Part shown: positions 1 to 64,000 of the stretch, piece after piece
Position numbering within the stretch: position 1 is the stretch's first letter
Layout: each line of letters begins with the position of its first letter
DNA from: a virus
Length of the DNA stretch: 64,000 bases
Reading direction: 5' to 3' (one strand)
IMG/VR virus record: IMGVR_UViG_3300009370_000002
Position numbers and translations under genes: made by a program
The notes under the pieces: model-generated
Told to the model about the DNA's origin: nothing
Database searches by the model: none
Seen by the model: the letters and a program-made list of their open reading frames with translations, nothing else

Positions 1-1
1 C

Positions 2-3000
2 GTCCTTCAAAGAGTCAAGATGAGAGATTAATATTACAGTCTTGAATTGATTCTTAATGATTCGTAAAAGATTTGTAAAACCTTCCATATGTTCTTGGTC
101 TAAAGCCGTAGCAGGTTCATCAAGTATAAATAGTTCGCTTTTTGGCAAATTTGTTATTGAAATCAAAGCTAAACGTATTGCCATCGATGCAAGTGTCTTT
201 TCTGCTCCTGAGCCCATTGATAGTGGGCGAGGATCATAGTATGGGTGCTTGATGTTTATATCGAGCTTATCACCGCTTGATTCAAAGAACACTTCAAACT
301 CCACAATATTGCTGAGTATCTTTGCTATCTCTTCATTAAGAAGAGGGAGCTTTTGCTTAATGATGTTGTAGGGTATGCCGTTAGGATGCATACACTGCAT
401 AAATAAGTCATATGCAACCCACTCTTCCTCGATAGTCTCAAGCTCTTTCTTGTTTGCCTGTAGTGACTTGAGGGTTGCTTGTGCTGCTCCTTGTTCGACA
501 AGAAACTTGGTTATCTTATCTTGACACTTATCGTATTGTTCCTTCTTCTGTCTTACTGTTTTTTCTATAGCGGTTCGTTCTCGAATTAAAGTCCCAAGAT
601 TTTCGATAGCCTCTCGGTTGTCTTCATACTCTTCTACCTTGGCATCAAGTTCAGCAATTTCATTAACCAACAGTTTAACTTTGTTTTGGTTTGAAGTGAG
701 AGTTAGGCTCCTTGTCTCAATCAGTCTTTGAGCCTTCTCAATCTGAACTTGATAATCATGATACTCAGTCATCCTGATATCGACAGTTTGTATGTCTAGG
801 GCGTCGAAATCGCTTATTAAATCAGCTTTCATGCTCTCAAGGTGCCCTAGCCTAGCTTTAACATTTGGAAGCGATTTTTCGGCGTTTTTGGCGTCCTTAA
901 CAAACTTGTTATCAGAGCAGTATTTACAATTCGGATCATACTTGTGGTTGTGAAGCATGTTGATTTTGTCCACCAAGTTGTTGCGGTCTTGCAACAGCGT
1001 AGATGCTGTATCTCTAATCCTGGCTATGTCGTTCTTTATTTCGTTTGCCTCTTCCTTAATGGAGAGCAAATCCTCCATGTCAATCTTCTTGACATTTTCT
1101 TGACAACTTTCTAATGACTCCTTCGCAGATTGTATTTCTGCTTCAATATTTGTGTTGTTTTGCAAGAGCATTGTGCGGCTTCTTGATTTTTGATTTATTG
1201 TCTTATTGACACCATCTATATCAATTATTTCAGCAGGTATGCTATCAATCTTATTGACAACTTCAGATAACTCCTGTAGAAGCTCTTCTTTGCGAACTTG
1301 CATGATGGAACAAATATTTCTTTGTTTCTCAATATCTTCAGCTACCTCTTCAAGAATTTCAACATTCTTTTGAATCTCCTTATCCCAAGGCTTCTCATTT
1401 AGCTTTTTAATAAGCCCTTTCATTTCTGCTGCATCTTTTTTGGCAAGCTTAAACTTCTTATCAAACACTTGCAAATCAAGAAACTTCGCAAGAATCTCTT
1501 TGCGCTTTGTCACGCCCTCTTTAACAAAGGAGAGAGAGTCAAGCTGGGATGACATGGATGTCAATAAGAAATCCTCCATTGTCCCAAACCGTTTGCGGAT
1601 ATTAGCATCCGTTTGATTTCTGGTTGTGCCATTCATACTTTCATCTTCGGAAATTAGCGAAAAGTCTAAATCGACTTTTGCCTCGATGGTTTCCTTTCCT
1701 CGCAATCGCTTTTTGTATTTCTCAAGGTTGCGGCATACTTGGTACGTCTTATCTCCGATATCAATTTGAACTTTACCCTTGGCTCTCTCTCGATTTTGGT
1801 TAATTACGTGGACGTTTTTCCTTTCACCTTTTGATGTTGAATTAAACAACGTGAATAAGAGGCTATCAATAATGCTAGACTTTCCGGAGTAATTACGGCC
1901 GAAGATTCCAACAAGTCCTCTGAGGTTTTCGAAGTTGACACTGTTTTTTTCACTATAGTTGAACAGGTTGTCCCATTCGAGCTTTTTGATTTTCCAAATA
2001 ACATTTCTTGATATCTCCTCGCCTTGTTCGGCTAAAATGTTATACTTTTTATTGTATTCGAGTACTTTGTCTATTACGGAGGTTTGAAGCTCCATTTCCG
2101 ATAAGTAGTCACGTATATGCTTTTCTTGCACAGATATATTTCTTAAGTTTTCTGAAATAACACTATTGGCATAATTTCCATCATCATGATGAGAGTGGGA
2201 CTCCTTCCCATTAAGAGTTGTAACCGAAAACGGATTCCATCTTGCTTCAGCAATTGCTCTTGCCTTTCTAAGCTTATCTGACGGGAGATTCGTTCTTGAT
2301 ACTATTCTTAAGCGGCAGTTCCTAGGGGCATGGGCGTCATCAGGGAATGATCCATCCTTATTAAGCCTGACGGTGATGAATGGCCTGGGATTAGATATAT
2401 GAACACTCTTGACATTAAAATCATCTTTGTTCTGTATCTTCCACAAAAGGTAGCCCTTTTGGGGAGACTCTGAAAACTTCTGTTGAATTGTGGAACCACA
2501 ATACCGAACTCTACCCTCAGTGTCTAACGATTGTTGTCTGTGGATGTCGCCGAGCATTGTGTAATCAAAATCTCTGAAAATTGAAATATCATCGTCTCCA
2601 ACATCCATTGTCCAATTCGCCCCTGTCTTAGAGCCTGCTATTGCTCCATGATAAAGAGCAACATTAACTTTGTGCGCCTGTGTTGGCTTTATCCAGTTGC
2701 CTCTGTCAAAGATTGACAACACGTTGAGACACAAACCATCATCAATGTGAATTTCACCAGAGTCCTTCATAAGGTGAAGCCTAGGGTGATTTAGTGCATT
2801 AACTATTGGCGTAAGGGCATCCTGCCTACTGTCGTTCTTAAGGTTGCCATCATGGTTTCCGAGAATGACATATGTCGGAGCTATGTTTGCCAAAGACGAC
2901 AAAAACTCAGCGCAAAGTTGAAAGTACTCTGGGCTGAGTTGTGTTTTTGTGTGGGCGATGTCGCCGCAATGAACAATGCAATCAGGTTGCTCTGCTACTA

Positions 3001-3094
3001 AGGACTCATACAAATTGCGAAATGCAATTCTGTATTCATCGTGATATTTCAAATTGCGAATATGAGTATCCGCCAAGTGTGCTATTGTATACAT
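2..3094 (-). CDS. SbcD(Mre11) nuclease-SbcC(Rad50) ATPase fusion protein, >1031 aa, runs off the window edge (not in ORF track)
   Basis: Translated by hand from ATG 3094: MYTIAHLADTH, HCGDIAH, LGNHDGN, LYHG and GDIH (metallophosphoesterase). The same frame continues into WKIKKLEWDNLFNY..GIFGRNYSGKSS (Walker A), the CKYC zinc hook (~916-928), LSMGSGAEK signature, FILDEP Walker B, ALD and ISH. Frame checked at 3094, ~1990 and the window start. Confidence 0.9.
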   Translation of the reverse strand, partial: MYTIAHLADTHIRNLKYHDEYRIAFRNLYESLVAEQPDCIVHCGDIAHTKTQLSPEYFQLCAEFLSSLANIAPTYVILGNHDGNLKNDSRQDALTPIVNALNHPRLHLMKDSGEIHIDDGLCLNVLSIFDRGNWIKPTQAHKVNVALYHGAIAGSKTGANWTMDVGDDDISIFRDFDYTMLGDIHRQQSLDTEGRVRYCGSTIQQKFSESPQKGYLLWKIQNKDDFNVKSVHISNPRPFITVRLNKDGSFPDDAHAPRNCRLRIVSRTNLPSDKLRKARAIAEARWNPFSVTTLNGKESHSHHDDGNYANSVISENLRNISVQEKHIRDYLSEMELQTSVIDKVLEYNKKYNILAEQGEEISRNVIWKIKKLEWDNLFNYSEKNSVNFENLRGLVGIFGRNYSGKSSIIDSLLFTLFNSTSKGERKNVHVINQNRERAKGKVQIDIGDKTYQVCRNLEKYKKRLRGKETIEAKVDLDFSLISEDESMNGTTRNQTDANIRKRFGTMEDFLLTSMSSQLDSLSFVKEGVTKRKEILAKFLDLQVFDKKFKLAKKDAAEMKGLIKKLNEKPWDKEIQKNVEILEEVAEDIEKQRNICSIMQVRKEELLQELSEVVNKIDSIPAEIIDIDGVNKTINQKSRSRTMLLQNNTNIEAEIQSAKESLESCQENVKKIDMEDLLSIKEEANEIKNDIARIRDTASTLLQDRNNLVDKINMLHNHKYDPNCKYCSDNKFVKDAKNAEKSLPNVKARLGHLESMKADLISDFDALDIQTVDIRMTEYHDYQVQIEKAQRLIETRSLTLTSNQNKVKLLVNEIAELDAKVEEYEDNREAIENLGTLIRERTAIEKTVRQKKEQYDKCQDKITKFLVEQGAAQATLKSLQANKKELETIEEEWVAYDLFMQCMHPNGIPYNIIKQKLPLLNEEIAKILSNIVEFEVFFESSGDKLDINIKHPYYDPRPLSMGSGAEKTLASMAIRLALISITNLPKSELFILDEPATALDQEHMEGFTNLLRIIKNQFKTVILISHLDSLKD

Positions 3095-3282
3095 TAATCC
3101 TCCGGGTTAAGTTTCTTTTCCATCATGTTCATGGTTCGCTTTATTATTGGAAGCGCGCCCTTAAGAACATGATAGTGCTCTTCATTATCCAATATCGCCA
3201 TCGTCATCATTATTATCTGGCGATATATGCCTTTCAGTTTCATATAGTCTCGTTCCAAGTACTCTTTGTCTTTATTCATCAT
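3094..3282 (-). CDS. Hypothetical protein, 62 aa
   Basis: ORF coupled on both sides (ATGA and TAATG overlaps). Confidence 0.65.
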   Translation of the reverse strand: MMNKDKEYLERDYMKLKGIYRQIIMMTMAILDNEEHYHVLKGALPIIKRTMNMMEKKLNPED

Positions 3283-3500
3283 GCCTCCCTGAAGATTCTT
3301 ATATAACCTTCCATTGTTGTTATGCCACCAACATGGTAGCCCAAATCATATTGGTTGATTATCTTTGATACAATCGTTTTTAATCGGCTTGAGTTGCCTG
3401 TTATAATTTTCATTTCCTTACCCCAATTGGTATTGATAAACTTATGGCATTTGTGTGGTACGTCTTCATATCTCACGCCATGTAAGTCCAATTCATTCAC
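3279..3500 (-). CDS. Hypothetical protein, 73 aa
   Basis: ATGA overlap with the primase stop, GGAG Shine-Dalgarno. Confidence 0.7.
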   Translation of the reverse strand: MNELDLHGVRYEDVPHKCHKFINTNWGKEMKIITGNSSRLKTIVSKIINQYDLGYHVGGITTMEGYIRIFREA

Positions 3501-4435
3501 ATTATTCTCCTTAGCTCATCCATCAAGAAATAGTCATCATGGTCAATTGCTTGAGCCATCTGTTTTCGAGACAAAAAAGTACGTAGCGGCATTTCGGCGA
3601 TGTCCTCAAAGCCACTCGTATCAATCTTATAGAGTTCTATATCATAGTATAACATATTTTTGATGATTTGTCCAGTCTTTTTTTCAGCATCTTTGTCAAA
3701 TGCCATGTAGACTGGTGTATCGTTGAGGGCAATAGCTTGGAATAGTTTTGTCTTGTCTCGGAGAGTTGAGCCCAGAACGGGGATAGCGTTTTCCCCAGCC
3801 GCTATGGCATCAAAAACGCCTTCTACGAGAGTGATGGGCTCATCCCAGTCTACGTGGAGTTCGTTGAAAATAATGTCCTTCTCAGCCGGGGGGTTGAGGT
3901 ATCTCCACTTATGTCCAACATAGGAACGAGCGATGAAATAATTCACATCTCCGTTGTTATTGAAGGAGGGGATGATGATCCTGCCTCCATATCTACCCTC
4001 TGCACAATAGCCAATCTTCCATCGGAGAATCTCCTTCTTTGTGATGTCTCTGCTCTTGAGATAATCGAGAGCTTTCTTGGATGAACGAGGCAGATGTTTG
4101 TTGCAGAGCGAGATAAACTCCTCGGGGAGAGGAACCGTCTGTTCTTCCTCTATGTTATTGATTTCATTGAAGATTTCGTCAAACTCTGATAAGTCGAGTC
4201 TACCTTCAAGTTCAAGCCACTTCTGTCTCTGCTGGTATGATCCGAATTTGCGAACGATACGATAAGCGTTCTTGCCTCGCCTGTCGCAAACCCAACAATG
4301 CCAACCTCGCTTGAGATTGATTGCAAGCTTCTTCTTGTGATGATTGCAATACGGACAATGATAGTAGAGTTCTCCACCTTGAGGGGTGTTGGGCCTTCCA
4401 AGAATGTCCGATAATATTCTAATCTTTTGTTCCAT
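3497..4435 (-). CDS. DnaG-type DNA primase (zinc finger + TOPRIM)
   Basis: CPYCNH..CWVC zinc finger, YLKSR-x-I..W-x-IGY, GRIIIP, TOPRIM LVEGVFDA and FDKDAE. Confidence 0.9.
   Translation of the reverse strand: MEQKIRILSDILGRPNTPQGGELYYHCPYCNHHKKKLAINLKRGWHCWVCDRRGKNAYRIVRKFGSYQQRQKWLELEGRLDLSEFDEIFNEINNIEEEQTVPLPEEFISLCNKHLPRSSKKALDYLKSRDITKKEILRWKIGYCAEGRYGGRIIIPSFNNNGDVNYFIARSYVGHKWRYLNPPAEKDIIFNELHVDWDEPITLVEGVFDAIAAGENAIPVLGSTLRDKTKLFQAIALNDTPVYMAFDKDAEKKTGQIIKNMLYYDIELYKIDTSGFEDIAEMPLRTFLSRKQMAQAIDHDDYFLMDELRRIM
3646..3674 (-). promoter_or_regulatory. Candidate sigma70-type promoter inside the primase gene (TGGACA-N17-TATACT, extended -10 TG)
   Basis: Shares AAAAATATGTTATA with the promoter at 7788-7816. 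Would drive the SbcCD fusion and the two small ORFs upstream of it. Confidence 0.4.
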
Positions 4436-4604
4436 TTATCACCTCCAAGTTTTCCACTCGTACTATTTCAACTCTTCCATCTGTCATAAGAACATAAGCC
4501 GCCACACAATACACAACATCCTGTATCTCTGTAACTATACCAATACGGCCATCATTCCCGTTGGGAACCCACTGATCACATTTTACCAAATCACCTATCT
4601 TCAC
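4419..4604 (-). CDS. MKIGDLV-family small SH3/KOW-like protein (array member 12), 61 aa
   Basis: GTG start after GGAGGTGAT. MKIGDLVKC..GRIGIV..NLEVING. Confidence 0.8.
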   Translation of the reverse strand: MKIGDLVKCDQWVPNGNDGRIGIVTEIQDVVYCVAAYVLMTDGRVEIVRVENLEVINGTKD

Positions 4605-4987
4605 TTATCACCTCCATCCGGTTCTTTTTCTACTCTATAGAAGGCAACAACATCATAAATATCGTTGCATGTCTGACCGTGTGCATATGCAATACCTCGC
4701 CAATTGCAATCGCCTACATCTGTGTCTGGGTGGCAATCTCTTTTGATTTCGCCCATAGAAGTCTCAACCCAACAATCTAGATGATCGACATCACATTGCA
4801 CCGCACTAATAGTTACTGATGCGCCCGGATAACCCTCCTCTGCCATTTCTTCATACTCTTCACATTCCCAAGTAACGTCTGATATATATACTGCTTCATA
4901 ACCTGGATGGTATGAAGACGTAGGAATATAGAACCCTTCACATGATGATAGTACCAATGATGCTATAATATATTTATCTATTTTCAT
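4601..4987 (-). CDS. Putative lipoprotein, Cys-rich and acidic, 128 aa
   Basis: N-terminus MKIDKYIIASLVLSSC resembles a lipobox, GGAGG SD. Confidence 0.65.
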   Translation of the reverse strand: MKIDKYIIASLVLSSCEGFYIPTSSYHPGYEAVYISDVTWECEEYEEMAEEGYPGASVTISAVQCDVDHLDCWVETSMGEIKRDCHPDTDVGDCNWRGIAYAHGQTCNDIYDVVAFYRVEKEPDGGDK

Positions 4988-5196
4988 TTTTTCCTCCCAA
5001 CTGCGATTACGTCACCCTCTTTGCACTTACGAGAGTAGACATGTATTGTCGTGGGCGAGTACTTATGAAACAAAGAATCATAAATCTCGATTGTGCATAC
5101 GCCCTTTTCTGCTTTGTCTACTGTTCCTATGATTGTGTATTCAACCTTGGGCTTTGAGTGCGCCAAGCATCCCACAAATAATAATATGTTAATCAT
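4984..5196 (-). CDS. Small exported/lipoprotein-like hypothetical protein, 70 aa
   Basis: MINILLFVGC N-terminus, GGAGGTGAT SD, ATGA overlap. Confidence 0.6.
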   Translation of the reverse strand: MINILLFVGCLAHSKPKVEYTIIGTVDKAEKGVCTIEIYDSLFHKYSPTTIHVYSRKCKEGDVIAVGRKK

Positions 5197-5383
5197 TTAT
5201 CACCTCCAAATCTTGACCAAACTTGAATACTGTGCCGCCATCGGCAATCCAATAAACCTTCCAACCATATTCTCGTGAACGAGCAATGATGACTCCAACT
5301 CGGTTTTCAACCTCTTGGGGGCTGTACTCGACATTTTTCCATTTCTTCCTTAGTTTTACCAAATCACCGATTTTCATTTTCAA
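5189..5383 (-). CDS. MKIGDLV-family protein (member 11), 64 aa
   Basis: MKMKIGDLVKL..VGVII..VYW..DLEVIND. Confidence 0.8.
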   Translation of the reverse strand: MKMKIGDLVKLRKKWKNVEYSPQEVENRVGVIIARSREYGWKVYWIADGGTVFKFGQDLEVIND

Positions 5384-5537
5384 AATAACCCCCCGTAACC
5401 ACCTCTAAGTTGGTAAAGTAAGTCCACTTAATATTAGCGGTTTCCGACTCATAAATATGTATCACATGTCCGTCTATAGCCACAACTATGCCAATGGCAT
5501 TACTGCGTTTCCAGCGCACTAAATCACCCACCTTCAT
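5364..5537 (-). CDS. MKIGDLV-family protein (member 10), 57 aa (not in ORF track)
   Basis: Translated by hand: MKVGDLVRWKRSNAIGIVVAIDGHVIHIYESETANIKWTYFTNLEVVTGGYFENENR*. GGAGG SD. Confidence 0.8.
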   Translation of the reverse strand: MKVGDLVRWKRSNAIGIVVAIDGHVIHIYESETANIKWTYFTNLEVVTGGYFENENR

Positions 5538-5709
5538 TGACTACCTCCAAATATTCTATTTTGTATTTTGAGTGCCCTCCGTGGCACCAAACAACCCAAA
5601 CTATTTCATCTATATGGGTGCCGCCCTGTCTTGGCCAATGTTCCCTTCTTGATGTCACCACACCAATCCTATGGAAATACTTACACCTTACTAAGTCTCC
5701 GATTTTCAT
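5524..5709 (-). CDS. MKIGDLV-family protein (member 9), 61 aa
   Basis: MKIGDLVRC..IGVV..VVW..YLEVVNEGG. Confidence 0.8.
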   Translation of the reverse strand: MKIGDLVRCKYFHRIGVVTSRREHWPRQGGTHIDEIVWVVWCHGGHSKYKIEYLEVVNEGG

Positions 5710-5863
5710 TTATCTTCTCCATGTGCTTTTCAGGCGCCATTATCATTATAAGATTTTCAATCATGGCAATCACCCACCACCTTGTATCTCTATCACGAAT
5801 ACTATACTTATTTAATATAATAGCATAACCACCATTATAACGAACCAAATCACCGATTTTCAC
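5681..5863 (-). CDS. MKIGDLV-family protein (member 8), 60 aa
   Basis: GTG start, MKIGDLVRY..MEKINENRR. Confidence 0.8.
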   Translation of the reverse strand: MKIGDLVRYNGGYAIILNKYSIRDRDTRWWVIAMIENLIMIMAPEKHMEKINENRRLSKV

Positions 5864-6032
5864 AGTATGCCTCCAAATGATATACCTGTTCCCACTCTAC
5901 GGTACCAGCACTAAACCAATAAACCTTAATAAACTTAATCCACCTTGAGTCAAGCTGGAGTATTATACCGCAACCATGATAAAGCTCGTTATCGTTTCGA
6001 GCACATACCAAATCACCAACTTCAAACTTCAC
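5850..6032 (-). CDS. MKIGDLV-family protein (member 7), 60 aa (start revised from 6080)
   Basis: GTG AAG TTT GAA GTT GGT GAT TTG: MKFEVGDLVC..CGII..VYW..HLEAYCENR. Confidence 0.75.
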   Translation of the reverse strand: MKFEVGDLVCARNDNELYHGCGIILQLDSRWIKFIKVYWFSAGTVEWEQVYHLEAYCENR

Positions 6033-6177
6033 CAACCAATTCCAAGCACTGTTCAAGGACAATGGACTCTCTGCCATCATCCCACTCTACCAATATCCAC
6101 CAAACGCTATGCCTGAAGACTGGCCCTTTAGATATTCCAATACCATCTTTGAACTTTACTCTGGTTCCCACTTTCAT
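6022..6177 (-). CDS. MKIGDLV-family protein (member 6), 51 aa (start revised from 6237)
   Basis: GGAGG SD before ATG 6177. MKVGTRVKF..VEW..CLELVGEV. Confidence 0.75.
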   Translation of the reverse strand: MKVGTRVKFKDGIGISKGPVFRHSVWWILVEWDDGRESIVLEQCLELVGEV

Positions 6178-6197
6178 ATTCTTCCTCCGATAAATTG

Positions 6198-6225
6198 AAT
6201 ATAACACGTTTAGAGATTCTGTCAA
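6198..6225 (-). promoter_or_regulatory. Sigma70-type promoter within the array (TTGACA-N16-TATATT, TG extended -10)
   Basis: Lies in the only gap between consecutive genes of the array, directly upstream of SD+ATG 6177. Confidence 0.6.
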
Positions 6226-6226
6226 A

Positions 6227-6439
6227 TTAATTTCCAACCAGCACTAACCATTTTTCTGCATATGGTTTTGTTTCATTCGTGGCTGGGAAATGTATATCCC
6301 ACATAACAGCGCCCCTATCATATGTAACCTCAAGTATTTCCCTCCAGCCCAATTGCCTCACGATTATGCCTACTTCATCTGGTTCATATGAGAATACTGC
6401 CACTCTCACCAAATCCCCCAATTTAAACTTCGGCTTCAT
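6227..6439 (-). CDS. MKIGDLV-family protein (member 5), 70 aa
   Basis: MKPKFKLGDLVRV..VGIIV..WLVLVGN. Confidence 0.78.
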   Translation of the reverse strand: MKPKFKLGDLVRVAVFSYEPDEVGIIVRQLGWREILEVTYDRGAVMWDIHFPATNETKPYAEKWLVLVGN

Positions 6440-6578
6440 ATGGCTCTAGATTCAAAACCCACTCACTCTTTGTTGTGCCATCCAACTGCAAAACATACCA
6501 GACTTTTTTGGCAACCTTTCGAATTAAAACCACCGGCTGTCTTTCTATCATTGTCTGTACCAGATCACCTACTTTCAT
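6423..6578 (-). CDS. MKIGDLV-family protein (member 4), 51 aa (not in ORF track)
   Basis: Translated by hand: MKVGDLVQTMIERQPVVLIRKVAKKVWYVLQLDGTTKSEWVLNLEPYEAEV*. Confidence 0.78.
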   Translation of the reverse strand: MKVGDLVQTMIERQPVVLIRKVAKKVWYVLQLDGTTKSEWVLNLEPYEAEV

Positions 6579-6729
6579 GCACTACCTCCAAATTGGAAAT
6601 TGGTTCCATATAAATATATTCTTTTCCTGCCCACAATACTTCCACAAGACACTCGCTTATTACCCCAACAACCAACCCAAAAGCTATATGGCTATCTGAG
6701 GCAAAGCGAACCAAATCACCGACCTTCAT
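6565..6729 (-). CDS. MKIGDLV-family protein (member 3), 54 aa (not in ORF track)
   Basis: Translated by hand: MKVGDLVRFASDSHIAFGLVVGVISECLVEVLWAGKEYIYMEPISNLEVVHESR*. Confidence 0.8.
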   Translation of the reverse strand: MKVGDLVRFASDSHIAFGLVVGVISECLVEVLWAGKEYIYMEPISNLEVVHESR

Positions 6730-6883
6730 TGATTACCTTTAAGTATTTTTTTTCTTCAAACTCTGTTTGTGGCTTGTCACCAGGCTTCCATTTAACAACG
6801 ACGATTTCGCCCATCAAGTGTACAATTTCGCCTGTTCCAAGGGCGGGTCTCCATTTCCTTATAACTTTATCTCCGATTTTCAT
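6716..6883 (-). CDS. MKIGDLV-family protein (member 2), 55 aa (not in ORF track)
   Basis: Translated by hand: MKIGDKVIRKWRPALGTGEIVHLMGEIVVVKWKPGDKPQTEFEEKKYLKVINEGR*. Confidence 0.8.
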   Translation of the reverse strand: MKIGDKVIRKWRPALGTGEIVHLMGEIVVVKWKPGDKPQTEFEEKKYLKVINEGR

Positions 6884-7064
6884 TTACCACCTCCAAATCT
6901 TCTATTCTAACGTTTTGAATTGCGTTATAGTCTATCCAATGCACTGTGGCATATTTTTTGTCTATTATTGCGATAACTGTCCCGTATCCATACATTAACT
7001 CTGGTGCCTTGTATGGGCTGGCGTCTATTACCAATGAGCCAACTTTTATGGTGTCTTCTTTCAT
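6867..7064 (-). CDS. MKIGDLV-family protein (member 1), 65 aa
   Basis: IKVGSLV..GTVI..VHW..DLEVVNENRR. Confidence 0.75.
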   Translation of the reverse strand: MKEDTIKVGSLVIDASPYKAPELMYGYGTVIAIIDKKYATVHWIDYNAIQNVRIEDLEVVNENRR

Positions 7065-7090
7065 ATAACATAGTATGAAATGAATGTCAA
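7062..7090 (-). promoter_or_regulatory. Promoter-like motif at the head of the array (TTGACA-N17-TATATG)
   Basis: Same ATTTGACA..TGTTATA frame as the neighbouring promoters, but the -10 box is imperfect and overlaps ATG 7064. Confidence 0.35.
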
Positions 7091-7091
7091 A

Positions 7092-7250
7092 TTATTTTGA
7101 TTGATTTAAATAATTATTAAAGCAAACATAAGTAAACACACCACTCAAGGCACACCAAAACCAACTTGAAGTTGCAAATGCAAACCAAAAAAAATAAAAG
7201 TTAAGTACGGCACAAAACAAACTTACCCATTTACTGTTTAAAAAATTCAT
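7092..7250 (-). CDS. Small hydrophobic membrane protein, 52 aa (not in ORF track)
   Basis: MNFLNSKWVSLFCAVLNFYFFWFAFATSSWFWCALSGVFTYVCFNNYLNQSK*. AAGGAG SD, ATGA overlap with the RuvC stop. Confidence 0.7.
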   Translation of the reverse strand: MNFLNSKWVSLFCAVLNFYFFWFAFATSSWFWCALSGVFTYVCFNNYLNQSK

Positions 7251-7780
7251 CTCGACTCCTTTTCAATAAGTAGTCCTGCTCTGGCAATAACAACAGAATC
7301 TGCCATATCATCGGTTCCAGGCTTGGGGTTTCCATATCTTGTATACTCAACAACAAAATCTTTTGGATACTGATTCTGCGCCCATTCAATGACTTTGAGC
7401 TTTGTATTTTCACCCCTCTTTATTTTCAAACCAACTAACCCACGGGCTTTGTTTGCCGCTATCAATGTTGCCGAAGTTCCATACAGGTTTCGTACCATCC
7501 ACGATACCATACCATTAAAACGCTGGAGTTTTGCCATTGTCATTGCAGTTGTCTTCCCTCCAGAAAACATTATGAATGGTGCCTCAATATATATTTCTTT
7601 TATATAATATTTGTTATAATTAATTTGCAAATATCTCTCTAATTCAAAACATCTATCTTCTAATGTGCCTTTAGAGTTTAGTTTAATTACTTGACAATCA
7701 AGTAAGTCTGCGTTAGAATTCAGTATGGTTATGCCAACCTTGCTTGTACTAACATCCAAGCCTAAAATAGTTTCTTTCAT
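7247..7780 (-). CDS. RuvC-like Holliday junction resolvase
   Basis: ILGLDVSTSKVG, IYIEAPF and DDMADSVVIA acidic catalytic motifs. Confidence 0.85.
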   Translation of the reverse strand: MKETILGLDVSTSKVGITILNSNADLLDCQVIKLNSKGTLEDRCFELERYLQINYNKYYIKEIYIEAPFIMFSGGKTTAMTMAKLQRFNGMVSWMVRNLYGTSATLIAANKARGLVGLKIKRGENTKLKVIEWAQNQYPKDFVVEYTRYGNPKPGTDDMADSVVIARAGLLIEKESR

Positions 7781-7787
7781 AACTTAC

Positions 7788-7816
7788 ATTATAACATATT
7801 TTTTGTGGATTGTCAA
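7788..7816 (-). promoter_or_regulatory. Perfect-consensus sigma70 promoter TTGACA-N17-TATAAT with extended -10, probably giving a leaderless mRNA
   Basis: -35 at 7811-7816 and -10 at 7788-7793. ATG 7780 lies 7 nt downstream with no SD. Confidence 0.8.
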
Positions 7817-7819
7817 ATA

Positions 7820-8422
7820 TTATTTCAAACTTGCTCTTTGAAAATTGCTTAACCCTTTCTGTAGTTCTGGGTTTGTTTGTTGTGCGTAGTCTAAAGCGCC
7901 GGATGCCTTATCGAGTGCTTGCTGGCCGGTGAAGTTGCCTTCTATGCTACTGTTGTTTGGCGCTTTGACTTTCAAGGTGGCATGTGCATCTGCTCCGGAA
8001 ACCTTCGAGAGAACAAAAAGATACTCCAAACCATTATCGCACCGAATATCAATAGAGAGTTCTTTGCCTGTGACTTGTTGCGTTTTCATCGCAACCTCTT
8101 CCAAGCTCATCTTGCACTCTTCTGTTGTCATTTCCATCATCGAAGTTTGAATCTCTTCGCCGGCATCTGACATCTGTGTGGATTTTGCTGCTGTCATTGC
8201 TTTGTGTACGTCACCCTTTTGGATTTGAGTATTTACGATTTGGTTTTCAACATTCCAATTTTCAACTGCTGCTTTGGCTACATTTGGAGCAAATCCAGTT
8301 TTGGCGATAAGAAGCCCAACGATGAGTTCCTTCAAAGTGATTTCATCCAATTGTTTCTTTTCTTTTGCGTCTTGTATCTCTTCGTTAATAATTCGCTTCA
8401 AATCTTCGCTAGTAATGTTCAT
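7820..8422 (-). CDS. Hypothetical, possibly virion-associated protein, ~200 aa (start revised from 8464)
   Basis: AAGGA SD before ATG 8422. N-terminal ITSEDLKRIINEEI..LDE followed by a hydrophobic stretch. Confidence 0.7.
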   Translation of the reverse strand: MNITSEDLKRIINEEIQDAKEKKQLDEITLKELIVGLLIAKTGFAPNVAKAAVENWNVENQIVNTQIQKGDVHKAMTAAKSTQMSDAGEEIQTSMMEMTTEECKMSLEEVAMKTQQVTGKELSIDIRCDNGLEYLFVLSKVSGADAHATLKVKAPNNSSIEGNFTGQQALDKASGALDYAQQTNPELQKGLSNFQRASLK

Positions 8423-8450
8423 TTTCAAATTCCTTTTGACATTAAATAGT

Positions 8451-9698
8451 TTAAAGCAAGTCATACTTCAACTTAAACGTCAAGTCTTTGTCTTCTTCTT
8501 TTCGATAAGGGCGAGCAGTTTCAGCTACCATAATCAAATTGTCATGCTTATCATATATGCCTATCTTTGTGATATATGTAGTCTTCGCAAATGTAGCATC
8601 ATGCCCAACATACGAAGAAGACACCACATTCTTAATTGGAGACTCAAATTCATGATAATGCATAGATGAAGTTTGAACGCTGTTATAATCGGTTGCCGTT
8701 TGATCCAAAAAGGTTGGACTATTTGACCAATTATACTCACCCTTTTCAGCGGAACAGATAAGCGTCATTGTATTTTTATACGAAATGCCTTTGAAATTCA
8801 TTGAGAAACTAGCAGACGCCAAGGTAGCATGATGTGTTATGCCATCGTTTGCACCGGCTCCGAACCATCGCCATGACGCTGAGGCGGCTGATGAAGCATC
8901 ATATATTATTGAATTTCCACTGTCTAACGCAGGAGAAATAAAGTGATTTGCTGTGAATGCGTTACCTGCTGTGGAGGACGAAGGAAACACAAATACACCT
9001 TCATCGTAATAAACCAACCCAATAACTGAGCCTGAGTTCGAGCCATAATTCTGGATGAGTTCTCCATTTTTCCTATCATCAATTGCTGATGCTATTAGTG
9101 TTCCTGTGATGAAGTACTTAAGAGTGACGGAGCCCTTATTTATAGACGAGCCATAAAATATCGATGGAACATTAATCATATTCAAAGAGTCACTTAACAC
9201 CTCATCTTGAAGCAAGAACCTCTTACTGTGAACTGAATATTTTTGCTTTCCAACATTATAAAGAGATCTTGCCCTTTTGTTCTCAATATGCGTTGTGTTA
9301 TTTCCAAATGTATGAGTCGATGCAGTAGAATAAATTCTTGTAATGCTAGCGGACAAAGGATAGCTTCCTGTCACAATGGTGCTGAAGTGAGTCTTCTCTT
9401 GTCCATACGGAGGAATATAAGAGAAGGAATTAAGATTGCTTCTTAAGTCCAGGTTAAAGCCTCTCTGAACAAACGGATATGCCAAGTTTGCTTTTTGACT
9501 TGGATCTCTATTGATGTTTAATTCATAGAGACTTACATACCCTTTTGGAACATTCTTATATGTTGCATCTTTGGAGCCAGATATGTTAGGAGTTCCATCC
9601 AAGTATACTTCAGAGTTATAAATGAAGAAGTCCAGTTCTGGGTGCATCTTCAATCGATTAATGAAAATACCGTCATTTCCAAAAAGCTTTTTAGGCAT
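8451..9698 (-). CDS. Virion structural protein with a tail-collar (DUF3751-like) C-terminal motif, 415 aa
   Basis: YITKIGIYDKHDNLIMVAETARPYRK. Paralog of 9698-10831. Confidence 0.65.
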   Translation of the reverse strand: MPKKLFGNDGIFINRLKMHPELDFFIYNSEVYLDGTPNISGSKDATYKNVPKGYVSLYELNINRDPSQKANLAYPFVQRGFNLDLRSNLNSFSYIPPYGQEKTHFSTIVTGSYPLSASITRIYSTASTHTFGNNTTHIENKRARSLYNVGKQKYSVHSKRFLLQDEVLSDSLNMINVPSIFYGSSINKGSVTLKYFITGTLIASAIDDRKNGELIQNYGSNSGSVIGLVYYDEGVFVFPSSSTAGNAFTANHFISPALDSGNSIIYDASSAASASWRWFGAGANDGITHHATLASASFSMNFKGISYKNTMTLICSAEKGEYNWSNSPTFLDQTATDYNSVQTSSMHYHEFESPIKNVVSSSYVGHDATFAKTTYITKIGIYDKHDNLIMVAETARPYRKEEDKDLTFKLKYDLL

Positions 9699-10831
9699 TA
9701 GTAGTCTAGTCTTGCCCGTAGGGTGTATTCGATTGTGGGATCTTTCCTGAGAGGCTCTGAGAGCTTCCCAACTGCCAAGAGGGTATCATTATCATCATAA
9801 AGCCCAATGCTTGTAATATATGATATTGGAGTATCTGTTGCATCGACTTTAACCACTATCGAGCTTTGATTTAGATATGTTGGGTTCGAAGAATAATTCA
9901 TATCACTGTGTTTGAGGCGACAGAAATAAATTGTAGAGTTCAACTCAACGGTATTATTGAAGCTCAAATCGAACATTCTGTTTCTCAGGCCATTTGCTGA
10001 GGCCGAGATTGATGAACTAGCCAAAAGGTGATTCATTGTTTTGGTGCCATCCAAAATTGATGCACCGACAGTATCAATAAGAATTCCACCTGCCGATGCT
10101 GTGGTGAATACTGATGCAGTGATTACGGCTACCCCGGCTTGATAAAATATCAACCCTGCTTTCTGCCCTCCCGCAAGTGTACCAGCATCTGTTGTAAGTA
10201 AGTCGGCAGGCGATGAAGTACTCCCTGTGGCAGCAGTGGTATCGGCAATAAGAAGCCCATATTCACCTACGGGTGAATTAATTTTATAATTGGTATCTGC
10301 GCTGACATCTGAAAGTTTTATTCGATGATAGTGTGCGCCACCATCATAAACCAGAGAAGATGAAACTCCTAACTCTAGATTAAAAGAGCCTTTCTTGATT
10401 TCATCTTTCATCAAAAGACGAGAAAAGGTAATAAAGATACACTCTTTCATTTTGTCAGTTGTTGTTCCTATTAAGTCGCCATCACTATCAAAAAGCTTAA
10501 TTGAACCAGTGTTATCATATCCATATAATACCTGTGCCATTTGATTATAGATGTTTATCTTTTTTGAATTTTGCGTGTTCGCTGAATTGCTTAAGTTTGA
10601 AGAAGCTGCATACCCAAACGTGATATCAAATATATGATTTGCAGATGAGCTTAAATATGGATAATCATAAACAGACTGAAACATTCCATGAGAATAATCC
10701 TTAATATTGTTGTCTGAATAAGTACCTGATACGATAGTTCCAGTTATTGGAATCGCTTCATGTAAAAGTGTTTTTGTGCTAATTTTATCGTCTTCTTCGC
10801 TTATTGGTATGCTTGTGTTATTTTCCGCCAT
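9698..10831 (-). CDS. Virion structural protein with a tail-collar (DUF3751-like) C-terminal motif, 377 aa
   Basis: IKKGSF, NYSSNPT and YITSIGLYDDNDTLLAVGKLSEPLRK. Confidence 0.65.
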   Translation of the reverse strand: MAENNTSIPISEEDDKISTKTLLHEAIPITGTIVSGTYSDNNIKDYSHGMFQSVYDYPYLSSSANHIFDITFGYAASSNLSNSANTQNSKKINIYNQMAQVLYGYDNTGSIKLFDSDGDLIGTTTDKMKECIFITFSRLLMKDEIKKGSFNLELGVSSSLVYDGGAHYHRIKLSDVSADTNYKINSPVGEYGLLIADTTAATGSTSSPADLLTTDAGTLAGGQKAGLIFYQAGVAVITASVFTTASAGGILIDTVGASILDGTKTMNHLLASSSISASANGLRNRMFDLSFNNTVELNSTIYFCRLKHSDMNYSSNPTYLNQSSIVVKVDATDTPISYITSIGLYDDNDTLLAVGKLSEPLRKDPTIEYTLRARLDY

Positions 10832-10853
10832 GATTGTTTACTCCGTTATTTTA

Positions 10854-11822
10854 TCAACTGCCGACATTCTTTACATATCGTATTGGTATCTCTAAAGTAT
10901 ACCCTGTGTCTACACTTGTAACTTTTACCAATGTATCAATGTAGTTCACATTATTCGTTCCCGTAGTTCCGCTTCGCCTCATCATACTGGTTGTTCCTCC
11001 GAACTTTGTAAAATAAAAATCAGAGTTCTTAAGGTGGGTGGATGGTATTACTTGAAACCTTAGCGAATTGAATCGGAATCCTGCTATAACATGCTCCCCT
11101 CCAGATGTTTGAGCGTTGAAAACCGGATGAAGATAATCTGATGGCGCATCTATAATGTAAGATGCTATCATATCATCATCCCTATATGTGTGTGTTAGCG
11201 GAGTTCCGCGCCATGCGATTGAACCTAGTCTACTGTCCATTTCTATAATATACGTATCCATATCCGATGCACCACCATCAGGGGGAACATCAAGGCCAAC
11301 TGCGCTATTATCATATCCGGTTTCAATATATATGGTTGTGCCTTTATCGCTACTGTTTCCATCGAAAATAAAGCCTGTAATTGCATCGCCGTTGGTATCA
11401 TATCCAACTGAATCGACGTTAGTATTATAATTCCCAACGCCTGCTGTCTCGTCATTCACCGCAACCATAAACGAGCCGCTAGAATGCATAGCGGTTCTAC
11501 CAGTGCTATCCAAGCCGGTGCCGGTATAAATTTGATTAAGCTTTGCAACAGGCAAGTATAACAAATCTTGAGAGTCATACGTCACCAACAACGAACTCAT
11601 ATTTGAAGAATTGTTGGTAAATGATTCAAATATAGGAGTCTGCAAAATTTGCAAGTCTTGATATGCAGAGCCAGTATTTGAATCAAAAAGTCCATAATTA
11701 ATTTCATCGTCAGCACACTTAAAGTGGGTTATCGTAAAACTTCCTTCAGAAAGAAGTTTCCTACCCTCGTCTGTCAATACTACATCAAATATAATATCTC
11801 CACTATTATCTTGAAAACCCAT
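10854..11822 (-). CDS. Virion structural protein with a tail-collar-like N-terminal motif, 322 aa
   Basis: DVVLTDEGRKLLSEGSFTITHFKCADDEINY. AGGAG SD. Confidence 0.65.
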   Translation of the reverse strand: MGFQDNSGDIIFDVVLTDEGRKLLSEGSFTITHFKCADDEINYGLFDSNTGSAYQDLQILQTPIFESFTNNSSNMSSLLVTYDSQDLLYLPVAKLNQIYTGTGLDSTGRTAMHSSGSFMVAVNDETAGVGNYNTNVDSVGYDTNGDAITGFIFDGNSSDKGTTIYIETGYDNSAVGLDVPPDGGASDMDTYIIEMDSRLGSIAWRGTPLTHTYRDDDMIASYIIDAPSDYLHPVFNAQTSGGEHVIAGFRFNSLRFQVIPSTHLKNSDFYFTKFGGTTSMMRRSGTTGTNNVNYIDTLVKVTSVDTGYTLEIPIRYVKNVGS

Positions 11823-11860
11823 AAATTTACTCCTATTTGATTATAATTATCACAAAATAA

Positions 11861-14104
11861 TTAATTTTCTGGTTTTTGTTGGTAATTAAAAATTAAATTA
11901 AAATCAACTTTTTTTCCAGTGCTTTTTGATTCTAGTCTTAATTTTATAAAGTCCTTACTAAGCTTATTATAATTCCACACACTATCTTCCAATCCCTTAT
12001 CGCCCAAAACTATATTATTATTCACTGCTGTTATTGCATCATTGCCGCTTGAATCGTAAGAATTCATGGTTAGATGTCTTTCATTAAAAGATATTTTCAT
12101 ATATTTCCTAAATGATACGTTAAATGAAAAATCATCAGATTCCGGCATTTCGTACACTTTAGCGTTTAAAATCGTTTCATCAGAATCTTTTATTTTTTCC
12201 ACCTCATAAACAACAGATGGATTCGAAAAATTATCCCGATGTGTTAAGCACCTAAATAAATAGTAATATTTTTTACCATGTTCCAGCATATGATCAATAG
12301 TAGCTGATTTTTTTAATTTTCTAGAAAACCTATCTAGTTCGCCACTGTCAATTACATGATAGAGTTTATCACTAAAATCTTTAATAGTTCTTGGTGGGAC
12401 ATCCATCCTATAAATTTCATACATCCCATATGCAGCAACCGGTGACGTATAAGGGTATTCGGTTTTTGCATAAGTTTGCAATTTACTAATATATTCAGTA
12501 TCCGATTCACTTATCATTTTTAAATGTTTTCTGCCGTGTGGTGTGATATCTGTTGTTGGTGGGATACCTACTGATATTTTTATTTTAAAATCGGCATTTT
12601 TATAATTTGAAAACCTAACTATTGGTTTACCAGGTGGTGGCTCAACCACTGCCAACTCTACCATTCCATTGGTTACTTCAAAAATTCTAACTCTAGGACT
12701 CACCCCCATATCAAAAACAAATCCGTCCGAGCGTTCCACTTTTGGTCGAAAAGAAATATCGTATACAACAGCAGCATAAAATGTTGTCATTATGTATTCA
12801 TAAACAGTGCCATACTGTATTTGTGTATCAATAAATTGAGAAACATTTTCGTTATTAAAAAAATAAAAATTCTGAATTGGTTCCATTCCGCCTCTTTTTC
12901 TTTTTGCAATTTTAAATGCCACTGCTTCGGTTTTACAAAAACTCCTGTCATAAAATAACTCTTTAAAGTTTTTTATATTATCTGCAATATACGTTTGCAT
13001 CTGAGCTTCAAGAATCGCGGTTGAATCTAAAATCCCGAAATCACTAAAACCATCTTTTTCTATCTCAACATTGTCCGGGTCGTACAAAGATAAATTACTA
13101 TTACCTTTTATAAAAAGAGCATAGTTAGTGTTATTTAACCCAAATGGTTTTAATCTCCAAGGATACACACGCACAACAGATTCGCCATCAACCGCATGTG
13201 TACGGTAGTTGTTATTTATAAAATCGCCCCTTAGTGTCTTTAAAAATATATTTGCATAACCAGATTTTTTTATTCTTTCTCCAAAGCCTTTGATAATCGG
13301 GCTAGAAGCGGGAATAGAAACACAATTAAAAAATGGAACATCATATAAGTCTTTAGGATTTGGAGCACGGGACGGTGTATAAGAAAAAAACATATTTTTC
13401 TTATTAGGCCTAAGGGCATCATTATTAATTAACCCATGCTTTGCATAATTGTGAAAATAATTACTTTCATAATTATACCCATTATGCCAATTGAATTTAT
13501 ATATATTTCCATTGCCTTTTTGGTTTGTTGGGTAAGAATTAACCATTGCATACTCCCTCATCTCTATATGACTATCATTATTCAAATAAGTAATTGCACT
13601 CAATTCATTCGGGTATTGTTTTTGGTACCACCCAAACATATAACAAGGAAGGCTTAATTCCGAACTGCCTATGGTTGCATTTTCATAATCTATCATTTGA
13701 AGATTGTAATAAGAATATGAACCACCCCATTTAAATATAGTATTCTTTCTTATTGATTCATCTACATCATCACTAATATCTTTATAATTTATATTAATTC
13801 TTTCATAAGTAAAATCCATTTTACCAGAACTCATGTCAAGGTAAAGTTGCTCTTTCAATCTTTTTGCTGCATCAGTATGGGCTTCAACAACACAATCGCC
13901 CCTTGTTCTTTTTATCGGAAAACCATCTTCATTATACTCGACTGTGGAGCCTACAGCCTCCACATCAAATGCCAGGCCTCCCTCTTCCGTCCCTACTTTT
14001 TCTATTACTCCACCATGAGATGTCATTTTTATGCCAAAAGTATCAAAAAACCCCTCAATAAGGCTAACATTATCTTGTTTTGAATGTACATTCTTAGTAG
14101 TCAT
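11861..14104 (-). CDS. Hypothetical structural protein, 747 aa
   Basis: Long ORF in the tail module with a beta-rich C-terminus (YEIYR..KKYYYLFR..SNPS). Confidence 0.7.
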   Translation of the reverse strand: MTTKNVHSKQDNVSLIEGFFDTFGIKMTSHGGVIEKVGTEEGGLAFDVEAVGSTVEYNEDGFPIKRTRGDCVVEAHTDAAKRLKEQLYLDMSSGKMDFTYERININYKDISDDVDESIRKNTIFKWGGSYSYYNLQMIDYENATIGSSELSLPCYMFGWYQKQYPNELSAITYLNNDSHIEMREYAMVNSYPTNQKGNGNIYKFNWHNGYNYESNYFHNYAKHGLINNDALRPNKKNMFFSYTPSRAPNPKDLYDVPFFNCVSIPASSPIIKGFGERIKKSGYANIFLKTLRGDFINNNYRTHAVDGESVVRVYPWRLKPFGLNNTNYALFIKGNSNLSLYDPDNVEIEKDGFSDFGILDSTAILEAQMQTYIADNIKNFKELFYDRSFCKTEAVAFKIAKRKRGGMEPIQNFYFFNNENVSQFIDTQIQYGTVYEYIMTTFYAAVVYDISFRPKVERSDGFVFDMGVSPRVRIFEVTNGMVELAVVEPPPGKPIVRFSNYKNADFKIKISVGIPPTTDITPHGRKHLKMISESDTEYISKLQTYAKTEYPYTSPVAAYGMYEIYRMDVPPRTIKDFSDKLYHVIDSGELDRFSRKLKKSATIDHMLEHGKKYYYLFRCLTHRDNFSNPSVVYEVEKIKDSDETILNAKVYEMPESDDFSFNVSFRKYMKISFNERHLTMNSYDSSGNDAITAVNNNIVLGDKGLEDSVWNYNKLSKDFIKLRLESKSTGKKVDFNLIFNYQQKPEN

Positions 14105-17100
14105 CTTTCATGCCTCCTCCGCTGGATCCGCCTCGTGTCTTGTTACCAGTATCCGGTATTTGCCGAACGTTGGTAATTTTGTGACTATCACCTACCCAGA
14201 GCGACTTATCAGCAGACACCACACCAGAATTAGCAGCATTGAAAGAATTAGCTAATCTGTTGGCAATAGTTTTGGATGTTCTGAGCTTGTGTGATTTCTT
14301 TGTAGGAGATAATGTATGCCCATGCGGAGCGGAGCCACGAACACCATGCAATTTAAAGCAATTTGGATAACATACGCTTTTAGCTGGTTGAACTTTCCAA
14401 TTAACAATTTTGTGTCTGTGTCTTACATTTGAATCAGATGGATGAATAAATTCAGCGGTATATCCGTTGCCGTTGCCATCTACATGCCATTCATGATGAT
14501 GATTGGAGTTGTGACTTGTCCTACCTCCTGTTTTCTTTCTTGCAACATTCTTATCTTCTAATAGGAACACTCCACCATATACTAAAAAGTTCTCTTTTTT
14601 CTTTGGTATTCCCACATTTTCATATTTTTCCATTATGCACAGTTTATTATGCCCCCCAATAGCACTATAATTAACACTTGTCATGTCCTTAAGAATGGGT
14701 TCTGACATGTCATACGTGCCGTCATTTGCAATTGGAAAACCATCTATAAACTTCACTTTTTGAATATTTCCATACATTTGGTATGCAAACTCCTCAGTTT
14801 TTGGATTTTTAAAAATGTCTTGTTTATTTAATAAATAATTTGAACGGACAGATTGTGAACGGTTGAACATCAACGAACGAACCTGCAATGGTATATCTTC
14901 TGGCTTTATGTCTTTTGAAACCAGCCCACTGTAAAACACGCTCTTTTTATTATTTAAATCAAACGCAGCTATGGTTTGGATTTTACCTTTTTTAGTAAAT
15001 GCCATCGCGCTACTAATTTTATCTAAGCGTTCTATTTTCTTCTTACGAGATAGCGCCCTTGTTATTATACTAGTATTAGAGACAAAAGCGGATGCATTTC
15101 CTAAAAATTCTGTTGCCTTTAGCGGTAATGTTTCTTTTGCTTCTTCTCTTTCCTTGGTTATTAAATCTATTGATATGCTTGACTTCAGCGCTTTGGAGAG
15201 TAAGTTTGTTTTATAAGTTTGCTTAAGGCTTTTTTTCCTGATTCGCCTTATCTTATTAAAGGATTTTAAACTAACTTTAGAAGAAATCGTCTTTGTGTCC
15301 AGCAAATCATTTCCCACGAAAATTGTCTGGGGTGTAAAATACAAATGGGCATCCCTTTTAACATCAAGAAGTTGATTCATTACTCCCTTATCTATATTAG
15401 GTGGCGATTCAAAAGGAACACTCACAGTTGACTTAAAATATTTCGAAAATTCTACATTCGATCGATTATCAAAATTAGCTTTATTAATTGCAAGCTTGTT
15501 ATCAAAATTAAAATATTCGTATTTAACACCACTTTTCTTTTTAAGAAAAAACTTTTTAAAAGCAAAATTTGTTGAAATTATTCCTATTTTTTTCAATTTT
15601 TTTGTTTTTATATTCCTCCCTTTATTGCCACCGCGCATAGTAGGATATTTTACTTTGTATTTTTTTGTCAACGACTCAATTACCATCTGCACCTCTTTTT
15701 GTGCCGAAGTTAAAATCTGGGGGGTGGCAGTGGCAAAATTCACTTTTGTATCTATTTGAATTTCATCTGGGCTGAGTCCTAGCATAAGACAAGCCCTGTC
15801 TAATGACTCAATCCCCCTTACTATTGGAGATGCCTCCAGTGCGTTTATCGTTTCACCTCCGATTGTCCTCCCATTCATCCTAACATTTTGTTTATTAAAA
15901 TATTTTTGAATAAATGTGCCACTTATTTTGTCCTCTGTGGTGTTGTATGCTTTTGCTTTAACAACTTTATTTTTAATAAGTGTCAACTCTTTGCTGAGTG
16001 CTATGATGTTTTTTAATACTCCCTTTACGTAAGAATGGAAAACGTCTTCTATATCCATAGACACAGAGTATGTGTATCTTCCTGATGGAGCTTTTTTCAT
16101 AGTATTATCTATGAAGTAGAGTGTTTTAAGCTCGTTAGGCAACCCAGCATCGACAAATTCTAATGAGGCATTTATTCTCGGATATGGATTTTTTTTCACC
16201 AGATCGCCTCTATTAAGAAATCCTATTTTACTTTTACTTTTTCTCAAATTTAAATAAGCAATGGTGCTGGTTGATATTTTCTTTTGGCGCCTCTTTCTTT
16301 CTCGAAGTGACTTTTTGCCATTCTTTAAGGTTGCTCTTTTTGCAGAATGTTGGTAGCTGTGTTTTTCAACCTTTATGCTTGAAATATTGGCTTTTTTTGC
16401 AATCTCCATAAAAAGCTCCTTATCAATGCTATATATTTGCTTTCCTATGGGGCTTTTGTTTAATAGTATATTGCATAAATTTAAAATAAAATATTTATGC
16501 AATCTCCCTGATGTATCGACTTGATCATCTAATTCATACACAAAAGAACGATTTTTGGCTTTGCTTATCTTTTTCAAAAGTTTGCTGTGTCTATTCTTGC
16601 GTTTTAAGTTTTTTGGCTTATCCTTATCAGGCAGCGGCCAGCCTCCTGGATCGTGGGCTAATGAAAATGCCAAATCAGAATCCCACTTATTCATAATGCC
16701 GCTGGGCATATTATATATTACTATATCATTGTCAACCATTTTTCTTGCTAATGTGGGGTTGAATTTTTTCCCTCTTATATTTCCTTTCCATTGTTTTGTG
16801 CCTTTGTTATAAACTGCCAGCCCGTGCCACACGGAACCATCTAAAGAATTTTTAAACTGTGGTATTTTTTTTAACTTTTTGCCATTCTTAAAGAGTGGCA
16901 CTTCTTTTAGCGCACCACTTAAATCAAGATTAGTTTTTAATTTTTTGGGGCTCCTTTTTGCTTTGATTTTCCTCATCATATTTTTAGTACCAAGTTTAGG
17001 TTTTGTTGTTTTTTTAGACATTTTCTTTTGGACTTTCATTTTATCCAAATCATATGAAGTAAACAAAAACAAAGAAGAATCATTAGATATTTTTCTTTTT

Positions 17101-17444
17101 AAATTAATGACTAGAGTATAAGAAAACACCCTATATAAACCATCGCCTGAGATACTTGTTGCTTTTGGGCTTGAAGCAGAAACAAACACTACATCGTCAT
17201 CAGTAAGCACCTTTCTTCCTGCTGTAACTGCTTCAATTGTTTTTTTGCCTTCCACCAAAGCCGCACCTATTCGAATTCTTGATTTTGTATCTTTTTTATC
17301 AAACCACTTAGACTTTCTAATACTGATATAATCCAATAAATTTACCTTTACCTTAAGAATAGTGGAGCCAACACGCTCAGTAATTACTGCGCTTTTCAAA
17401 TGAACATTCGGCAGCGTTTTTAAAGATATAACATTATCAGACAT
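14094..17444 (-). CDS. Large Lys/Arg-rich hypothetical protein with a His-rich segment, 1116 aa
   Basis: Long ORF coupled to its neighbours, with an HHHEWH..RHRH..PHGH segment near the C-terminus. Confidence 0.75.
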   Translation of the reverse strand: MSDNVISLKTLPNVHLKSAVITERVGSTILKVKVNLLDYISIRKSKWFDKKDTKSRIRIGAALVEGKKTIEAVTAGRKVLTDDDVVFVSASSPKATSISGDGLYRVFSYTLVINLKRKISNDSSLFLFTSYDLDKMKVQKKMSKKTTKPKLGTKNMMRKIKAKRSPKKLKTNLDLSGALKEVPLFKNGKKLKKIPQFKNSLDGSVWHGLAVYNKGTKQWKGNIRGKKFNPTLARKMVDNDIVIYNMPSGIMNKWDSDLAFSLAHDPGGWPLPDKDKPKNLKRKNRHSKLLKKISKAKNRSFVYELDDQVDTSGRLHKYFILNLCNILLNKSPIGKQIYSIDKELFMEIAKKANISSIKVEKHSYQHSAKRATLKNGKKSLRERKRRQKKISTSTIAYLNLRKSKSKIGFLNRGDLVKKNPYPRINASLEFVDAGLPNELKTLYFIDNTMKKAPSGRYTYSVSMDIEDVFHSYVKGVLKNIIALSKELTLIKNKVVKAKAYNTTEDKISGTFIQKYFNKQNVRMNGRTIGGETINALEASPIVRGIESLDRACLMLGLSPDEIQIDTKVNFATATPQILTSAQKEVQMVIESLTKKYKVKYPTMRGGNKGRNIKTKKLKKIGIISTNFAFKKFFLKKKSGVKYEYFNFDNKLAINKANFDNRSNVEFSKYFKSTVSVPFESPPNIDKGVMNQLLDVKRDAHLYFTPQTIFVGNDLLDTKTISSKVSLKSFNKIRRIRKKSLKQTYKTNLLSKALKSSISIDLITKEREEAKETLPLKATEFLGNASAFVSNTSIITRALSRKKKIERLDKISSAMAFTKKGKIQTIAAFDLNNKKSVFYSGLVSKDIKPEDIPLQVRSLMFNRSQSVRSNYLLNKQDIFKNPKTEEFAYQMYGNIQKVKFIDGFPIANDGTYDMSEPILKDMTSVNYSAIGGHNKLCIMEKYENVGIPKKKENFLVYGGVFLLEDKNVARKKTGGRTSHNSNHHHEWHVDGNGNGYTAEFIHPSDSNVRHRHKIVNWKVQPAKSVCYPNCFKLHGVRGSAPHGHTLSPTKKSHKLRTSKTIANRLANSFNAANSGVVSADKSLWVGDSHKITNVRQIPDTGNKTRGGSSGGGMKDDY

Positions 17445-18469
17445 TAGTCACAATCCTCCAAATCCCCTTCCTCAACAGACGAGCCATAAATATTAACAAT
17501 CTCATCATCCATTATATCAGGGCACAATATTTCATCATCCAAAAATATATTTTCAATCTCGTAATCTTGAACTCTGTTGCATATCTCATTGTCATCTATT
17601 TCTCTATCACGAAGTATAGTTAAATAATAACTTAAAAACTCCGGATTCAAAACAGGCCCATCGGGATTATCAGCTTGTAAATCAAAATGATTGTCAAACA
17701 GAATTTCATCTGTTGCCTTGTTATCTACCAAAATATCATTTTTGATAGTAAATTGTTTCGGGGGAAACTTCAGCTTGGTATAAGATATACCAGCAGAAGA
17801 AGAATTCACTTTAAACGCTGTCATGGAGTAATTATCCTTTTCATCAAATCCGCCCTCTTCTGCTATTCTCATGATTGGATTTACAAATTTGATTTGAAAT
17901 CCAGAACCATCATTATATGGTAAATCATCTACCTCATGTGTGTGGCTATCTGTATAAACTGATTCGTAGTTTTTTATATAACTTGAGGAAATATACATGT
18001 TTATAGGGATTTGTGGAATTGGGACACCATCAATATTAACAGAAGAATAGTAAGTCTTAATATCATTTACAACAAATTCGCCACCATAAAGATTAACCTT
18101 AAGTGCTGAATTGCTTTTAAAATCGTAAGTACAAGTCCCAAGACACTCATTATTTGTTGAAATAACATCATCAGATGTTGGTTGTCTTACTTCTTTCTTG
18201 TTTACTGTTGGTTTCTTCATAAATTTTTTAATATTGGTTTCAACTCCTGATATGTTTGAACTCGTCTTTAACTTTGGCGTTTCGTCTTTAATCCTTACAT
18301 GGGTGCTGTTTTGTGCCTCTGATATCCCAAAGGAATTAGAATCATATATCACACCATCATCAAACATTTTGTATGAATGCGGCTTCAATTTCCCTATTGA
18401 TAAAAGATATTTCCCATAGGGAGTTAGCTCTATTTTCATTACTTCTTCTTTTTTGTTAAAGAAAGTCAT
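17444..18469 (-). CDS. Virion structural protein with a tail-collar-like N-terminal motif, 341 aa
   Basis: IELTPYGKYLLSIGKLKPHSYKMFDDGVIYD resembles the N-terminus of 10854-11822. Confidence 0.6.
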   Translation of the reverse strand: MTFFNKKEEVMKIELTPYGKYLLSIGKLKPHSYKMFDDGVIYDSNSFGISEAQNSTHVRIKDETPKLKTSSNISGVETNIKKFMKKPTVNKKEVRQPTSDDVISTNNECLGTCTYDFKSNSALKVNLYGGEFVVNDIKTYYSSVNIDGVPIPQIPINMYISSSYIKNYESVYTDSHTHEVDDLPYNDGSGFQIKFVNPIMRIAEEGGFDEKDNYSMTAFKVNSSSAGISYTKLKFPPKQFTIKNDILVDNKATDEILFDNHFDLQADNPDGPVLNPEFLSYYLTILRDREIDDNEICNRVQDYEIENIFLDDEILCPDIMDDEIVNIYGSSVEEGDLEDCD

Positions 18470-18484
18470 CTAATGCAATCCCCG

Positions 18485-21400
18485 TTATTCATCCTCTCCT
18501 CCAAAGAAACTCTCATATATATTGGTGTCGGGATTGGAACCAACCTCATCGGTGATTGCTTTTCTTGTTAAACCACCTAATAACTTACTTTTTCCCGAAG
18601 GAGAAAGGCTTAAATTAATTCCCGCTCTTGTTTTGGGCATTTCTTCTGGTTTTGTGAGTATGCCTGTGGCTGATTTGTCTATTTGCAGCTTCTCTATATC
18701 CATATCCGAAAACCTCACTTGTGACCTAATTTTAATTAGTTCAACGAAAGAAAAGAAATCGTATGGCCAATTATATGATATGGCTCGGTTTGGCTCGTTT
18801 GCAACTAAAACATTCTCGGGTATCTCTTGCCTAGCGCCTTGCACATTTTTCTTCCAATAATTGGATTCACCCGACTTCAAATACATTTTATTATAATAAT
18901 TGACACTAGCCCTTTGCTTAACCTTAAATAATAACCACTTAACTTTAGGATTATTAATTATATCCGCCTGTGATAATATTTCTTTTTCCTCAGAAATAAG
19001 ATTGCATGCCACGGCTGAACGAAGCACTGAATGGCTTTTGGCAGAAGGCGGCAACAAGCCTTGCCACATATACTGTAGGTCTTCTTTATTAAAACTGTGC
19101 TCGAATTTAAGAATAAACATGGCGAACGGCTTTATACTTTCTGGGTATCTTACAAAGTCCATCTGAGGAGGTATAACAAAATCTCGCATCCTCTCCACCA
19201 TCAACCTCACAGAATCACCAGGGTAATTGCCCTCTCCCTTTAAATTTGGCAACTTCTGGCTCCAATAGACAGAATCTGCTCTTCCGTCGATAATCGCTTT
19301 TGCGGCTTCAATAATTTCCCTAGCTTTGTCTGATTCTTCGGCAATATTGAAAAATTCCTTCCCATCTGATCCCTCTATGAACGGCACAAGAACAATGCCC
19401 TCCTTAACTATCACATTGTCTGCGAGGTTTCCGAGTTTTTGTTTTTCACTGCTGAAGCCCAAAACATCCGCCAGGGATGCCGAAGGTTGATAAGTAGCAG
19501 CACCACCCGGAGCAATTGCCTTTTGCCATGATACGGGAACATCATGAACTTGAAGATAAATGCCTTCATCAAAATTTGGAATTTTGCCAAACTGGTGCCA
19601 CATCCCACGGGGAATAGAAGCAGAGGAGGGATTATTGCAGGATGTGATGGTGGATATGTCTTCGTAATCTTTGAAATTCAATATTGGAGTTTCAAATTTC
19701 GTTTGAATAACCCATCTTGTATTTTCTTGGTTATCAACAACCTCTTGATTAAATTCTCCAACCTTAGCTTGCCCAAAAAGATTAACAGAAGCGTTTATTT
19801 GCATGGCATTATCATTCATTACATCAACCGCTTGCGGGCCTGTTGAAGTGTTGTTGCTGGGTGTCACTGTGTCTTTGGGATACAACTGTTCGCTATCAAA
19901 CCTATAATAATTAACAGTGCTACCAGCTATTATCTCAGCCAATGGAATTTTCCCGTCTCTTGGTGCTTTATAAGTTATATCTGCCCACGCACGTCCATGA
20001 TAATACGGGGGTGTAAATGGATAATTGAGTCCTTTCGAGTGACCAGAATAAATCTTATGGGGACCTGCTGATTTATCCCACTCTATTCCAGTTACAGAGG
20101 GCACGTTTCTACTGCCTATAGAAGTAGCGGCAGGATACTCGAAATGCCCTCCGGTTTCTGGACCAAATGCTGATGGCCTTGAATACATTGTTATTGTTTC
20201 TTTCTGTATTCCGTCTGAAATATCTTGTGGAGGCCTATACGGGAACCCGTTCGCTCCTGTAACAAAGGGTCTTGGAAATTTCATGCTTCGATACATCGAA
20301 ACCCTCATTGCATATGTCGAACCTGATGTCATCGTTCCTATGCCTTGTTGCGGTTGAGATGCTATAGTTGTGAAATTTTTCCCTTGCAAAAAGAAATTTG
20401 GGATTTCTGCCAAAAAATTATGAGCCATTTTTGCATATAAATTGTCTCCTCCACCATCCCAACTAGCAGCGGTAGAACCTGTGATGGCAAATTCCCTCCA
20501 ACTAGCGCTAGTATCAACTTCCATATTTGAAAGAAGAACATCTGCTAAATACTTGTGGGGCTCCACTAATGCTTCAAACGGTATCCTTTCATCAAATAAG
20601 CTTTTTGTATGATAAGTTGGAAGCGTCAGAGACGGGGAATTTGTTTCAACATCATCAGTATAGACAGGATAATCGCATGCAACACCCGCCTTTATAGTGT
20701 TGAATAGCGTACCAGGGGCAAACAGAGGAGCTATTAAAGGTTGCGCTGAAGCGGATACGTTAAATGAAAAACTTCCAAAAGGCCAACCGAGGAGGCGGCT
20801 CCCAGTTGTAAAGCTAATATAATTCGAATAAGAATTGTAAAATTGCTTTGCCAACTCAACAGAACGCTGTACAGGATAAAACCCGTTGTAAGGCAAGAAC
20901 TTAGATATAGCATTACATCTTATAATTAGTTTAGATGGCTCCACAAAGTCTTCGTGATCTTCTAAAATAAAATCAAAACTTTTCATTAAATCAGTTGTAG
21001 AGTAAACATCATAAAAGCGCCCAGTTGTACTATCAGAATAATTTGACAAGCCTCCGGTTATACTGATGAAATTATCAATCGGGGCACTAACTGGTTCCGT
21101 TTGGTAATGTTCAACAAAATTACTAATTCTAAACTCTGATACGATTGAATAATCCTTGCCTATAAGTCTTATATCTTGGGCATAGTCTTCATAAGAATCA
21201 TAAAATGGTTTAGAATTTGCTTGAGATGGGGCATCCCAATTGGCTTCTCCTCCATACCTATGCTGCAAAAATGTCATATCATCGGAGGCAGCAACCCCAA
21301 GAAGCCCCGTTGGAGATGTCACTGATTGTGATTTGTGGGCAACATGTCGCCTAGCATACATTGGACCGGGAGAAATTCTGTTGTTTACAGTTTCTGCTGT

Positions 21401-22486
21401 GAGTCCCGCACCACTTAGATGTTCAGCGGCTTGGACATAGTGATTCCATAAAACCCCAAATGACGAAGTCTTCCCACAGGTTCCTATGCACGATGGATAC
21501 TTCAACCCCATATGATTAACAAGCGGAGTTGAGCGAGTTTGCCAATCTGGGCTTACATCCAATGGCCATACACTGGCTGTTAAGTATGCGCTAGTTGCTT
21601 CTGCCAGAACCGGGTGCTGGTTAGTAACTTGCCTGTTTGTTAATGTATCTCTCCATGAAAATGAAAATGTCGTTCTGCCTCGGGTATACTTCTTAAACGT
21701 GTATATTTCTCTTGGGAATACTGTATCTCGATATGTAAATCCACGAAACACATCTATTGGGCTAGCTACGGCATCCAATCCACCTCCCAAATATGTTGAT
21801 GTAATGCCATCATAATTTATCAATGCTTCATTTACAAATGATGGCTCCATTTCTTCCAACTGGCCCAATAAGCTTTCCCTAATACCCAAAATATTATTCA
21901 TTTCTTGATTCGTGAACTTGTAAATACCGTTATTAAACGACTCTTTTATTCTTATGTCAATTATCTCAAGATTACCATCACCAAACGCATCAGGCTGAAA
22001 AATGCGATACCCCAAGTCCCAAATTAGTGGTCTGTGCCTTGAAACAACCGATGGTTCATCAAGTATTATTTGTTCGCCATATTGTGGCATTTGTTGAGTT
22101 TGTTGATTGTTTTGAGTTATAATCAATGGCACTGGGCGTTTCAAAACTGAAATAGTATTGTTTTGTTTTTGTTTTCTAGTTAGTGGATTGTTGCCTATCA
22201 TTATTGACTTGTACCCTGGGAAGCCTCCTGGGCCATTCCTATGAAGCATCAGGGCAGGAAAATGGGAAGCAGTAGTCGGCAGCTTATGAGAAAATGAAGT
22301 GTTCTTATACTTTATCAACGAAGATACTTGGATTTCTGATGGTGCAGAATAAATCCCTGTATAGCCAGGGCTTGCATATACAGTAGCGCCATCAGAAAGA
22401 TTTTCTGTTATTTCCTCGCCATCCCAGCCTACCGGCTCATAAATGAAAGTGTTTAATCCTACAAAGTCTACATAATAATTCGCCAT
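18485..22486 (-). CDS. Large virion structural (baseplate/tail) protein, ~1333 aa (start revised from 22558)
   Basis: GGAG SD before ATG 22486 (MANYYVDF), immediately after the stop of the LamG protein. Confidence 0.75.
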   Translation of the reverse strand: MANYYVDFVGLNTFIYEPVGWDGEEITENLSDGATVYASPGYTGIYSAPSEIQVSSLIKYKNTSFSHKLPTTASHFPALMLHRNGPGGFPGYKSIMIGNNPLTRKQKQNNTISVLKRPVPLIITQNNQQTQQMPQYGEQIILDEPSVVSRHRPLIWDLGYRIFQPDAFGDGNLEIIDIRIKESFNNGIYKFTNQEMNNILGIRESLLGQLEEMEPSFVNEALINYDGITSTYLGGGLDAVASPIDVFRGFTYRDTVFPREIYTFKKYTRGRTTFSFSWRDTLTNRQVTNQHPVLAEATSAYLTASVWPLDVSPDWQTRSTPLVNHMGLKYPSCIGTCGKTSSFGVLWNHYVQAAEHLSGAGLTAETVNNRISPGPMYARRHVAHKSQSVTSPTGLLGVAASDDMTFLQHRYGGEANWDAPSQANSKPFYDSYEDYAQDIRLIGKDYSIVSEFRISNFVEHYQTEPVSAPIDNFISITGGLSNYSDSTTGRFYDVYSTTDLMKSFDFILEDHEDFVEPSKLIIRCNAISKFLPYNGFYPVQRSVELAKQFYNSYSNYISFTTGSRLLGWPFGSFSFNVSASAQPLIAPLFAPGTLFNTIKAGVACDYPVYTDDVETNSPSLTLPTYHTKSLFDERIPFEALVEPHKYLADVLLSNMEVDTSASWREFAITGSTAASWDGGGDNLYAKMAHNFLAEIPNFFLQGKNFTTIASQPQQGIGTMTSGSTYAMRVSMYRSMKFPRPFVTGANGFPYRPPQDISDGIQKETITMYSRPSAFGPETGGHFEYPAATSIGSRNVPSVTGIEWDKSAGPHKIYSGHSKGLNYPFTPPYYHGRAWADITYKAPRDGKIPLAEIIAGSTVNYYRFDSEQLYPKDTVTPSNNTSTGPQAVDVMNDNAMQINASVNLFGQAKVGEFNQEVVDNQENTRWVIQTKFETPILNFKDYEDISTITSCNNPSSASIPRGMWHQFGKIPNFDEGIYLQVHDVPVSWQKAIAPGGAATYQPSASLADVLGFSSEKQKLGNLADNVIVKEGIVLVPFIEGSDGKEFFNIAEESDKAREIIEAAKAIIDGRADSVYWSQKLPNLKGEGNYPGDSVRLMVERMRDFVIPPQMDFVRYPESIKPFAMFILKFEHSFNKEDLQYMWQGLLPPSAKSHSVLRSAVACNLISEEKEILSQADIINNPKVKWLLFKVKQRASVNYYNKMYLKSGESNYWKKNVQGARQEIPENVLVANEPNRAISYNWPYDFFSFVELIKIRSQVRFSDMDIEKLQIDKSATGILTKPEEMPKTRAGINLSLSPSGKSKLLGGLTRKAITDEVGSNPDTNIYESFFGGEDE

Positions 22487-22487
22487 T

Positions 22488-25400
22488 TTATACTCCAAAA
22501 ATCTCTGAGGCGGACGGAAAGATGATTGCTTCCAGCGTCTCATATGATACATCATCACTTATCGTTACATTTGTCACTGATATTGAGTGGTTGTCTTCCC
22601 CGGACGAATCAAAAAACTGTGATGTGCTATCTTTTTGTTCTCCGTTGTTGGCGCTGTTACTACCAAATCTATAGTGCGCTTTCAGATAAGATGTATAAGA
22701 CACAGTCGGATCTCCATCTCTACCCAAGCCATAAATATCGGAACTGTACGCCTCATGGTTCCAAGCCCATATTGTTACATTATCAATGTCCCCTTGGAAC
22801 CTTCTTGTCCCAGACGCATGATTACCTATATTGCAGTCCTCTGTTCCTATACCATTCCATACTAATGGAATACCACCGGAACCTACGGATGCCCATGTTA
22901 GCTGGGTTCCATTAATCCATATTTTAGGATCATTTGATATCGAAGTGGCTGGGTAAGAAACAAACAAATGAGTCCATTCACCCTCCTCAACCACATTAGA
23001 ATTTGAAGTCCAAATCTTGGATGCGCCAGCCCATCTTGTCACAAAATAAATCTTATTTGTCACTCCCTCTATATACATCCCAACACAGCCACTAGAGGAA
23101 TATCCTCCAAACCAAAATACCACAGAATTCTGGGAGGAATCAGTTTCATTTTTTCTAAACCATGTCGAAAATGCCATTCTATCAGTGCCTGCCTGCCCTA
23201 TAAGTGCATCCCACGTTGCTGCTGTTCCGACATTAATTGCGCTGTCAGCGCTGCCAAAAGAAGCATAATAATCATGTATCGTTTCTTCCAGCAGGCCACT
23301 GGGGGGAGCATATCCTGTTATTCTTTGGTTTGCTCTCCAACTTCCTGAACCACTCACCGCTGCGTTAATCCACCCATATTGAAATTCGCTTCTAGGCAAA
23401 GGAGACACAATATGCGTATTATCATGTCTTGAACCCAGGTACGAAGTCATGCCTGAACCAGTAAAGAAGTATCTCATTGAAGTGTTTCTGTGCTGCTTGT
23501 AGAACGAAGCATCAGCGGCATACGTAGTAGATGAAACAGCGCCATACTTTGAGTCTATACCAAATTTTCCGCAATGCCTTGTTAGGTGAGACTTTAGCCC
23601 TTCACGTTTCCCAAGATGGTCATTCAATCTAATTCTCCCGGCTTCACCACTGGAGTTTCCACGAACTGTCAAATTCCTATACGCCATAGCATTGTGAACA
23701 GAATATTCTCTTGAATAAACATCCAAATAGGCAGCAGATTCCACTTCTGGGCCGCCGGGTGCCGAAAACTTTGAGGTAATTACCACTTCTGATCTGCTAT
23801 TGTCTCCGCTTATCTTTCTTCCAGGCACAGCCAACACAACATCAAAAACTGAGGGTGAGGGAGTGGCTCCACCAGAAAAACCACTAGCACTATAAAAGGT
23901 ATGATTAGACACATGCATATTTGAAGCAGTTAGTCTGTATGACGCATAATTTACATTCTCGTCACTAGATGTTAGATGAAAAACTGCTTCACTAGGAGAA
24001 GTGACGATGTTTATTATTCCAAAAACAGAATGGTCTTTTATGGATTGAGAAAGCCGATTCCAAAATTGTAAGTTTGTTTCGCCAAATGTTCCTGATACTG
24101 GAATATTAGAGCCTGCTGGGGTTGGATCAAGAACATTAACTATTTCGAATTTCGGATCCGCCAAAAAAGAAAAGCTAGAACTAATATGAATTGTATCATC
24201 AAGCGCAGCGCCGGAAAGGTATCCACCCTGTATTGCTTCAGTTGCTGTAATAAAGTTTTGGCAGGCTGGGGTGCTCACTACTAAGGTGGAATTATAATCT
24301 GAACCCCCAACAGCCGCAGTCATATGGAATAAAGCATACTTTTCATTTTGCAAAGTACCAGTAGTTGAGAGTACAGTCGTACTATTTTTAATGTACGTGT
24401 TGGCTGGGGTGACATCGCCATGGGATTCAAGATTATTGCCCCTACCTGAAGAGTCGTTAAGTAGCTTCCCGGCATTATATGGGCCGTCACCACAGGTATA
24501 GTGTGCCTTTATATTTGAACTGCTAATGAAACAATTCATAACGGAACCCATTGTTCCAGAATTCCAGAGTTCAAATCTATCAGCCACGCTCAGGTTTATG
24601 CCTCCCCAGATTGTTATGTCGTCAATGTGCCCGACAAATGGTGATGAACCAGTAGTCCAACCAAGGGAATGAGTTCCAAGTGAGCCGGTGCCACTATTTA
24701 AGAGCCATATTCCCCCATCACTTCTGTTCAATTCTGCATGGGTGTGATAACTGGGAGACCAAGCGGTTCCCCCAATGAAAGTGCTCACCGTTGCTGGTGA
24801 AACGGGCAAATAGCTGCTTGCCGCAGCATTGTCAATATACAAGTATGCAGAACCGGTTCCTTTCAATGCATTTTTATCATGTTGTAAGACAATTTGGCGC
24901 CATCGATTATTAGCTACGCCTGGACTATATAGCTCTGCGAAAGCACCTGGCCACTCCCAGCGAACCATTACTGTTTGAGCAGGATTGGTGTAATTGGTGT
25001 AGTGAGCCTCGTAACGAAGATTTGTTCCCGTTAAATACATTTCCCTAGATAATGCTGACTGGATTGATGCCCCAGATCCACTTCTAAAGGAAAAAATAGT
25101 CCTCTTATCTCTATCGGCTGATTCGTTTTTAAAATTTACCCATGCACTAAACGCAAAGTGTGTGTCATAAATATTGAAGTCAGATATCGAACTAGCAGTT
25201 ATCGCCACAGCAGGACCGCCAAGAGTACCGGTAGCATATATCGCTTCACTGTATGTCGGTGAAGGTACAGTGTAGGTAGTGATGTATTTTCCAGAAAATG
25301 CGGCATTAAGCTTAATTGAGACTGCATTCCAAAAACTGCTAGTATTTGTGGAAACAATGCCAGTGGCAACATAATAATTGTTACCAGCATCAGCAGTTGC

Positions 25401-28400
25401 TGTCGAGCCTGATTCGATAATCAGGTTCTTTGCGCCACCCAGTATTGGACTATTGAACGCAAGATAAGTATCATCCACCTGCCCTCCAAGTCCAAGCTGT
25501 TTTATCCTAAAGCTACCAGAGGCAGACCCAGAATGAGCAGAGCCCGTAACTGTGAACTTTCCGGTGGTTTTCGCACCAGATTTATCGTCTGGTTGCCTGT
25601 TGCTAATGCCATCACCGAGACCTTCACCAATATATCCAAAAACTGGACCTTGAGACTGGGAATGTGGCATTTGCCCAAACAAGGACATCGGGTGGGTAGT
25701 GTGGGGGAGGATATTGCGAATTCTTGGAGTCAAATAATATTCAATACTTGAACTTACTCTAAACAGGACATTGTTTTGTTTTCTCCCAACTGTGGAGTGT
25801 ACTTCATATTTCCTGTTGTAATTTCCGACACGGTTACCAACGGTATCGTGCTTGATATTTTTGATATTCACTGGGCGCTTTGCTTTCTCTTCTCTGAACC
25901 AAGTTGCTTTCTTCTTGGCAATATCTGGATACTTCAGGTACAGAGGGTGAGTCGGATCAGCCGTTGCACCATAATCGGCAGGAACAAAACCAAAAGCGCC
26001 ATCAGTATCTGTGTTATAGTCGTGCTCTCCAAATAACATCATCCATGCCTCGGCTCGTGTGTATCTGTTGTCAAGATTGTTCGGGGGAGCCGTTTGGGTA
26101 TCGTCATCTCGCAATGATGTATTATAGCGAGTCAACGGAATGTGACGAGATTGGTGTCCGCCAACCCAAGTTTCGACAAATGGTCCTTGCATGGGTATTT
26201 CATTAGATATGTCTATCGTGTCTGAATGCAAGTTTGCAACATTGACAGTATTCTTGTAATTGTTGTTAATGGCTTTATTGTACCCCGTTGACACCGATTC
26301 AGACATCAAATTCATTGGAAGGGCTTTAATTCCCTTAATATTATAAGAATAGCTATAATTATCATTAAGGGCGTCCAGAGAATAATACCCATCGGTATAC
26401 TTCAGTGTATAAACTTGACAGTTCCATTTTTCTTTATACGATGGATCCACGACATCAACACAATCGCTTTCTGCTACTAAGCCTTGCCCGGCTCCCAAAC
26501 CAATAGAAAGGATGTTTATTGGGGCGTTAAAGCCACCAATATCTGTTGTTGGGCTATGAGGCTTCACCGTATCCAGAATCAAAATTCTGTTTTTAGCAAC
26601 AGGATAATTCACCCCACCTGCTATGGTGTCTTTTATCTTTGCGTCAAATGTATATACTTTATTCAAAGAACGAATAGCAAAGGTGTTGCCATCATAAACC
26701 TGAGAAGTGGCAATGTCGTACACTTTTGGAGGCTTATTATTATTATTTCTGTGTATATTGTCTCGTAGTGTATCAATTCCTTCCGCTGCAATAGGCGCTG
26801 GGGCTGGTTCTGGTTCGTTGAATTTTCTTCTCATTTTTTGCCAAAGACAATGTTTGTTATTGGGTATAGGAGAATTCGGAGGAGGAGCATGCCCATGCTT
26901 CCAGCTATACCTTAGTTCGGCTGCGCCTTTGGCAGAGGAGATTGGTTCCTTAGCTTGTGGAGCAGTAAACGGCAACCTTTCTACATACTTACTTCTTTCC
27001 AACAAATGACTTTCCACAACATTTTTTATTGAATCGCTGAATCTTGCCGATGCTGGTAAAAGCTGACTTATTCCATACGATACGCTTGCATCAATCCACT
27101 TAAAATATTCAAAATATCTTTCTGGATCAGGATCATTAGGAATCTTATCAAAGAAAATCTGCTTTAAATCATCTATTGATTTATATGAATGACGATATCG
27201 ATTAATAGGGTTACCTATCATATTGCTGAAATCCTGCACTGTTGAAAACAAATTTATCATCTCGTCAGATATGATTCCATAAGGGCTTTTTTCAAAAGAG
27301 AAATAAATATCATTACGATCATTATCTTGAAAGAACGCCTCTTTTTCTTCCGATACTATGTTTACCCCATCAGCAGAATATGCTGATTCTGGTGTTCTTC
27401 TTTTTGCAGAATAAATGCTTATTTTATCAACAACATCATTTGAATCAGCAGTAAAACCATATCCCTTACCATCGTGCATCCTATTTGTTATATTACCCAA
27501 AAAAGAATATCTAGCAGCAGAGTTGACAGAGCCAGACGATTTATCTGAAAAGACAAACTCACCAGACGAGTTACTGCCTGTGACGGTGCCAAAGTCCCAA
27601 TGCAATGCTAATGTTTCTATCTTCGGAACATTTAAGTCAGGCGTTGCGAATAAGCTGTCTGTTCTTTGAGAAAACTCCGTTCCGAAGTTGGTAGAATCAA
27701 ACGCATGCTGCTTGATGTCTTCATCAGGTAAATAACTCTGCCAATATCGCACTTGGGACAACAGAACATCTGAGCGTTCCAGAACAGAACCAGTATAATT
27801 TGTTCTATGAGCGCCGCCATACACTCTTTTTGCGCTAGAAAGTAAGCTTTTGCCTATAGCATTAGAAACACTAGCAGTTACCAAAAATGGCCCATTATCA
27901 ACTATCTCACCAGTAGTGTTGACACCATAAAACTCAACTATATAATTTTTTGATGAATTGGTTGAACCAGTTATCCCAGCATAAGGGTAATCTTCATGCC
28001 TAACCCTAGCTGCCAGAAGCCACTTCTGGTTGTCATATGCCATGCGATACAAAGAAGATGAAACCTTTACTCCAGAACCAGTGAGAACAAACTTGACATG
28101 TTGACTTTCAACTTCATCTCTAACAGTATACATCCTAAGATAATAGTCACTAGTGTGCCACGTATAATCAGAAGCACTTGAAGTCATCGCCCTATGAAAC
28201 CCAGCTACCGATGAAGACAAAAAAGAAGTGTAGAAATACCCGGTTTCTGATTCTTTCAACTTTTTCGGCAAAATAAAGTCAGCCTCCAAAGTCAAAGAAG
28301 AATACTGCTCAGTATCTCCCTCGGAGCCAGTAATGTAGGTTATGCCTCCCGATGAACTTTGAAAAACAGTAGACGACATACTTGAGTCGCTATTGAATTT

Positions 28401-30266
28401 TACTGCTGGTTTGATAACAGTTTTGTATTCATAGTTGTCCTTCACCAAAACAGTAGAATTATCACAATACATGTTGACTTTTATCAGTTCTGTGTCAATC
28501 CCAAAACACCTGAAGAAATTTCGAAAAGACTTTTCAGTGCCCTTGGTTTTGTTAATATATGTCAAATTATTATAAATGTTTTGGTAAATAATGTTCTTCA
28601 CTTTTTCGATGTCACCAGCAAAGACTTCATTTCTGTCTTTGTCTCGGAAGCTCTCCAGCACGTCAGCTTCCAAAAATAACTCTGGCATCACGAAGCCTCT
28701 ATCTCTCAATACATCTTTTGCTAAAACGTTTGGTGACAAAGAGCCTGTGTTGTACGAAATATTCCTTACTTTGTTCATTGCGCCGATTTGAGCATTGGCG
28801 GTATCAAAATAGCTTGCAAGAATTTGACACAAATATTCAACATTCTTACCATTCATCTCATCTTCTTCCAATATCCAAGTGGGAAGAAGATGGTAAAATA
28901 AGCTTGTGTTCTCTTGATCTTGCATACTTCCAGAGGTTTGCATCTCTGTTTGTTTGGCGGATACGGTTGGATGATATGAATAGATGATTGGATCTTTGAA
29001 CTCGCTAGCTGCTTTACCCGATAACACCATAGCAGAGTCAGCGCTTCTTGCGCCTGAAGTGTATCCTGTCCATACGCCATTGGTGATACGACCAGAATAA
29101 TCCAACACGGTGGAGTCTTGGGATGTCGCTGTTATTCCTTCATTGAACTTGTAATATACCCCAAGCTCTTTGTTATACTCACTTTTGTTATTTCCGCCGC
29201 CAAGTTGGCTGAACCAATTTAGTCCTATGTCTCCTGGTGTAAGTGCTTTTTTCCAATAGCGAAATTCGTCCATAGAGCCCGAAAATTTGCCATCTCCACG
29301 AACAAGGGTACCTACCCCTACCGGGGCGGTATTAAGTGCCCCTATGGTGGCACATAGCCCCTTAGAGAGCCCTTTTATGTTACCTATGTCATTAGCATTA
29401 GTCGTCGTCTTCTGGAGAGTCCCATCTTGATAAAACTTAATTGTCATATTGCTGCTGTCTTTCTTCAAAGATACAGCATAATGATGCCAAGTGCTGTCTG
29501 CTATTGTTAGCGATGCTGGTGCTATGTTCGAGGTACCAGTGGCTGAACCGGAGTTCCAAGTAAGGGTAAAGTTATTTGAGTTATCGATATTAAGCAATAT
29601 TCTGCCGTAAGTCGCATCACCTTCTGTTTCTTGATTCCACAAATCAAAAATAACTTCCTTTGTTGCTTTTGTCGCGTCGAAAGCGTCCTTCTTCAGCCAA
29701 AACTCAATAGTGCTACCAGAAACTGAGGCGAACTCTAAACCAGAACCTTTCTTTGAACCACTTACCACATCATATATCATAGAAGCATCAAAGGTGCTGC
29801 TTATTGGTTTACCAGTCATGCCAGTAGAGGCTGTGTGGATTCCGCCCTTGATATAGACATATTCTTTTACTACAGCATCATTATAGCCAGAGCCGTCAAG
29901 GGAGCCATCAAAGCCTTGATATCCAAGGTTTATATAGCCATTTGTCCTAGGGTACACATACTCAAAGATGTATCTATCAAGGTGCGTTGATTCGTTTTCA
30001 AACTCTACCTTCTCTGCCAATGTCCCATCATATGGGTAATGGTTGTAAATCCTCTTGAAAGCATATTCGTAATAGAGTTTGGCAGAGCCATACTTTGCAA
30101 AGTTCGAAGCTGTTGAAAAGTCAATAGGAGGAACATATATCTCCTTCTGTCTTTGTTTTGCTTGAATGTATTCATTTGATTCTGCACCGACAGATGCTGA
30201 TGTCAGACTATCAGAGTGTTTTTCAAACGGACTAACTTTTACGTCAAATAAGTCTTTAATGCTCAT
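22488..30266 (-). CDS. Giant tail/baseplate protein with about four LamG/concanavalin-A-like domains, 2592 aa
   Basis: Repeated TIEFWLK/FSAWVN/FSTWFR..WHHYAV/WTHLFV..G-x-(M/I)D(E/D/N)..W..YKF/LHWDF/HYRF LamG signatures. Ser/Thr/Gly-rich. Confidence 0.8.
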   Translation of the reverse strand: MSIKDLFDVKVSPFEKHSDSLTSASVGAESNEYIQAKQRQKEIYVPPIDFSTASNFAKYGSAKLYYEYAFKRIYNHYPYDGTLAEKVEFENESTHLDRYIFEYVYPRTNGYINLGYQGFDGSLDGSGYNDAVVKEYVYIKGGIHTASTGMTGKPISSTFDASMIYDVVSGSKKGSGLEFASVSGSTIEFWLKKDAFDATKATKEVIFDLWNQETEGDATYGRILLNIDNSNNFTLTWNSGSATGTSNIAPASLTIADSTWHHYAVSLKKDSSNMTIKFYQDGTLQKTTTNANDIGNIKGLSKGLCATIGALNTAPVGVGTLVRGDGKFSGSMDEFRYWKKALTPGDIGLNWFSQLGGGNNKSEYNKELGVYYKFNEGITATSQDSTVLDYSGRITNGVWTGYTSGARSADSAMVLSGKAASEFKDPIIYSYHPTVSAKQTEMQTSGSMQDQENTSLFYHLLPTWILEEDEMNGKNVEYLCQILASYFDTANAQIGAMNKVRNISYNTGSLSPNVLAKDVLRDRGFVMPELFLEADVLESFRDKDRNEVFAGDIEKVKNIIYQNIYNNLTYINKTKGTEKSFRNFFRCFGIDTELIKVNMYCDNSTVLVKDNYEYKTVIKPAVKFNSDSSMSSTVFQSSSGGITYITGSEGDTEQYSSLTLEADFILPKKLKESETGYFYTSFLSSSVAGFHRAMTSSASDYTWHTSDYYLRMYTVRDEVESQHVKFVLTGSGVKVSSSLYRMAYDNQKWLLAARVRHEDYPYAGITGSTNSSKNYIVEFYGVNTTGEIVDNGPFLVTASVSNAIGKSLLSSAKRVYGGAHRTNYTGSVLERSDVLLSQVRYWQSYLPDEDIKQHAFDSTNFGTEFSQRTDSLFATPDLNVPKIETLALHWDFGTVTGSNSSGEFVFSDKSSGSVNSAARYSFLGNITNRMHDGKGYGFTADSNDVVDKISIYSAKRRTPESAYSADGVNIVSEEKEAFFQDNDRNDIYFSFEKSPYGIISDEMINLFSTVQDFSNMIGNPINRYRHSYKSIDDLKQIFFDKIPNDPDPERYFEYFKWIDASVSYGISQLLPASARFSDSIKNVVESHLLERSKYVERLPFTAPQAKEPISSAKGAAELRYSWKHGHAPPPNSPIPNNKHCLWQKMRRKFNEPEPAPAPIAAEGIDTLRDNIHRNNNNKPPKVYDIATSQVYDGNTFAIRSLNKVYTFDAKIKDTIAGGVNYPVAKNRILILDTVKPHSPTTDIGGFNAPINILSIGLGAGQGLVAESDCVDVVDPSYKEKWNCQVYTLKYTDGYYSLDALNDNYSYSYNIKGIKALPMNLMSESVSTGYNKAINNNYKNTVNVANLHSDTIDISNEIPMQGPFVETWVGGHQSRHIPLTRYNTSLRDDDTQTAPPNNLDNRYTRAEAWMMLFGEHDYNTDTDGAFGFVPADYGATADPTHPLYLKYPDIAKKKATWFREEKAKRPVNIKNIKHDTVGNRVGNYNRKYEVHSTVGRKQNNVLFRVSSSIEYYLTPRIRNILPHTTHPMSLFGQMPHSQSQGPVFGYIGEGLGDGISNRQPDDKSGAKTTGKFTVTGSAHSGSASGSFRIKQLGLGGQVDDTYLAFNSPILGGAKNLIIESGSTATADAGNNYYVATGIVSTNTSSFWNAVSIKLNAAFSGKYITTYTVPSPTYSEAIYATGTLGGPAVAITASSISDFNIYDTHFAFSAWVNFKNESADRDKRTIFSFRSGSGASIQSALSREMYLTGTNLRYEAHYTNYTNPAQTVMVRWEWPGAFAELYSPGVANNRWRQIVLQHDKNALKGTGSAYLYIDNAAASSYLPVSPATVSTFIGGTAWSPSYHTHAELNRSDGGIWLLNSGTGSLGTHSLGWTTGSSPFVGHIDDITIWGGINLSVADRFELWNSGTMGSVMNCFISSSNIKAHYTCGDGPYNAGKLLNDSSGRGNNLESHGDVTPANTYIKNSTTVLSTTGTLQNEKYALFHMTAAVGGSDYNSTLVVSTPACQNFITATEAIQGGYLSGAALDDTIHISSSFSFLADPKFEIVNVLDPTPAGSNIPVSGTFGETNLQFWNRLSQSIKDHSVFGIINIVTSPSEAVFHLTSSDENVNYASYRLTASNMHVSNHTFYSASGFSGGATPSPSVFDVVLAVPGRKISGDNSRSEVVITSKFSAPGGPEVESAAYLDVYSREYSVHNAMAYRNLTVRGNSSGEAGRIRLNDHLGKREGLKSHLTRHCGKFGIDSKYGAVSSTTYAADASFYKQHRNTSMRYFFTGSGMTSYLGSRHDNTHIVSPLPRSEFQYGWINAAVSGSGSWRANQRITGYAPPSGLLEETIHDYYASFGSADSAINVGTAATWDALIGQAGTDRMAFSTWFRKNETDSSQNSVVFWFGGYSSSGCVGMYIEGVTNKIYFVTRWAGASKIWTSNSNVVEEGEWTHLFVSYPATSISNDPKIWINGTQLTWASVGSGGIPLVWNGIGTEDCNIGNHASGTRRFQGDIDNVTIWAWNHEAYSSDIYGLGRDGDPTVSYTSYLKAHYRFGSNSANNGEQKDSTSQFFDSSGEDNHSISVTNVTISDDVSYETLEAIIFPSASEIFGV

Positions 30267-30270
30267 AATT

Positions 30271-32937
30271 TTATTCCACTACTCTAAACTTGAATTCGTA
30301 TGGTTGTTCAATATAGCTCTTGGTATATCCGTCATAAAAAGAATATTTCAAAGCATATTGGTATCCAGCTTCAAATACCGTCATCGGCAAATCAAAATAG
30401 TTACCAGAACCGTCATATGACAGGGATGTATATTTGACTGAACCAGTTCCATATGGTATAACTTCGTACTCATCAACAACTCTCAGTACCCTATATGATG
30501 CCGAAACCATCGTCAAACTCTCTGGTTTGCTCTTGGCAACCGTATATATGTTTGGAGACCACGATTTACTTCTTACATATAATCTTAATCGTGGCGTTTG
30601 CTCTTTGTTGTACTCTGGCATCAAATTTGGCATTGATAAGACATAAGTCGAATTAACAGGTTCAGTAGACGGATTAAATACCTTCGGCTCAAACGCAGAA
30701 CCAGTTAATACCTGTTCACCGCCAAAAGACCAAACATCAACCAAATATGGATATGTACTAGTTACCACGCTCTTGGTAGTTGCAACTTCCACATAATACA
30801 CACCTTTACTGCTGCGTGTAGACTTCAAAGAAGCAACAGCCGTTCCATCGGAGTTCAAAAACCCTCTAGCTGTTCCCTCTGGTATTGTTCCCGAAGAATA
30901 ATATAAAGATGCAGTTGGAACGTTAGTTGTGGCATTGCCAATATCCACTAGTTGAGAGTTATAATAATTATAAAAATAAAGCCTATTAAGGTTATCTGAA
31001 AATGTCGGCTTTACAGAACTGCTAATTGTAAACTTATTTCTATCATCTTTTACAACATCTTCATATTGCGCTTCTATACATGGCTGGAGATAATAAAATT
31101 CCGTTGCTCTTCCGAAGAACATCTTAGTGAAATACGATTTTCTTACGCCACCGGTATGATGCAATATGCCATCCACAAGCTCTTGTGCTTTTATGGCAGC
31201 ATCACCAGAAGCAGAAGATGAATAGTATGGTTCATAATCCTGGGCTGTTTTGATTATTATTCCATCGTTTATCTTATCCCCCAAAACGTTACCATCACTA
31301 TCTATCCATTGCTCTACTAGTGGAGTTATATCAATATCAAGATGCTCATTTCCTTTAGAGATGGTTTGTGTAAAGGACGAACTATCATCAGTAAAGTAAT
31401 CTCCACCAGGAAGAGTCCACTTCGTACCACTTACACCGGCTTGTGCCTGGGATATTGTTAGTCCTTCCATAGTGCCAGATATTGTACTTTCTACTGATTT
31501 TCCAGAAGTGCTAGCTGTCACTGTTACCACTTCGCCGCTTCGATTTGCACTAAATGCGCCGTGCTCGCTTGCTGCGGAGTGAAACTGTATTGCAAAGCTC
31601 GTTTTTGGAGTCCAATACGTGGACGGAGTTAAGCCACCAAGAGTTCCAACGGTTGAAGCTGCTACCATAGAGCCTGATGCACTGGCAGTCACAAACACGA
31701 TGGTGCCGGATATATTTGCACTAAATGCAGCATGACTATTAACTGTTGAGTGGAATATTTTCATAATACTGCTGCTAGCTTCTGATGCCACCGAATAGGA
31801 TATACCACTCAGTGTTCCAGCGGTTGAAGTTGCTGTGCTGGGTCCAGAGGTACTAGCTGTCACATATACAACATTACCAGATATATTTGCACTAAATGCA
31901 GAATGGGCATTAATCGTTGACTGAAACTCTGTAGCGAAATTTGTTCTTGTGCAGTTGCAACCATCTGAAACATCAACCTTGACTTGGTTTGTTATGCCGG
32001 CGGCAGTGTCTGTTGAGCTTGTGTAAAACCAAAACCCATATTGAGTACCTGCATCGTAAATGGAAACGTAATTTGTCCCTGTTTCTGCGTTGTAATCGTC
32101 CTTAGTGTCCGAGGAAAAAGAAACAGCGGTAATACGCTTACCTATATCAACCTTAATGGTATCCGATAGGGATGGGACGGTATCCGCAGAACTTGTGTAG
32201 AACCAAACCCCGTATTGAGTGCCACCATTATATATAGAGAGATAATTTGCCCCTCCGTCTGCGTTGTAGTCTCCCGTAGAGTCAGAAGAAAATGTTACAG
32301 CGGTTGTGTGCCTAATGATTTTGGAGCCAGATACATCAACCTTAATTGGCCTTGATAAACTGCCGGCAGTGTCTGTTGAGCCAGAATAAAACCAAAATTG
32401 ATATGGGATTGAGCCATTGTATATAGTCAAATAATTTACCCCAGTGGAGGCACTATAGGCGTTTTTGGAACCCGAGTTGAAAGTAACGGCAGTTGTGCTG
32501 ATGATATTATCACCAGACTTGTTCATCCAATTGCTCCCTATCCCATCTGACGTTTCATCTGTATAGCTTTGAAGATCTATTCCATAACCCTCTTCCCATG
32601 AACCGGTAACGGCGGCAACTTGAATGTCATACCCGAAAGGTAACGCATAATAATGCTTGGCGTTATACATCTTAAGTTTGAATGTGACACTACCAGAAGC
32701 AGGGATTAAGCCGGCATCTCTGTCACTCTTAATGTCATCAACTGGAAATTTGATTAATGTTCTTGTTAGTTCTGCGGATGCAGTGCCTGCAAGGTTTTGT
32801 CTACCATAGATAGAATATACTTGTAATATATCTGATGCTCCTGCGTTTGAGCCAGTCCTGCGGCTGGTGGATGTAGCACTTTGGAGCGTGTTCGTTATAA
32901 TATTATCAGCATTTGCTTTATATTTTTTAATAGGCAT
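30271..32937 (-). CDS. Virion structural protein with internal AAABBB repeats, 888 aa
   Basis: Located next to the gp6-like wedge gene. Three A repeats are followed by three B repeats. Confidence 0.75.
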   Translation of the reverse strand: MPIKKYKANADNIITNTLQSATSTSRRTGSNAGASDILQVYSIYGRQNLAGTASAELTRTLIKFPVDDIKSDRDAGLIPASGSVTFKLKMYNAKHYYALPFGYDIQVAAVTGSWEEGYGIDLQSYTDETSDGIGSNWMNKSGDNIISTTAVTFNSGSKNAYSASTGVNYLTIYNGSIPYQFWFYSGSTDTAGSLSRPIKVDVSGSKIIRHTTAVTFSSDSTGDYNADGGANYLSIYNGGTQYGVWFYTSSADTVPSLSDTIKVDIGKRITAVSFSSDTKDDYNAETGTNYVSIYDAGTQYGFWFYTSSTDTAAGITNQVKVDVSDGCNCTRTNFATEFQSTINAHSAFSANISGNVVYVTASTSGPSTATSTAGTLSGISYSVASEASSSIMKIFHSTVNSHAAFSANISGTIVFVTASASGSMVAASTVGTLGGLTPSTYWTPKTSFAIQFHSAASEHGAFSANRSGEVVTVTASTSGKSVESTISGTMEGLTISQAQAGVSGTKWTLPGGDYFTDDSSSFTQTISKGNEHLDIDITPLVEQWIDSDGNVLGDKINDGIIIKTAQDYEPYYSSSASGDAAIKAQELVDGILHHTGGVRKSYFTKMFFGRATEFYYLQPCIEAQYEDVVKDDRNKFTISSSVKPTFSDNLNRLYFYNYYNSQLVDIGNATTNVPTASLYYSSGTIPEGTARGFLNSDGTAVASLKSTRSSKGVYYVEVATTKSVVTSTYPYLVDVWSFGGEQVLTGSAFEPKVFNPSTEPVNSTYVLSMPNLMPEYNKEQTPRLRLYVRSKSWSPNIYTVAKSKPESLTMVSASYRVLRVVDEYEVIPYGTGSVKYTSLSYDGSGNYFDLPMTVFEAGYQYALKYSFYDGYTKSYIEQPYEFKFRVVE
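31430..32510 (-). repeat. Intragenic repeats: 3x ~60-aa A unit then 3x ~55-aa B unit
   Basis: A = TAV(T/S)F..NY(L/V)(T/S)IY..Y..WFY..(I/V)KVD(V/I). B = H(S/A/G)AFSAN(I/R)SG..V.VTAS.SG..GT(L/M).G. The DNA word TTTGCACTAAATGC occurs three times. Confidence 0.85.
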
Positions 32938-34730
32938 TATGCAACTATCCCCTTAATATCTTCGCTGGGCTCTTTAATTTCTAAAATGCAGTTTTTTGGA
33001 GTTTTTAAATATGTCCCGTCTTTAGATAAAATATCAGATATGTCCACAAGCTTGACTGCATATCTTCCTCCTTCTTTTATTTTCATTCTTACCTTTATAG
33101 TATCTATTACTCCGCGAGTCTTATTGATAGCGTTGTAAATCTCGGTGATATATATTGGTTCGCCAATATATTTTTTCTCGGCGAACATTTCTTGTAGTTT
33201 GGTTTGAACCTTACCCAACACATCTTGTTTGCGAAATCTACTACTCACTGCTATTGTATAATCAAAACCAACATTAATTATTTTGGCATCAGCTATATCT
33301 ATCACATCAGATATCATTTTATTTTTGTTTAACCATGTTTTAATGTTGTTTTTTGCAACCCCTTCAAGGTTTATTAGGTTGCCGGCGCTATCTTGCCCAA
33401 CCACATACAAAGTCAACCTTTTGTTCGTTCCACTAGGATCGTTATATGCACACACCCTCTTCACCGAGCCAAAGGTTGGTGGCATTTGGTAAACATATGC
33501 TTCATAGTCTTGCTTTGTAACTATCCTATTTTGAGCAGCCATAATCCCATAAGCTCGAATTTTGATTTCATCTGTGGTTGGCAAACTAGCATCATATACA
33601 ATTGGTTCTGAATTGTTTACCTCTATCGTTGACTTAACTCCCTCATAATCATAGGAATACACTCTTTCTGCATCATCCGGAAAGTCAATTTCGATAGTCT
33701 CAATCGAAGATAAGCCTCCGATTCCCACATCCACATCAAGTGTATCATTCGAAGCAAAAGTTATAAAAAGAGTAGTATTTGCTGGTGCTATACCAAATTT
33801 GTCCGTTGTTATTAGCTTGTTTGGGTCAAAAGCGTCATCTGTAATATAATTTTTGCCACTCATGTTCAACATGACTGTTGATGGATCTATCAGCCCAGTC
33901 GAATCAAACTCCCTTTCTGCTCCGAAACCAAACTGCAAATATGTTCCTGTTTCATCCTGCTGCACTATGAACCTTCTAGATGCTGCCTGAGGCTTCAGAA
34001 TAGATCGAACGCCGTCATTTTTAGCATTAGGGTTTGTCGTTTCAATATAAATTATTTCTTGAGATAAATGTTGAACTTGATAATATTCATGTCCCTCGGA
34101 ATCAAAAACCGAAGTAATTTCGTTTATTCCATTTGGGCCAACCCTAACACGTAAAAACCTTTCTTGATCACCGATATCTACTTCTGCTAAGAACGAACCA
34201 CCAGACTTTACTTGCCCAGTTGATCTCAAAGCGTATTCGGTTGCTCTTACTGTTGATTCATCATATTTTGACGCTACCATATCAACATCTTCACGAGTAA
34301 AATCAACATCCTCTGTTAAAGTATATAATGCACCAGATGAACTTCTTAGCGTAGTGCCTTTCTTTATTACTGGTAGTAAATCTATATTTGGACCTAAGCC
34401 GTCTGCCAATGCAGGAATTAGAATATAAAAATCCACAGCACCAAAAGCGGCAGATTTACCATAAAAGGAATAACCCATTTCAGAAGCCATTCTCCTTATA
34501 TTGGAATATTCCAGTGCCGTCTCTAGGAATGATTCGTTAACTTGAAAATCAATATAAAACGACAACATATCCCCCACATATGCAACCATATCAAATAACA
34601 TAGAGCCAAAAGATGAATCATTAAAATCATTATATCTTTCAGGGTAGTATCTTTTCGCATGTTCTATTAAGGACTTTTTTATTGTATCAAAGCTAGTGTT
34701 TGTGTAATCTATCAATGGTTTTTTTGGCAT
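32937..34730 (-). CDS. Baseplate wedge subunit (T4 gp6-like / baseplate J family), 597 aa
   Basis: IDYTNTSFDTIKKSL..NDFNDSSFGSMLFDMVAYVGDMLSFYID..NESFLETA and AQNRIVTKQDYE. Confidence 0.85.
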   Translation of the reverse strand: MPKKPLIDYTNTSFDTIKKSLIEHAKRYYPERYNDFNDSSFGSMLFDMVAYVGDMLSFYIDFQVNESFLETALEYSNIRRMASEMGYSFYGKSAAFGAVDFYILIPALADGLGPNIDLLPVIKKGTTLRSSSGALYTLTEDVDFTREDVDMVASKYDESTVRATEYALRSTGQVKSGGSFLAEVDIGDQERFLRVRVGPNGINEITSVFDSEGHEYYQVQHLSQEIIYIETTNPNAKNDGVRSILKPQAASRRFIVQQDETGTYLQFGFGAEREFDSTGLIDPSTVMLNMSGKNYITDDAFDPNKLITTDKFGIAPANTTLFITFASNDTLDVDVGIGGLSSIETIEIDFPDDAERVYSYDYEGVKSTIEVNNSEPIVYDASLPTTDEIKIRAYGIMAAQNRIVTKQDYEAYVYQMPPTFGSVKRVCAYNDPSGTNKRLTLYVVGQDSAGNLINLEGVAKNNIKTWLNKNKMISDVIDIADAKIINVGFDYTIAVSSRFRKQDVLGKVQTKLQEMFAEKKYIGEPIYITEIYNAINKTRGVIDTIKVRMKIKEGGRYAVKLVDISDILSKDGTYLKTPKNCILEIKEPSEDIKGIVA

Positions 34731-34745
34731 GGGGGTATTTTCCTT

Positions 34746-35126
34746 TTATATATTCGGCTCTCCTGAAACATTCAACAATAAATCTTCTACAATATCCAAG
34801 TTGGGAATTCCAAAAGATATCCTTATTTGCAACGTGTGCGAGTCATCAGGAGCAGAAACTTTTATATCTTCAACATCTATATAGCCTAAATACTTTTGTA
34901 TTGCAATATCTATTGTTTTTGCAATATTATTTAATAAACCAGTAGTTGGAAGCTCAAAAAGGTATTGTTTTATTCCAACTCCGTAACCTGGATCAGAAAT
35001 TCTTTCACCTGGGGATGTGAGTAATAAGTTCTTTAAATGGAATATAACGACTTCTTTTACTTCTTCAGCATTCGCCCAAGTAGTTCTATCATCTAATTCT
35101 AATGGAAATTTTGGTGTATGTATCAT
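34746..35126 (-). CDS. Baseplate wedge gp25-like protein (GPW/gp25 family)
   Basis: LKNLLLTSPGERISDPGYGVGIKQYLFE. Confidence 0.88.
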   Translation of the reverse strand: MIHTPKFPLELDDRTTWANAEEVKEVVIFHLKNLLLTSPGERISDPGYGVGIKQYLFELPTTGLLNNIAKTIDIAIQKYLGYIDVEDIKVSAPDDSHTLQIRISFGIPNLDIVEDLLLNVSGEPNI

Positions 35127-35151
35127 ATCTCTTTACCATAATAAATATCAT

Positions 35152-38100
35152 TTAATCAAATAATTTATCATATTCACTCTTACATTCTTCGCCATTGGCA
35201 TCAAAAGGGTTCGGACGGAAATTCCGGCGCCACCACCAGGAAACCTGACCACCCATTTGCTTCAGCCAAGTTTGAACGCCGCCGCCTATGATTTTTAATA
35301 TATTTGAAAACTCGAACAAATCAACTTCTGGACTTTCAAAATCATTCGCTAAATAAAAACCAGAAAACATTTTTCTTAAAAATTTCTTAGCATCACGGAA
35401 ATGCGCTCTGTCCCAAGCGTCTTCGGCACCAGCAGATCCTTCGAACGTCTCATCGTCTCCATCAGAATTCTTTCCCTCGATAGACCGCCATCGTACCCAA
35501 CCATCTTTAAATCCTATTCCAGAATCAAAAGAAATGTTACTAAGAATAGCACACATGCTCGTTACACACCTGGGATTGGAAATATAATTAAATACCGCTC
35601 TATATTCTGGGGTCTTTACTATTTGTCTTAACAAGCAATCCAAATCAAATGGATATAATCCATCACCTCCTTCAATTTTCCAATTAAAGTTTTCTACCTT
35701 ACTGTCAATAACATCTATCTCAGTGCTTGCTAAAGGAAATGAAAAACTTTGTGCGGAACCATCCCCAACATAAAAACACTTCTCCAAACTAGTAATTTCA
35801 CTCTCTTTACTGGTTGGGGGCTTGAAGCCTTTTAACTCAGTGGTGCCGGCAGGAAGATTAACAACAATTCTAATACCATATCTCAGTCCTTGCTCTCCTC
35901 TATATTCAGTTGGGGCAGTGTCTTGTATTTCCACAATACCTTGGATGGCGTCCTTAAACCAATCCTGATCAATAAAGGCATGTGGCAACATTACCGTGCC
36001 ATATTCCACCTCTATCTCCTTTCCATCAGCATCCACATCCTTTAAACTTCTTCTCTTGAACGCTCCCATTTGTGCTTCCGAAAAAGCTATTGTATATTCT
36101 TCTATAGTTTCAAATATCCACGGAGTTGGCATATCTGTTGGGAGTGTCTTTGGGATGCCTCTTTCTTTTGCAAACCCCTCTTCTTCTTCAATTTGCCGTG
36201 GGTGATTGCTGTCCATCTTATCAGCAAAATCCTTTGCCTTCTCATCTTCTTCAGGATTCGCTTGAGGATAAAGCTCTTGCCTTCTTTGTGATAAAATTTC
36301 AAAAATCTCTACAAATTCAAACGAATACATTTTTTCTGCTGTTCCGAATAAATCACTTAAATAGTATTCTCCATATTCTTCTTTTGTTGAATCTATAAAT
36401 GTCTGAAATGTTTCCAAGTTAACAACGCCCTTGAGGGTATTATCCCTATTAGCAAAAGGTTCAGGAAGATTAGCATCTGGTTTTTCAATAATTCTAATAT
36501 ATTTTTCTATCTTAAACCGAATTGGCTTTTTGTTGGTCGAAGAGAATATATCTTCACTAGAATCTGACACAACATGAGAAACAGTTCCAATGTCTGTTAT
36601 CGCTCCTTCTTGTAGTTTTTCTTCATATGTTCTTGTGCCAATGTTTTTAAGTTCGCTATCTTCAAACATTTCACTTGTCAACAAATATTGTCCGATATGG
36701 AGCATTTCTGGCTTCCACATTTTATTGAATCTTTCAAACACATCCTTTATTTCCATATTAATTAATTCCGCCAAAACCTCAATACATTCTTCCTGCATTG
36801 ATCTAACGGCGAATAAACATGAAGCATATTGCCAGTTGCTGTTAGAAGGGCTTCCCCAAAAATCTCCAAATTCAAGTTCTTCATCACTATAAAATATTGC
36901 GTCACCATATGTTTGGTACGCCAATGCACAATAATGAGCATACTGCTTTTTGAAGTTAAACGTGCTTTGCATCCTTTTGGCAGGGATGTATCCTTCTAAT
37001 ATTTTATCAACCTTTAAATATTTTTCACCACCAAACTGAACGGAAGCTTGCATTTCCTCCATATTTTGAACGCCGGCCTCATTGGTAATGCCACTCATTG
37101 TCTCATAAACGCCGCCTTTAGACTTAAGCTCTCTCAAGGTTGACCTTCTACCGGAGGTTCCAGAGTTTGTCATGGCTGAGTCCCACTCCATTTGAGAGGC
37201 TGGCCTAGGCTTAGTGTATGACCACTTTTCTTTTCTATCTGGCTTTTTTTCATATTCTTTAATCACTTTGTCAATTTTAAAGAAATTGCTATTCTCATTA
37301 GGGGTGTCTATTGGATTTTCTGGGTATATACCTCCAAGCTCTGCTGCTTTTTCATATGTCTTTCTTCTACCTACTGTTCCATCGTCTGTTATGCCCGAAT
37401 ACCACTCATCCCAAGAAGCCTCTATCGGTTCTGAGTACTCATAAACAGGAACACTTATCATTTTGCCACGGTTTTTCTTTCCAGTTTTAAAATCGATATA
37501 GTGTCCCGGCAAGCTTATTTTCCTATTTTTTCTTCCTATCAAAGCGTCTTCTGAATCAATGCCCTCATACTTGCGGCAACCCCACCACATATCTGGCTTC
37601 CAAGTATAATCTTCTTGCAATTCCCTTATCTTTGTGTATATTTCCTCAATCCGAGGAGGAATTTCTTCTATATCACCACTGTCATACATTCTCCAATACA
37701 TTTGTACCGCTTGTTCCAAGAATGCCAGCCAGTAGTTCGTTTTTTCAATTTTTCTTGGAAACCAACCGCCATCAGTTACTGCTAAATCCTGTTGTATTCT
37801 TTTTGCTATCATCATGCCAAATGAATTATCAAAATTATTTGAGTTATATTCCACAAAACTCAACACCGGTATCGCCAAAATAAGTTGCTCAATCACATTA
37901 ATTCGAATGGCCGCTTTTACACAACCTTCTATCATACCCTTCCCTTCTCTACCTATCAGCCTGTCAAACGGGATATGATAGAAGCAATCGCCTCTTCCTT
38001 CAAATATTTTTTCATTAACCTTAGCTTTATTTTTTGCATTTTTAGCATGACGTTTTATGGCTGTGGGTTGGAGTATATTCTCCTCAGCAGGTTTACAACC

Positions 38101-41100
38101 AGTCATACTTGGGGCAATAGCTCTGGCAATTCCAAGCCAGCCACGATATCTTCTATCTTCGACATACCATGGTGGTGCTCCATAGGTTCCTCCATATTTC
38201 TTTGGATCAAGAATGTGTACCCTTGGGTTGTGCTTTTTCATTTTCCCAAGCACTTGTTCTTCTTCATCATAATTGTACTCTTCCCCCTCGGGACCAACAT
38301 ATTCAATATATTCCCCGTACACATCCTCTTCCAAATATCCAAACGCAAATCCATCGGGAACAGTTACTGATTGACTGCCACCGTCAAGTTGTCCTTTCTC
38401 ATCAACAGTTGCCACTGTTAGCGGTTCTAACTGATTGTCTCTAGGTATAATATCCAAACAAATATCCCTGACTATAGTGAAGAACTTATCAATTGTAGAT
38501 TCATACGTAGTGTCAGAAACTTTAACATCTATATAATCAAAATGCTTTGAAATTGCTTTAGTCAAAACATGATTTAAGGCAGTTATTCTATAGCGCTCAC
38601 CTTCTACAGCTTGCACTCCGGATAAAAGAGCATCTGTGTCTTCATCCACGTTCATCGAAACAATCAACGGATAATTGGAAAGAAAACCAGTAGCATAAGA
38701 CGGGTTACGTATAAAAGGATTAAGTTTGTCTTTAACTATTATTTTGTAATCAAGATTTTCTCTAAATTCAGGAACCTGGACTTGGGAAACATATTCAACA
38801 GCTTGTACCGGAAAATTTCCATCTTTATATTCCCCAGTCTCGGGATCAGTCTGAATAGGTGGGCACTGATATGTCATTGAATATTCCGATTCCTCTAGCG
38901 CAGGGACATCCAAGTTCATAACTAAACTTTCAACTTTGCCGGGTGGCTCTTCCCAAGTAACTTTAACATCCTCAGACGGAGTTATATTCCCAAGTGGTGA
39001 TAGCTTATACTCAAATTCTTGTTGCAATTCTTGAAATAAATGCAAATTTACTGTTTTTGGAAAAAAACCAGAGTCTGGTACGTGCCATAATAAATCAAAG
39101 TGTAGTCCGGTGTTCTCTATTTGCTCTTCTGAGTCCCAAATCGCGTACTTTGTTAAGAAGAATCTTCTAAAAAAATTGTGCATCACATAGTTTTGACCCG
39201 TTGTGTCAGATAATATATTAGATAAAATAGCACCTCCCCATGGACTGCCTGCCAACCCTTCAGAAAACTGTTGAGCAAACACTTCCCAAATTCTATCCAA
39301 AGAGGCGTTAGACATCGATACTATTTCACCTGGCATATCTACTTTAGAATTGAGTCTGGATTTTTTCAAATCTTTATCGCACTTGTCTTTCTCTGCTGAT
39401 GGATCTGGATCACCCCACTCATCTCTGCCGGGCGGTGGGGATAACATCATCATTAGTGCGTTTTGCACCTGTTCGTTTGGATCCTCAAGAGCATCCTCAA
39501 AAGCTTCCATTGTTCTTCTGTTCCAGTCACCTACTACTTTTTCGGCTACGCCACGAGGGAGCCCGTCAGATTCCAAATTTGATGCTCTAAGGTTGTTCCA
39601 CTGCTCCAATTCATTAGAAGTTAAGCAGATGGTGTCAAAGAAAGGTTCAGTCTCAAAGCTGTCCGGGGGTTCCATGCCCATTGCGGCTCTTATTGAATTT
39701 TTATGATCCAATGGCAAAATGTTAGCCATCTGTTGAAAAACATGAGCGCATTGCTCTGGGGTTCCAAAGAAAGGCACCATCTCAGGAGCATTTCTTCTAA
39801 TGGAGCGAACCACCCTCTTCATCAAGTCAGGGTTTTCCATTGGAAGGAAAAACATCCTCATTACCTCTCCCTTTGTATATTGTGAAGACATTGCCATGGC
39901 AACCTTCTCTGCTGTTTCTTTTGCCTGGGCTTTGTTTGTGATTCCTGCCTTTTGCATGGCTCCTGCCATTGCAGCTTTGGCTTTCGTTTTAGGTGTCTCT
40001 GGTCCACAAAAACCGTCCCTGAACGCCTCAAGAAGGGGGTTTTTATCATAATTGCCGGTAACTGTATCTAATCCTGCTTTACCAAGTGCGCCCAATGCCT
40101 TACAAAGAGCAGATTCTAATTCTATCAAAAACTGAACTGCTATCTTTACAAGAATTGATGCTACAACTTCCCAAAATGCTGCTATGAGAGCATCCATCAG
40201 TAGTCCCCACGGATTTGCAAAATCTCCAAGTGATGGTATTGTAAAATCTATAATTGGATTAGTCGGATCACACCAATCTGGTGATTTAAAATTAAAATCT
40301 AACATCTCTTTTATTGGCGGATCGATTATTGGCTTTTTGGGGCATGTGAAAAAATCAATAACGAAATCTGGAACTGCATCAATTCCGGGCAGTTGTTTCA
40401 GCAATGCCATCATTGTTGAAGTGTTTAGTGCGTCCAAAATAGCCTCTACATATGCCTCCAGCACAATTCCTGTAATTTCTGCTGCTGCTTTTCCAACTGA
40501 AGCTTGTTTTGGGTTTCCAAGTTCTTTCTTCACTTTATCCAATTCGGCTTTTGCTGCCATTTTGTCTTGCATCTTCTTCAATTTTGCCTTATCTTTTTCC
40601 CAATCCTTTGGATCCTTCTTTTCTAAAACATCTAGCTCCTTCTTGGCATCTTCTGCTGCAAATGCCTTGCCTCCTACCAACCTCCCCATTTCTTTGTTGA
40701 TTGTTTTTTTAAGTCTTTCCTCTTCTTTCCAATCTTCGTATTCAGAAGCAAGTTTCTTGAATTTATTGTTCTTCCTGTCAGTAAGAAATTGGGATAACTT
40801 TGCCTTTGCTTTACCAGCAGTTTGAGAAATCGCTGGACCGATCTTTGTCTTTTCCCCAACCCACTTAGCAGCATCTCCTATTTTTTCTGCGCCATCGGCG
40901 ACGATTTCACCAAGCTCTGGTTCAATGGAGATTGTCTTGCCCTTGTTCTCATCATACCACTCTTTGCCTTCTTTCACTTTCTCATCATACCACTCTTTGG
41001 GTTTGCCCTTGTTCTCATCATACCATGAAGCGGTATCCACCTCTTCATCTGGTTCCGGGGGAGTTTCGGTTAAGTCTATATTGTTCTCTTTAGCATACTG

Positions 41101-44100
41101 GATAACATCAGGATGATGCTCTTGTGATGGTGGCGCAGCACTAGGTTTACTTTCACCAGAAAGGGGCTTTTGTTCTGGAAAATCATTAGCAAATTGTGCA
41201 GGACTAAGGTATGCCCTCATTGCTTCCTCCCATGCGATGGCATTTGCCTTGTGCGGAATATTGCCGGGGCCCTTAAAAACTTTATTCATAATAGCCATAT
41301 ATGAGGTATATGCTTTCTCATTTTTGTATTTCCCATCAGGACCTTTTTCCGGCATTGTGATTGTCGTGCGATTGCTTTTTGGCTTAAGAATTTTAATATC
41401 GCCATCATCAGTTAGCCTATATTTCCATGCTCCTCCTTGTTCTTCGCCATCAACATACGTAGGATGTGGTTTGAAATCTGGATCATCACTCGGGCTGTAA
41501 CCTCTAGGTTGCGCTTTGGTTCCCTCGGCTGACGTTGTTGATTCTTCTGCGGTGGCTTTTTCAGCCGCAAGAGCGGAAGGTTTTATGCTTTTCTTTTTTG
41601 GGTTTTTATTCCAATTAGCAGGGTTAAGGAATGCATCAGCATCAACAATAGCTCCTTCGAAAAAGTTTTCTAGCTTTTTATTAACCTTATCACTAATTTC
41701 AATTTGCTTTTCTATCGGCAACCACTCTGTCACAAAGTGAATAAACTTTTCTATTGACAACCTGCCGAGAGTTTTTTTCAATAATATTCCGAGCATACTT
41801 TCCAAATCTATTTGACCCATTAAACATTCTGCTACTTTTTTTAAGCCCATCATCATTCCACATAGACCTATCGAAGACAAGAAGGCTATAACCCCCTCTT
41901 TCGGATCTTCTGGGCGACTTGGGTGATCACCAGTCATATAATCAGCAAATATTTTTATCAAACTGTTTTCGTAATCAAACTGTTCCCATATAGCTGATTT
42001 TATGTCTTCCGAATATGGGTGAGCCTCCCTGAGTTCTTTTAATTTTGCCTTACCGGCTTTTGATTCTTTTAAAATCTTTTCTGCTTCATCGGCACCTTCC
42101 GATTCCATCCATTTGTCTAACTCCTCTTCCGATGATAATTTGATATCAGACACGTACTCATCGTCTGTCTTTTTTGAACCATCGGGGTTGCGGATATTCA
42201 GCATTTCTTCTTTTCTTTTTTGTCTCAATTCCGCTTTAATCGCCTCATACCACTTATAATACTGATCTTGTGCTTCGGCAGACATCGCCCAACGCACCAA
42301 CCCCGGATCTTTTTGAAGAGACTCATCCTTACACATCTCTTTTCGAAGCTTGTCTTTAAAAACATCCCACGTACCAACAACAAGGCCATCTAGTATTTCA
42401 CCCCAACTTTGAGAACTCATCAAGGGAAAACTATCCAAAACGCACCCAAGAGTGCTTTGGTCAGCTTCTGTTTCTCCTTTCGTCGTCAATCCAAGATCTA
42501 TCTTGATGGGTGGATATACAAATTCTTTAGCCCACTCATAGATAGGCTTTTTTTCTTCAGCTTCCATTGTCATAAGAACGGTTCCCTTTTTGCTTAAAAA
42601 GTACAAAAGAGTCTCGTTGTTAACTCTATTCTTAAATCGCTTCAAATATTTAGCCTTTTTGTAAACAACCTTGCTATCTTCATTGGATAGTGGGCCAGGG
42701 GAATCTTCTGGATCTGTTTCTGTCTTTGTTTTTCCCAATGTACTATCTTTTTCAGAAAATGAAACCAAGTTTTTGCTAGTAAGTTTCACTTCTGGGCATG
42801 ACTGCGCTGTAACGTATACATTTTGAATTTGTAGCTTTTCGATATCTCCTACTTTCTTCCTGGCTATTTCAATTCTAACGGATTCAACAGTCTGATTAGT
42901 CCAGTGCTCCCAAAAAGAGAGAGGATTTGATAATATTGATTTTTGATAACTAAACGACCAACGATTTTTATTTAGCAATTTCGCCAACTCAACCTTAAAG
43001 CTTTTCAAAGCTTGAATTACAGGACCGAACTCAAAAGTATCAAATGATGTTGCCCCCTCTTTATCAAACACAATTGAACCATGGTCATTAATTCGAAAAA
43101 TATCATAATCCCAGTTCAAAAGCGTCAAGCCAGTCCACAAAGTTTGGTATTCAGTTGCCCACTCAGCATTCTCTATTTCTATCTCCCCATCTGGATCCTT
43201 CTCATCATCATCATCTTCATCTTTAGAATCCGGCAACAAATCCAAATTAAAGGCGGCTACTTTAACTACATACCTAATTATTTTAGAATTTGGCAACATA
43301 TAAACGCCATCTTCTGGTACTCTTGCCACCCATTCCAAAGCATATGGGTTTATCTGTCCATATTTAGACTCTAATCGCTGAAGGGTGGTTAATATGTCTG
43401 AGCCTAAATATGTTGTTATTTGGGCGTTCATCCTTTCCAATTCACGCTTCTCTTCTTCGTTCCCAAACATCGCATTGCCTAAGTCCCAAAGCTTGGCACC
43501 AACGGTACCCAAAGTACCAGCAACCAACATTGGAATTCCTCCAACTGCACCGACAAGAAATTGTTGCCATACTTCTGGTGGACCTTGTGCCATGCCAGCG
43601 AACAAACTTTTTTCAGCGCGATGCAATTTCATAGCATACGTTTGAATTGCCTTTTTGTTTTTTTCAAGATCTGCTGCGGAGGCAACACACCCACCAAAGG
43701 CACACACTGTTCCATCACTATTCTGCTTTCCTGTCTCGTCTAGCAATTGTCTTATTCCATGCCTAACTCTAACTGGATCTCGTGCCCACGTTAAAAGAGA
43801 ATCGAATTTGAATCTCCTAGGCTGATTTCCGAACGTTTCGAGTGCATCCTCAGGTGCAGCCGCCAAATCGAAAAACTCCACATCATATTCATTTGTTATA
43901 TAATCATCCGCCAGTCTTTGGGCTTGCGCTTCCAAATCTTCCATTTTGTTTTCGGGTATATTAGCAATCCCTTCTTCCGACATGGTAGTTTCAATCAATT
44001 CTTGGAGATATTGATCGTATTTTTCTTTGCGCTTCGCTTCAACATCAACAATCTCTTTCGTATCGAATATCTCTTCAAAATTGACTTCAACAACAGCGGT

Positions 44101-44349
44101 GTACTCACACGTCCTCTTGTCTAAGAAAACCAATTCTTCATATTCCGGATCTTTCCAGTCATCTTCTATCGCCGATTCATCGGGAGTACATGTTGGACAA
44201 TATGGGGCAGCTACTAAAAAGTCTTTAACAGCGCAATCATCTTTTTGCAAATTTTCGAACCCAGTTCTCGAAGGTTGGACAGTGGAGTCGCTTTCTTCTG
44301 GTTGGATATCTGGGTTTGGTACTTCTGGTGTTGGTTTTGGATCTGGCAT
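35152..44349 (-). CDS. Giant hypothetical virion protein, 3065 aa
   Basis: Single uninterrupted ORF between the spike and gp25 genes. Helical and acidic, with a few hydrophobic stretches. Confidence 0.8.
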   Translation of the reverse strand: MPDPKPTPEVPNPDIQPEESDSTVQPSRTGFENLQKDDCAVKDFLVAAPYCPTCTPDESAIEDDWKDPEYEELVFLDKRTCEYTAVVEVNFEEIFDTKEIVDVEAKRKEKYDQYLQELIETTMSEEGIANIPENKMEDLEAQAQRLADDYITNEYDVEFFDLAAAPEDALETFGNQPRRFKFDSLLTWARDPVRVRHGIRQLLDETGKQNSDGTVCAFGGCVASAADLEKNKKAIQTYAMKLHRAEKSLFAGMAQGPPEVWQQFLVGAVGGIPMLVAGTLGTVGAKLWDLGNAMFGNEEEKRELERMNAQITTYLGSDILTTLQRLESKYGQINPYALEWVARVPEDGVYMLPNSKIIRYVVKVAAFNLDLLPDSKDEDDDDEKDPDGEIEIENAEWATEYQTLWTGLTLLNWDYDIFRINDHGSIVFDKEGATSFDTFEFGPVIQALKSFKVELAKLLNKNRWSFSYQKSILSNPLSFWEHWTNQTVESVRIEIARKKVGDIEKLQIQNVYVTAQSCPEVKLTSKNLVSFSEKDSTLGKTKTETDPEDSPGPLSNEDSKVVYKKAKYLKRFKNRVNNETLLYFLSKKGTVLMTMEAEEKKPIYEWAKEFVYPPIKIDLGLTTKGETEADQSTLGCVLDSFPLMSSQSWGEILDGLVVGTWDVFKDKLRKEMCKDESLQKDPGLVRWAMSAEAQDQYYKWYEAIKAELRQKRKEEMLNIRNPDGSKKTDDEYVSDIKLSSEEELDKWMESEGADEAEKILKESKAGKAKLKELREAHPYSEDIKSAIWEQFDYENSLIKIFADYMTGDHPSRPEDPKEGVIAFLSSIGLCGMMMGLKKVAECLMGQIDLESMLGILLKKTLGRLSIEKFIHFVTEWLPIEKQIEISDKVNKKLENFFEGAIVDADAFLNPANWNKNPKKKSIKPSALAAEKATAEESTTSAEGTKAQPRGYSPSDDPDFKPHPTYVDGEEQGGAWKYRLTDDGDIKILKPKSNRTTITMPEKGPDGKYKNEKAYTSYMAIMNKVFKGPGNIPHKANAIAWEEAMRAYLSPAQFANDFPEQKPLSGESKPSAAPPSQEHHPDVIQYAKENNIDLTETPPEPDEEVDTASWYDENKGKPKEWYDEKVKEGKEWYDENKGKTISIEPELGEIVADGAEKIGDAAKWVGEKTKIGPAISQTAGKAKAKLSQFLTDRKNNKFKKLASEYEDWKEEERLKKTINKEMGRLVGGKAFAAEDAKKELDVLEKKDPKDWEKDKAKLKKMQDKMAAKAELDKVKKELGNPKQASVGKAAAEITGIVLEAYVEAILDALNTSTMMALLKQLPGIDAVPDFVIDFFTCPKKPIIDPPIKEMLDFNFKSPDWCDPTNPIIDFTIPSLGDFANPWGLLMDALIAAFWEVVASILVKIAVQFLIELESALCKALGALGKAGLDTVTGNYDKNPLLEAFRDGFCGPETPKTKAKAAMAGAMQKAGITNKAQAKETAEKVAMAMSSQYTKGEVMRMFFLPMENPDLMKRVVRSIRRNAPEMVPFFGTPEQCAHVFQQMANILPLDHKNSIRAAMGMEPPDSFETEPFFDTICLTSNELEQWNNLRASNLESDGLPRGVAEKVVGDWNRRTMEAFEDALEDPNEQVQNALMMMLSPPPGRDEWGDPDPSAEKDKCDKDLKKSRLNSKVDMPGEIVSMSNASLDRIWEVFAQQFSEGLAGSPWGGAILSNILSDTTGQNYVMHNFFRRFFLTKYAIWDSEEQIENTGLHFDLLWHVPDSGFFPKTVNLHLFQELQQEFEYKLSPLGNITPSEDVKVTWEEPPGKVESLVMNLDVPALEESEYSMTYQCPPIQTDPETGEYKDGNFPVQAVEYVSQVQVPEFRENLDYKIIVKDKLNPFIRNPSYATGFLSNYPLIVSMNVDEDTDALLSGVQAVEGERYRITALNHVLTKAISKHFDYIDVKVSDTTYESTIDKFFTIVRDICLDIIPRDNQLEPLTVATVDEKGQLDGGSQSVTVPDGFAFGYLEEDVYGEYIEYVGPEGEEYNYDEEEQVLGKMKKHNPRVHILDPKKYGGTYGAPPWYVEDRRYRGWLGIARAIAPSMTGCKPAEENILQPTAIKRHAKNAKNKAKVNEKIFEGRGDCFYHIPFDRLIGREGKGMIEGCVKAAIRINVIEQLILAIPVLSFVEYNSNNFDNSFGMMIAKRIQQDLAVTDGGWFPRKIEKTNYWLAFLEQAVQMYWRMYDSGDIEEIPPRIEEIYTKIRELQEDYTWKPDMWWGCRKYEGIDSEDALIGRKNRKISLPGHYIDFKTGKKNRGKMISVPVYEYSEPIEASWDEWYSGITDDGTVGRRKTYEKAAELGGIYPENPIDTPNENSNFFKIDKVIKEYEKKPDRKEKWSYTKPRPASQMEWDSAMTNSGTSGRRSTLRELKSKGGVYETMSGITNEAGVQNMEEMQASVQFGGEKYLKVDKILEGYIPAKRMQSTFNFKKQYAHYCALAYQTYGDAIFYSDEELEFGDFWGSPSNSNWQYASCLFAVRSMQEECIEVLAELINMEIKDVFERFNKMWKPEMLHIGQYLLTSEMFEDSELKNIGTRTYEEKLQEGAITDIGTVSHVVSDSSEDIFSSTNKKPIRFKIEKYIRIIEKPDANLPEPFANRDNTLKGVVNLETFQTFIDSTKEEYGEYYLSDLFGTAEKMYSFEFVEIFEILSQRRQELYPQANPEEDEKAKDFADKMDSNHPRQIEEEEGFAKERGIPKTLPTDMPTPWIFETIEEYTIAFSEAQMGAFKRRSLKDVDADGKEIEVEYGTVMLPHAFIDQDWFKDAIQGIVEIQDTAPTEYRGEQGLRYGIRIVVNLPAGTTELKGFKPPTSKESEITSLEKCFYVGDGSAQSFSFPLASTEIDVIDSKVENFNWKIEGGDGLYPFDLDCLLRQIVKTPEYRAVFNYISNPRCVTSMCAILSNISFDSGIGFKDGWVRWRSIEGKNSDGDDETFEGSAGAEDAWDRAHFRDAKKFLRKMFSGFYLANDFESPEVDLFEFSNILKIIGGGVQTWLKQMGGQVSWWWRRNFRPNPFDANGEECKSEYDKLFD
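40938..41025 (-). repeat. Three 10-aa WYDE(N/K) repeats (30-nt period) within the giant ORF
   Basis: SWYDENKGKPKEWYDEKVKEGKEWYDENKGKT. TTCTCATCATACCA occurs three times. Confidence 0.8.
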
Positions 44350-44358
44350 TTTGTTTCC

Positions 44359-45420
44359 TTATGTTGTGTTGACGTGGTTGCTATTAATATAATCTCCCAT
44401 CAATGGGTTTAGATAATTTAAATTTTGACTTAATAATTCAAATGTGAATTTTAAAGATTTGGCTTTATTTTTTGCAAAATGCACCCCAGTTCTCGTTGTG
44501 GCGAGAGAGCCTAAGGCAAGTGGGGGGCCAGTTGGGCTTCCAAGGACTCCTCCAAATTCATGAAAATGAGCAGCAAAATAAGTAGTCAGTTCCATTATTG
44601 CATTAGAATTAGCATTAATCATGCTTTGTAAGTCTGTTTGGTTTTTTTGTACCTTTTTTAAATATTTTATTAAGCTTTGGCCCTTCACTACAGGTTGGAG
44701 TGTTTTTGTTTTTTTCTTGTGTAACGGCAAAAACTTACCAAACACACTCAGAATGCCCTTCTTTTTAGGATCAGTATAATTCCCAGCAATAAAATCAATT
44801 CTGCTTTCTCCGGGTTTTATCTTGCCGCCTTTTGAGTTGCGTTCCCCATAGGTACCGCCGCCCTCAAGTCTTGATTTACCAGCTACTATTTTTACATGCT
44901 CTCTCCCAATGAGTCTAACATGGTCAGCTTTTATCCCAACTCCTGATTTATATTTTGCCATTTGTTTACTCTCAGACCCTACCGCTAATCCAAAATATTC
45001 ATCAATGTTGCCTTTTTCGGTTATATAAACTCGGGCGGAATCCTTAAAAAAACTTGGGTCAACCCTCCTAACTTCTTCGATAGCATAAGCAACACCGCCA
45101 CCTGCTTCGCCGGCGCTGTTTTTCTTTTTCCATTTCTTTATGTGCTTCTTGTATTGATATCCGCCAAGCCCACAAACTAAATCAATAGAGCCACAGCCTG
45201 TTCCCCCGTATCCCCCAGCGCCACCGGCTTTGCTTTCATCTCTATCGCGCCCAAGCACAATAAACGAATTGTTATTTCCTTGAATAAGGTTTTCGCTCCC
45301 AGACTCTTTCCACTCTGGGACGTACATACCCTCATTTAAGAATTCACCATACAAGCCGCCATATGGGCTATGCTGGTTACTTAATTCCGTTTCGTCTCTA
45401 TTCTTTAGTTTATCTGTCAT
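44359..45420 (-). CDS. Central spike protein (gp5/VgrG/gpV-like beta-helix) with an HxH tip motif, 353 aa
   Basis: Gly-rich beta repeats (SGVGIKADHVRLIGREHVKIVAG), C-terminal AHFHEFGGVLGSPTGPP, and position upstream of gp25/gp6. Confidence 0.6.
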   Translation of the reverse strand: MTDKLKNRDETELSNQHSPYGGLYGEFLNEGMYVPEWKESGSENLIQGNNNSFIVLGRDRDESKAGGAGGYGGTGCGSIDLVCGLGGYQYKKHIKKWKKKNSAGEAGGGVAYAIEEVRRVDPSFFKDSARVYITEKGNIDEYFGLAVGSESKQMAKYKSGVGIKADHVRLIGREHVKIVAGKSRLEGGGTYGERNSKGGKIKPGESRIDFIAGNYTDPKKKGILSVFGKFLPLHKKKTKTLQPVVKGQSLIKYLKKVQKNQTDLQSMINANSNAIMELTTYFAAHFHEFGGVLGSPTGPPLALGSLATTRTGVHFAKNKAKSLKFTFELLSQNLNYLNPLMGDYINSNHVNTT

Positions 45421-45441
45421 TATTTCTCCTCATTCGTTTTC

Positions 45442-46632
45442 TTATTCTGTTATATAACCATACGGTCGTCTGCCGTGTTTGTACTTTTTCTTATCTTTCG
45501 GCAAAAGAGTCCACCCTATCAACTCTGGTTCCTTTAGTGGGTCAACAGGGCAAAATGGAGTGTCTTTTTTACACTTGAGTGTTCCTGGCTTCACGCCTTT
45601 CCCTCTTTGCTTTAGATAGTTCTTTTCCCACTCTGCTTCGTTGATTTTCGTTGTATCCAGCTTAGTACTAGCATTCACTGGTTTCCAAATTTCCAAATGA
45701 AGGTGTCCTCCAGTGGAAACACCAGTGCTACCTACAGCGCCAATCACATCCTTTTGAGACACGGAAGCCCCAACCTTTAGCGATGAACGCTTCTGCATGT
45801 GGTTATACATCGATATCAAGTTTTCCTTTTGGTGATAAATTTCAACAGAATTACCATAACCACCACTATATCTGTTCCTCACTACAATCCCATCCAATAT
45901 GCAAACTATTGCAGTACCTTGTTTGCCATAATTTGAAAAATCAACTCCGGGGTGCCACTTTCTTCCTACTTTGACATTTCTATACCCATGTCCAGAGGTT
46001 TGATAAAATTGGGGAGAAGGAACCGGTAACCAAGCCTTGTCCCAACCAGAAGGAGGTTGAATCGAGCCTGGCTTATATACTGGTGGTTTTCCTTTTTTGA
46101 ACTTTTCTTCAGATCCTTGTCCATCGCCAGAGCCATAAGAGGTACCTTTAAGTGTCAGAGATTTGTTGAGCGCCAATTTGATAAAATATGTGCCACCCAA
46201 ATTGAGAACCAAAACTGACGCTCCGAAAGTCGGTAATACTTCTACGCTTTCCGTATATGCAAAAAGCATCGTATCAACCAAGGATGCCCTATCGGCTTTT
46301 GTTTTTTTGTTACGAATGTCCCCATAACAATCAGTAGGAGATGTTACATTTGTTGCATAGGCAGAAGACATTATTTGTATCCTGACTTTGTATCTGCCAA
46401 CGCCGTCCCCCAAATCAACAATTTCAGCAGTATGAAAATATTGCCGAGATTGATTTTTAGTGGGCACTAGCTGTGAATTCTCACCTGACAATACAATCCC
46501 ATACCACAAATCGCTTGTGTCTGAAAACAAAACATCTTCAACGGTATCAAACCACCTCGCAACATCATCGGAAAACGTTCCCCTTTTCCTCTTTGGGTGA
46601 TGAGGATTCTTACTTTTATCATATCCTGGCAT
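45442..46632 (-). CDS. Tail-associated M23 family peptidase with an N-terminal gp5-OB-like domain, 396 aa
   Basis: WHPGVDF (HxxxD), YNHM and GGHLHLE (HxH). N-terminal domain shared with the two adjacent genes. Confidence 0.85.
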   Translation of the reverse strand: MPGYDKSKNPHHPKRKRGTFSDDVARWFDTVEDVLFSDTSDLWYGIVLSGENSQLVPTKNQSRQYFHTAEIVDLGDGVGRYKVRIQIMSSAYATNVTSPTDCYGDIRNKKTKADRASLVDTMLFAYTESVEVLPTFGASVLVLNLGGTYFIKLALNKSLTLKGTSYGSGDGQGSEEKFKKGKPPVYKPGSIQPPSGWDKAWLPVPSPQFYQTSGHGYRNVKVGRKWHPGVDFSNYGKQGTAIVCILDGIVVRNRYSGGYGNSVEIYHQKENLISMYNHMQKRSSLKVGASVSQKDVIGAVGSTGVSTGGHLHLEIWKPVNASTKLDTTKINEAEWEKNYLKQRGKGVKPGTLKCKKDTPFCPVDPLKEPELIGWTLLPKDKKKYKHGRRPYGYITE

Positions 46633-46650
46633 ATTATTCTCCTACTTTCT

Positions 46651-48096
46651 CTATTTAATGACTCTTTGATCGCCGCATGGCTCCCAGTGCCATGGCTCAA
46701 TAGCCTGGCCCTTAAGGCACGTTCCCTTTTGACCAAGATATGCCCATGTGATACCGCCAAAGGGTTCCCAACCCGGTATTGGCTCCCTCGTCTTCGGATC
46801 TACTCCCTGTGCGTTTTTCATCATCCACTTCCAATGTTCGCTATCAAAGCCTATTGCCCAACCTTTTTTCTTTAATTTTCCTTTATCCGTGAACTTCCAC
46901 TTACCCCCATTTCCATGAAAGGGGTTTGGGTCACCTTTTTTATGATAATGGCTATGGCTATAATATGGTCTAATGTCTATAGCTTGTGCAAAGCCATGGT
47001 TAGATCTGCCTGGGATAGCAGTCATACATTTGCCTCCTGATACTGACGAGCATCCACGGGGTATTTTTTTGCCATCTTTGTCAACCTTTGCCCGATATTC
47101 AACAGGGCTGGAGCCAGGAACCTTCTCCATCATAAAATCACTAGCTAAACCATCACCTGATTTAGCAGCGCCTTTCCTTCGATTTTTCAATTGTTGTTCA
47201 AAGCTTCTATAGCAACTGGCTTTAAGCTTCTCACCTAAATCTCTTTGATACGCTGCTGCCATTAGCTCAAAACTGTTGTGATAGTCTACAAGCATTTTAT
47301 GACCTGAGCCGGCTGGTTCCCAATTGGTTTTGGATGGTAGTCCTGTGATGTCTGCTCCAGAGTGGGGAAGCCCATTCAAAACCTTCTTTCCATGCCATGC
47401 GGTAACTTTACCATAATATTTCTTTACCCTAGGTCTCAAGTTATGTTTCAAAGCTATACGATTAAGCTCCGGGGTGGAAAGGTTTTGTGGAACTTCGCCG
47501 TATTTATCTTTACCTGTGTAGCCACCTGTGCCGCCCCCAAGACCTCTGCCGCCACGATACTTTCCTTCTGTGCTTGTGCCTGTTCCTGATGTCTTGCTCA
47601 TGCTTAGCGGCTTAGAAATGTTCTCTATAACAAAAAAATCTTCACCTTCTTGCCTTACCATAATTATTGTACCATATGATAGAGCAGTAGCATCAGACGC
47701 TGGGAACACTGAAAATGCGTCTGGGTGGAAACTAATTCTGTTCTGCCTATCTGCTTCTGTAAGTCCACTATCAAGTGGCGATGGAAACATGTCTGTATCG
47801 GTATGCGAACCGATATCGTAAATTTTATTATCAATAAACCTAATTTTGAATTTATACCTGGCTATACTGTCCATGCTGAATATGATACGCTCAATATGAT
47901 TTTTAAGATTTAACGATTGACGAGGATTCCCAAATCCACTCAAAACTACAGCTAGTCTTTCTTTTTCCTCTTGTGATTGAGCATTAGCCTCTTGGGCATC
48001 GTATATTTGATTAAATACAGCAGAACTATACATTCCCCTATTGCTCATAAGAAAATTGTAAAAATCAGAAGTTAATACGTTTTTGTATTTTGCCAT
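46651..48096 (-). CDS. Tail-associated M15 (VanY-like) zinc peptidase with the shared N-terminal domain, ~481 aa (start revised from 48129)
   Basis: SCYRSFEQQ, PGRSNHGFAQAIDI and EPWHW. GGAG SD before ATG 48096. Confidence 0.82.
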   Translation of the reverse strand: MAKYKNVLTSDFYNFLMSNRGMYSSAVFNQIYDAQEANAQSQEEKERLAVVLSGFGNPRQSLNLKNHIERIIFSMDSIARYKFKIRFIDNKIYDIGSHTDTDMFPSPLDSGLTEADRQNRISFHPDAFSVFPASDATALSYGTIIMVRQEGEDFFVIENISKPLSMSKTSGTGTSTEGKYRGGRGLGGGTGGYTGKDKYGEVPQNLSTPELNRIALKHNLRPRVKKYYGKVTAWHGKKVLNGLPHSGADITGLPSKTNWEPAGSGHKMLVDYHNSFELMAAAYQRDLGEKLKASCYRSFEQQLKNRRKGAAKSGDGLASDFMMEKVPGSSPVEYRAKVDKDGKKIPRGCSSVSGGKCMTAIPGRSNHGFAQAIDIRPYYSHSHYHKKGDPNPFHGNGGKWKFTDKGKLKKKGWAIGFDSEHWKWMMKNAQGVDPKTREPIPGWEPFGGITWAYLGQKGTCLKGQAIEPWHWEPCGDQRVIK

Positions 48097-48101
48097 TACT
48101 C

Positions 48102-49406
48102 TTACTCCGTTATATAACCCAAGGTGCAATTGCTCACTTTGCCCTTTCGTTCCTTATTAATCCACTTACATGTTCGAGTTCCCTTTTTTCCGGGCTTTCT
48201 TGGTATTACCGTCCAGCCAATAATCTCTGGGATTGTGGTTGGATCCACTTCATGGAATGGTGAAGTTTCAATGGGGTCGAATGTTTCGTGTGCCACACCA
48301 GGACCAATTTGTTTTTGGTATATATCATACCAATTTTTATCTCCAATCTGGCTTGTATCAATCACGTTGTTTCCGTTATTAAACTTTTTGTTTGGAATCC
48401 AGACTTCAAAGTGAAGATGCGGGCCAGACGAACTACCTGTCGAGCCGCAGCCAGCTACAACCTGGCCCTTTGTTACTTTATCTCCAACTTTCAGTGTGGT
48501 TTTGCCTTGGATGTGGTGATATCTAGAGATGACGCCTGGACCTGGGTGCCACAAATGAACTTGGTTTCCAAATCCACGGTGTCCTTTGCCACCAGTGCCT
48601 TTACCGCACCCTGGTGACTCGACAGCGCAAGATTTTACTGTTCTCACAACAATGCCATCAAAAATTGCAAATATTGGACTGCCTAGCCCTACCGCCAAAT
48701 CCATTCCTGGGTGGAATCTTCTGTAGACACTTCTCTGCTGGAAAGCAGAGGTGATCCTCATTGTTGGTACTCGCACTGGGATGTGCGCCTTTGTCCAGCC
48801 TTCGGGCATTTTTGTGTCTCCCTTTCTCATTTTTCCTGGTGTCCATGACCCTCTGCCAAAATCATCCTGGGAGCCTGTGCCTTCTCCTGTTCCTGTTCCT
48901 GTGCTGGACACTAAAGCAGTGCCACCGACACTCTTAATAAACCAAATACCACCCCGCTCAACAACCTCAATTCGACACAAATATGTCAATTTCATTTGCA
49001 TACCTCTGATATCACTATAAGCATATGGTTTAGATTTTATTCTACTCTGACGAGTTGCTTCTGATATTCCAGATTCAAAAGGATTTTTTCCATAACTTTC
49101 AGTGAAAGCTCTACCAACATCTGTGTCATATGCTTCTTCTTCTATTGACCAGCGTATTTTCCACCGGGCAATACCATCATCAAATGAAACAAGACTAAAA
49201 TCATTGGTAAATCGCCGACTCTTCCCAGTTTGATTAGTCTGTCCGCTAAGGCACACTGCTTTGTATGACTTTCTCTTTTGTGGTGTAAGTGCGTTTATTT
49301 CATTATCATTATGAACTGAATCGATAGCCCTATCGGCAGCATTATTAATTCCACTTCCAAAAGGGTTATTCCACCCACTTATGTAATTCTTAGACCAATC
49401 ACCCAT
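48102..49406 (-). CDS. Tail-associated M23 family peptidase with the shared N-terminal domain, ~434 aa
   Basis: FHPGMDL, YHHI and GPHLHFE. C-terminal VDP..PEIIGWT..GYITE* matches 45442-46632. Start could be 49415 or 49406. Confidence 0.85.
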   Translation of the reverse strand: MGDWSKNYISGWNNPFGSGINNAADRAIDSVHNDNEINALTPQKRKSYKAVCLSGQTNQTGKSRRFTNDFSLVSFDDGIARWKIRWSIEEEAYDTDVGRAFTESYGKNPFESGISEATRQSRIKSKPYAYSDIRGMQMKLTYLCRIEVVERGGIWFIKSVGGTALVSSTGTGTGEGTGSQDDFGRGSWTPGKMRKGDTKMPEGWTKAHIPVRVPTMRITSAFQQRSVYRRFHPGMDLAVGLGSPIFAIFDGIVVRTVKSCAVESPGCGKGTGGKGHRGFGNQVHLWHPGPGVISRYHHIQGKTTLKVGDKVTKGQVVAGCGSTGSSSGPHLHFEVWIPNKKFNNGNNVIDTSQIGDKNWYDIYQKQIGPGVAHETFDPIETSPFHEVDPTTIPEIIGWTVIPRKPGKKGTRTCKWINKERKGKVSNCTLGYITE

Positions 49407-49689
49407 CCTCTTCACCTGATATCATTTCAAAAATATTTTTAACCTCTTCAGAAGATAGACCAGATTCTTTCTCTTGCTTTGACATCAAACCAACAACCTT
49501 AACTAACTGCTCATTTGAACGCTGAAGCGTTTCAACATACTTCGCCATAACTACGCCAACTTGCTGGTGTCGGGACTCATCTTTAGATAGCCACTTGATA
49601 GCATCATCAAGCAATTCCTTGGTTATCTCTCTGTCTTTGCGAATATTTTCTACCACTTCGGTAATGTACTTGTCTGTCTTGAAACTCAT
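49399..49689 (-). CDS. Hypothetical coiled-coil protein, 96 aa
   Basis: Coupled ORF containing KYVETLQRSNEQLVK. Confidence 0.7.
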   Translation of the reverse strand: MSFKTDKYITEVVENIRKDREITKELLDDAIKWLSKDESRHQQVGVVMAKYVETLQRSNEQLVKVVGLMSKQEKESGLSSEEVKNIFEMISGEEDG

Positions 49690-49707
49690 ATCTCTAATTA
49701 GAATAGT

Positions 49708-50394
49708 TTAAATTTTTCCATTATCCCAATCGACTTTAAACATTCTGTATTTTTTCCTTATTTTATTAAGTTGGGATACCACCTGTTTGGTATTCATGCC
49801 TGTTAGCTCTCTAAGATAAAGATAAATTGCTTTCTTGTTAAATATCTCTATCTCTTCCACTGAAGAGAGCAAAACCTTGACTGCTTCGAACACCTTTTTC
49901 TCACTTTCTTTCATATCGTCTGTCGACCAGCCATCTATCTCTTCCCAGAGTTTAATCCAGAAATCACGATTCGTTTCTTCCTTCTCCCACTCATTATAGC
50001 ACACTATCTTCTCTTCGTCAACCTCTTTCAGGGCATCCTCGTAATCAACTTCCCTCTTTGCTCTTTTTGAGGTTTGCTTGACTTTGTGAATAAACCAGTT
50101 TTTGGTTATGACGCTAAAATAGGAAAAGGCTTTAGAGCCTTTACTTGAATCATATTTTTCCAAAATGGTTGTTAGCCACACCTTACATTCGTTTCTCAAT
50201 TCATCAATGTTCGGCAATGTGGTGAATTTGTATGTAAACACTATCTTGTCTACCATTTGATCAAACGCAGGTTGAATCCACCTTACATACAATTCTGTTC
50301 TTTCTTTATTACACGATGATTTAGTATATCTAATTATCGCGTCTTCGTGTTCCTGCGTAAAATACATTTTCTTCGCTGATTTCTTTCTTGGCAT
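49708..50394 (-). CDS. Phage RNA polymerase sigma-factor-like protein, 228 aa
   Basis: Region-2-like YDSSKGSKAFSYFSVITKNWF and a C-terminal HTH-like LRELTGMNTKQVVSQL. Confidence 0.65.
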   Translation of the reverse strand: MPRKKSAKKMYFTQEHEDAIIRYTKSSCNKERTELYVRWIQPAFDQMVDKIVFTYKFTTLPNIDELRNECKVWLTTILEKYDSSKGSKAFSYFSVITKNWFIHKVKQTSKRAKREVDYEDALKEVDEEKIVCYNEWEKEETNRDFWIKLWEEIDGWSTDDMKESEKKVFEAVKVLLSSVEEIEIFNKKAIYLYLRELTGMNTKQVVSQLNKIRKKYRMFKVDWDNGKI

Positions 50395-50719
50395 CTAGTT
50401 CTATTTCCTCTTGTAATTCTTCTTCCTCTATTTCTTCGGTTAATTTATATACTTCGTTATATTCATCCAATATCTCAAGCAGACTCTTGGTATGAGACAG
50501 CATAAATTTAATGTCTTCATCGCCATAATATTGCTCCAAGTGAAATACCTCAGATAAATGCTTTTGATAATTGGTGATTACTTCAACCAAATCGCCCAAA
50601 TTTTCGCCCACAAATATAAACCTACCCAATACCCTACGTATATACCAAAAGCTTAAAATATTGGCGCTTATGGACGCAGAAAGGGCAAGAATTAACCAGA
50701 ACACTAAATCAACTTTCAT
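50330..50719 (-). CDS. Membrane-anchored hypothetical protein, 129 aa
   Basis: N-terminal hydrophobic helix and an acidic tail. Overlaps the next gene by 65 nt. Confidence 0.65.
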   Translation of the reverse strand: MKVDLVFWLILALSASISANILSFWYIRRVLGRFIFVGENLGDLVEVITNYQKHLSEVFHLEQYYGDEDIKFMLSHTKSLLEILDEYNEVYKLTEEIEEEELQEEIELDAKKEISEENVFYAGTRRRDN

Positions 50720-50969
50720 AAGTAGTGCTCCTAGCTTCTTCTTTCATCGACGATAGAAGTTCCCTATTTTGTTCGATGAAGTCTTTAGTCAAGTTGCCAG
50801 TTTTTTGGTTCCCAGAGTCTGCTTCTTTTCTGATGCTGGGCATCTGCGGTACCCTTGTTAAGAGTCCCGGTACTTGACATAGTTGGCATGATTCTTGCAC
50901 CTCTTTCATTCCATGTCTTACTTGGAAATGATCATTGCAAGAATCACATCGATATACGTACCTTGGCAT
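50709..50969 (-). CDS. FmdB-family zinc ribbon protein
   Basis: MPRYVYRCDSC..F..CQLC. Confidence 0.85.
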   Translation of the reverse strand: MPRYVYRCDSCNDHFQVRHGMKEVQESCQLCQVPGLLTRVPQMPSIRKEADSGNQKTGNLTKDFIEQNRELLSSMKEEARSTTYES

Positions 50970-51166
50970 TATGATGTCACTACTTTGCTTTTGCGAGTAG
51001 CGTCTATTTGCGTCTTGACGGTTGGTGGGTTTACAATAACTACTTCACCAGTGTCATCCACTTCCAACTTAAAGCCTCGCAGAACAGGCACAATATCACT
51101 CTGCTCCAATAGCGATTTCTGAAGAGCCATCATTACGGCTCCAACTGCTTGATTACTTAATTTCAT
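50969..51166 (-). CDS. Hypothetical protein, 65 aa
   Basis: AGGAG SD, coupled to the FmdB-like gene. Confidence 0.7.
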   Translation of the reverse strand: MKLSNQAVGAVMMALQKSLLEQSDIVPVLRGFKLEVDDTGEVVIVNPPTVKTQIDATRKSKVVTS

Positions 51167-51175
51167 TTTTATCTC

Positions 51176-51472
51176 CTAATTAAAAAATCTTTCTGAATTT
51201 ATGTTCTTGTCATCAATAAATAAATCATAATTTGGTTTACCAAATTTCAAATCATGATATTTGACACCCCATTTCTCAAATTGTTTCTCTGTGACTGCTC
51301 TCCAGTCAATTCCAGATGTTGTCCCTCTAGCTGTCCAATAAATTATAGTATTTCCGGAATCATAAAGTTCATTGATTTTCATTATATTATTTTTCATTGG
51401 AATTGCTAAAGAATAATCTCTCGTTTCTGGTGTTTTGCATATTGTTTCATCAATATCTACATATATTATCAT
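51176..51472 (-). CDS. Small HAD-superfamily phosphatase (capsule biosynthesis EcbF/BcbF-like)
   Basis: YVDIDETI, YWTARG, FGKP and FIDDK. Confidence 0.85.
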   Translation of the reverse strand: MIIYVDIDETICKTPETRDYSLAIPMKNNIMKINELYDSGNTIIYWTARGTTSGIDWRAVTEKQFEKWGVKYHDLKFGKPNYDLFIDDKNINSERFFN

Positions 51473-51480
51473 ATAATCTC

Positions 51481-52164
51481 CTAAATCTTTCCTATTAATA
51501 CATCAGTTTTCAAATCATAAATTAACTTCCCAGGAAGCTTTTTTATTCGGCTCATTTCTGTTCCGTTTGTCTCAAATAAAATAAACCACCTCTCGACAGT
51601 ACATAGATAATCTTTTATATGATTAATGATACTTTCTTCTTGCCCTTCAATATCAATTTTTATTAATAGTGTTTTTGGTTTGGGGGCAATATTCTTTAAG
51701 AACTCGGCAATGTCACAAACACCAACTTGCTCTTCAGAATAAAATTCCGGTTGCTGAACATCGCTGTATCTTTGGTCTCTCCATTCCCATTTCTCAAGCC
51801 TGCCGCCTCCTGAGTATTTTTTGTGAAAATGGAACATCTGATTTGAACTATTAGTACCAACTGCTTGTGGTATAATGTGTAGATTATCATACAGTAGTGC
51901 TGTTTTATTTAACGACTTTATTACCCAAGGGTTGGGCTCAAAGGCATATATCTTTCCAACTGCATTAGATAAAGCGACTGAGAATTCGCCGTAATTAGCA
52001 CCCATATCAATAAACACGTCAACTTCTTCCTTCTTGCATATTTTTTTTAATAATGAGACTTTTTCTTTTTGGGTTCCGCCTTTATCCTGTATCCACATTC
52101 CTCTAATGTCACTGTCATTTATGAAGATTTCATTCCTATCATATATAATAATTTTCTTTTGCAT
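51481..52164 (-). CDS. FkbM-family SAM methyltransferase
   Basis: FIDMGANYGEF, AFEPNP and IKIDIEGQE. Confidence 0.85.
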   Translation of the reverse strand: MQKKIIIYDRNEIFINDSDIRGMWIQDKGGTQKEKVSLLKKICKKEEVDVFIDMGANYGEFSVALSNAVGKIYAFEPNPWVIKSLNKTALLYDNLHIIPQAVGTNSSNQMFHFHKKYSGGGRLEKWEWRDQRYSDVQQPEFYSEEQVGVCDIAEFLKNIAPKPKTLLIKIDIEGQEESIINHIKDYLCTVERWFILFETNGTEMSRIKKLPGKLIYDLKTDVLIGKI

Positions 52165-53039
52165 TAAAACAAATTCTCCCTTGCCAATATGGCTCTAAAG
52201 CTTAATCTCAAAGTGCCAACCGGGGTTGGTGTTCTTCTATGAAACATTCTAGTGTCTACAATGAACATGGTATTTGACTGGGCAGAGCATTTCACCTCGT
52301 CTTTCAATTTCAGCTTTTTGGCGCTTTCTTCGTAATCTGTCACATTATAGTGTAAGCGGCTCCAGTTGCTTTGGTTCAAGCTTTTCTCTTTAAGCCACCT
52401 AAGTCTCTCAACAGTATTAACATGAGAAGCCCTAAAAAAAGCAAGAGGTCCATGCTTCTCTTTTACTTCAAAAGGGTAATACCACACTTTGTAATTAGGA
52501 TAAAATTTATCAACATGAAAATTATACTGGCGGCTATCTTCGTCCGCCTCATCAAATACAGAATGTGATATCCTCCTTAAATACAAAGATTTTTCAAAAT
52601 ATAAATTATTTGCTTGACACAGTCTGAAAACATCCTGCATTTGTTTGTGGGATGAAATATCCATAAGCAAGGGCAAATTAGAAGATACTTTTTTTGTTAA
52701 TGTATTTAAATTTAAAATATTCGTTTGTAAATGTTTTAATTTCTCCCTACTCATTACATTGCTTATCTTTATATACCCGTTTTCCTTCAGAGAGCGATGG
52801 CTTTCGCTACCATATAACAAACACTTTTGCCGACTCTCTTCAAACTTTTGATCGTATGCCAGCGCACGATACGCCTGGAGTCCTTTTTCGTTCAATTCTT
52901 TATCATCAATGAAATTATCTAAAGTTAAAACATTTACTTTTTTTTCACCAATCAAAGTTAACAATTCGTACACCTCAAAGCCCATCGCATCGAAAAACTT
53001 TTTTTGATTATCATTATTTAAATAATATTCCACTGTCAT
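52164..53039 (-). CDS. 2OG-Fe(II) oxygenase, PhyH-like (start revised from 53060)
   Basis: FHVDKF (HxD), GPL..RASH and VDTRMFHRR. ATGA overlap at 53036-53039. Confidence 0.7.
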   Translation of the reverse strand: MTVEYYLNNDNQKKFFDAMGFEVYELLTLIGEKKVNVLTLDNFIDDKELNEKGLQAYRALAYDQKFEESRQKCLLYGSESHRSLKENGYIKISNVMSREKLKHLQTNILNLNTLTKKVSSNLPLLMDISSHKQMQDVFRLCQANNLYFEKSLYLRRISHSVFDEADEDSRQYNFHVDKFYPNYKVWYYPFEVKEKHGPLAFFRASHVNTVERLRWLKEKSLNQSNWSRLHYNVTDYEESAKKLKLKDEVKCSAQSNTMFIVDTRMFHRRTPTPVGTLRLSFRAILARENLF

Positions 53040-53905
53040 GTTCTCTTGTTTATGTTCCATAAATATTCTTGGTAATTTTCCCCAAGCTTTTCAGTGAGAA
53101 CTTTTGTTGATAAATTACAAGGATGGCCATGTCCTAAATTTTTAAATTTTACATCCTTACCGATGTCATGAAGTAAGTAATCCCACATTGACAAATACTG
53201 CTCCTCATAAATAGAAAATATTTCTTCTTCTGTTGAATTGTTTTCGACAGTTCCGTTGGGAGCCTTTGTTGTCTCGAATGTACTATTGGTGAATTTTAAT
53301 TGCATACTTTTGTTAACATAGCCATCCATGCCAACAAAGCCTATTTCGCTTGCTCCTGCTGCGATTGCTATGCATGCTAATCGTGGTATACTCCCTATTC
53401 TGGAGTGGTATCTTGTAAAAGCCCAGAAAACACTGTCCGGGTACAAACGTTTAAACTTGCCCATCTCTTCAGTTTTAGTATATTTGTTTTCAAAACACAC
53501 CACAGTATTGTTATTATCCAAGTAATTTAAAAGCTTTTTATCAAACAAATCATTTTCATTACCAAGCGTCACTAAATCAATTGACGTTCTATTTAATCTG
53601 CTGTTTTTATAAAAATGATTACAACTCCAAACATAATCATACCCATCAATATTCGTACTATCTGTAAAAGAAGGGCCGGCACCTATTAAAAGTATTTTTG
53701 AGTTCTGAAATTTCTTTAAAAAACCATACTGCTGAAATGCCACTTCTTTTGTAAACTTAAAGTTTTCACTAGATAAATACTTTATGGCACCGCTTAAAAA
53801 TGGACCTCCCATCTTAAGTCTTTTGAGAAAATCATTTTTATGGCATAAAAAACTCACTCTTTTAAAAGCAGAATTTGTTTTATATGTTTCACTGCTCCAC
53901 TTCAT
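53036..53905 (-). CDS. DUF115/Maf/CstII-like putative nonulosonate transferase
   Basis: ILLIGAGPS..VWSCNHFY..IGFVGMDG. Confidence 0.55.
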   Translation of the reverse strand: MKWSSETYKTNSAFKRVSFLCHKNDFLKRLKMGGPFLSGAIKYLSSENFKFTKEVAFQQYGFLKKFQNSKILLIGAGPSFTDSTNIDGYDYVWSCNHFYKNSRLNRTSIDLVTLGNENDLFDKKLLNYLDNNNTVVCFENKYTKTEEMGKFKRLYPDSVFWAFTRYHSRIGSIPRLACIAIAAGASEIGFVGMDGYVNKSMQLKFTNSTFETTKAPNGTVENNSTEEEIFSIYEEQYLSMWDYLLHDIGKDVKFKNLGHGHPCNLSTKVLTEKLGENYQEYLWNINKRT

Positions 53906-54096
53906 TTATCATTTCCAGCTAATTCTTCTGTCAATTCGGTTATTCGGACATCACACTCTTTTATATCCTTAAATATTACCCTAGCTCGCTCGGGCGCCAA
54001 TTTAAAACATAAACGCACTGCATCCATCCAATTGACATTGTTTTTTGCTCGTATTTCTTGAATTTCATCAATTATCTCTTCATCAGTTCTTTTCAT
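53902..54096 (-). CDS. Small helical hypothetical protein, 64 aa (start revised from 54210)
   Basis: AAGGAG SD before MKRTDEEIIDEIQEIRAKNNVNWMD. Confidence 0.7.
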   Translation of the reverse strand: MKRTDEEIIDEIQEIRAKNNVNWMDAVRLCFKLAPERARVIFKDIKECDVRITELTEELAGNDK

Positions 54097-54110
54097 CGGT
54101 AAACTCCTTT

Positions 54111-55439
54111 TTAAGAATGAAAATAGTTCATACAATATGACAAGCCACGCTGATAAATGTCGGGCTTTCTGTTGAACGTTATGTGATTTCCGCCTTCGCA
54201 GAAATTCCAATGAGCGTATCTAGGGCCTTTTAGAATCAAACGTAGAATCTTGGGATCAACCCTATATGATACATATTTTGTATTATTCATCTCTTCTTTT
54301 TTAATAATTTTATATCCTTTGCCATTGACTGTTAGTTCTAAGACTCTTTGTTCAGGCAAAAATATATAAACCACTGTATCGGAAGAAAATTGCAATTCTT
54401 TTCTTTTATTTTCAAAGCGAGAATATGATTTCTGCAACAATTTAATTATCTCACTTAAAGAAACTTCGCTATGGTTTTCGTATGAATATTTCACTTTTGA
54501 AAGAACATTATCAATATATTTGTCTCTCGCTTTATAATCAGTTGGGACATATGGAGAACTTTGAATTTCTTTTTCTATGTCGTATGACTCATACGAATTC
54601 AAAAGTATGCCCTTGCCTTCTTGCGTTTTAGAAAAATATTCCAAAGCATATTCAATTGTATGAACTGCTTTATACTTTTCCAATTTTGATAATTTGCCGG
54701 CAAGTGTAAAAGTACCAGCAAAAGGCATATATACCCTTGGCTTCATAAGATTGATAAATCTCTCTCCATTCTCCAGCATCATCTTTTTGTAATATTTTCC
54801 ACGATAAATTTTATCACTATCAGAATAATTCTCGAAACACTGGGGGTATGCGCTAGCGCCGCAATACCCTGTTAACAAAAAATCAATTTTTGAATGATTT
54901 TTCATTATTCTTCTAACGGCATGCTGAGACAATTCAAACGGGCAATCATTTACATTAACCAAGGTATGTTTTTCATTATAAAAAACACCAATGGTATCGA
55001 TAGTTGATGCTCTATATTTCTTTTCCATTTTCCCACAACCAAAATGTTTAAAACAGACTTCAGGATTACAATCGTCAGCAATATAAATACTCAATTTTAG
55101 TCCATCACCGCAATCAAATTCTTGTCCATGCTTTAGAGTTATAACAGTTTTGCCATAACTCTTCAATCTATTTTCTAATCCCTTGGAATAAAAATCATAG
55201 ATAATCACTGGTATATCATTATTAAACATTCGTAAAGTTTCTTCATCTGCATGATCTGCGTGGATGTGGGAAATGTAAATATATTTTATATCTCTCAATT
55301 TCTCACTATCCCACTCTACTGGTGGGTAGTGTGCCCATGAACCAAAAAATGGTTTTCCGATTATCCAAGGATCTGTTAATACTTTTGTATTTTTATATTC
55401 AACAATAGTAGTGGCAGAAGCTACAAAAGTGACTTTCAT
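54111..55439 (-). CDS. Metallo-beta-lactamase-fold protein, CMP-Neu5Ac hydroxylase (CMAH)-like without a Rieske domain, 442 aa
   Basis: LTDPW, SHIHADH, NVNDC, MPFAG and C-terminal W..E.G.HI.F.R.P..Y. Confidence 0.7.
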   Translation of the reverse strand: MKVTFVASATTIVEYKNTKVLTDPWIIGKPFFGSWAHYPPVEWDSEKLRDIKYIYISHIHADHADEETLRMFNNDIPVIIYDFYSKGLENRLKSYGKTVITLKHGQEFDCGDGLKLSIYIADDCNPEVCFKHFGCGKMEKKYRASTIDTIGVFYNEKHTLVNVNDCPFELSQHAVRRIMKNHSKIDFLLTGYCGASAYPQCFENYSDSDKIYRGKYYKKMMLENGERFINLMKPRVYMPFAGTFTLAGKLSKLEKYKAVHTIEYALEYFSKTQEGKGILLNSYESYDIEKEIQSSPYVPTDYKARDKYIDNVLSKVKYSYENHSEVSLSEIIKLLQKSYSRFENKRKELQFSSDTVVYIFLPEQRVLELTVNGKGYKIIKKEEMNNTKYVSYRVDPKILRLILKGPRYAHWNFCEGGNHITFNRKPDIYQRGLSYCMNYFHS

Positions 55440-55982
55440 TTAAAAATACTCCGGATTAAAACAAGCAACCAAAATTCTATCGATAGATTGTTCATTTTGA
55501 ATATAATGGTTTTTCAGCCTGCCTTCAATTACCCAATTCGCCCTTGTGTAAGCTTTTATAGAAGCAATATTTGTTTCATAAATACCACCAAACAATTTTC
55601 GTATATTATGTTTTTCAAACGCTATTCGATTTCCAAGCTTAATTGCTTCAGTGGCAATACCCATGCCATGATATTTCGTATCTCCTACCAAAATTACCAA
55701 ATCTGAAATTTTGTGTGCTTTATTAATTGGGCCAAGACGTATCTGTCCGATTAATAAATTATTTTCTTTATAATATATGCCATAAGTATAGAGTGCCTCC
55801 GTTTGTTCTCCATGTAAAATAGAATTTACCACGTCATCTCTTAAAATTGCCTTTTTCGAACTTGTGTAAAGTTCCATTAATTTTTTATTCTGGAACCATG
55901 ACATATATCTATCGTCTATTTCCTCGATTGATATTTTTTTTAAATATACTCTTTCACTCTCTATTCTATTATTCGGGTACAT
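55440..55982 (-). CDS. GNAT/RimJ-like N-acetyltransferase (PseH-like role by context), ~180 aa
   Basis: YHGMGIATEA (acetyl-CoA motif), NIASIKAY and EGRLK. AAGGAG SD before ATG 55982. Confidence 0.75.
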   Translation of the reverse strand: MYPNNRIESERVYLKKISIEEIDDRYMSWFQNKKLMELYTSSKKAILRDDVVNSILHGEQTEALYTYGIYYKENNLLIGQIRLGPINKAHKISDLVILVGDTKYHGMGIATEAIKLGNRIAFEKHNIRKLFGGIYETNIASIKAYTRANWVIEGRLKNHYIQNEQSIDRILVACFNPEYF

Positions 55983-55995
55983 GTTTTCTCCTTTT

Positions 55996-56994
55996 TTACT
56001 CATCTAAGCCTACCCAGTCATTCTTAATAAAATCATCCACAGCGTATTCTCTTGTTGATCGGCTTCCTACAACATATTCGTACTTAGATGCGGATATGCA
56101 CCCCTCCAAGTATGGCCTTTTTGTGGTGATGTTATCAGTAGTAAAAATATCACCCTTTTTTATATCAACCTTGGCTATGACAGATCGCCTAGCTTTTACA
56201 AATTTCAACTCTGAGTTCGAATATAACTCTTTATTTGGTATCAGTGTTTTTTCTGCTTCTCTTATGATTTCTATCATCTGTTTCAATTGACAGGGCTCCA
56301 CTGCAAAAGGATGATCTGGGCCGGGGAGCTTTTTGCTTAAAGTGAAATGTTTCTCGACAACTGTCGCTCCCAACATTACCGCAAAAGATGGAGTATAAAT
56401 CGAGGTTGTGTGGTCAGATAAGCCAACTTTAAACCTTTTGTTATGTATTAAATTTTTAATAACACCCAAATTAATTTCGTTCATTGGTGTTGGGTAAGCA
56501 TTATTGCAATGCAAAAGCGTTAAATCATTATTATGATTATCGGCAATTTGAATTATTTTATCTAAATATTCATCCTTGAAGCCTATCCCCAAAGATATAA
56601 TCAAAGGCAAACCAGTAGATGCCACCATATCAACAAACCTAAAATCAGTAGATTCAAAGCCAGAAATTTTAAGCCTTTTTACCCCAATATCAACCAATTC
56701 CTCAACTGCCTTTTGATCAAATGGGGTTGACATAAATTCAATATTATTTTCATCACAATAAAGCTTCAAATCACGTTGCCATTCTCTAGGTATTTCTATA
56801 TCTTTAATCAACTTAGGGATGTTGGTGTGTCCTGCAAAATCAGGTGTATTTTTACTATAAAGGGTTTCTGATGAATATGTTTGAAACTTAACTGCGTCAG
56901 CACCTGCTTCTTTTGCGGCATCAATTAAAGATAAGGCTTGTTTAAAAATTCGATTATGATTAGACCCGGCTTCGGCTATGACAAAAGTCCTCAT
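55996..56994 (-). CDS. Nonulosonic acid synthase (NeuB/PseI family) with a C-terminal SAF domain
   Basis: VIAEAGSNHN, AVKFQTY, STPFD, LLHCNNAYP, GLSDHT, EKHFTL..GPDH and RRSVIA. Start revised from 57018. Confidence 0.9.
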   Translation of the reverse strand: MRTFVIAEAGSNHNRIFKQALSLIDAAKEAGADAVKFQTYSSETLYSKNTPDFAGHTNIPKLIKDIEIPREWQRDLKLYCDENNIEFMSTPFDQKAVEELVDIGVKRLKISGFESTDFRFVDMVASTGLPLIISLGIGFKDEYLDKIIQIADNHNNDLTLLHCNNAYPTPMNEINLGVIKNLIHNKRFKVGLSDHTTSIYTPSFAVMLGATVVEKHFTLSKKLPGPDHPFAVEPCQLKQMIEIIREAEKTLIPNKELYSNSELKFVKARRSVIAKVDIKKGDIFTTDNITTKRPYLEGCISASKYEYVVGSRSTREYAVDDFIKNDWVGLDE

Positions 56995-57959
56995 ATCACA
57001 CTCTCTATTGGGCGCCATAGGGGAATATTTAATATTTTATGATGCAATTTTTCTAAAATTGGCAATTTTATTCCATCATTATAATACCCCATCTTATGTA
57101 ACATGGGGTAATTTCTTGCCCATTTTGTTCTCTTAATTATTTCATCGGCATTATCAGTTATTACTGTCCCAAAATAAAAAGAAGATTTTGAATCATGCTT
57201 AAGTAAATTATATTTGTTAAACAAAAGCTCATAATTGGCTTTTCTAGCTTTTAAATTTTTTTGATATCGTTTTATTTGAGTAATTCCTATTGTAGCGTTT
57301 AAGTTGTTCATATAAAATTTAAAACCATCAGTTTTTATATCATAAGTAAGATTTTTAGAAATTCTACCAAAATCTCTATAGTTATTGAAATAGTTCGCAG
57401 CCTCACTTATATCAGTGGAAATCATTCCGCCATCAGAAGTGCAAATTGGCTTGTATGGGTGAAAAGAAAAAAATATAAAATCTGATTTAATTGTTGGCGT
57501 TACGCAATGAGCAGAATCAACAACAATTATTTCATCACCAAAGCCTTCAAAATTATCAATATTGCTAACTCCTCCATATAAAACTGGCATTAGAACTACT
57601 CTATTTTTAGTTTCTTTTCTAATTTTTCTATAGTGTTCGCAAGAAAATTGTAAATCATCTTGAACATCAACAAACATCAAATTGTGCCCAAAATGCTTAG
57701 CACACCAAGCAGGCGAAGTAAATCCTAATGAAGTAGTATAAACATCACATACGCCGAACCTATCTTTTAAATAAGAAAAAATCATAAAAGAAGCAGCAGA
57801 GGCTGAATTGCAAGCGATATTGTATTTCTTTTTTGAAAAATCACAGAACATATTTTCAAAAACACTCACATTTGATCCAAACCCTATGTTACCAGAAAGT
57901 AATATTTTAGAGATATATTCAACATCCTCATTTAATAATTTTGTTTCAAAGATTTTCAT
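56991..57959 (-). CDS. DegT/DnrJ PLP-dependent sugar aminotransferase (PseC-like)
   Basis: NSASAA, VVDSAH and SFHPYKPICTSDGGMI (PLP lysine). Confidence 0.88.
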   Translation of the reverse strand: MKIFETKLLNEDVEYISKILLSGNIGFGSNVSVFENMFCDFSKKKYNIACNSASAASFMIFSYLKDRFGVCDVYTTSLGFTSPAWCAKHFGHNLMFVDVQDDLQFSCEHYRKIRKETKNRVVLMPVLYGGVSNIDNFEGFGDEIIVVDSAHCVTPTIKSDFIFFSFHPYKPICTSDGGMISTDISEAANYFNNYRDFGRISKNLTYDIKTDGFKFYMNNLNATIGITQIKRYQKNLKARKANYELLFNKYNLLKHDSKSSFYFGTVITDNADEIIKRTKWARNYPMLHKMGYYNDGIKLPILEKLHHKILNIPLWRPIESVI

Positions 57960-58947
57960 CAGATTCCACTTCTCCCCTTTTTATTAATAAACAAAGTGAT
58001 TCAACATCACCACTTACATGTAGCGATGAATTAAAATGACACCCAGTATATTTTTCCCACTGTGCGGTGTGTACTCTTTTGGTATATTGGGGCTTTACGC
58101 ACAACAGATTTACACCAGCAACCTTATATGTGAAGGGTAATTCTGTTTCTGCTAGCATGTCTTCGTGCAATTTTTCGCCTGGTCTTAAGCCAACAAGTTC
58201 ATACTCTATTTTTTTTCCATGAATTTTCTCTATTGATTTCAAAATTGTTTTCATACCATATGATGGAATCTCAGGAATAAAAACTTCGCCACCCTCAGAA
58301 TTAATAACCGCAGCCAAGACTGTATCTACTGCGTCTTCGATGGTAAATAAAAACCTTGTCATAGCTAGGGAAGTTACTTTTATTTTTTTATTATTTTTTA
58401 GCATCCCTAACCACAAAGGAATGAAAGAGCCCCTACTGCATATGACGTTGCCATATCTAACAGACGAAAACACCGTACTCTTACTATAATAATCATAATT
58501 TGTAAACACTCTTTCTGCTATAAATTTAGAAGAACCATAAACATTAACTGGTTGACATGCTTTGTCTGTCGATATTAAAACACATTTTGAAACACTGTTG
58601 TTTAAAGAGGCTTGTGCCACGTTTTCAGAGCCTTGTATGTTTGTTTTGACGCATTCGTCTGGGTAGAATTCCATGTCGTCTATCCTTTTCAGAGCAGCGG
58701 TATGGATCACCACATCAGGACTATGTCTCATCATAGATTTATTCAATTTATCATAATCCCTAATATCGCCTATCACTCTTATAATGTCCTTGTTATTGCC
58801 AAACAATAATGCTTGTTTGCCTTCATCTCTACTATAAACTATTGGAACACCGCCATGTTCCAGTATCCTTCTAATCAGTGCTTTACCAAGAGTGCCAGTC
58901 CCACCAGTGATAAAAAATTTTCTATTATTAATAAAATTGCTTTCCAT
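57946..58947 (-). CDS. pseB: UDP-GlcNAc 4,6-dehydratase (PseB/FlaA1-like)
   Basis: ITGGTGTLG, HTAALK, STDKACQPVNVYGSSK, RYGNVICSRGS and GLRPGEKLHE. Confidence 0.85.
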   Translation of the reverse strand: MESNFINNRKFFITGGTGTLGKALIRRILEHGGVPIVYSRDEGKQALLFGNNKDIIRVIGDIRDYDKLNKSMMRHSPDVVIHTAALKRIDDMEFYPDECVKTNIQGSENVAQASLNNSVSKCVLISTDKACQPVNVYGSSKFIAERVFTNYDYYSKSTVFSSVRYGNVICSRGSFIPLWLGMLKNNKKIKVTSLAMTRFLFTIEDAVDTVLAAVINSEGGEVFIPEIPSYGMKTILKSIEKIHGKKIEYELVGLRPGEKLHEDMLAETELPFTYKVAGVNLLCVKPQYTKRVHTAQWEKYTGCHFNSSLHVSGDVESLCLLIKRGEVESDENL

Positions 58948-58955
58948 TCTTTCTC

Positions 58956-60290
58956 CTATCCATGAAAATAATTCATCGAATAATATAGTTTCCTTTCATA
59001 AATTTCAGGCTTCCGGGTAAATTCAATGTGGGAACCAATTTCGGCATTATTTATATGTGCATATTTCGGACCCTTCAAAACCCTCAACAATAACTTGGGG
59101 TGCATCCTATATGTCACAAACCTATTACAGTTAGCAATTTCTTCTTCACTAACCACTTCGTATAGTTCTGAATTATTGTGTATTTTTAATACTTTGTTTT
59201 CTATTAAGTAAATAAAAATTTTTGTTTCAGTCTCAAATCTTAATTCCTTTCTTTTTCTACAGTATCTTTTAAAAGCTTCAGGGAGCAACTTAAGTATCAT
59301 TTCCAGTGTAACTTCATCATCATATTCATATGGAAATTTAATTTTAGATAAAACATTATTAATATATTTTTCTTTTCGTTCTACATCAATCGGAACATAA
59401 GGTGCAGAAGTTGTTAAGGTTTGTATATCAAAATATTGTTTTTGATTCAAGCAAAAGCCTGTTCCTTCCTTATAGGCTGATTTATAAATTTCTAATGCCT
59501 CTTCTTTGCTAGGGGTAAATTTATATTTTTCTAGCGAAGATAAAAACCCTGATAATGTATATTCACCAGCATATGGCATATAATACTTCGGCTGAACAAA
59601 TTTGAGGGTTTTTATACCCCAATCTATAAATTTGCTTCTCTTTACTTTACCAAAGTGTTCTTTTTCCAAAGTGCTATAATGACTCCAGCATTGAGGATAA
59701 GAACCAGCACCAGTGTAGCTCAAAAATAATAAATCAATAACTCCAAATTTATCTAACACACTTTGAAGTGTATTTTGCATCAATGGAAAAGGACAATCAT
59801 TAATTTGCAAAAAATTGTGTTGCTTTGTTCTTAATAGCGAAAAAGTATCAATCCCAATCGAAGCGTTGGGTTTACTTTTTTTTCCACAGCCCAAAAATTT
59901 AAAACAGCTTTCTGGGTCACAGCCATCCGCAGCATACACATAAATCTCTAAATCTTCGCTAATTTTAAATGCCTCCCCATGCTCCAGTTCGATTACTCTT
60001 TTTCCAATTCTTTCTAAGATGTTTTTTACAAACTTATCATCCCACTTATGTATTAGAATGGGAATTTCATTAGAAATTTTATTAAGAGTTTCTACATGGA
60101 GATGGTCGGCGTGTACATGGCTTATATGAATATAGTCCAAATCATCAAACTCAGACCAGTCTATGTTCAGTTCCGGATATATGCTCCAAGAGCCATATTG
60201 AGTTTTGCCCAAAAGCCACGGATCAAATAAAACTTTTGTTCCATTATGTTCAGCCATGATGGTTGTGTTATTATAAAATTTTATCTTCAC
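58956..60290 (-). CDS. Second CMAH-like MBL-fold protein, 444 aa
   Basis: FDPW, SHVHADH, QINDC, MPYAG and HIEFTRKPEIYERKLYYSMNYFH. Clear paralog of 54111-55439. Confidence 0.7.
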   Translation of the reverse strand: MKIKFYNNTTIMAEHNGTKVLFDPWLLGKTQYGSWSIYPELNIDWSEFDDLDYIHISHVHADHLHVETLNKISNEIPILIHKWDDKFVKNILERIGKRVIELEHGEAFKISEDLEIYVYAADGCDPESCFKFLGCGKKSKPNASIGIDTFSLLRTKQHNFLQINDCPFPLMQNTLQSVLDKFGVIDLLFLSYTGAGSYPQCWSHYSTLEKEHFGKVKRSKFIDWGIKTLKFVQPKYYMPYAGEYTLSGFLSSLEKYKFTPSKEEALEIYKSAYKEGTGFCLNQKQYFDIQTLTTSAPYVPIDVERKEKYINNVLSKIKFPYEYDDEVTLEMILKLLPEAFKRYCRKRKELRFETETKIFIYLIENKVLKIHNNSELYEVVSEEEIANCNRFVTYRMHPKLLLRVLKGPKYAHINNAEIGSHIEFTRKPEIYERKLYYSMNYFHG

Positions 60291-60982
60291 TTATTCACCA
60301 TTGTTGAGTATAATTTTTCATACATTTTAAATTCCCACTCATAATCAACGTCAAAGCATTCCCTTTCTTCTATTTCAACCAATTCAATATCTCCGGGTTT
60401 GTTAAAATCTCCCATCCAAATAGAATCACCGATAGAGTCCAGTCTTGAAGCATATAAGCAGTGGGCTGCTTCGTATGTTATTTGAACATTTTTAGTATTC
60501 ATTGCCGCATCCCTCAATGGCGTAATAAAATTGTAGTTTTCATCCCAAAAATAATTCATTTTTTTCATAACGGCGAATGCCCCGTTGGAATCTGAATTCA
60601 TATAATGAACAATAAATTTATCTATACTCTCAACAGTTAAAAACGGAGTACATGCATTAACAAGAATTACATACTTAAAAGGCAATTTGTTCCACCATTC
60701 ATATAGACCAGTCATATGAGCATCAGGGCCTCCGTCCCACAAGGCGGACTCCCTACTTCTTTCAAAAACATTAACACCAAGATTTTTGCCAACCTGAATC
60801 AACTCAGGCTCATGAACTGCCAAATAAAAATTTTCTTTGGGTAAAACATTAGAATTTAAAATTTTCTTTACGGCTATTTCTGTTAAAGTGGTTCCTGCAA
60901 ACGGTCTTATCATCTTACGAGGGCAACGCTCTGACGACAATCTTGCCTGTATAAGCACACATATATCTTCAATCTTTTTCAT
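60287..60982 (-). CDS. Acylneuraminate cytidylyltransferase (NeuA/PseF family)
   Basis: IQARLSSERCPRKMIRPFAG and DVDYEWEF. Confidence 0.88.
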   Translation of the reverse strand: MKKIEDICVLIQARLSSERCPRKMIRPFAGTTLTEIAVKKILNSNVLPKENFYLAVHEPELIQVGKNLGVNVFERSRESALWDGGPDAHMTGLYEWWNKLPFKYVILVNACTPFLTVESIDKFIVHYMNSDSNGAFAVMKKMNYFWDENYNFITPLRDAAMNTKNVQITYEAAHCLYASRLDSIGDSIWMGDFNKPGDIELVEIEERECFDVDYEWEFKMYEKLYSTMVNK

Positions 60983-61336
60983 CTAGTCTCCTTTTATAAC
61001 TCGATAGCTATCACTATCAAAATGTTGTGTTGAAAATTCAAACAACTCAGTATCTTCCATAGCATACATCTGGTGTCTTAAGCCCCTATATATGTGAAAT
61101 CTGTCACCTTTTTGCAAAATTACCTTTTTGGCGCTCTCCAAGTCATCATCGTCTGAATAGTAAAGCAGTATCGCACCAGATTGAATGTAAAACACCTCAT
61201 CCTTAAGTTTGTGATAGTGCCAAGAACACCTCTTACCTTTTACAAAATACAAAAGCTTGCCGCAATACTCTTCACAATTTACAATCCACTTTTCAAAGCC
61301 CCAACCCTTTGGAACAAATTTTATATTATTATCCAT
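60983..61336 (-). CDS. Cupin-fold sugar isomerase-like protein (type II mannose-6-P isomerase C-terminal-like)
   Basis: VPKGWG, CSWHYHKLKDEVF and HQM. Alternative start at 61354. Confidence 0.75.
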   Translation of the reverse strand: MDNNIKFVPKGWGFEKWIVNCEEYCGKLLYFVKGKRCSWHYHKLKDEVFYIQSGAILLYYSDDDDLESAKKVILQKGDRFHIYRGLRHQMYAMEDTELFEFSTQHFDSDSYRVIKGD

Positions 61337-62219
61337 TTGAAGCGATTTTTCCACCTTCGAAATATCGAAGCTTTTTTGCTACCGGGATTTCGTGTTGTAG
61401 AAACTCTTTTTGCCCAGTGCCTAAAGTATTAGTAACTTGTCTTGAATGATGTATTAGTTGCCTTAAGTCATCTTTTTCAATTGATGCTGCTTGATCGGAG
61501 CCATACATTGTTTTATCCAGCGTTATGTGTCTTTCTATGGCAACTGCTCCTTTGACAACAGACAAAATTGATGGCAAAATACCAGTTTCATGCCCACTAT
61601 ATCCTACATGAACATTATATTGGTTTTTTAATGTCTCCACCATATTAATATTGCAATCTTCATCCTTGCAAGGATAAGTTGAAACACAATGAAATAATGT
61701 AAACGGACACCCAGCATCTTTGAAAATTTTTACTGCGGTATCAATATCTGCTGTATTTGACATGCCAGTAGAAATAAAAGTATGTTTCTTTTCAGATGCA
61801 ATCTCTCTCAAAAGTTCTATGTGAGTTAGCATGGCAGACGCTACTTTATTAAAAGGTAAATCATATTGTCTTAAGAAAATTTGACTTTTTATGTCCCACG
61901 CTGATGCGCTCCATAATATGCCCACATCTTTGCAATATGAATTTATTTCATCGTATTGTTCTTTCCCAAATTCTAAACCTTCCTTTTGTTCTCGTTGTGT
62001 TGTTCCCCACGGACTTTGCCTTGAAGATGAAAGATAATGTTTAGTATAAACAGTATCAATATCTCTTTTTTGGAACTTCACCGCTTGGCATCCTGCTTCG
62101 TGTGCCATATCGATAAGCTTCTTGCAGATATTCATATCGCCATTGTGATTTATACCAATTTCGGCAATAAAAAATGGTAAGTTTAAAGTATCCTGATAAG
62201 GATTAAAAGTGGTGCTCAT
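61329..62219 (-). CDS. Second NeuB-family synthase, short form without the SAF domain
   Basis: IAEIGINHNGD, AVKFQKR, HCVSTYP, GYSGHE and ERHITLDKTMYGSDQAAS. Confidence 0.9.
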   Translation of the reverse strand: MSTTFNPYQDTLNLPFFIAEIGINHNGDMNICKKLIDMAHEAGCQAVKFQKRDIDTVYTKHYLSSSRQSPWGTTQREQKEGLEFGKEQYDEINSYCKDVGILWSASAWDIKSQIFLRQYDLPFNKVASAMLTHIELLREIASEKKHTFISTGMSNTADIDTAVKIFKDAGCPFTLFHCVSTYPCKDEDCNINMVETLKNQYNVHVGYSGHETGILPSILSVVKGAVAIERHITLDKTMYGSDQAASIEKDDLRQLIHHSRQVTNTLGTGQKEFLQHEIPVAKKLRYFEGGKIASNG

Positions 62220-62228
62220 TATATACTC

Positions 62229-63092
62229 CTATTTTATATTATTATAAAGAACGTAATTTCTACTAATTTTTTCAGTAATCAAGCTATTTTTCGTCAAAAT
62301 CTCAATTTCTATTTCTTTCTCAGCCAAGTATTTTAAAATACCTTGTTCGCCTTTTTGACCAATTTGCTGTTCGCATTCATCCATATCAGATTTAAGATTG
62401 TTAACATTAAAATTTTCTGATATGTAATTGAGGGTTGGCTTAAACTCTGGCTCTGAATCATAAAAATGATTTATGCTTCCGTCTTTTTCTATTTTTGCGC
62501 CATCCCAACCTAAAATGCTAATTTTCTTTACCCCAGAGTGAACTAAGATGGGAATTATCATATCATTCATAATTCCCGGTCCCAATATTCTATTATATGG
62601 GCTATTATCTAAAGAATTTTCATGCCATCGATTTGACACAACAACAGAGTTAGAATGTCTTGCTGTGACATCCGAACCCCACAAAACATCAGGTTCATTA
62701 TCAAAGCTTTCATTAAAAGTGCCCTTTTCTATCAAATCTGGGTTGACCCAATTTTTATATCCGAGAGGCATCTCTTGTCTAGCAAGAACTATATAATCTC
62801 TTTCCTTTGGAAATTGGAACGTTGCATAGAAATTAGTAATACACACATCAGTTATATCTTTGAATTTTAATGTTGAAGTTTTGACGGTAAATACCGGCTT
62901 ATTTTGACAAAATTCCTCTATCTTTTCTTTTGGAAACTCAGAAACGCTAGTGCCGCAATTTAATACCACACATTCCAAGCCCTTATAGATGTCTTTGAGC
63001 ATCGCAGTTTTTAACAAAAGACTTTTCCCAGCAGACATTCTCTTATAAAAGTCTTTTCTTTGCTTTACAGGTATCTTATTCCACCTACTCAC
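62229..63092 (-). CDS. DUF115/sialyltransferase-like protein
   Basis: CVVLNCGTS..ISILGWDG..HFYD, similar in layout to 53036-53905. Confidence 0.5.
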   Translation of the reverse strand: MSRWNKIPVKQRKDFYKRMSAGKSLLLKTAMLKDIYKGLECVVLNCGTSVSEFPKEKIEEFCQNKPVFTVKTSTLKFKDITDVCITNFYATFQFPKERDYIVLARQEMPLGYKNWVNPDLIEKGTFNESFDNEPDVLWGSDVTARHSNSVVVSNRWHENSLDNSPYNRILGPGIMNDMIIPILVHSGVKKISILGWDGAKIEKDGSINHFYDSEPEFKPTLNYISENFNVNNLKSDMDECEQQIGQKGEQGILKYLAEKEIEIEILTKNSLITEKISRNYVLYNNIK

Positions 63093-63918
63093 TCAAACAC
63101 TCCATAACTTTATAAGGCATCTTGCTGCTTACTTCTTCCATCTTATCTATTAAATCTGCTCCGGAAAGAGAATACCAATCTTCAGATGCTGCTCCTATAA
63201 GTCGCTTTTGGTATGTCGTTTTCAAGTTTAACATCTTAGCTTCAACCAAAATCCTAGCACAAGTTTCCAGATGTCCAGTGAAAAAAACCAACCTCTCAAA
63301 CTTCGACATCTTTTCCATAAACTTGATAAAATTATTATCTTTTATCAATTCATATTCTAAATTGTTCTTTTCACAATATCTGATACAATCAAGTGTTCTC
63401 TTTATTGGGTTGGCTGAATCCATTATTGCAATTTTCTTTGTCTTCTCTGTGTTGCAAAATCTTCTTATAGATTTTAAATCTTTCTTTGTCCACACAGAAG
63501 AAGTCAAATTGCAGACATTATCCAATTCCGTGTTTAATACGAATATGTCTTTAGCTAACTTTGTCAGAAAAAACACAACTACAGCATTTCTATAAAACTC
63601 TATGTTTGCTAATTGGTCTTTTGGCGCTTTGAAATCAACAAACCCTATTGGATTTCTAGTCTTCAAATATTTATGATCTTGTTCATAAATTGCATACTTG
63701 AGATTATCAATAGCATATCGTTTACACTCTTCTTTTAAAAGAATGAAATTGGAGAAAATAAACTTCTTATCTTTGTTCTTCTCCATAAAATCAACAGTTA
63801 TTCTTTCTGATTTCATTTTTTGAATATTGACACCAATATCGCTAAACCTTTCCACCAAAGACTCAGCATTTAATTCTGCGCCTCCTTTGATTTCGGAAAA
63901 GAAAAAATCCATCACCAT
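63085..63918 (-). CDS. Putative glycosyltransferase (GT-B-like)
   Basis: GGAEL N-terminal motif, YEQDHKY and ETCARILVEAKML. ATG 63918 preferred over TTG 63948. Confidence 0.6.
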   Translation of the reverse strand: MVMDFFFSEIKGGAELNAESLVERFSDIGVNIQKMKSERITVDFMEKNKDKKFIFSNFILLKEECKRYAIDNLKYAIYEQDHKYLKTRNPIGFVDFKAPKDQLANIEFYRNAVVVFFLTKLAKDIFVLNTELDNVCNLTSSVWTKKDLKSIRRFCNTEKTKKIAIMDSANPIKRTLDCIRYCEKNNLEYELIKDNNFIKFMEKMSKFERLVFFTGHLETCARILVEAKMLNLKTTYQKRLIGAASEDWYSLSGADLIDKMEEVSSKMPYKVMECLSE

Positions 63919-63925
63919 TATTATA

Positions 63926-64000
63926 TTATTCTTCGTCAAGTGCCTCAAGCTCCTTCATCCATTCTACAAACTCTGGCTCGGGTTTGTATATAGCATCACA
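63926..64000 (-). CDS. C-terminal fragment of a gene entering from outside the window
   Basis: Open frame ..CDAIYKPEPEFVEWMKELEALDEE* ends just before the glycosyltransferase ATG. Confidence 0.5.
   Translation of the reverse strand, partial: CDAIYKPEPEFVEWMKELEALDEE

Follow-up and report, generated by a model that had tools for sequence, protein, structure and literature searches.

The window analysed here, 64,000 nucleotides of the viral record IMGVR_UViG_3300009370_000002, raises the question of how a run of a dozen very small, overlapping genes can differ in number and order between close relatives, and what the products of such genes are for. We consider it probable that an uncultured large myovirus carries, in a hyperplastic region, a translationally linked run of genes for small beta-barrels, and that these genes are exchanged at repeats lying in the junctions between them. 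What the barrels do is a matter on which our suggestions are far more tentative.

A run of twelve small genes between a resolvase and a primase

The twelve genes lie on the minus strand at 4419-7064 and encode 51-70 amino acids (aa) each. In descending coordinates, the features of the region are:

7788-7816, minus strand: sigma-70-type promoter-like site with 12/12 consensus matches and an extended -10, just 5' of the RuvC-like gene
7247-7780, minus strand: RuvC-like resolvase gene (phrog_159 match, 5e-12); flanks the variable region upstream and is conserved
7092-7250, minus strand: gene for a small hydrophobic protein, 52 aa, outside the family; separates the RuvC-like gene from the array
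6867-7064, minus strand: m1, 65 aa, with an N-terminal extension (MKEDTIKVGSLV); family profile match
6716-6883, minus strand: m2, 55 aa; family profile match
6565-6729, minus strand: m3, 54 aa; family profile match; five-stranded barrel model
6423-6578, minus strand: m4, 51 aa; lowest profile score among the twelve (E 3e-4)
6227-6439, minus strand: m5, 70 aa; atypical C-terminus; followed by the sole member-to-member gap
6198-6225, minus strand: promoter-like site with 11/12 matches, within the m5-m6 gap and about 20 nt ahead of the start of m6
6022-6177, minus strand: m6, 51 aa; the ATG of MKVGTRV is the corrected start
5850-6032, minus strand: m7, 60 aa with GTG as start codon; overlaps m6 by 11 nt
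5681-5863, minus strand: m8, 60 aa; barrel model with the overlap-encoded tail disordered
5524-5709, minus strand: m9, 61 aa; family profile match
5364-5537, minus strand: m10, 57 aa; family profile match
5189-5377, minus strand: m11, 62 aa; family profile match
4984-5196, minus strand: non-member gene, 70 aa, with a lipoprotein-like N-terminus; uses the upstream half-junction of m11
4601-4987, minus strand: non-member gene, 128 aa, with a lipoprotein-like N-terminus and a lipobox-like LSSC
4419-4604, minus strand: m12, 61 aa; GTG start; 17-nt overlap with the primase start
3497-4435, minus strand: DnaG-like primase, conserved downstream flank

A profile built only from relatives outside the window matches exactly these twelve members (E 5e-16 to 3e-4) among 626 stop-to-stop window segments, and none of the other segments matches up to E=10. 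The mini-genes proposed from the letters alone are thereby borne out in number and size. The start of m7 is most likely the GTG giving MKFEVGDLV, as in a 65-aa relative (P0031), although longer ATG starts at 6077/6080 are possible. The sequence-only reading had also described the middles of the genes as unrelated; they are instead diverged, as gene bodies of the window paralogs are on average 28% and at most 47% identical, and the paralogs range from 21 to 55%.

The family comprises 640 distinct genes across 88 fetched loci, with 15-27 in each phage record of 184-284 kb, and 1811 database clusters at E <=1e-3. Pooled over 32 independent ortholog pairs, dN/dS is 0.175, indicating purifying selection and therefore that the genes are real. 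As the family profile also matches long proteins in public data that repeat the domain in tandem up to 17 times, the units could be read as domains of one repeat protein expressed through frameshifting, or as decayed remains of such a protein. This reading is hardly credible, given that each unit has its own start codon 6 nt after GGAGG, that overlap lengths are fixed with a frame shift at every joint, that per-unit dN/dS is 0.18, and that gene callers on independent assemblies give separate genes.

Promoters were called by consensus match only, and by that measure the site at 7788-7816 is a candidate early promoter for the operon. The array region holds only two promoter-like sites. Across 348 kb of array regions, 87 strong sigma-70-like sites lie on the array strand versus 7 on the opposite strand, a bias suggesting early rather than late expression, and the array is probably transcribed early from promoters of this type. 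The array adjoins structural and replication modules.

The products are predicted to be stand-alone KOW/SH3-like barrels

AlphaFold2 models of m3 and m8 (pLDDT 93 and 87.5, respectively) have the same topology, a five-stranded KOW/SH3-like barrel. Structure search places the barrel closest to the KOW domain of M. jannaschii Spt5 (Z 8.9; 54 residues at rmsd 2.0), with eL14, the Hpy99I SH3 domain, UBE2O and MIB1 at Z 7-8, and Foldseek TM values for the barrel model are 0.74-0.84. Against the PDB, the family sequence profile matches Spt5, MIB1, HERC2 and NusG, reaching Spt5 chains at E 2e-6 only through summed weak repeats. The models and searches thus support the earlier prediction that the proteins are single-domain small beta-barrels of the KOW/SH3/Tudor-like kind.

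None of the twelve matches the curated models for KOW (PF00467, E up to 1 or 0.1) or the Mind bomb SH3_15 domain (PF18346), no member reaches Pfam thresholds, and searches of Pfam, PHROG and cultured phages return no match for the family. The family profile matches the protein P0001 at 4e-45, and P0001 matches SH3_15 at 7e-71, pointing to kinship with SH3_15 at the superfamily level only. Like the array proteins, known barrels of this kind (Spt5/NusG KOW, eL14, SH3_15, CarD/Mfd/PcrA) have five strands in 50-60 residues, with G-D-x-V in the first strand and G-hydrophobic-V in the second; unlike them, the array proteins are encoded by a phage, in multiple copies, each as a free-standing domain. 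What emerges is a large family of KOW/SH3-like mini-proteins, stand-alone and so far uncatalogued, that provides a defined and synthesizable set for screening.

One short joint serves two genes

Nine of the ten member-to-member joints overlap, by 17, 14, 14, 17, 11, 14, 29, 14 and 14 nt in m1 to m11 order (range 11-29 nt, exactly 14 nt in five); at the m5-m6 joint a 49-nt gap holds the promoter-like site instead. Within a typical joint, TTG-GAG-GTN encodes the last strand (L-E-V) of the upstream protein and is also the Shine-Dalgarno (SD) site of the next gene, whose ATG follows 6 nt later. The upstream gene stops at a TGA that spans the GGT-GAT (Gly4-Asp5) codons of the next gene; this accounts for the 14-nt overlap and leaves N-E-x-R as a by-product tail. 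The dual-coding junction of C-terminus, SD and next N-terminus seen in the initial reading is therefore real. A degenerate junction pattern allowing up to 3 mismatches matches the window 6 times versus 0 in 100 shuffles, and this stretch of about 33 nt holds nearly all the DNA similarity between paralogs. At m12, the GGAGGT is carried in another reading frame by the 3' end of the non-member gene at 4601-4987.

The same anatomy recurs in the family: of 222 distinct pairs of consecutive members, 123 have an overlap of exactly 14 nt, and units start with ATG (78%) or GTG (20%) 6 nt after GGAGG. Codon choice at the junction departs from that in gene bodies: Gly4 is GGT in 86% versus 29%, the Glu of LEV is GAG in 94% versus 42%, Lys2 is AAA in 84% versus 50% and Val3 is GTC in 64% versus 20%. 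Much of this synonymous bias follows from the SD site, the start context and the overlapping stop, and a role in recombination is not needed to explain it.

Junctions are also alike enough to pair. Exact matches of at least 12 nt occur in 27% of same-array junction pairs versus about 0% for other gene starts, and in 8 of the 66 junction pairs of the window, the longest being 19 nt. No attC-like or stable hairpin was found at the junctions; the six folded fare no better than shuffles (z -1.4 to +0.7).

Whole genes come and go at the joints

Between the RuvC-like gene, 60-83% identical across relatives, and the primase, relatives whose primase is 85-90% identical carry from 4 to about 15 members. 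The 90% identical ortholog of m11 in locus L002 directly adjoins the primase, that of m9 in the same locus is 62% identical, and in L006 a 74.5% identical ortholog of m2 lies beside the array's primase end. A three-gene block of about 0.77 kb, bounded by TTGGAGGTGAT, is present in one and absent from the other of the window and L002. Copy number and order thus vary as had been expected, and the positions of change also agree with the earlier proposal: in array alignments, 82 of 139 homology-block ends fall from -15 to +25 of a member ATG versus 20% expected (p = 4e-23), although such ends are in part attracted to the junction by its sequence conservation. The interiors of genes contain almost no such ends.

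Closer relatives show the events themselves. Two loci that are 99.5-100% identical (L086 and L087) differ by a one-gene, 176-nt indel between exact 20-nt repeats, and two that are 99% identical (L115 and L106) by a one-gene, 232-nt indel with its crossover in a 13-nt repeat; between L106 and L133 the indel lies at the start codon. L096 and L136 have one gene in common at about 96% identity amid unrelated flanks, the homology ending in both junctions. In contig pairs 95-100% identical, every recent whole-gene indel is precise, and each crossover that could be resolved falls in a repeat of 6-20 nt at the joint; in all, no more than four resolved indels and two transfers of single genes were found. 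Two relatives, one 92% and the other 100% complete, lack a tyrosine integrase (PF00589), which, together with the hairpin-free junction, is in keeping with the initial proposal that neither integrase nor attC is needed.

It might be argued that the junction is conserved through its multiple constraints only, and that ordinary illegitimate recombination has no preferred site there, selection simply keeping whole-gene events. The GAG and NTG biases do fit the SD site and the GGT bias the TGA stop, overlapping genes leave no neutral intergenic space, and orthologs are under purifying selection; since a rearrangement that keeps overlapping genes whole can break only in the junction, breakpoints would become enriched there by selection alone. 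However, the precision of the recent indels, with resolved crossovers in a 6-20 nt repeat, and the lack of any truncated or chimeric member among the 139 block ends do not favour this account, as a phage losing one accessory gene out of 15-27 should tolerate imprecise deletions, were these common. Exact matches of at least 16 nt are also found in 13% of same-array versus 7% of different-array junction pairs. We therefore regard constraint without a preferred site as rather unlikely.

A tandem layout with copy numbers differing between relatives also recalls the genomic accordions of poxvirus K3L or T4 tifA, in which recent tandem amplification of one gene under selection is followed by divergence, and one within-locus pair in L083 is 87% identical. 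The accordion of the sequence-only reading, taken as recent amplification, is nevertheless largely refuted and in our view very improbable. The window paralogs, at 21-55% identity, are not near-identical tandem copies, of 639 members only 8 share their locus with a paralog at least 60% identical, versus 157 with such a relative in another locus, and seven same-strain contigs from several samples (98.3-100% identical) have fixed content and no change in copy number. Nor is the term hypervariable supported in the sense of fast diversification, orthologs having a dN/dS of about 0.18. Old paralogs under purifying selection instead speak for the turnover of cassettes.

Exchange of whole genes at the junction repeats is the reading we favour. 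The phage's own recombination would act on the 6-20 nt repeats, whether inside one genome or between genomes that meet in a co-infection, to delete, insert or exchange whole genes with frame, SD site and translational coupling kept. As the repeat is itself the overlapping joint of stop, SD, start and first strand, a gene would move with working translation signals and without a recombinase. The outcome may be a common pool of hundreds of barrel genes, all old and each conserved, from which each genome holds a different set of 15-27.

Possible roles of the barrel proteins

Conserved orthologs combined with different sets in each phage form the pattern expected of host-interaction or counter-defence genes. 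It is tempting to speculate, along the lines of the anti-defence or host-takeover factors suggested in the initial reading, that the proteins are early host-directed binders with a fixed barrel core and diversified loops and surface charge, but we would put this as a doubtful suggestion. Equally conjectural is that the junction is maintained as a recombinase-free cassette site through which large marine myoviruses in co-infection trade single genes for such binders, each directed at a different host factor or defence. If true, the 15-27 barrels of a phage would be a quickly re-dealt hand for host range or counter-defence. Fusion partners of the domain were examined and are uninformative on function.

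With the same anatomy and turnover, the proteins could instead be directed at the phage itself, as accessory factors of the virion or its assembly, as nucleic-acid chaperones or as regulators acting on phage RNA. Barrels of the KOW, LSm and Tudor types often bind RNA, ribosomes or RNA polymerase, and the modules next to the array would suit such a role. Yet member charge runs from -16 to +12 with a pI interquartile range of 4.9-9.0, giving no uniform nucleic-acid-binding character; content so different among close relatives would be unusual for parts of a conserved machine; and the promoter bias suggests early, not late, expression. We think a phage-directed role unlikely, though by no means far-fetched.

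Comparison with known systems

The closest precedent comes from the hyperplastic regions of T4-type phages, where cassettes are shuffled through promoter-early stem-loop (PeSL) repeats (Arbiol et al. 2010, PMC2839356; Comeau et al. 2014, PMC4122927). The idea of an undescribed system accordingly stands only in part, as repeat-mediated cassette shuffling was already published in those two papers. In both cases a short conserved repeat lies beside small, dispensable genes in the variable parts of large myovirus genomes. When close relatives are compared, indels and replacements end at the repeat; neither system involves a dedicated recombinase, and an inserted gene brings its own expression signal. 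The PeSL, however, is an intergenic unit of about 100 bp, with a sigma-70 promoter and a terminator hairpin, that flanks unrelated ORFans (PMC2839356, PMC4122927), whereas the repeat of the array, about 33 nt long, is made up of overlapping coding sequence and the SD site, has no hairpin or promoter-terminator unit, links one protein family and preserves translational coupling. The array would thus represent a second route, besides PeSLs, to swappable gene cassettes in large lytic phages.

T4 also recombines at microhomologies of 6-10 bp, changing dmd-tifA copy number (Srikant et al. 2022, PMC9391042), and genomic accordions are known from poxviruses (Elde et al. 2012, as cited in PMC9391042). 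In these systems, recombination at very short repeats likewise changes copy number in a large lytic virus, but by recent amplification of identical units under acute selection, whereas the array consists of old conserved paralogs and has its repeat built into every gene. Small beta-barrels encoded by several diverged early genes are also found in Tevenvirinae, as the LSm-like GoF, MotB.1 and Frd.2, of unknown or RNA-related function (Kim et al. 2025, PMC12152347). Those are three dispersed genes per genome with another barrel subtype, and no shared junction is described for them in PMC12152347, in contrast to arrays and 15-27 genes here.

Integron cassettes resemble the array genes in being small, promoterless and swappable, arranged in arrays and bounded by a repeated site. 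Unlike integrons, the array has no attC-like hairpin at the junction and its two near-complete relatives have no tyrosine integrase, and its cassettes form one family with overlapping coding sequences. A conserved 5' coding leader on variable genes is reportedly also a feature of the T-even ip locus, for which Repoila et al. are said to have proposed modular exchange in 1994 on account of a shared N-terminal capsid-targeting sequence. That leader is a functional targeting and cleavage signal on unrelated proteins, whereas the 5' end of each array gene encodes the first strand of a common fold.

Results

All genes of the window lie on the minus strand. The interval from the RuvC-like gene to the primase gene holds a 52-aa hydrophobic gene, the twelve array genes of 51-70 aa (m1-m12, the members) plus two unrelated genes, one of 70 and one of 128 aa.

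7247-7780, minus strand, RuvC-like resolvase gene (phrog_159)
4984-5196, minus strand, 70-aa non-member with a lipoprotein-like N-terminus (FVGC), inside the array
4601-4987, minus strand, 128-aa non-member with a lipoprotein-like N-terminus (LSSC), inside the array
3497-4435, minus strand, DnaG-like primase gene

In alignment A1, the twelve members begin with M-K-[IV]-G-D-L-V or a near variant and carry G-[IV]-[IV] and V-x-W, and most terminate in L-E-V-[IV]-N. That they form one family, as the sequence-only reading had proposed, is borne out by a profile made solely from relatives in other contigs, which among the 626 stop-to-stop segments of the window matched exactly m1-m12 (E 5e-16 to 3e-4) and nothing further up to E=10. 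The start of m6 was corrected to 6177, while that of m7 is most likely the GTG at 6032, giving MKFEVGDLV as in the protein relative P0031. Chance ORFs and a polyprotein were both rejected as accounts of the array. The 70-aa non-member has a 52% identical relative in L001, a related locus, and both lipoprotein-like non-members borrow half-junctions from the neighbouring genes.

The AlphaFold2 model of m3, built on a 128-sequence family alignment, is a five-stranded barrel (pLDDT 93), and an identical topology was modelled for m8, the most aberrant member (pLDDT 87.5). Structure searches returned Spt5 KOW (Z 8.9) and eL14, Hpy99I SH3, UBE2O, PsaE and MIB1 (Z 7-8), with Foldseek TM values of 0.74-0.84; m8 matched HspQ, PcrA Tudor, eIF5A and CarD-type barrels. 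By sequence, the family profile matches Spt5, MIB1, HERC2 and NusG chains, and none of the twelve members has a significant match in Pfam or PHROGs. Given the fold and profile matches and the sub-threshold Pfam and PHROGs scores, the members are predicted to be small beta-barrels of the KOW/SH3/Tudor kind outside any curated family, in agreement with what had been proposed for them from sequence. The ESM Atlas gave unnamed clusters, the named neighbours (UBE2O SH3-C, DsrB, R67 DHFR, DUF4314) scoring <0.9, and the BFVD fold search only uncharacterised viral mini-proteins.

The junction consensus on the coding strand is TTG-GAG-GTN-NTN-A-ATG-AAA-RTC-GGT-GAT. Its TTG-GAG-GT doubles as the L-E-V codons of the upstream gene and as a GGAGG Shine-Dalgarno (SD) sequence 6 nt before the ATG; past L-E-V, the upstream frame reads N-E-x-R and then a TGA taken from GGT-GAT, which encodes Gly4-Asp5 in the following gene. 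Neighbouring members in the window overlap by 17, 14, 14, 17, 11, 14, 29, 14 and 14 nt, the sole gap being 49 nt before m6, and across all loci the overlap is exactly 14 nt in 123 of the 222 distinct consecutive member pairs. Consensus and overlap lengths thus uphold the claim that one stretch serves as upstream C-terminus, SD and downstream N-terminus. With up to three mismatches allowed, a degenerate version of the junction is present at 6 places in the window and at none in shuffles.

Upstream of m9, GGA-GAC replaces GGT-GAT and the preceding gene extends to the 29-nt overlap. Since this change merely lengthens the overlap, the upstream tail is a by-product; in the m8 model, the overlap-encoded tail is the sole low-confidence part. 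The GGAGGT before m12 sits in the 128-aa non-member in a different frame (G-G), so nucleotides are what is kept there. Codon use at junctions differs strongly from that in gene bodies for Gly4 (GGT, 86% vs 29%), the Glu of L-E-V (GAG, 94% vs 42%), Lys2 (AAA, 84% vs 50%) and Val3 (GTC, 64% vs 20%), and the Leu of L-E-V is NTG in 82%. The synonymous biases at Gly4, Glu and Leu are explained by the SD and the TGA, while that at Val3 may reflect either retention of Arg in the upstream tail or homogenisation. Exact matches of at least 12 nt are found in 27% of same-array junction pairs and 18% of different-array pairs (at least 16 nt, 13% and 7%), compared with ~0% for other gene starts. In the window, 8 of 66 junction pairs share at least 12 nt, the longest match being 19 nt.

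Array content is identical in same-strain contigs (98.3-100% identical, seven places), which means that no fast accordion operates; in L077, a 98.3% identical strain, there is a single difference within the array. Copy number and order do vary among relatives, as had been expected: lineages with primases 85-90% identical have 4 to about 15 members in the RuvC-primase interval, with partial synteny, displaced orthologs and other genes inserted. The m2 ortholog in L006 lies at the opposite end of the array, and the m11 ortholog in L002 (88.5% nt identity) directly adjoins the primase. Lineages with primases at most 68% identical lack members at the RuvC-primase site, yet their genomes hold arrays at other positions.

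Breakpoints concentrate at the junction, also as proposed. Compared with L002, the window has an extra three-gene block, both lipoprotein-like genes plus m12, with TTGGAGGTGAT at both edges (alignment A2). Between L086 and L087 (99.5-100% identical), one 176-nt gene is present or absent, and the indel edges are an exact 20-nt repeat coding M-K-V-G-D-L-V. L115 and L106 (99% identical) differ by one 232-nt gene, with the crossover within a 13-nt repeat, and the indel between L106 and L133 lies at a start codon. L096 and L136 have one gene in common at ~96% identity between unrelated flanks, homology stopping within both junctions, and the single gene shared by L129 and L146 shows the same pattern. 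Counting non-redundant ends inside arrays only, 82 of 139 homology-block ends fall between -15 and +25 relative to a member ATG (20% expected, p = 4e-23); the remaining ends are mostly one gene length off and almost none lie within genes.

Paralogs in the window are 21-55% identical. Across loci, a paralog at least 60% identical lies in the same locus for just 8 of 639 members, whereas for 157 a relative that close lies in a different locus, and the pooled dN/dS over 32 independent ortholog pairs is 0.175, with none above 0.45. Given the low paralog identity and this dN/dS, the members are old, individually conserved proteins re-dealt among genomes. Two earlier descriptions therefore fail: "hypervariable", if taken to mean positive selection, and a "gene accordion" in the sense of recent amplification, which was rejected on the diverged paralogs and the content fixed within strains. 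A rare recent duplication was seen in L083, where two minus-strand members (L083_7109- and L083_7593-) lie 484 nt apart with 87% protein identity.

A promoter consensus scan placed one site before the RuvC-like gene and another, matching 11/12, ~20 nt before m6.

7816-7788, minus strand, sigma-70-type site with extended -10 (12/12)

Over 348 kb of array regions, sites of at least 11/12 number 87 on the array strand versus 7 on the other. This would fit early transcription by the host polymerase, as in the hyperplastic regions of T4-type phages. Very strong sigma-70-type promoters (TTGACAA...TGnTATAAT) are common in the array regions of L086, L090, L093, L107, L124 and others, nearly always on the array strand. 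Some array-region promoters have a GC-rich hairpin within the spacer, e.g. CCCGCAACGGG.

Among 1.84 billion cluster representatives, 1811 match the family profile at E<=1e-3, many of them singletons of 50-65 aa and some of them long proteins that repeat the domain up to 17 times; in the public proteins P0001, P0003, P0005 and P0038, up to 17 tandem barrel-domain copies occur per chain. Scanning IMG/VR with two junction versions yielded 77 further loci, which were added to the primase-anchored ones for a total of 731 members (640 distinct) in 88 loci, up to 23 per 10 kb. In each of five near-complete records of 184-284 kb, 15-27 members form one or two clusters, and the phage of the window probably has additional members beyond these 64 kb. 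The closest near-complete relative (G001, the record of L007) has a second, larger cluster of ~14 members at ~150.5-161.6 kb, far from the RuvC-primase site.

The host virus, a large myovirus, has genes for a baseplate wedge and an SbcCD-like nuclease. Its cultured relatives are distant, the closest cultured-phage primase being 32% identical, and BLAST searches of 50,697 cultured or deposited phage records, at both the DNA and the protein level, matched neither the region nor m3. A description of this barrel family or junction was not found in the literature. Two neighbouring paralogs elsewhere in the window have M23-type metallopeptidase/endolysin-like C-terminal halves. A second multi-copy family, of otherwise unrelated proteins starting M-x-[IL]-T-x-E-[EQ]-L-x-x-I-I-x-E, is present in several copies within the variable region of the array in relatives.

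45442-46632, minus strand, M23-type C-terminal half (PHROG 1e-19)
48102-49415, minus strand, M23-type C-terminal half (PHROG 1e-22)
7820-8464, minus strand, second multi-copy family, shared N-terminal start
L001 6856-7209; L003 2337-4266; L004 5072-7389; L005 1644-2722 and 9494-9868, second multi-copy family in relatives

Discussion

Member charge ranges from -16 to +12 on a fixed core, loops vary, and so does the gene content of close relatives, a combination that would be consistent with diversified binders. Barrels of the kinds matched in the structure search bind RNA polymerase, ribosomes, RNA or peptides. Fusion partners, the Atlas and BFVD gave no functional lead: among 83 multi-repeat homologs scanned with Pfam, no partner domain was informative, the one Tad2-like fusion (P0003; Thoeris anti-defence) and four DUF3310 cases being too few.

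Breakpoints at the joint are shaped in part by selection, since, with the genes overlapping, any whole-gene event has to break there. Beside that contribution, we favour a real preference for breakage at the joint, because the events seen in near-identical genomes are precise and flanked by repeats, and chimeras are lacking. In T4, amplifications and deletions form at microhomologies of 6-10 bp (PMC9391042). An integron was rejected, as two near-complete relatives yielded no tyrosine integrase and the six array junctions folded showed no hairpin, in keeping with the earlier view that no integrase or attC is needed.

The promoter-early stem-loop (PeSL) cassette repeats of T4-type phages have indels at their edges and give mini-circles in RB49 and phi1 (PMC2839356; also PMC4122927). 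Given the GC-rich hairpins in some promoter spacers, PeSL-like elements may be present alongside the coding junctions. The array joint acts in the PeSL manner, as a repeat, but differs in being a translational coding repeat that has no hairpin and chains one protein family.
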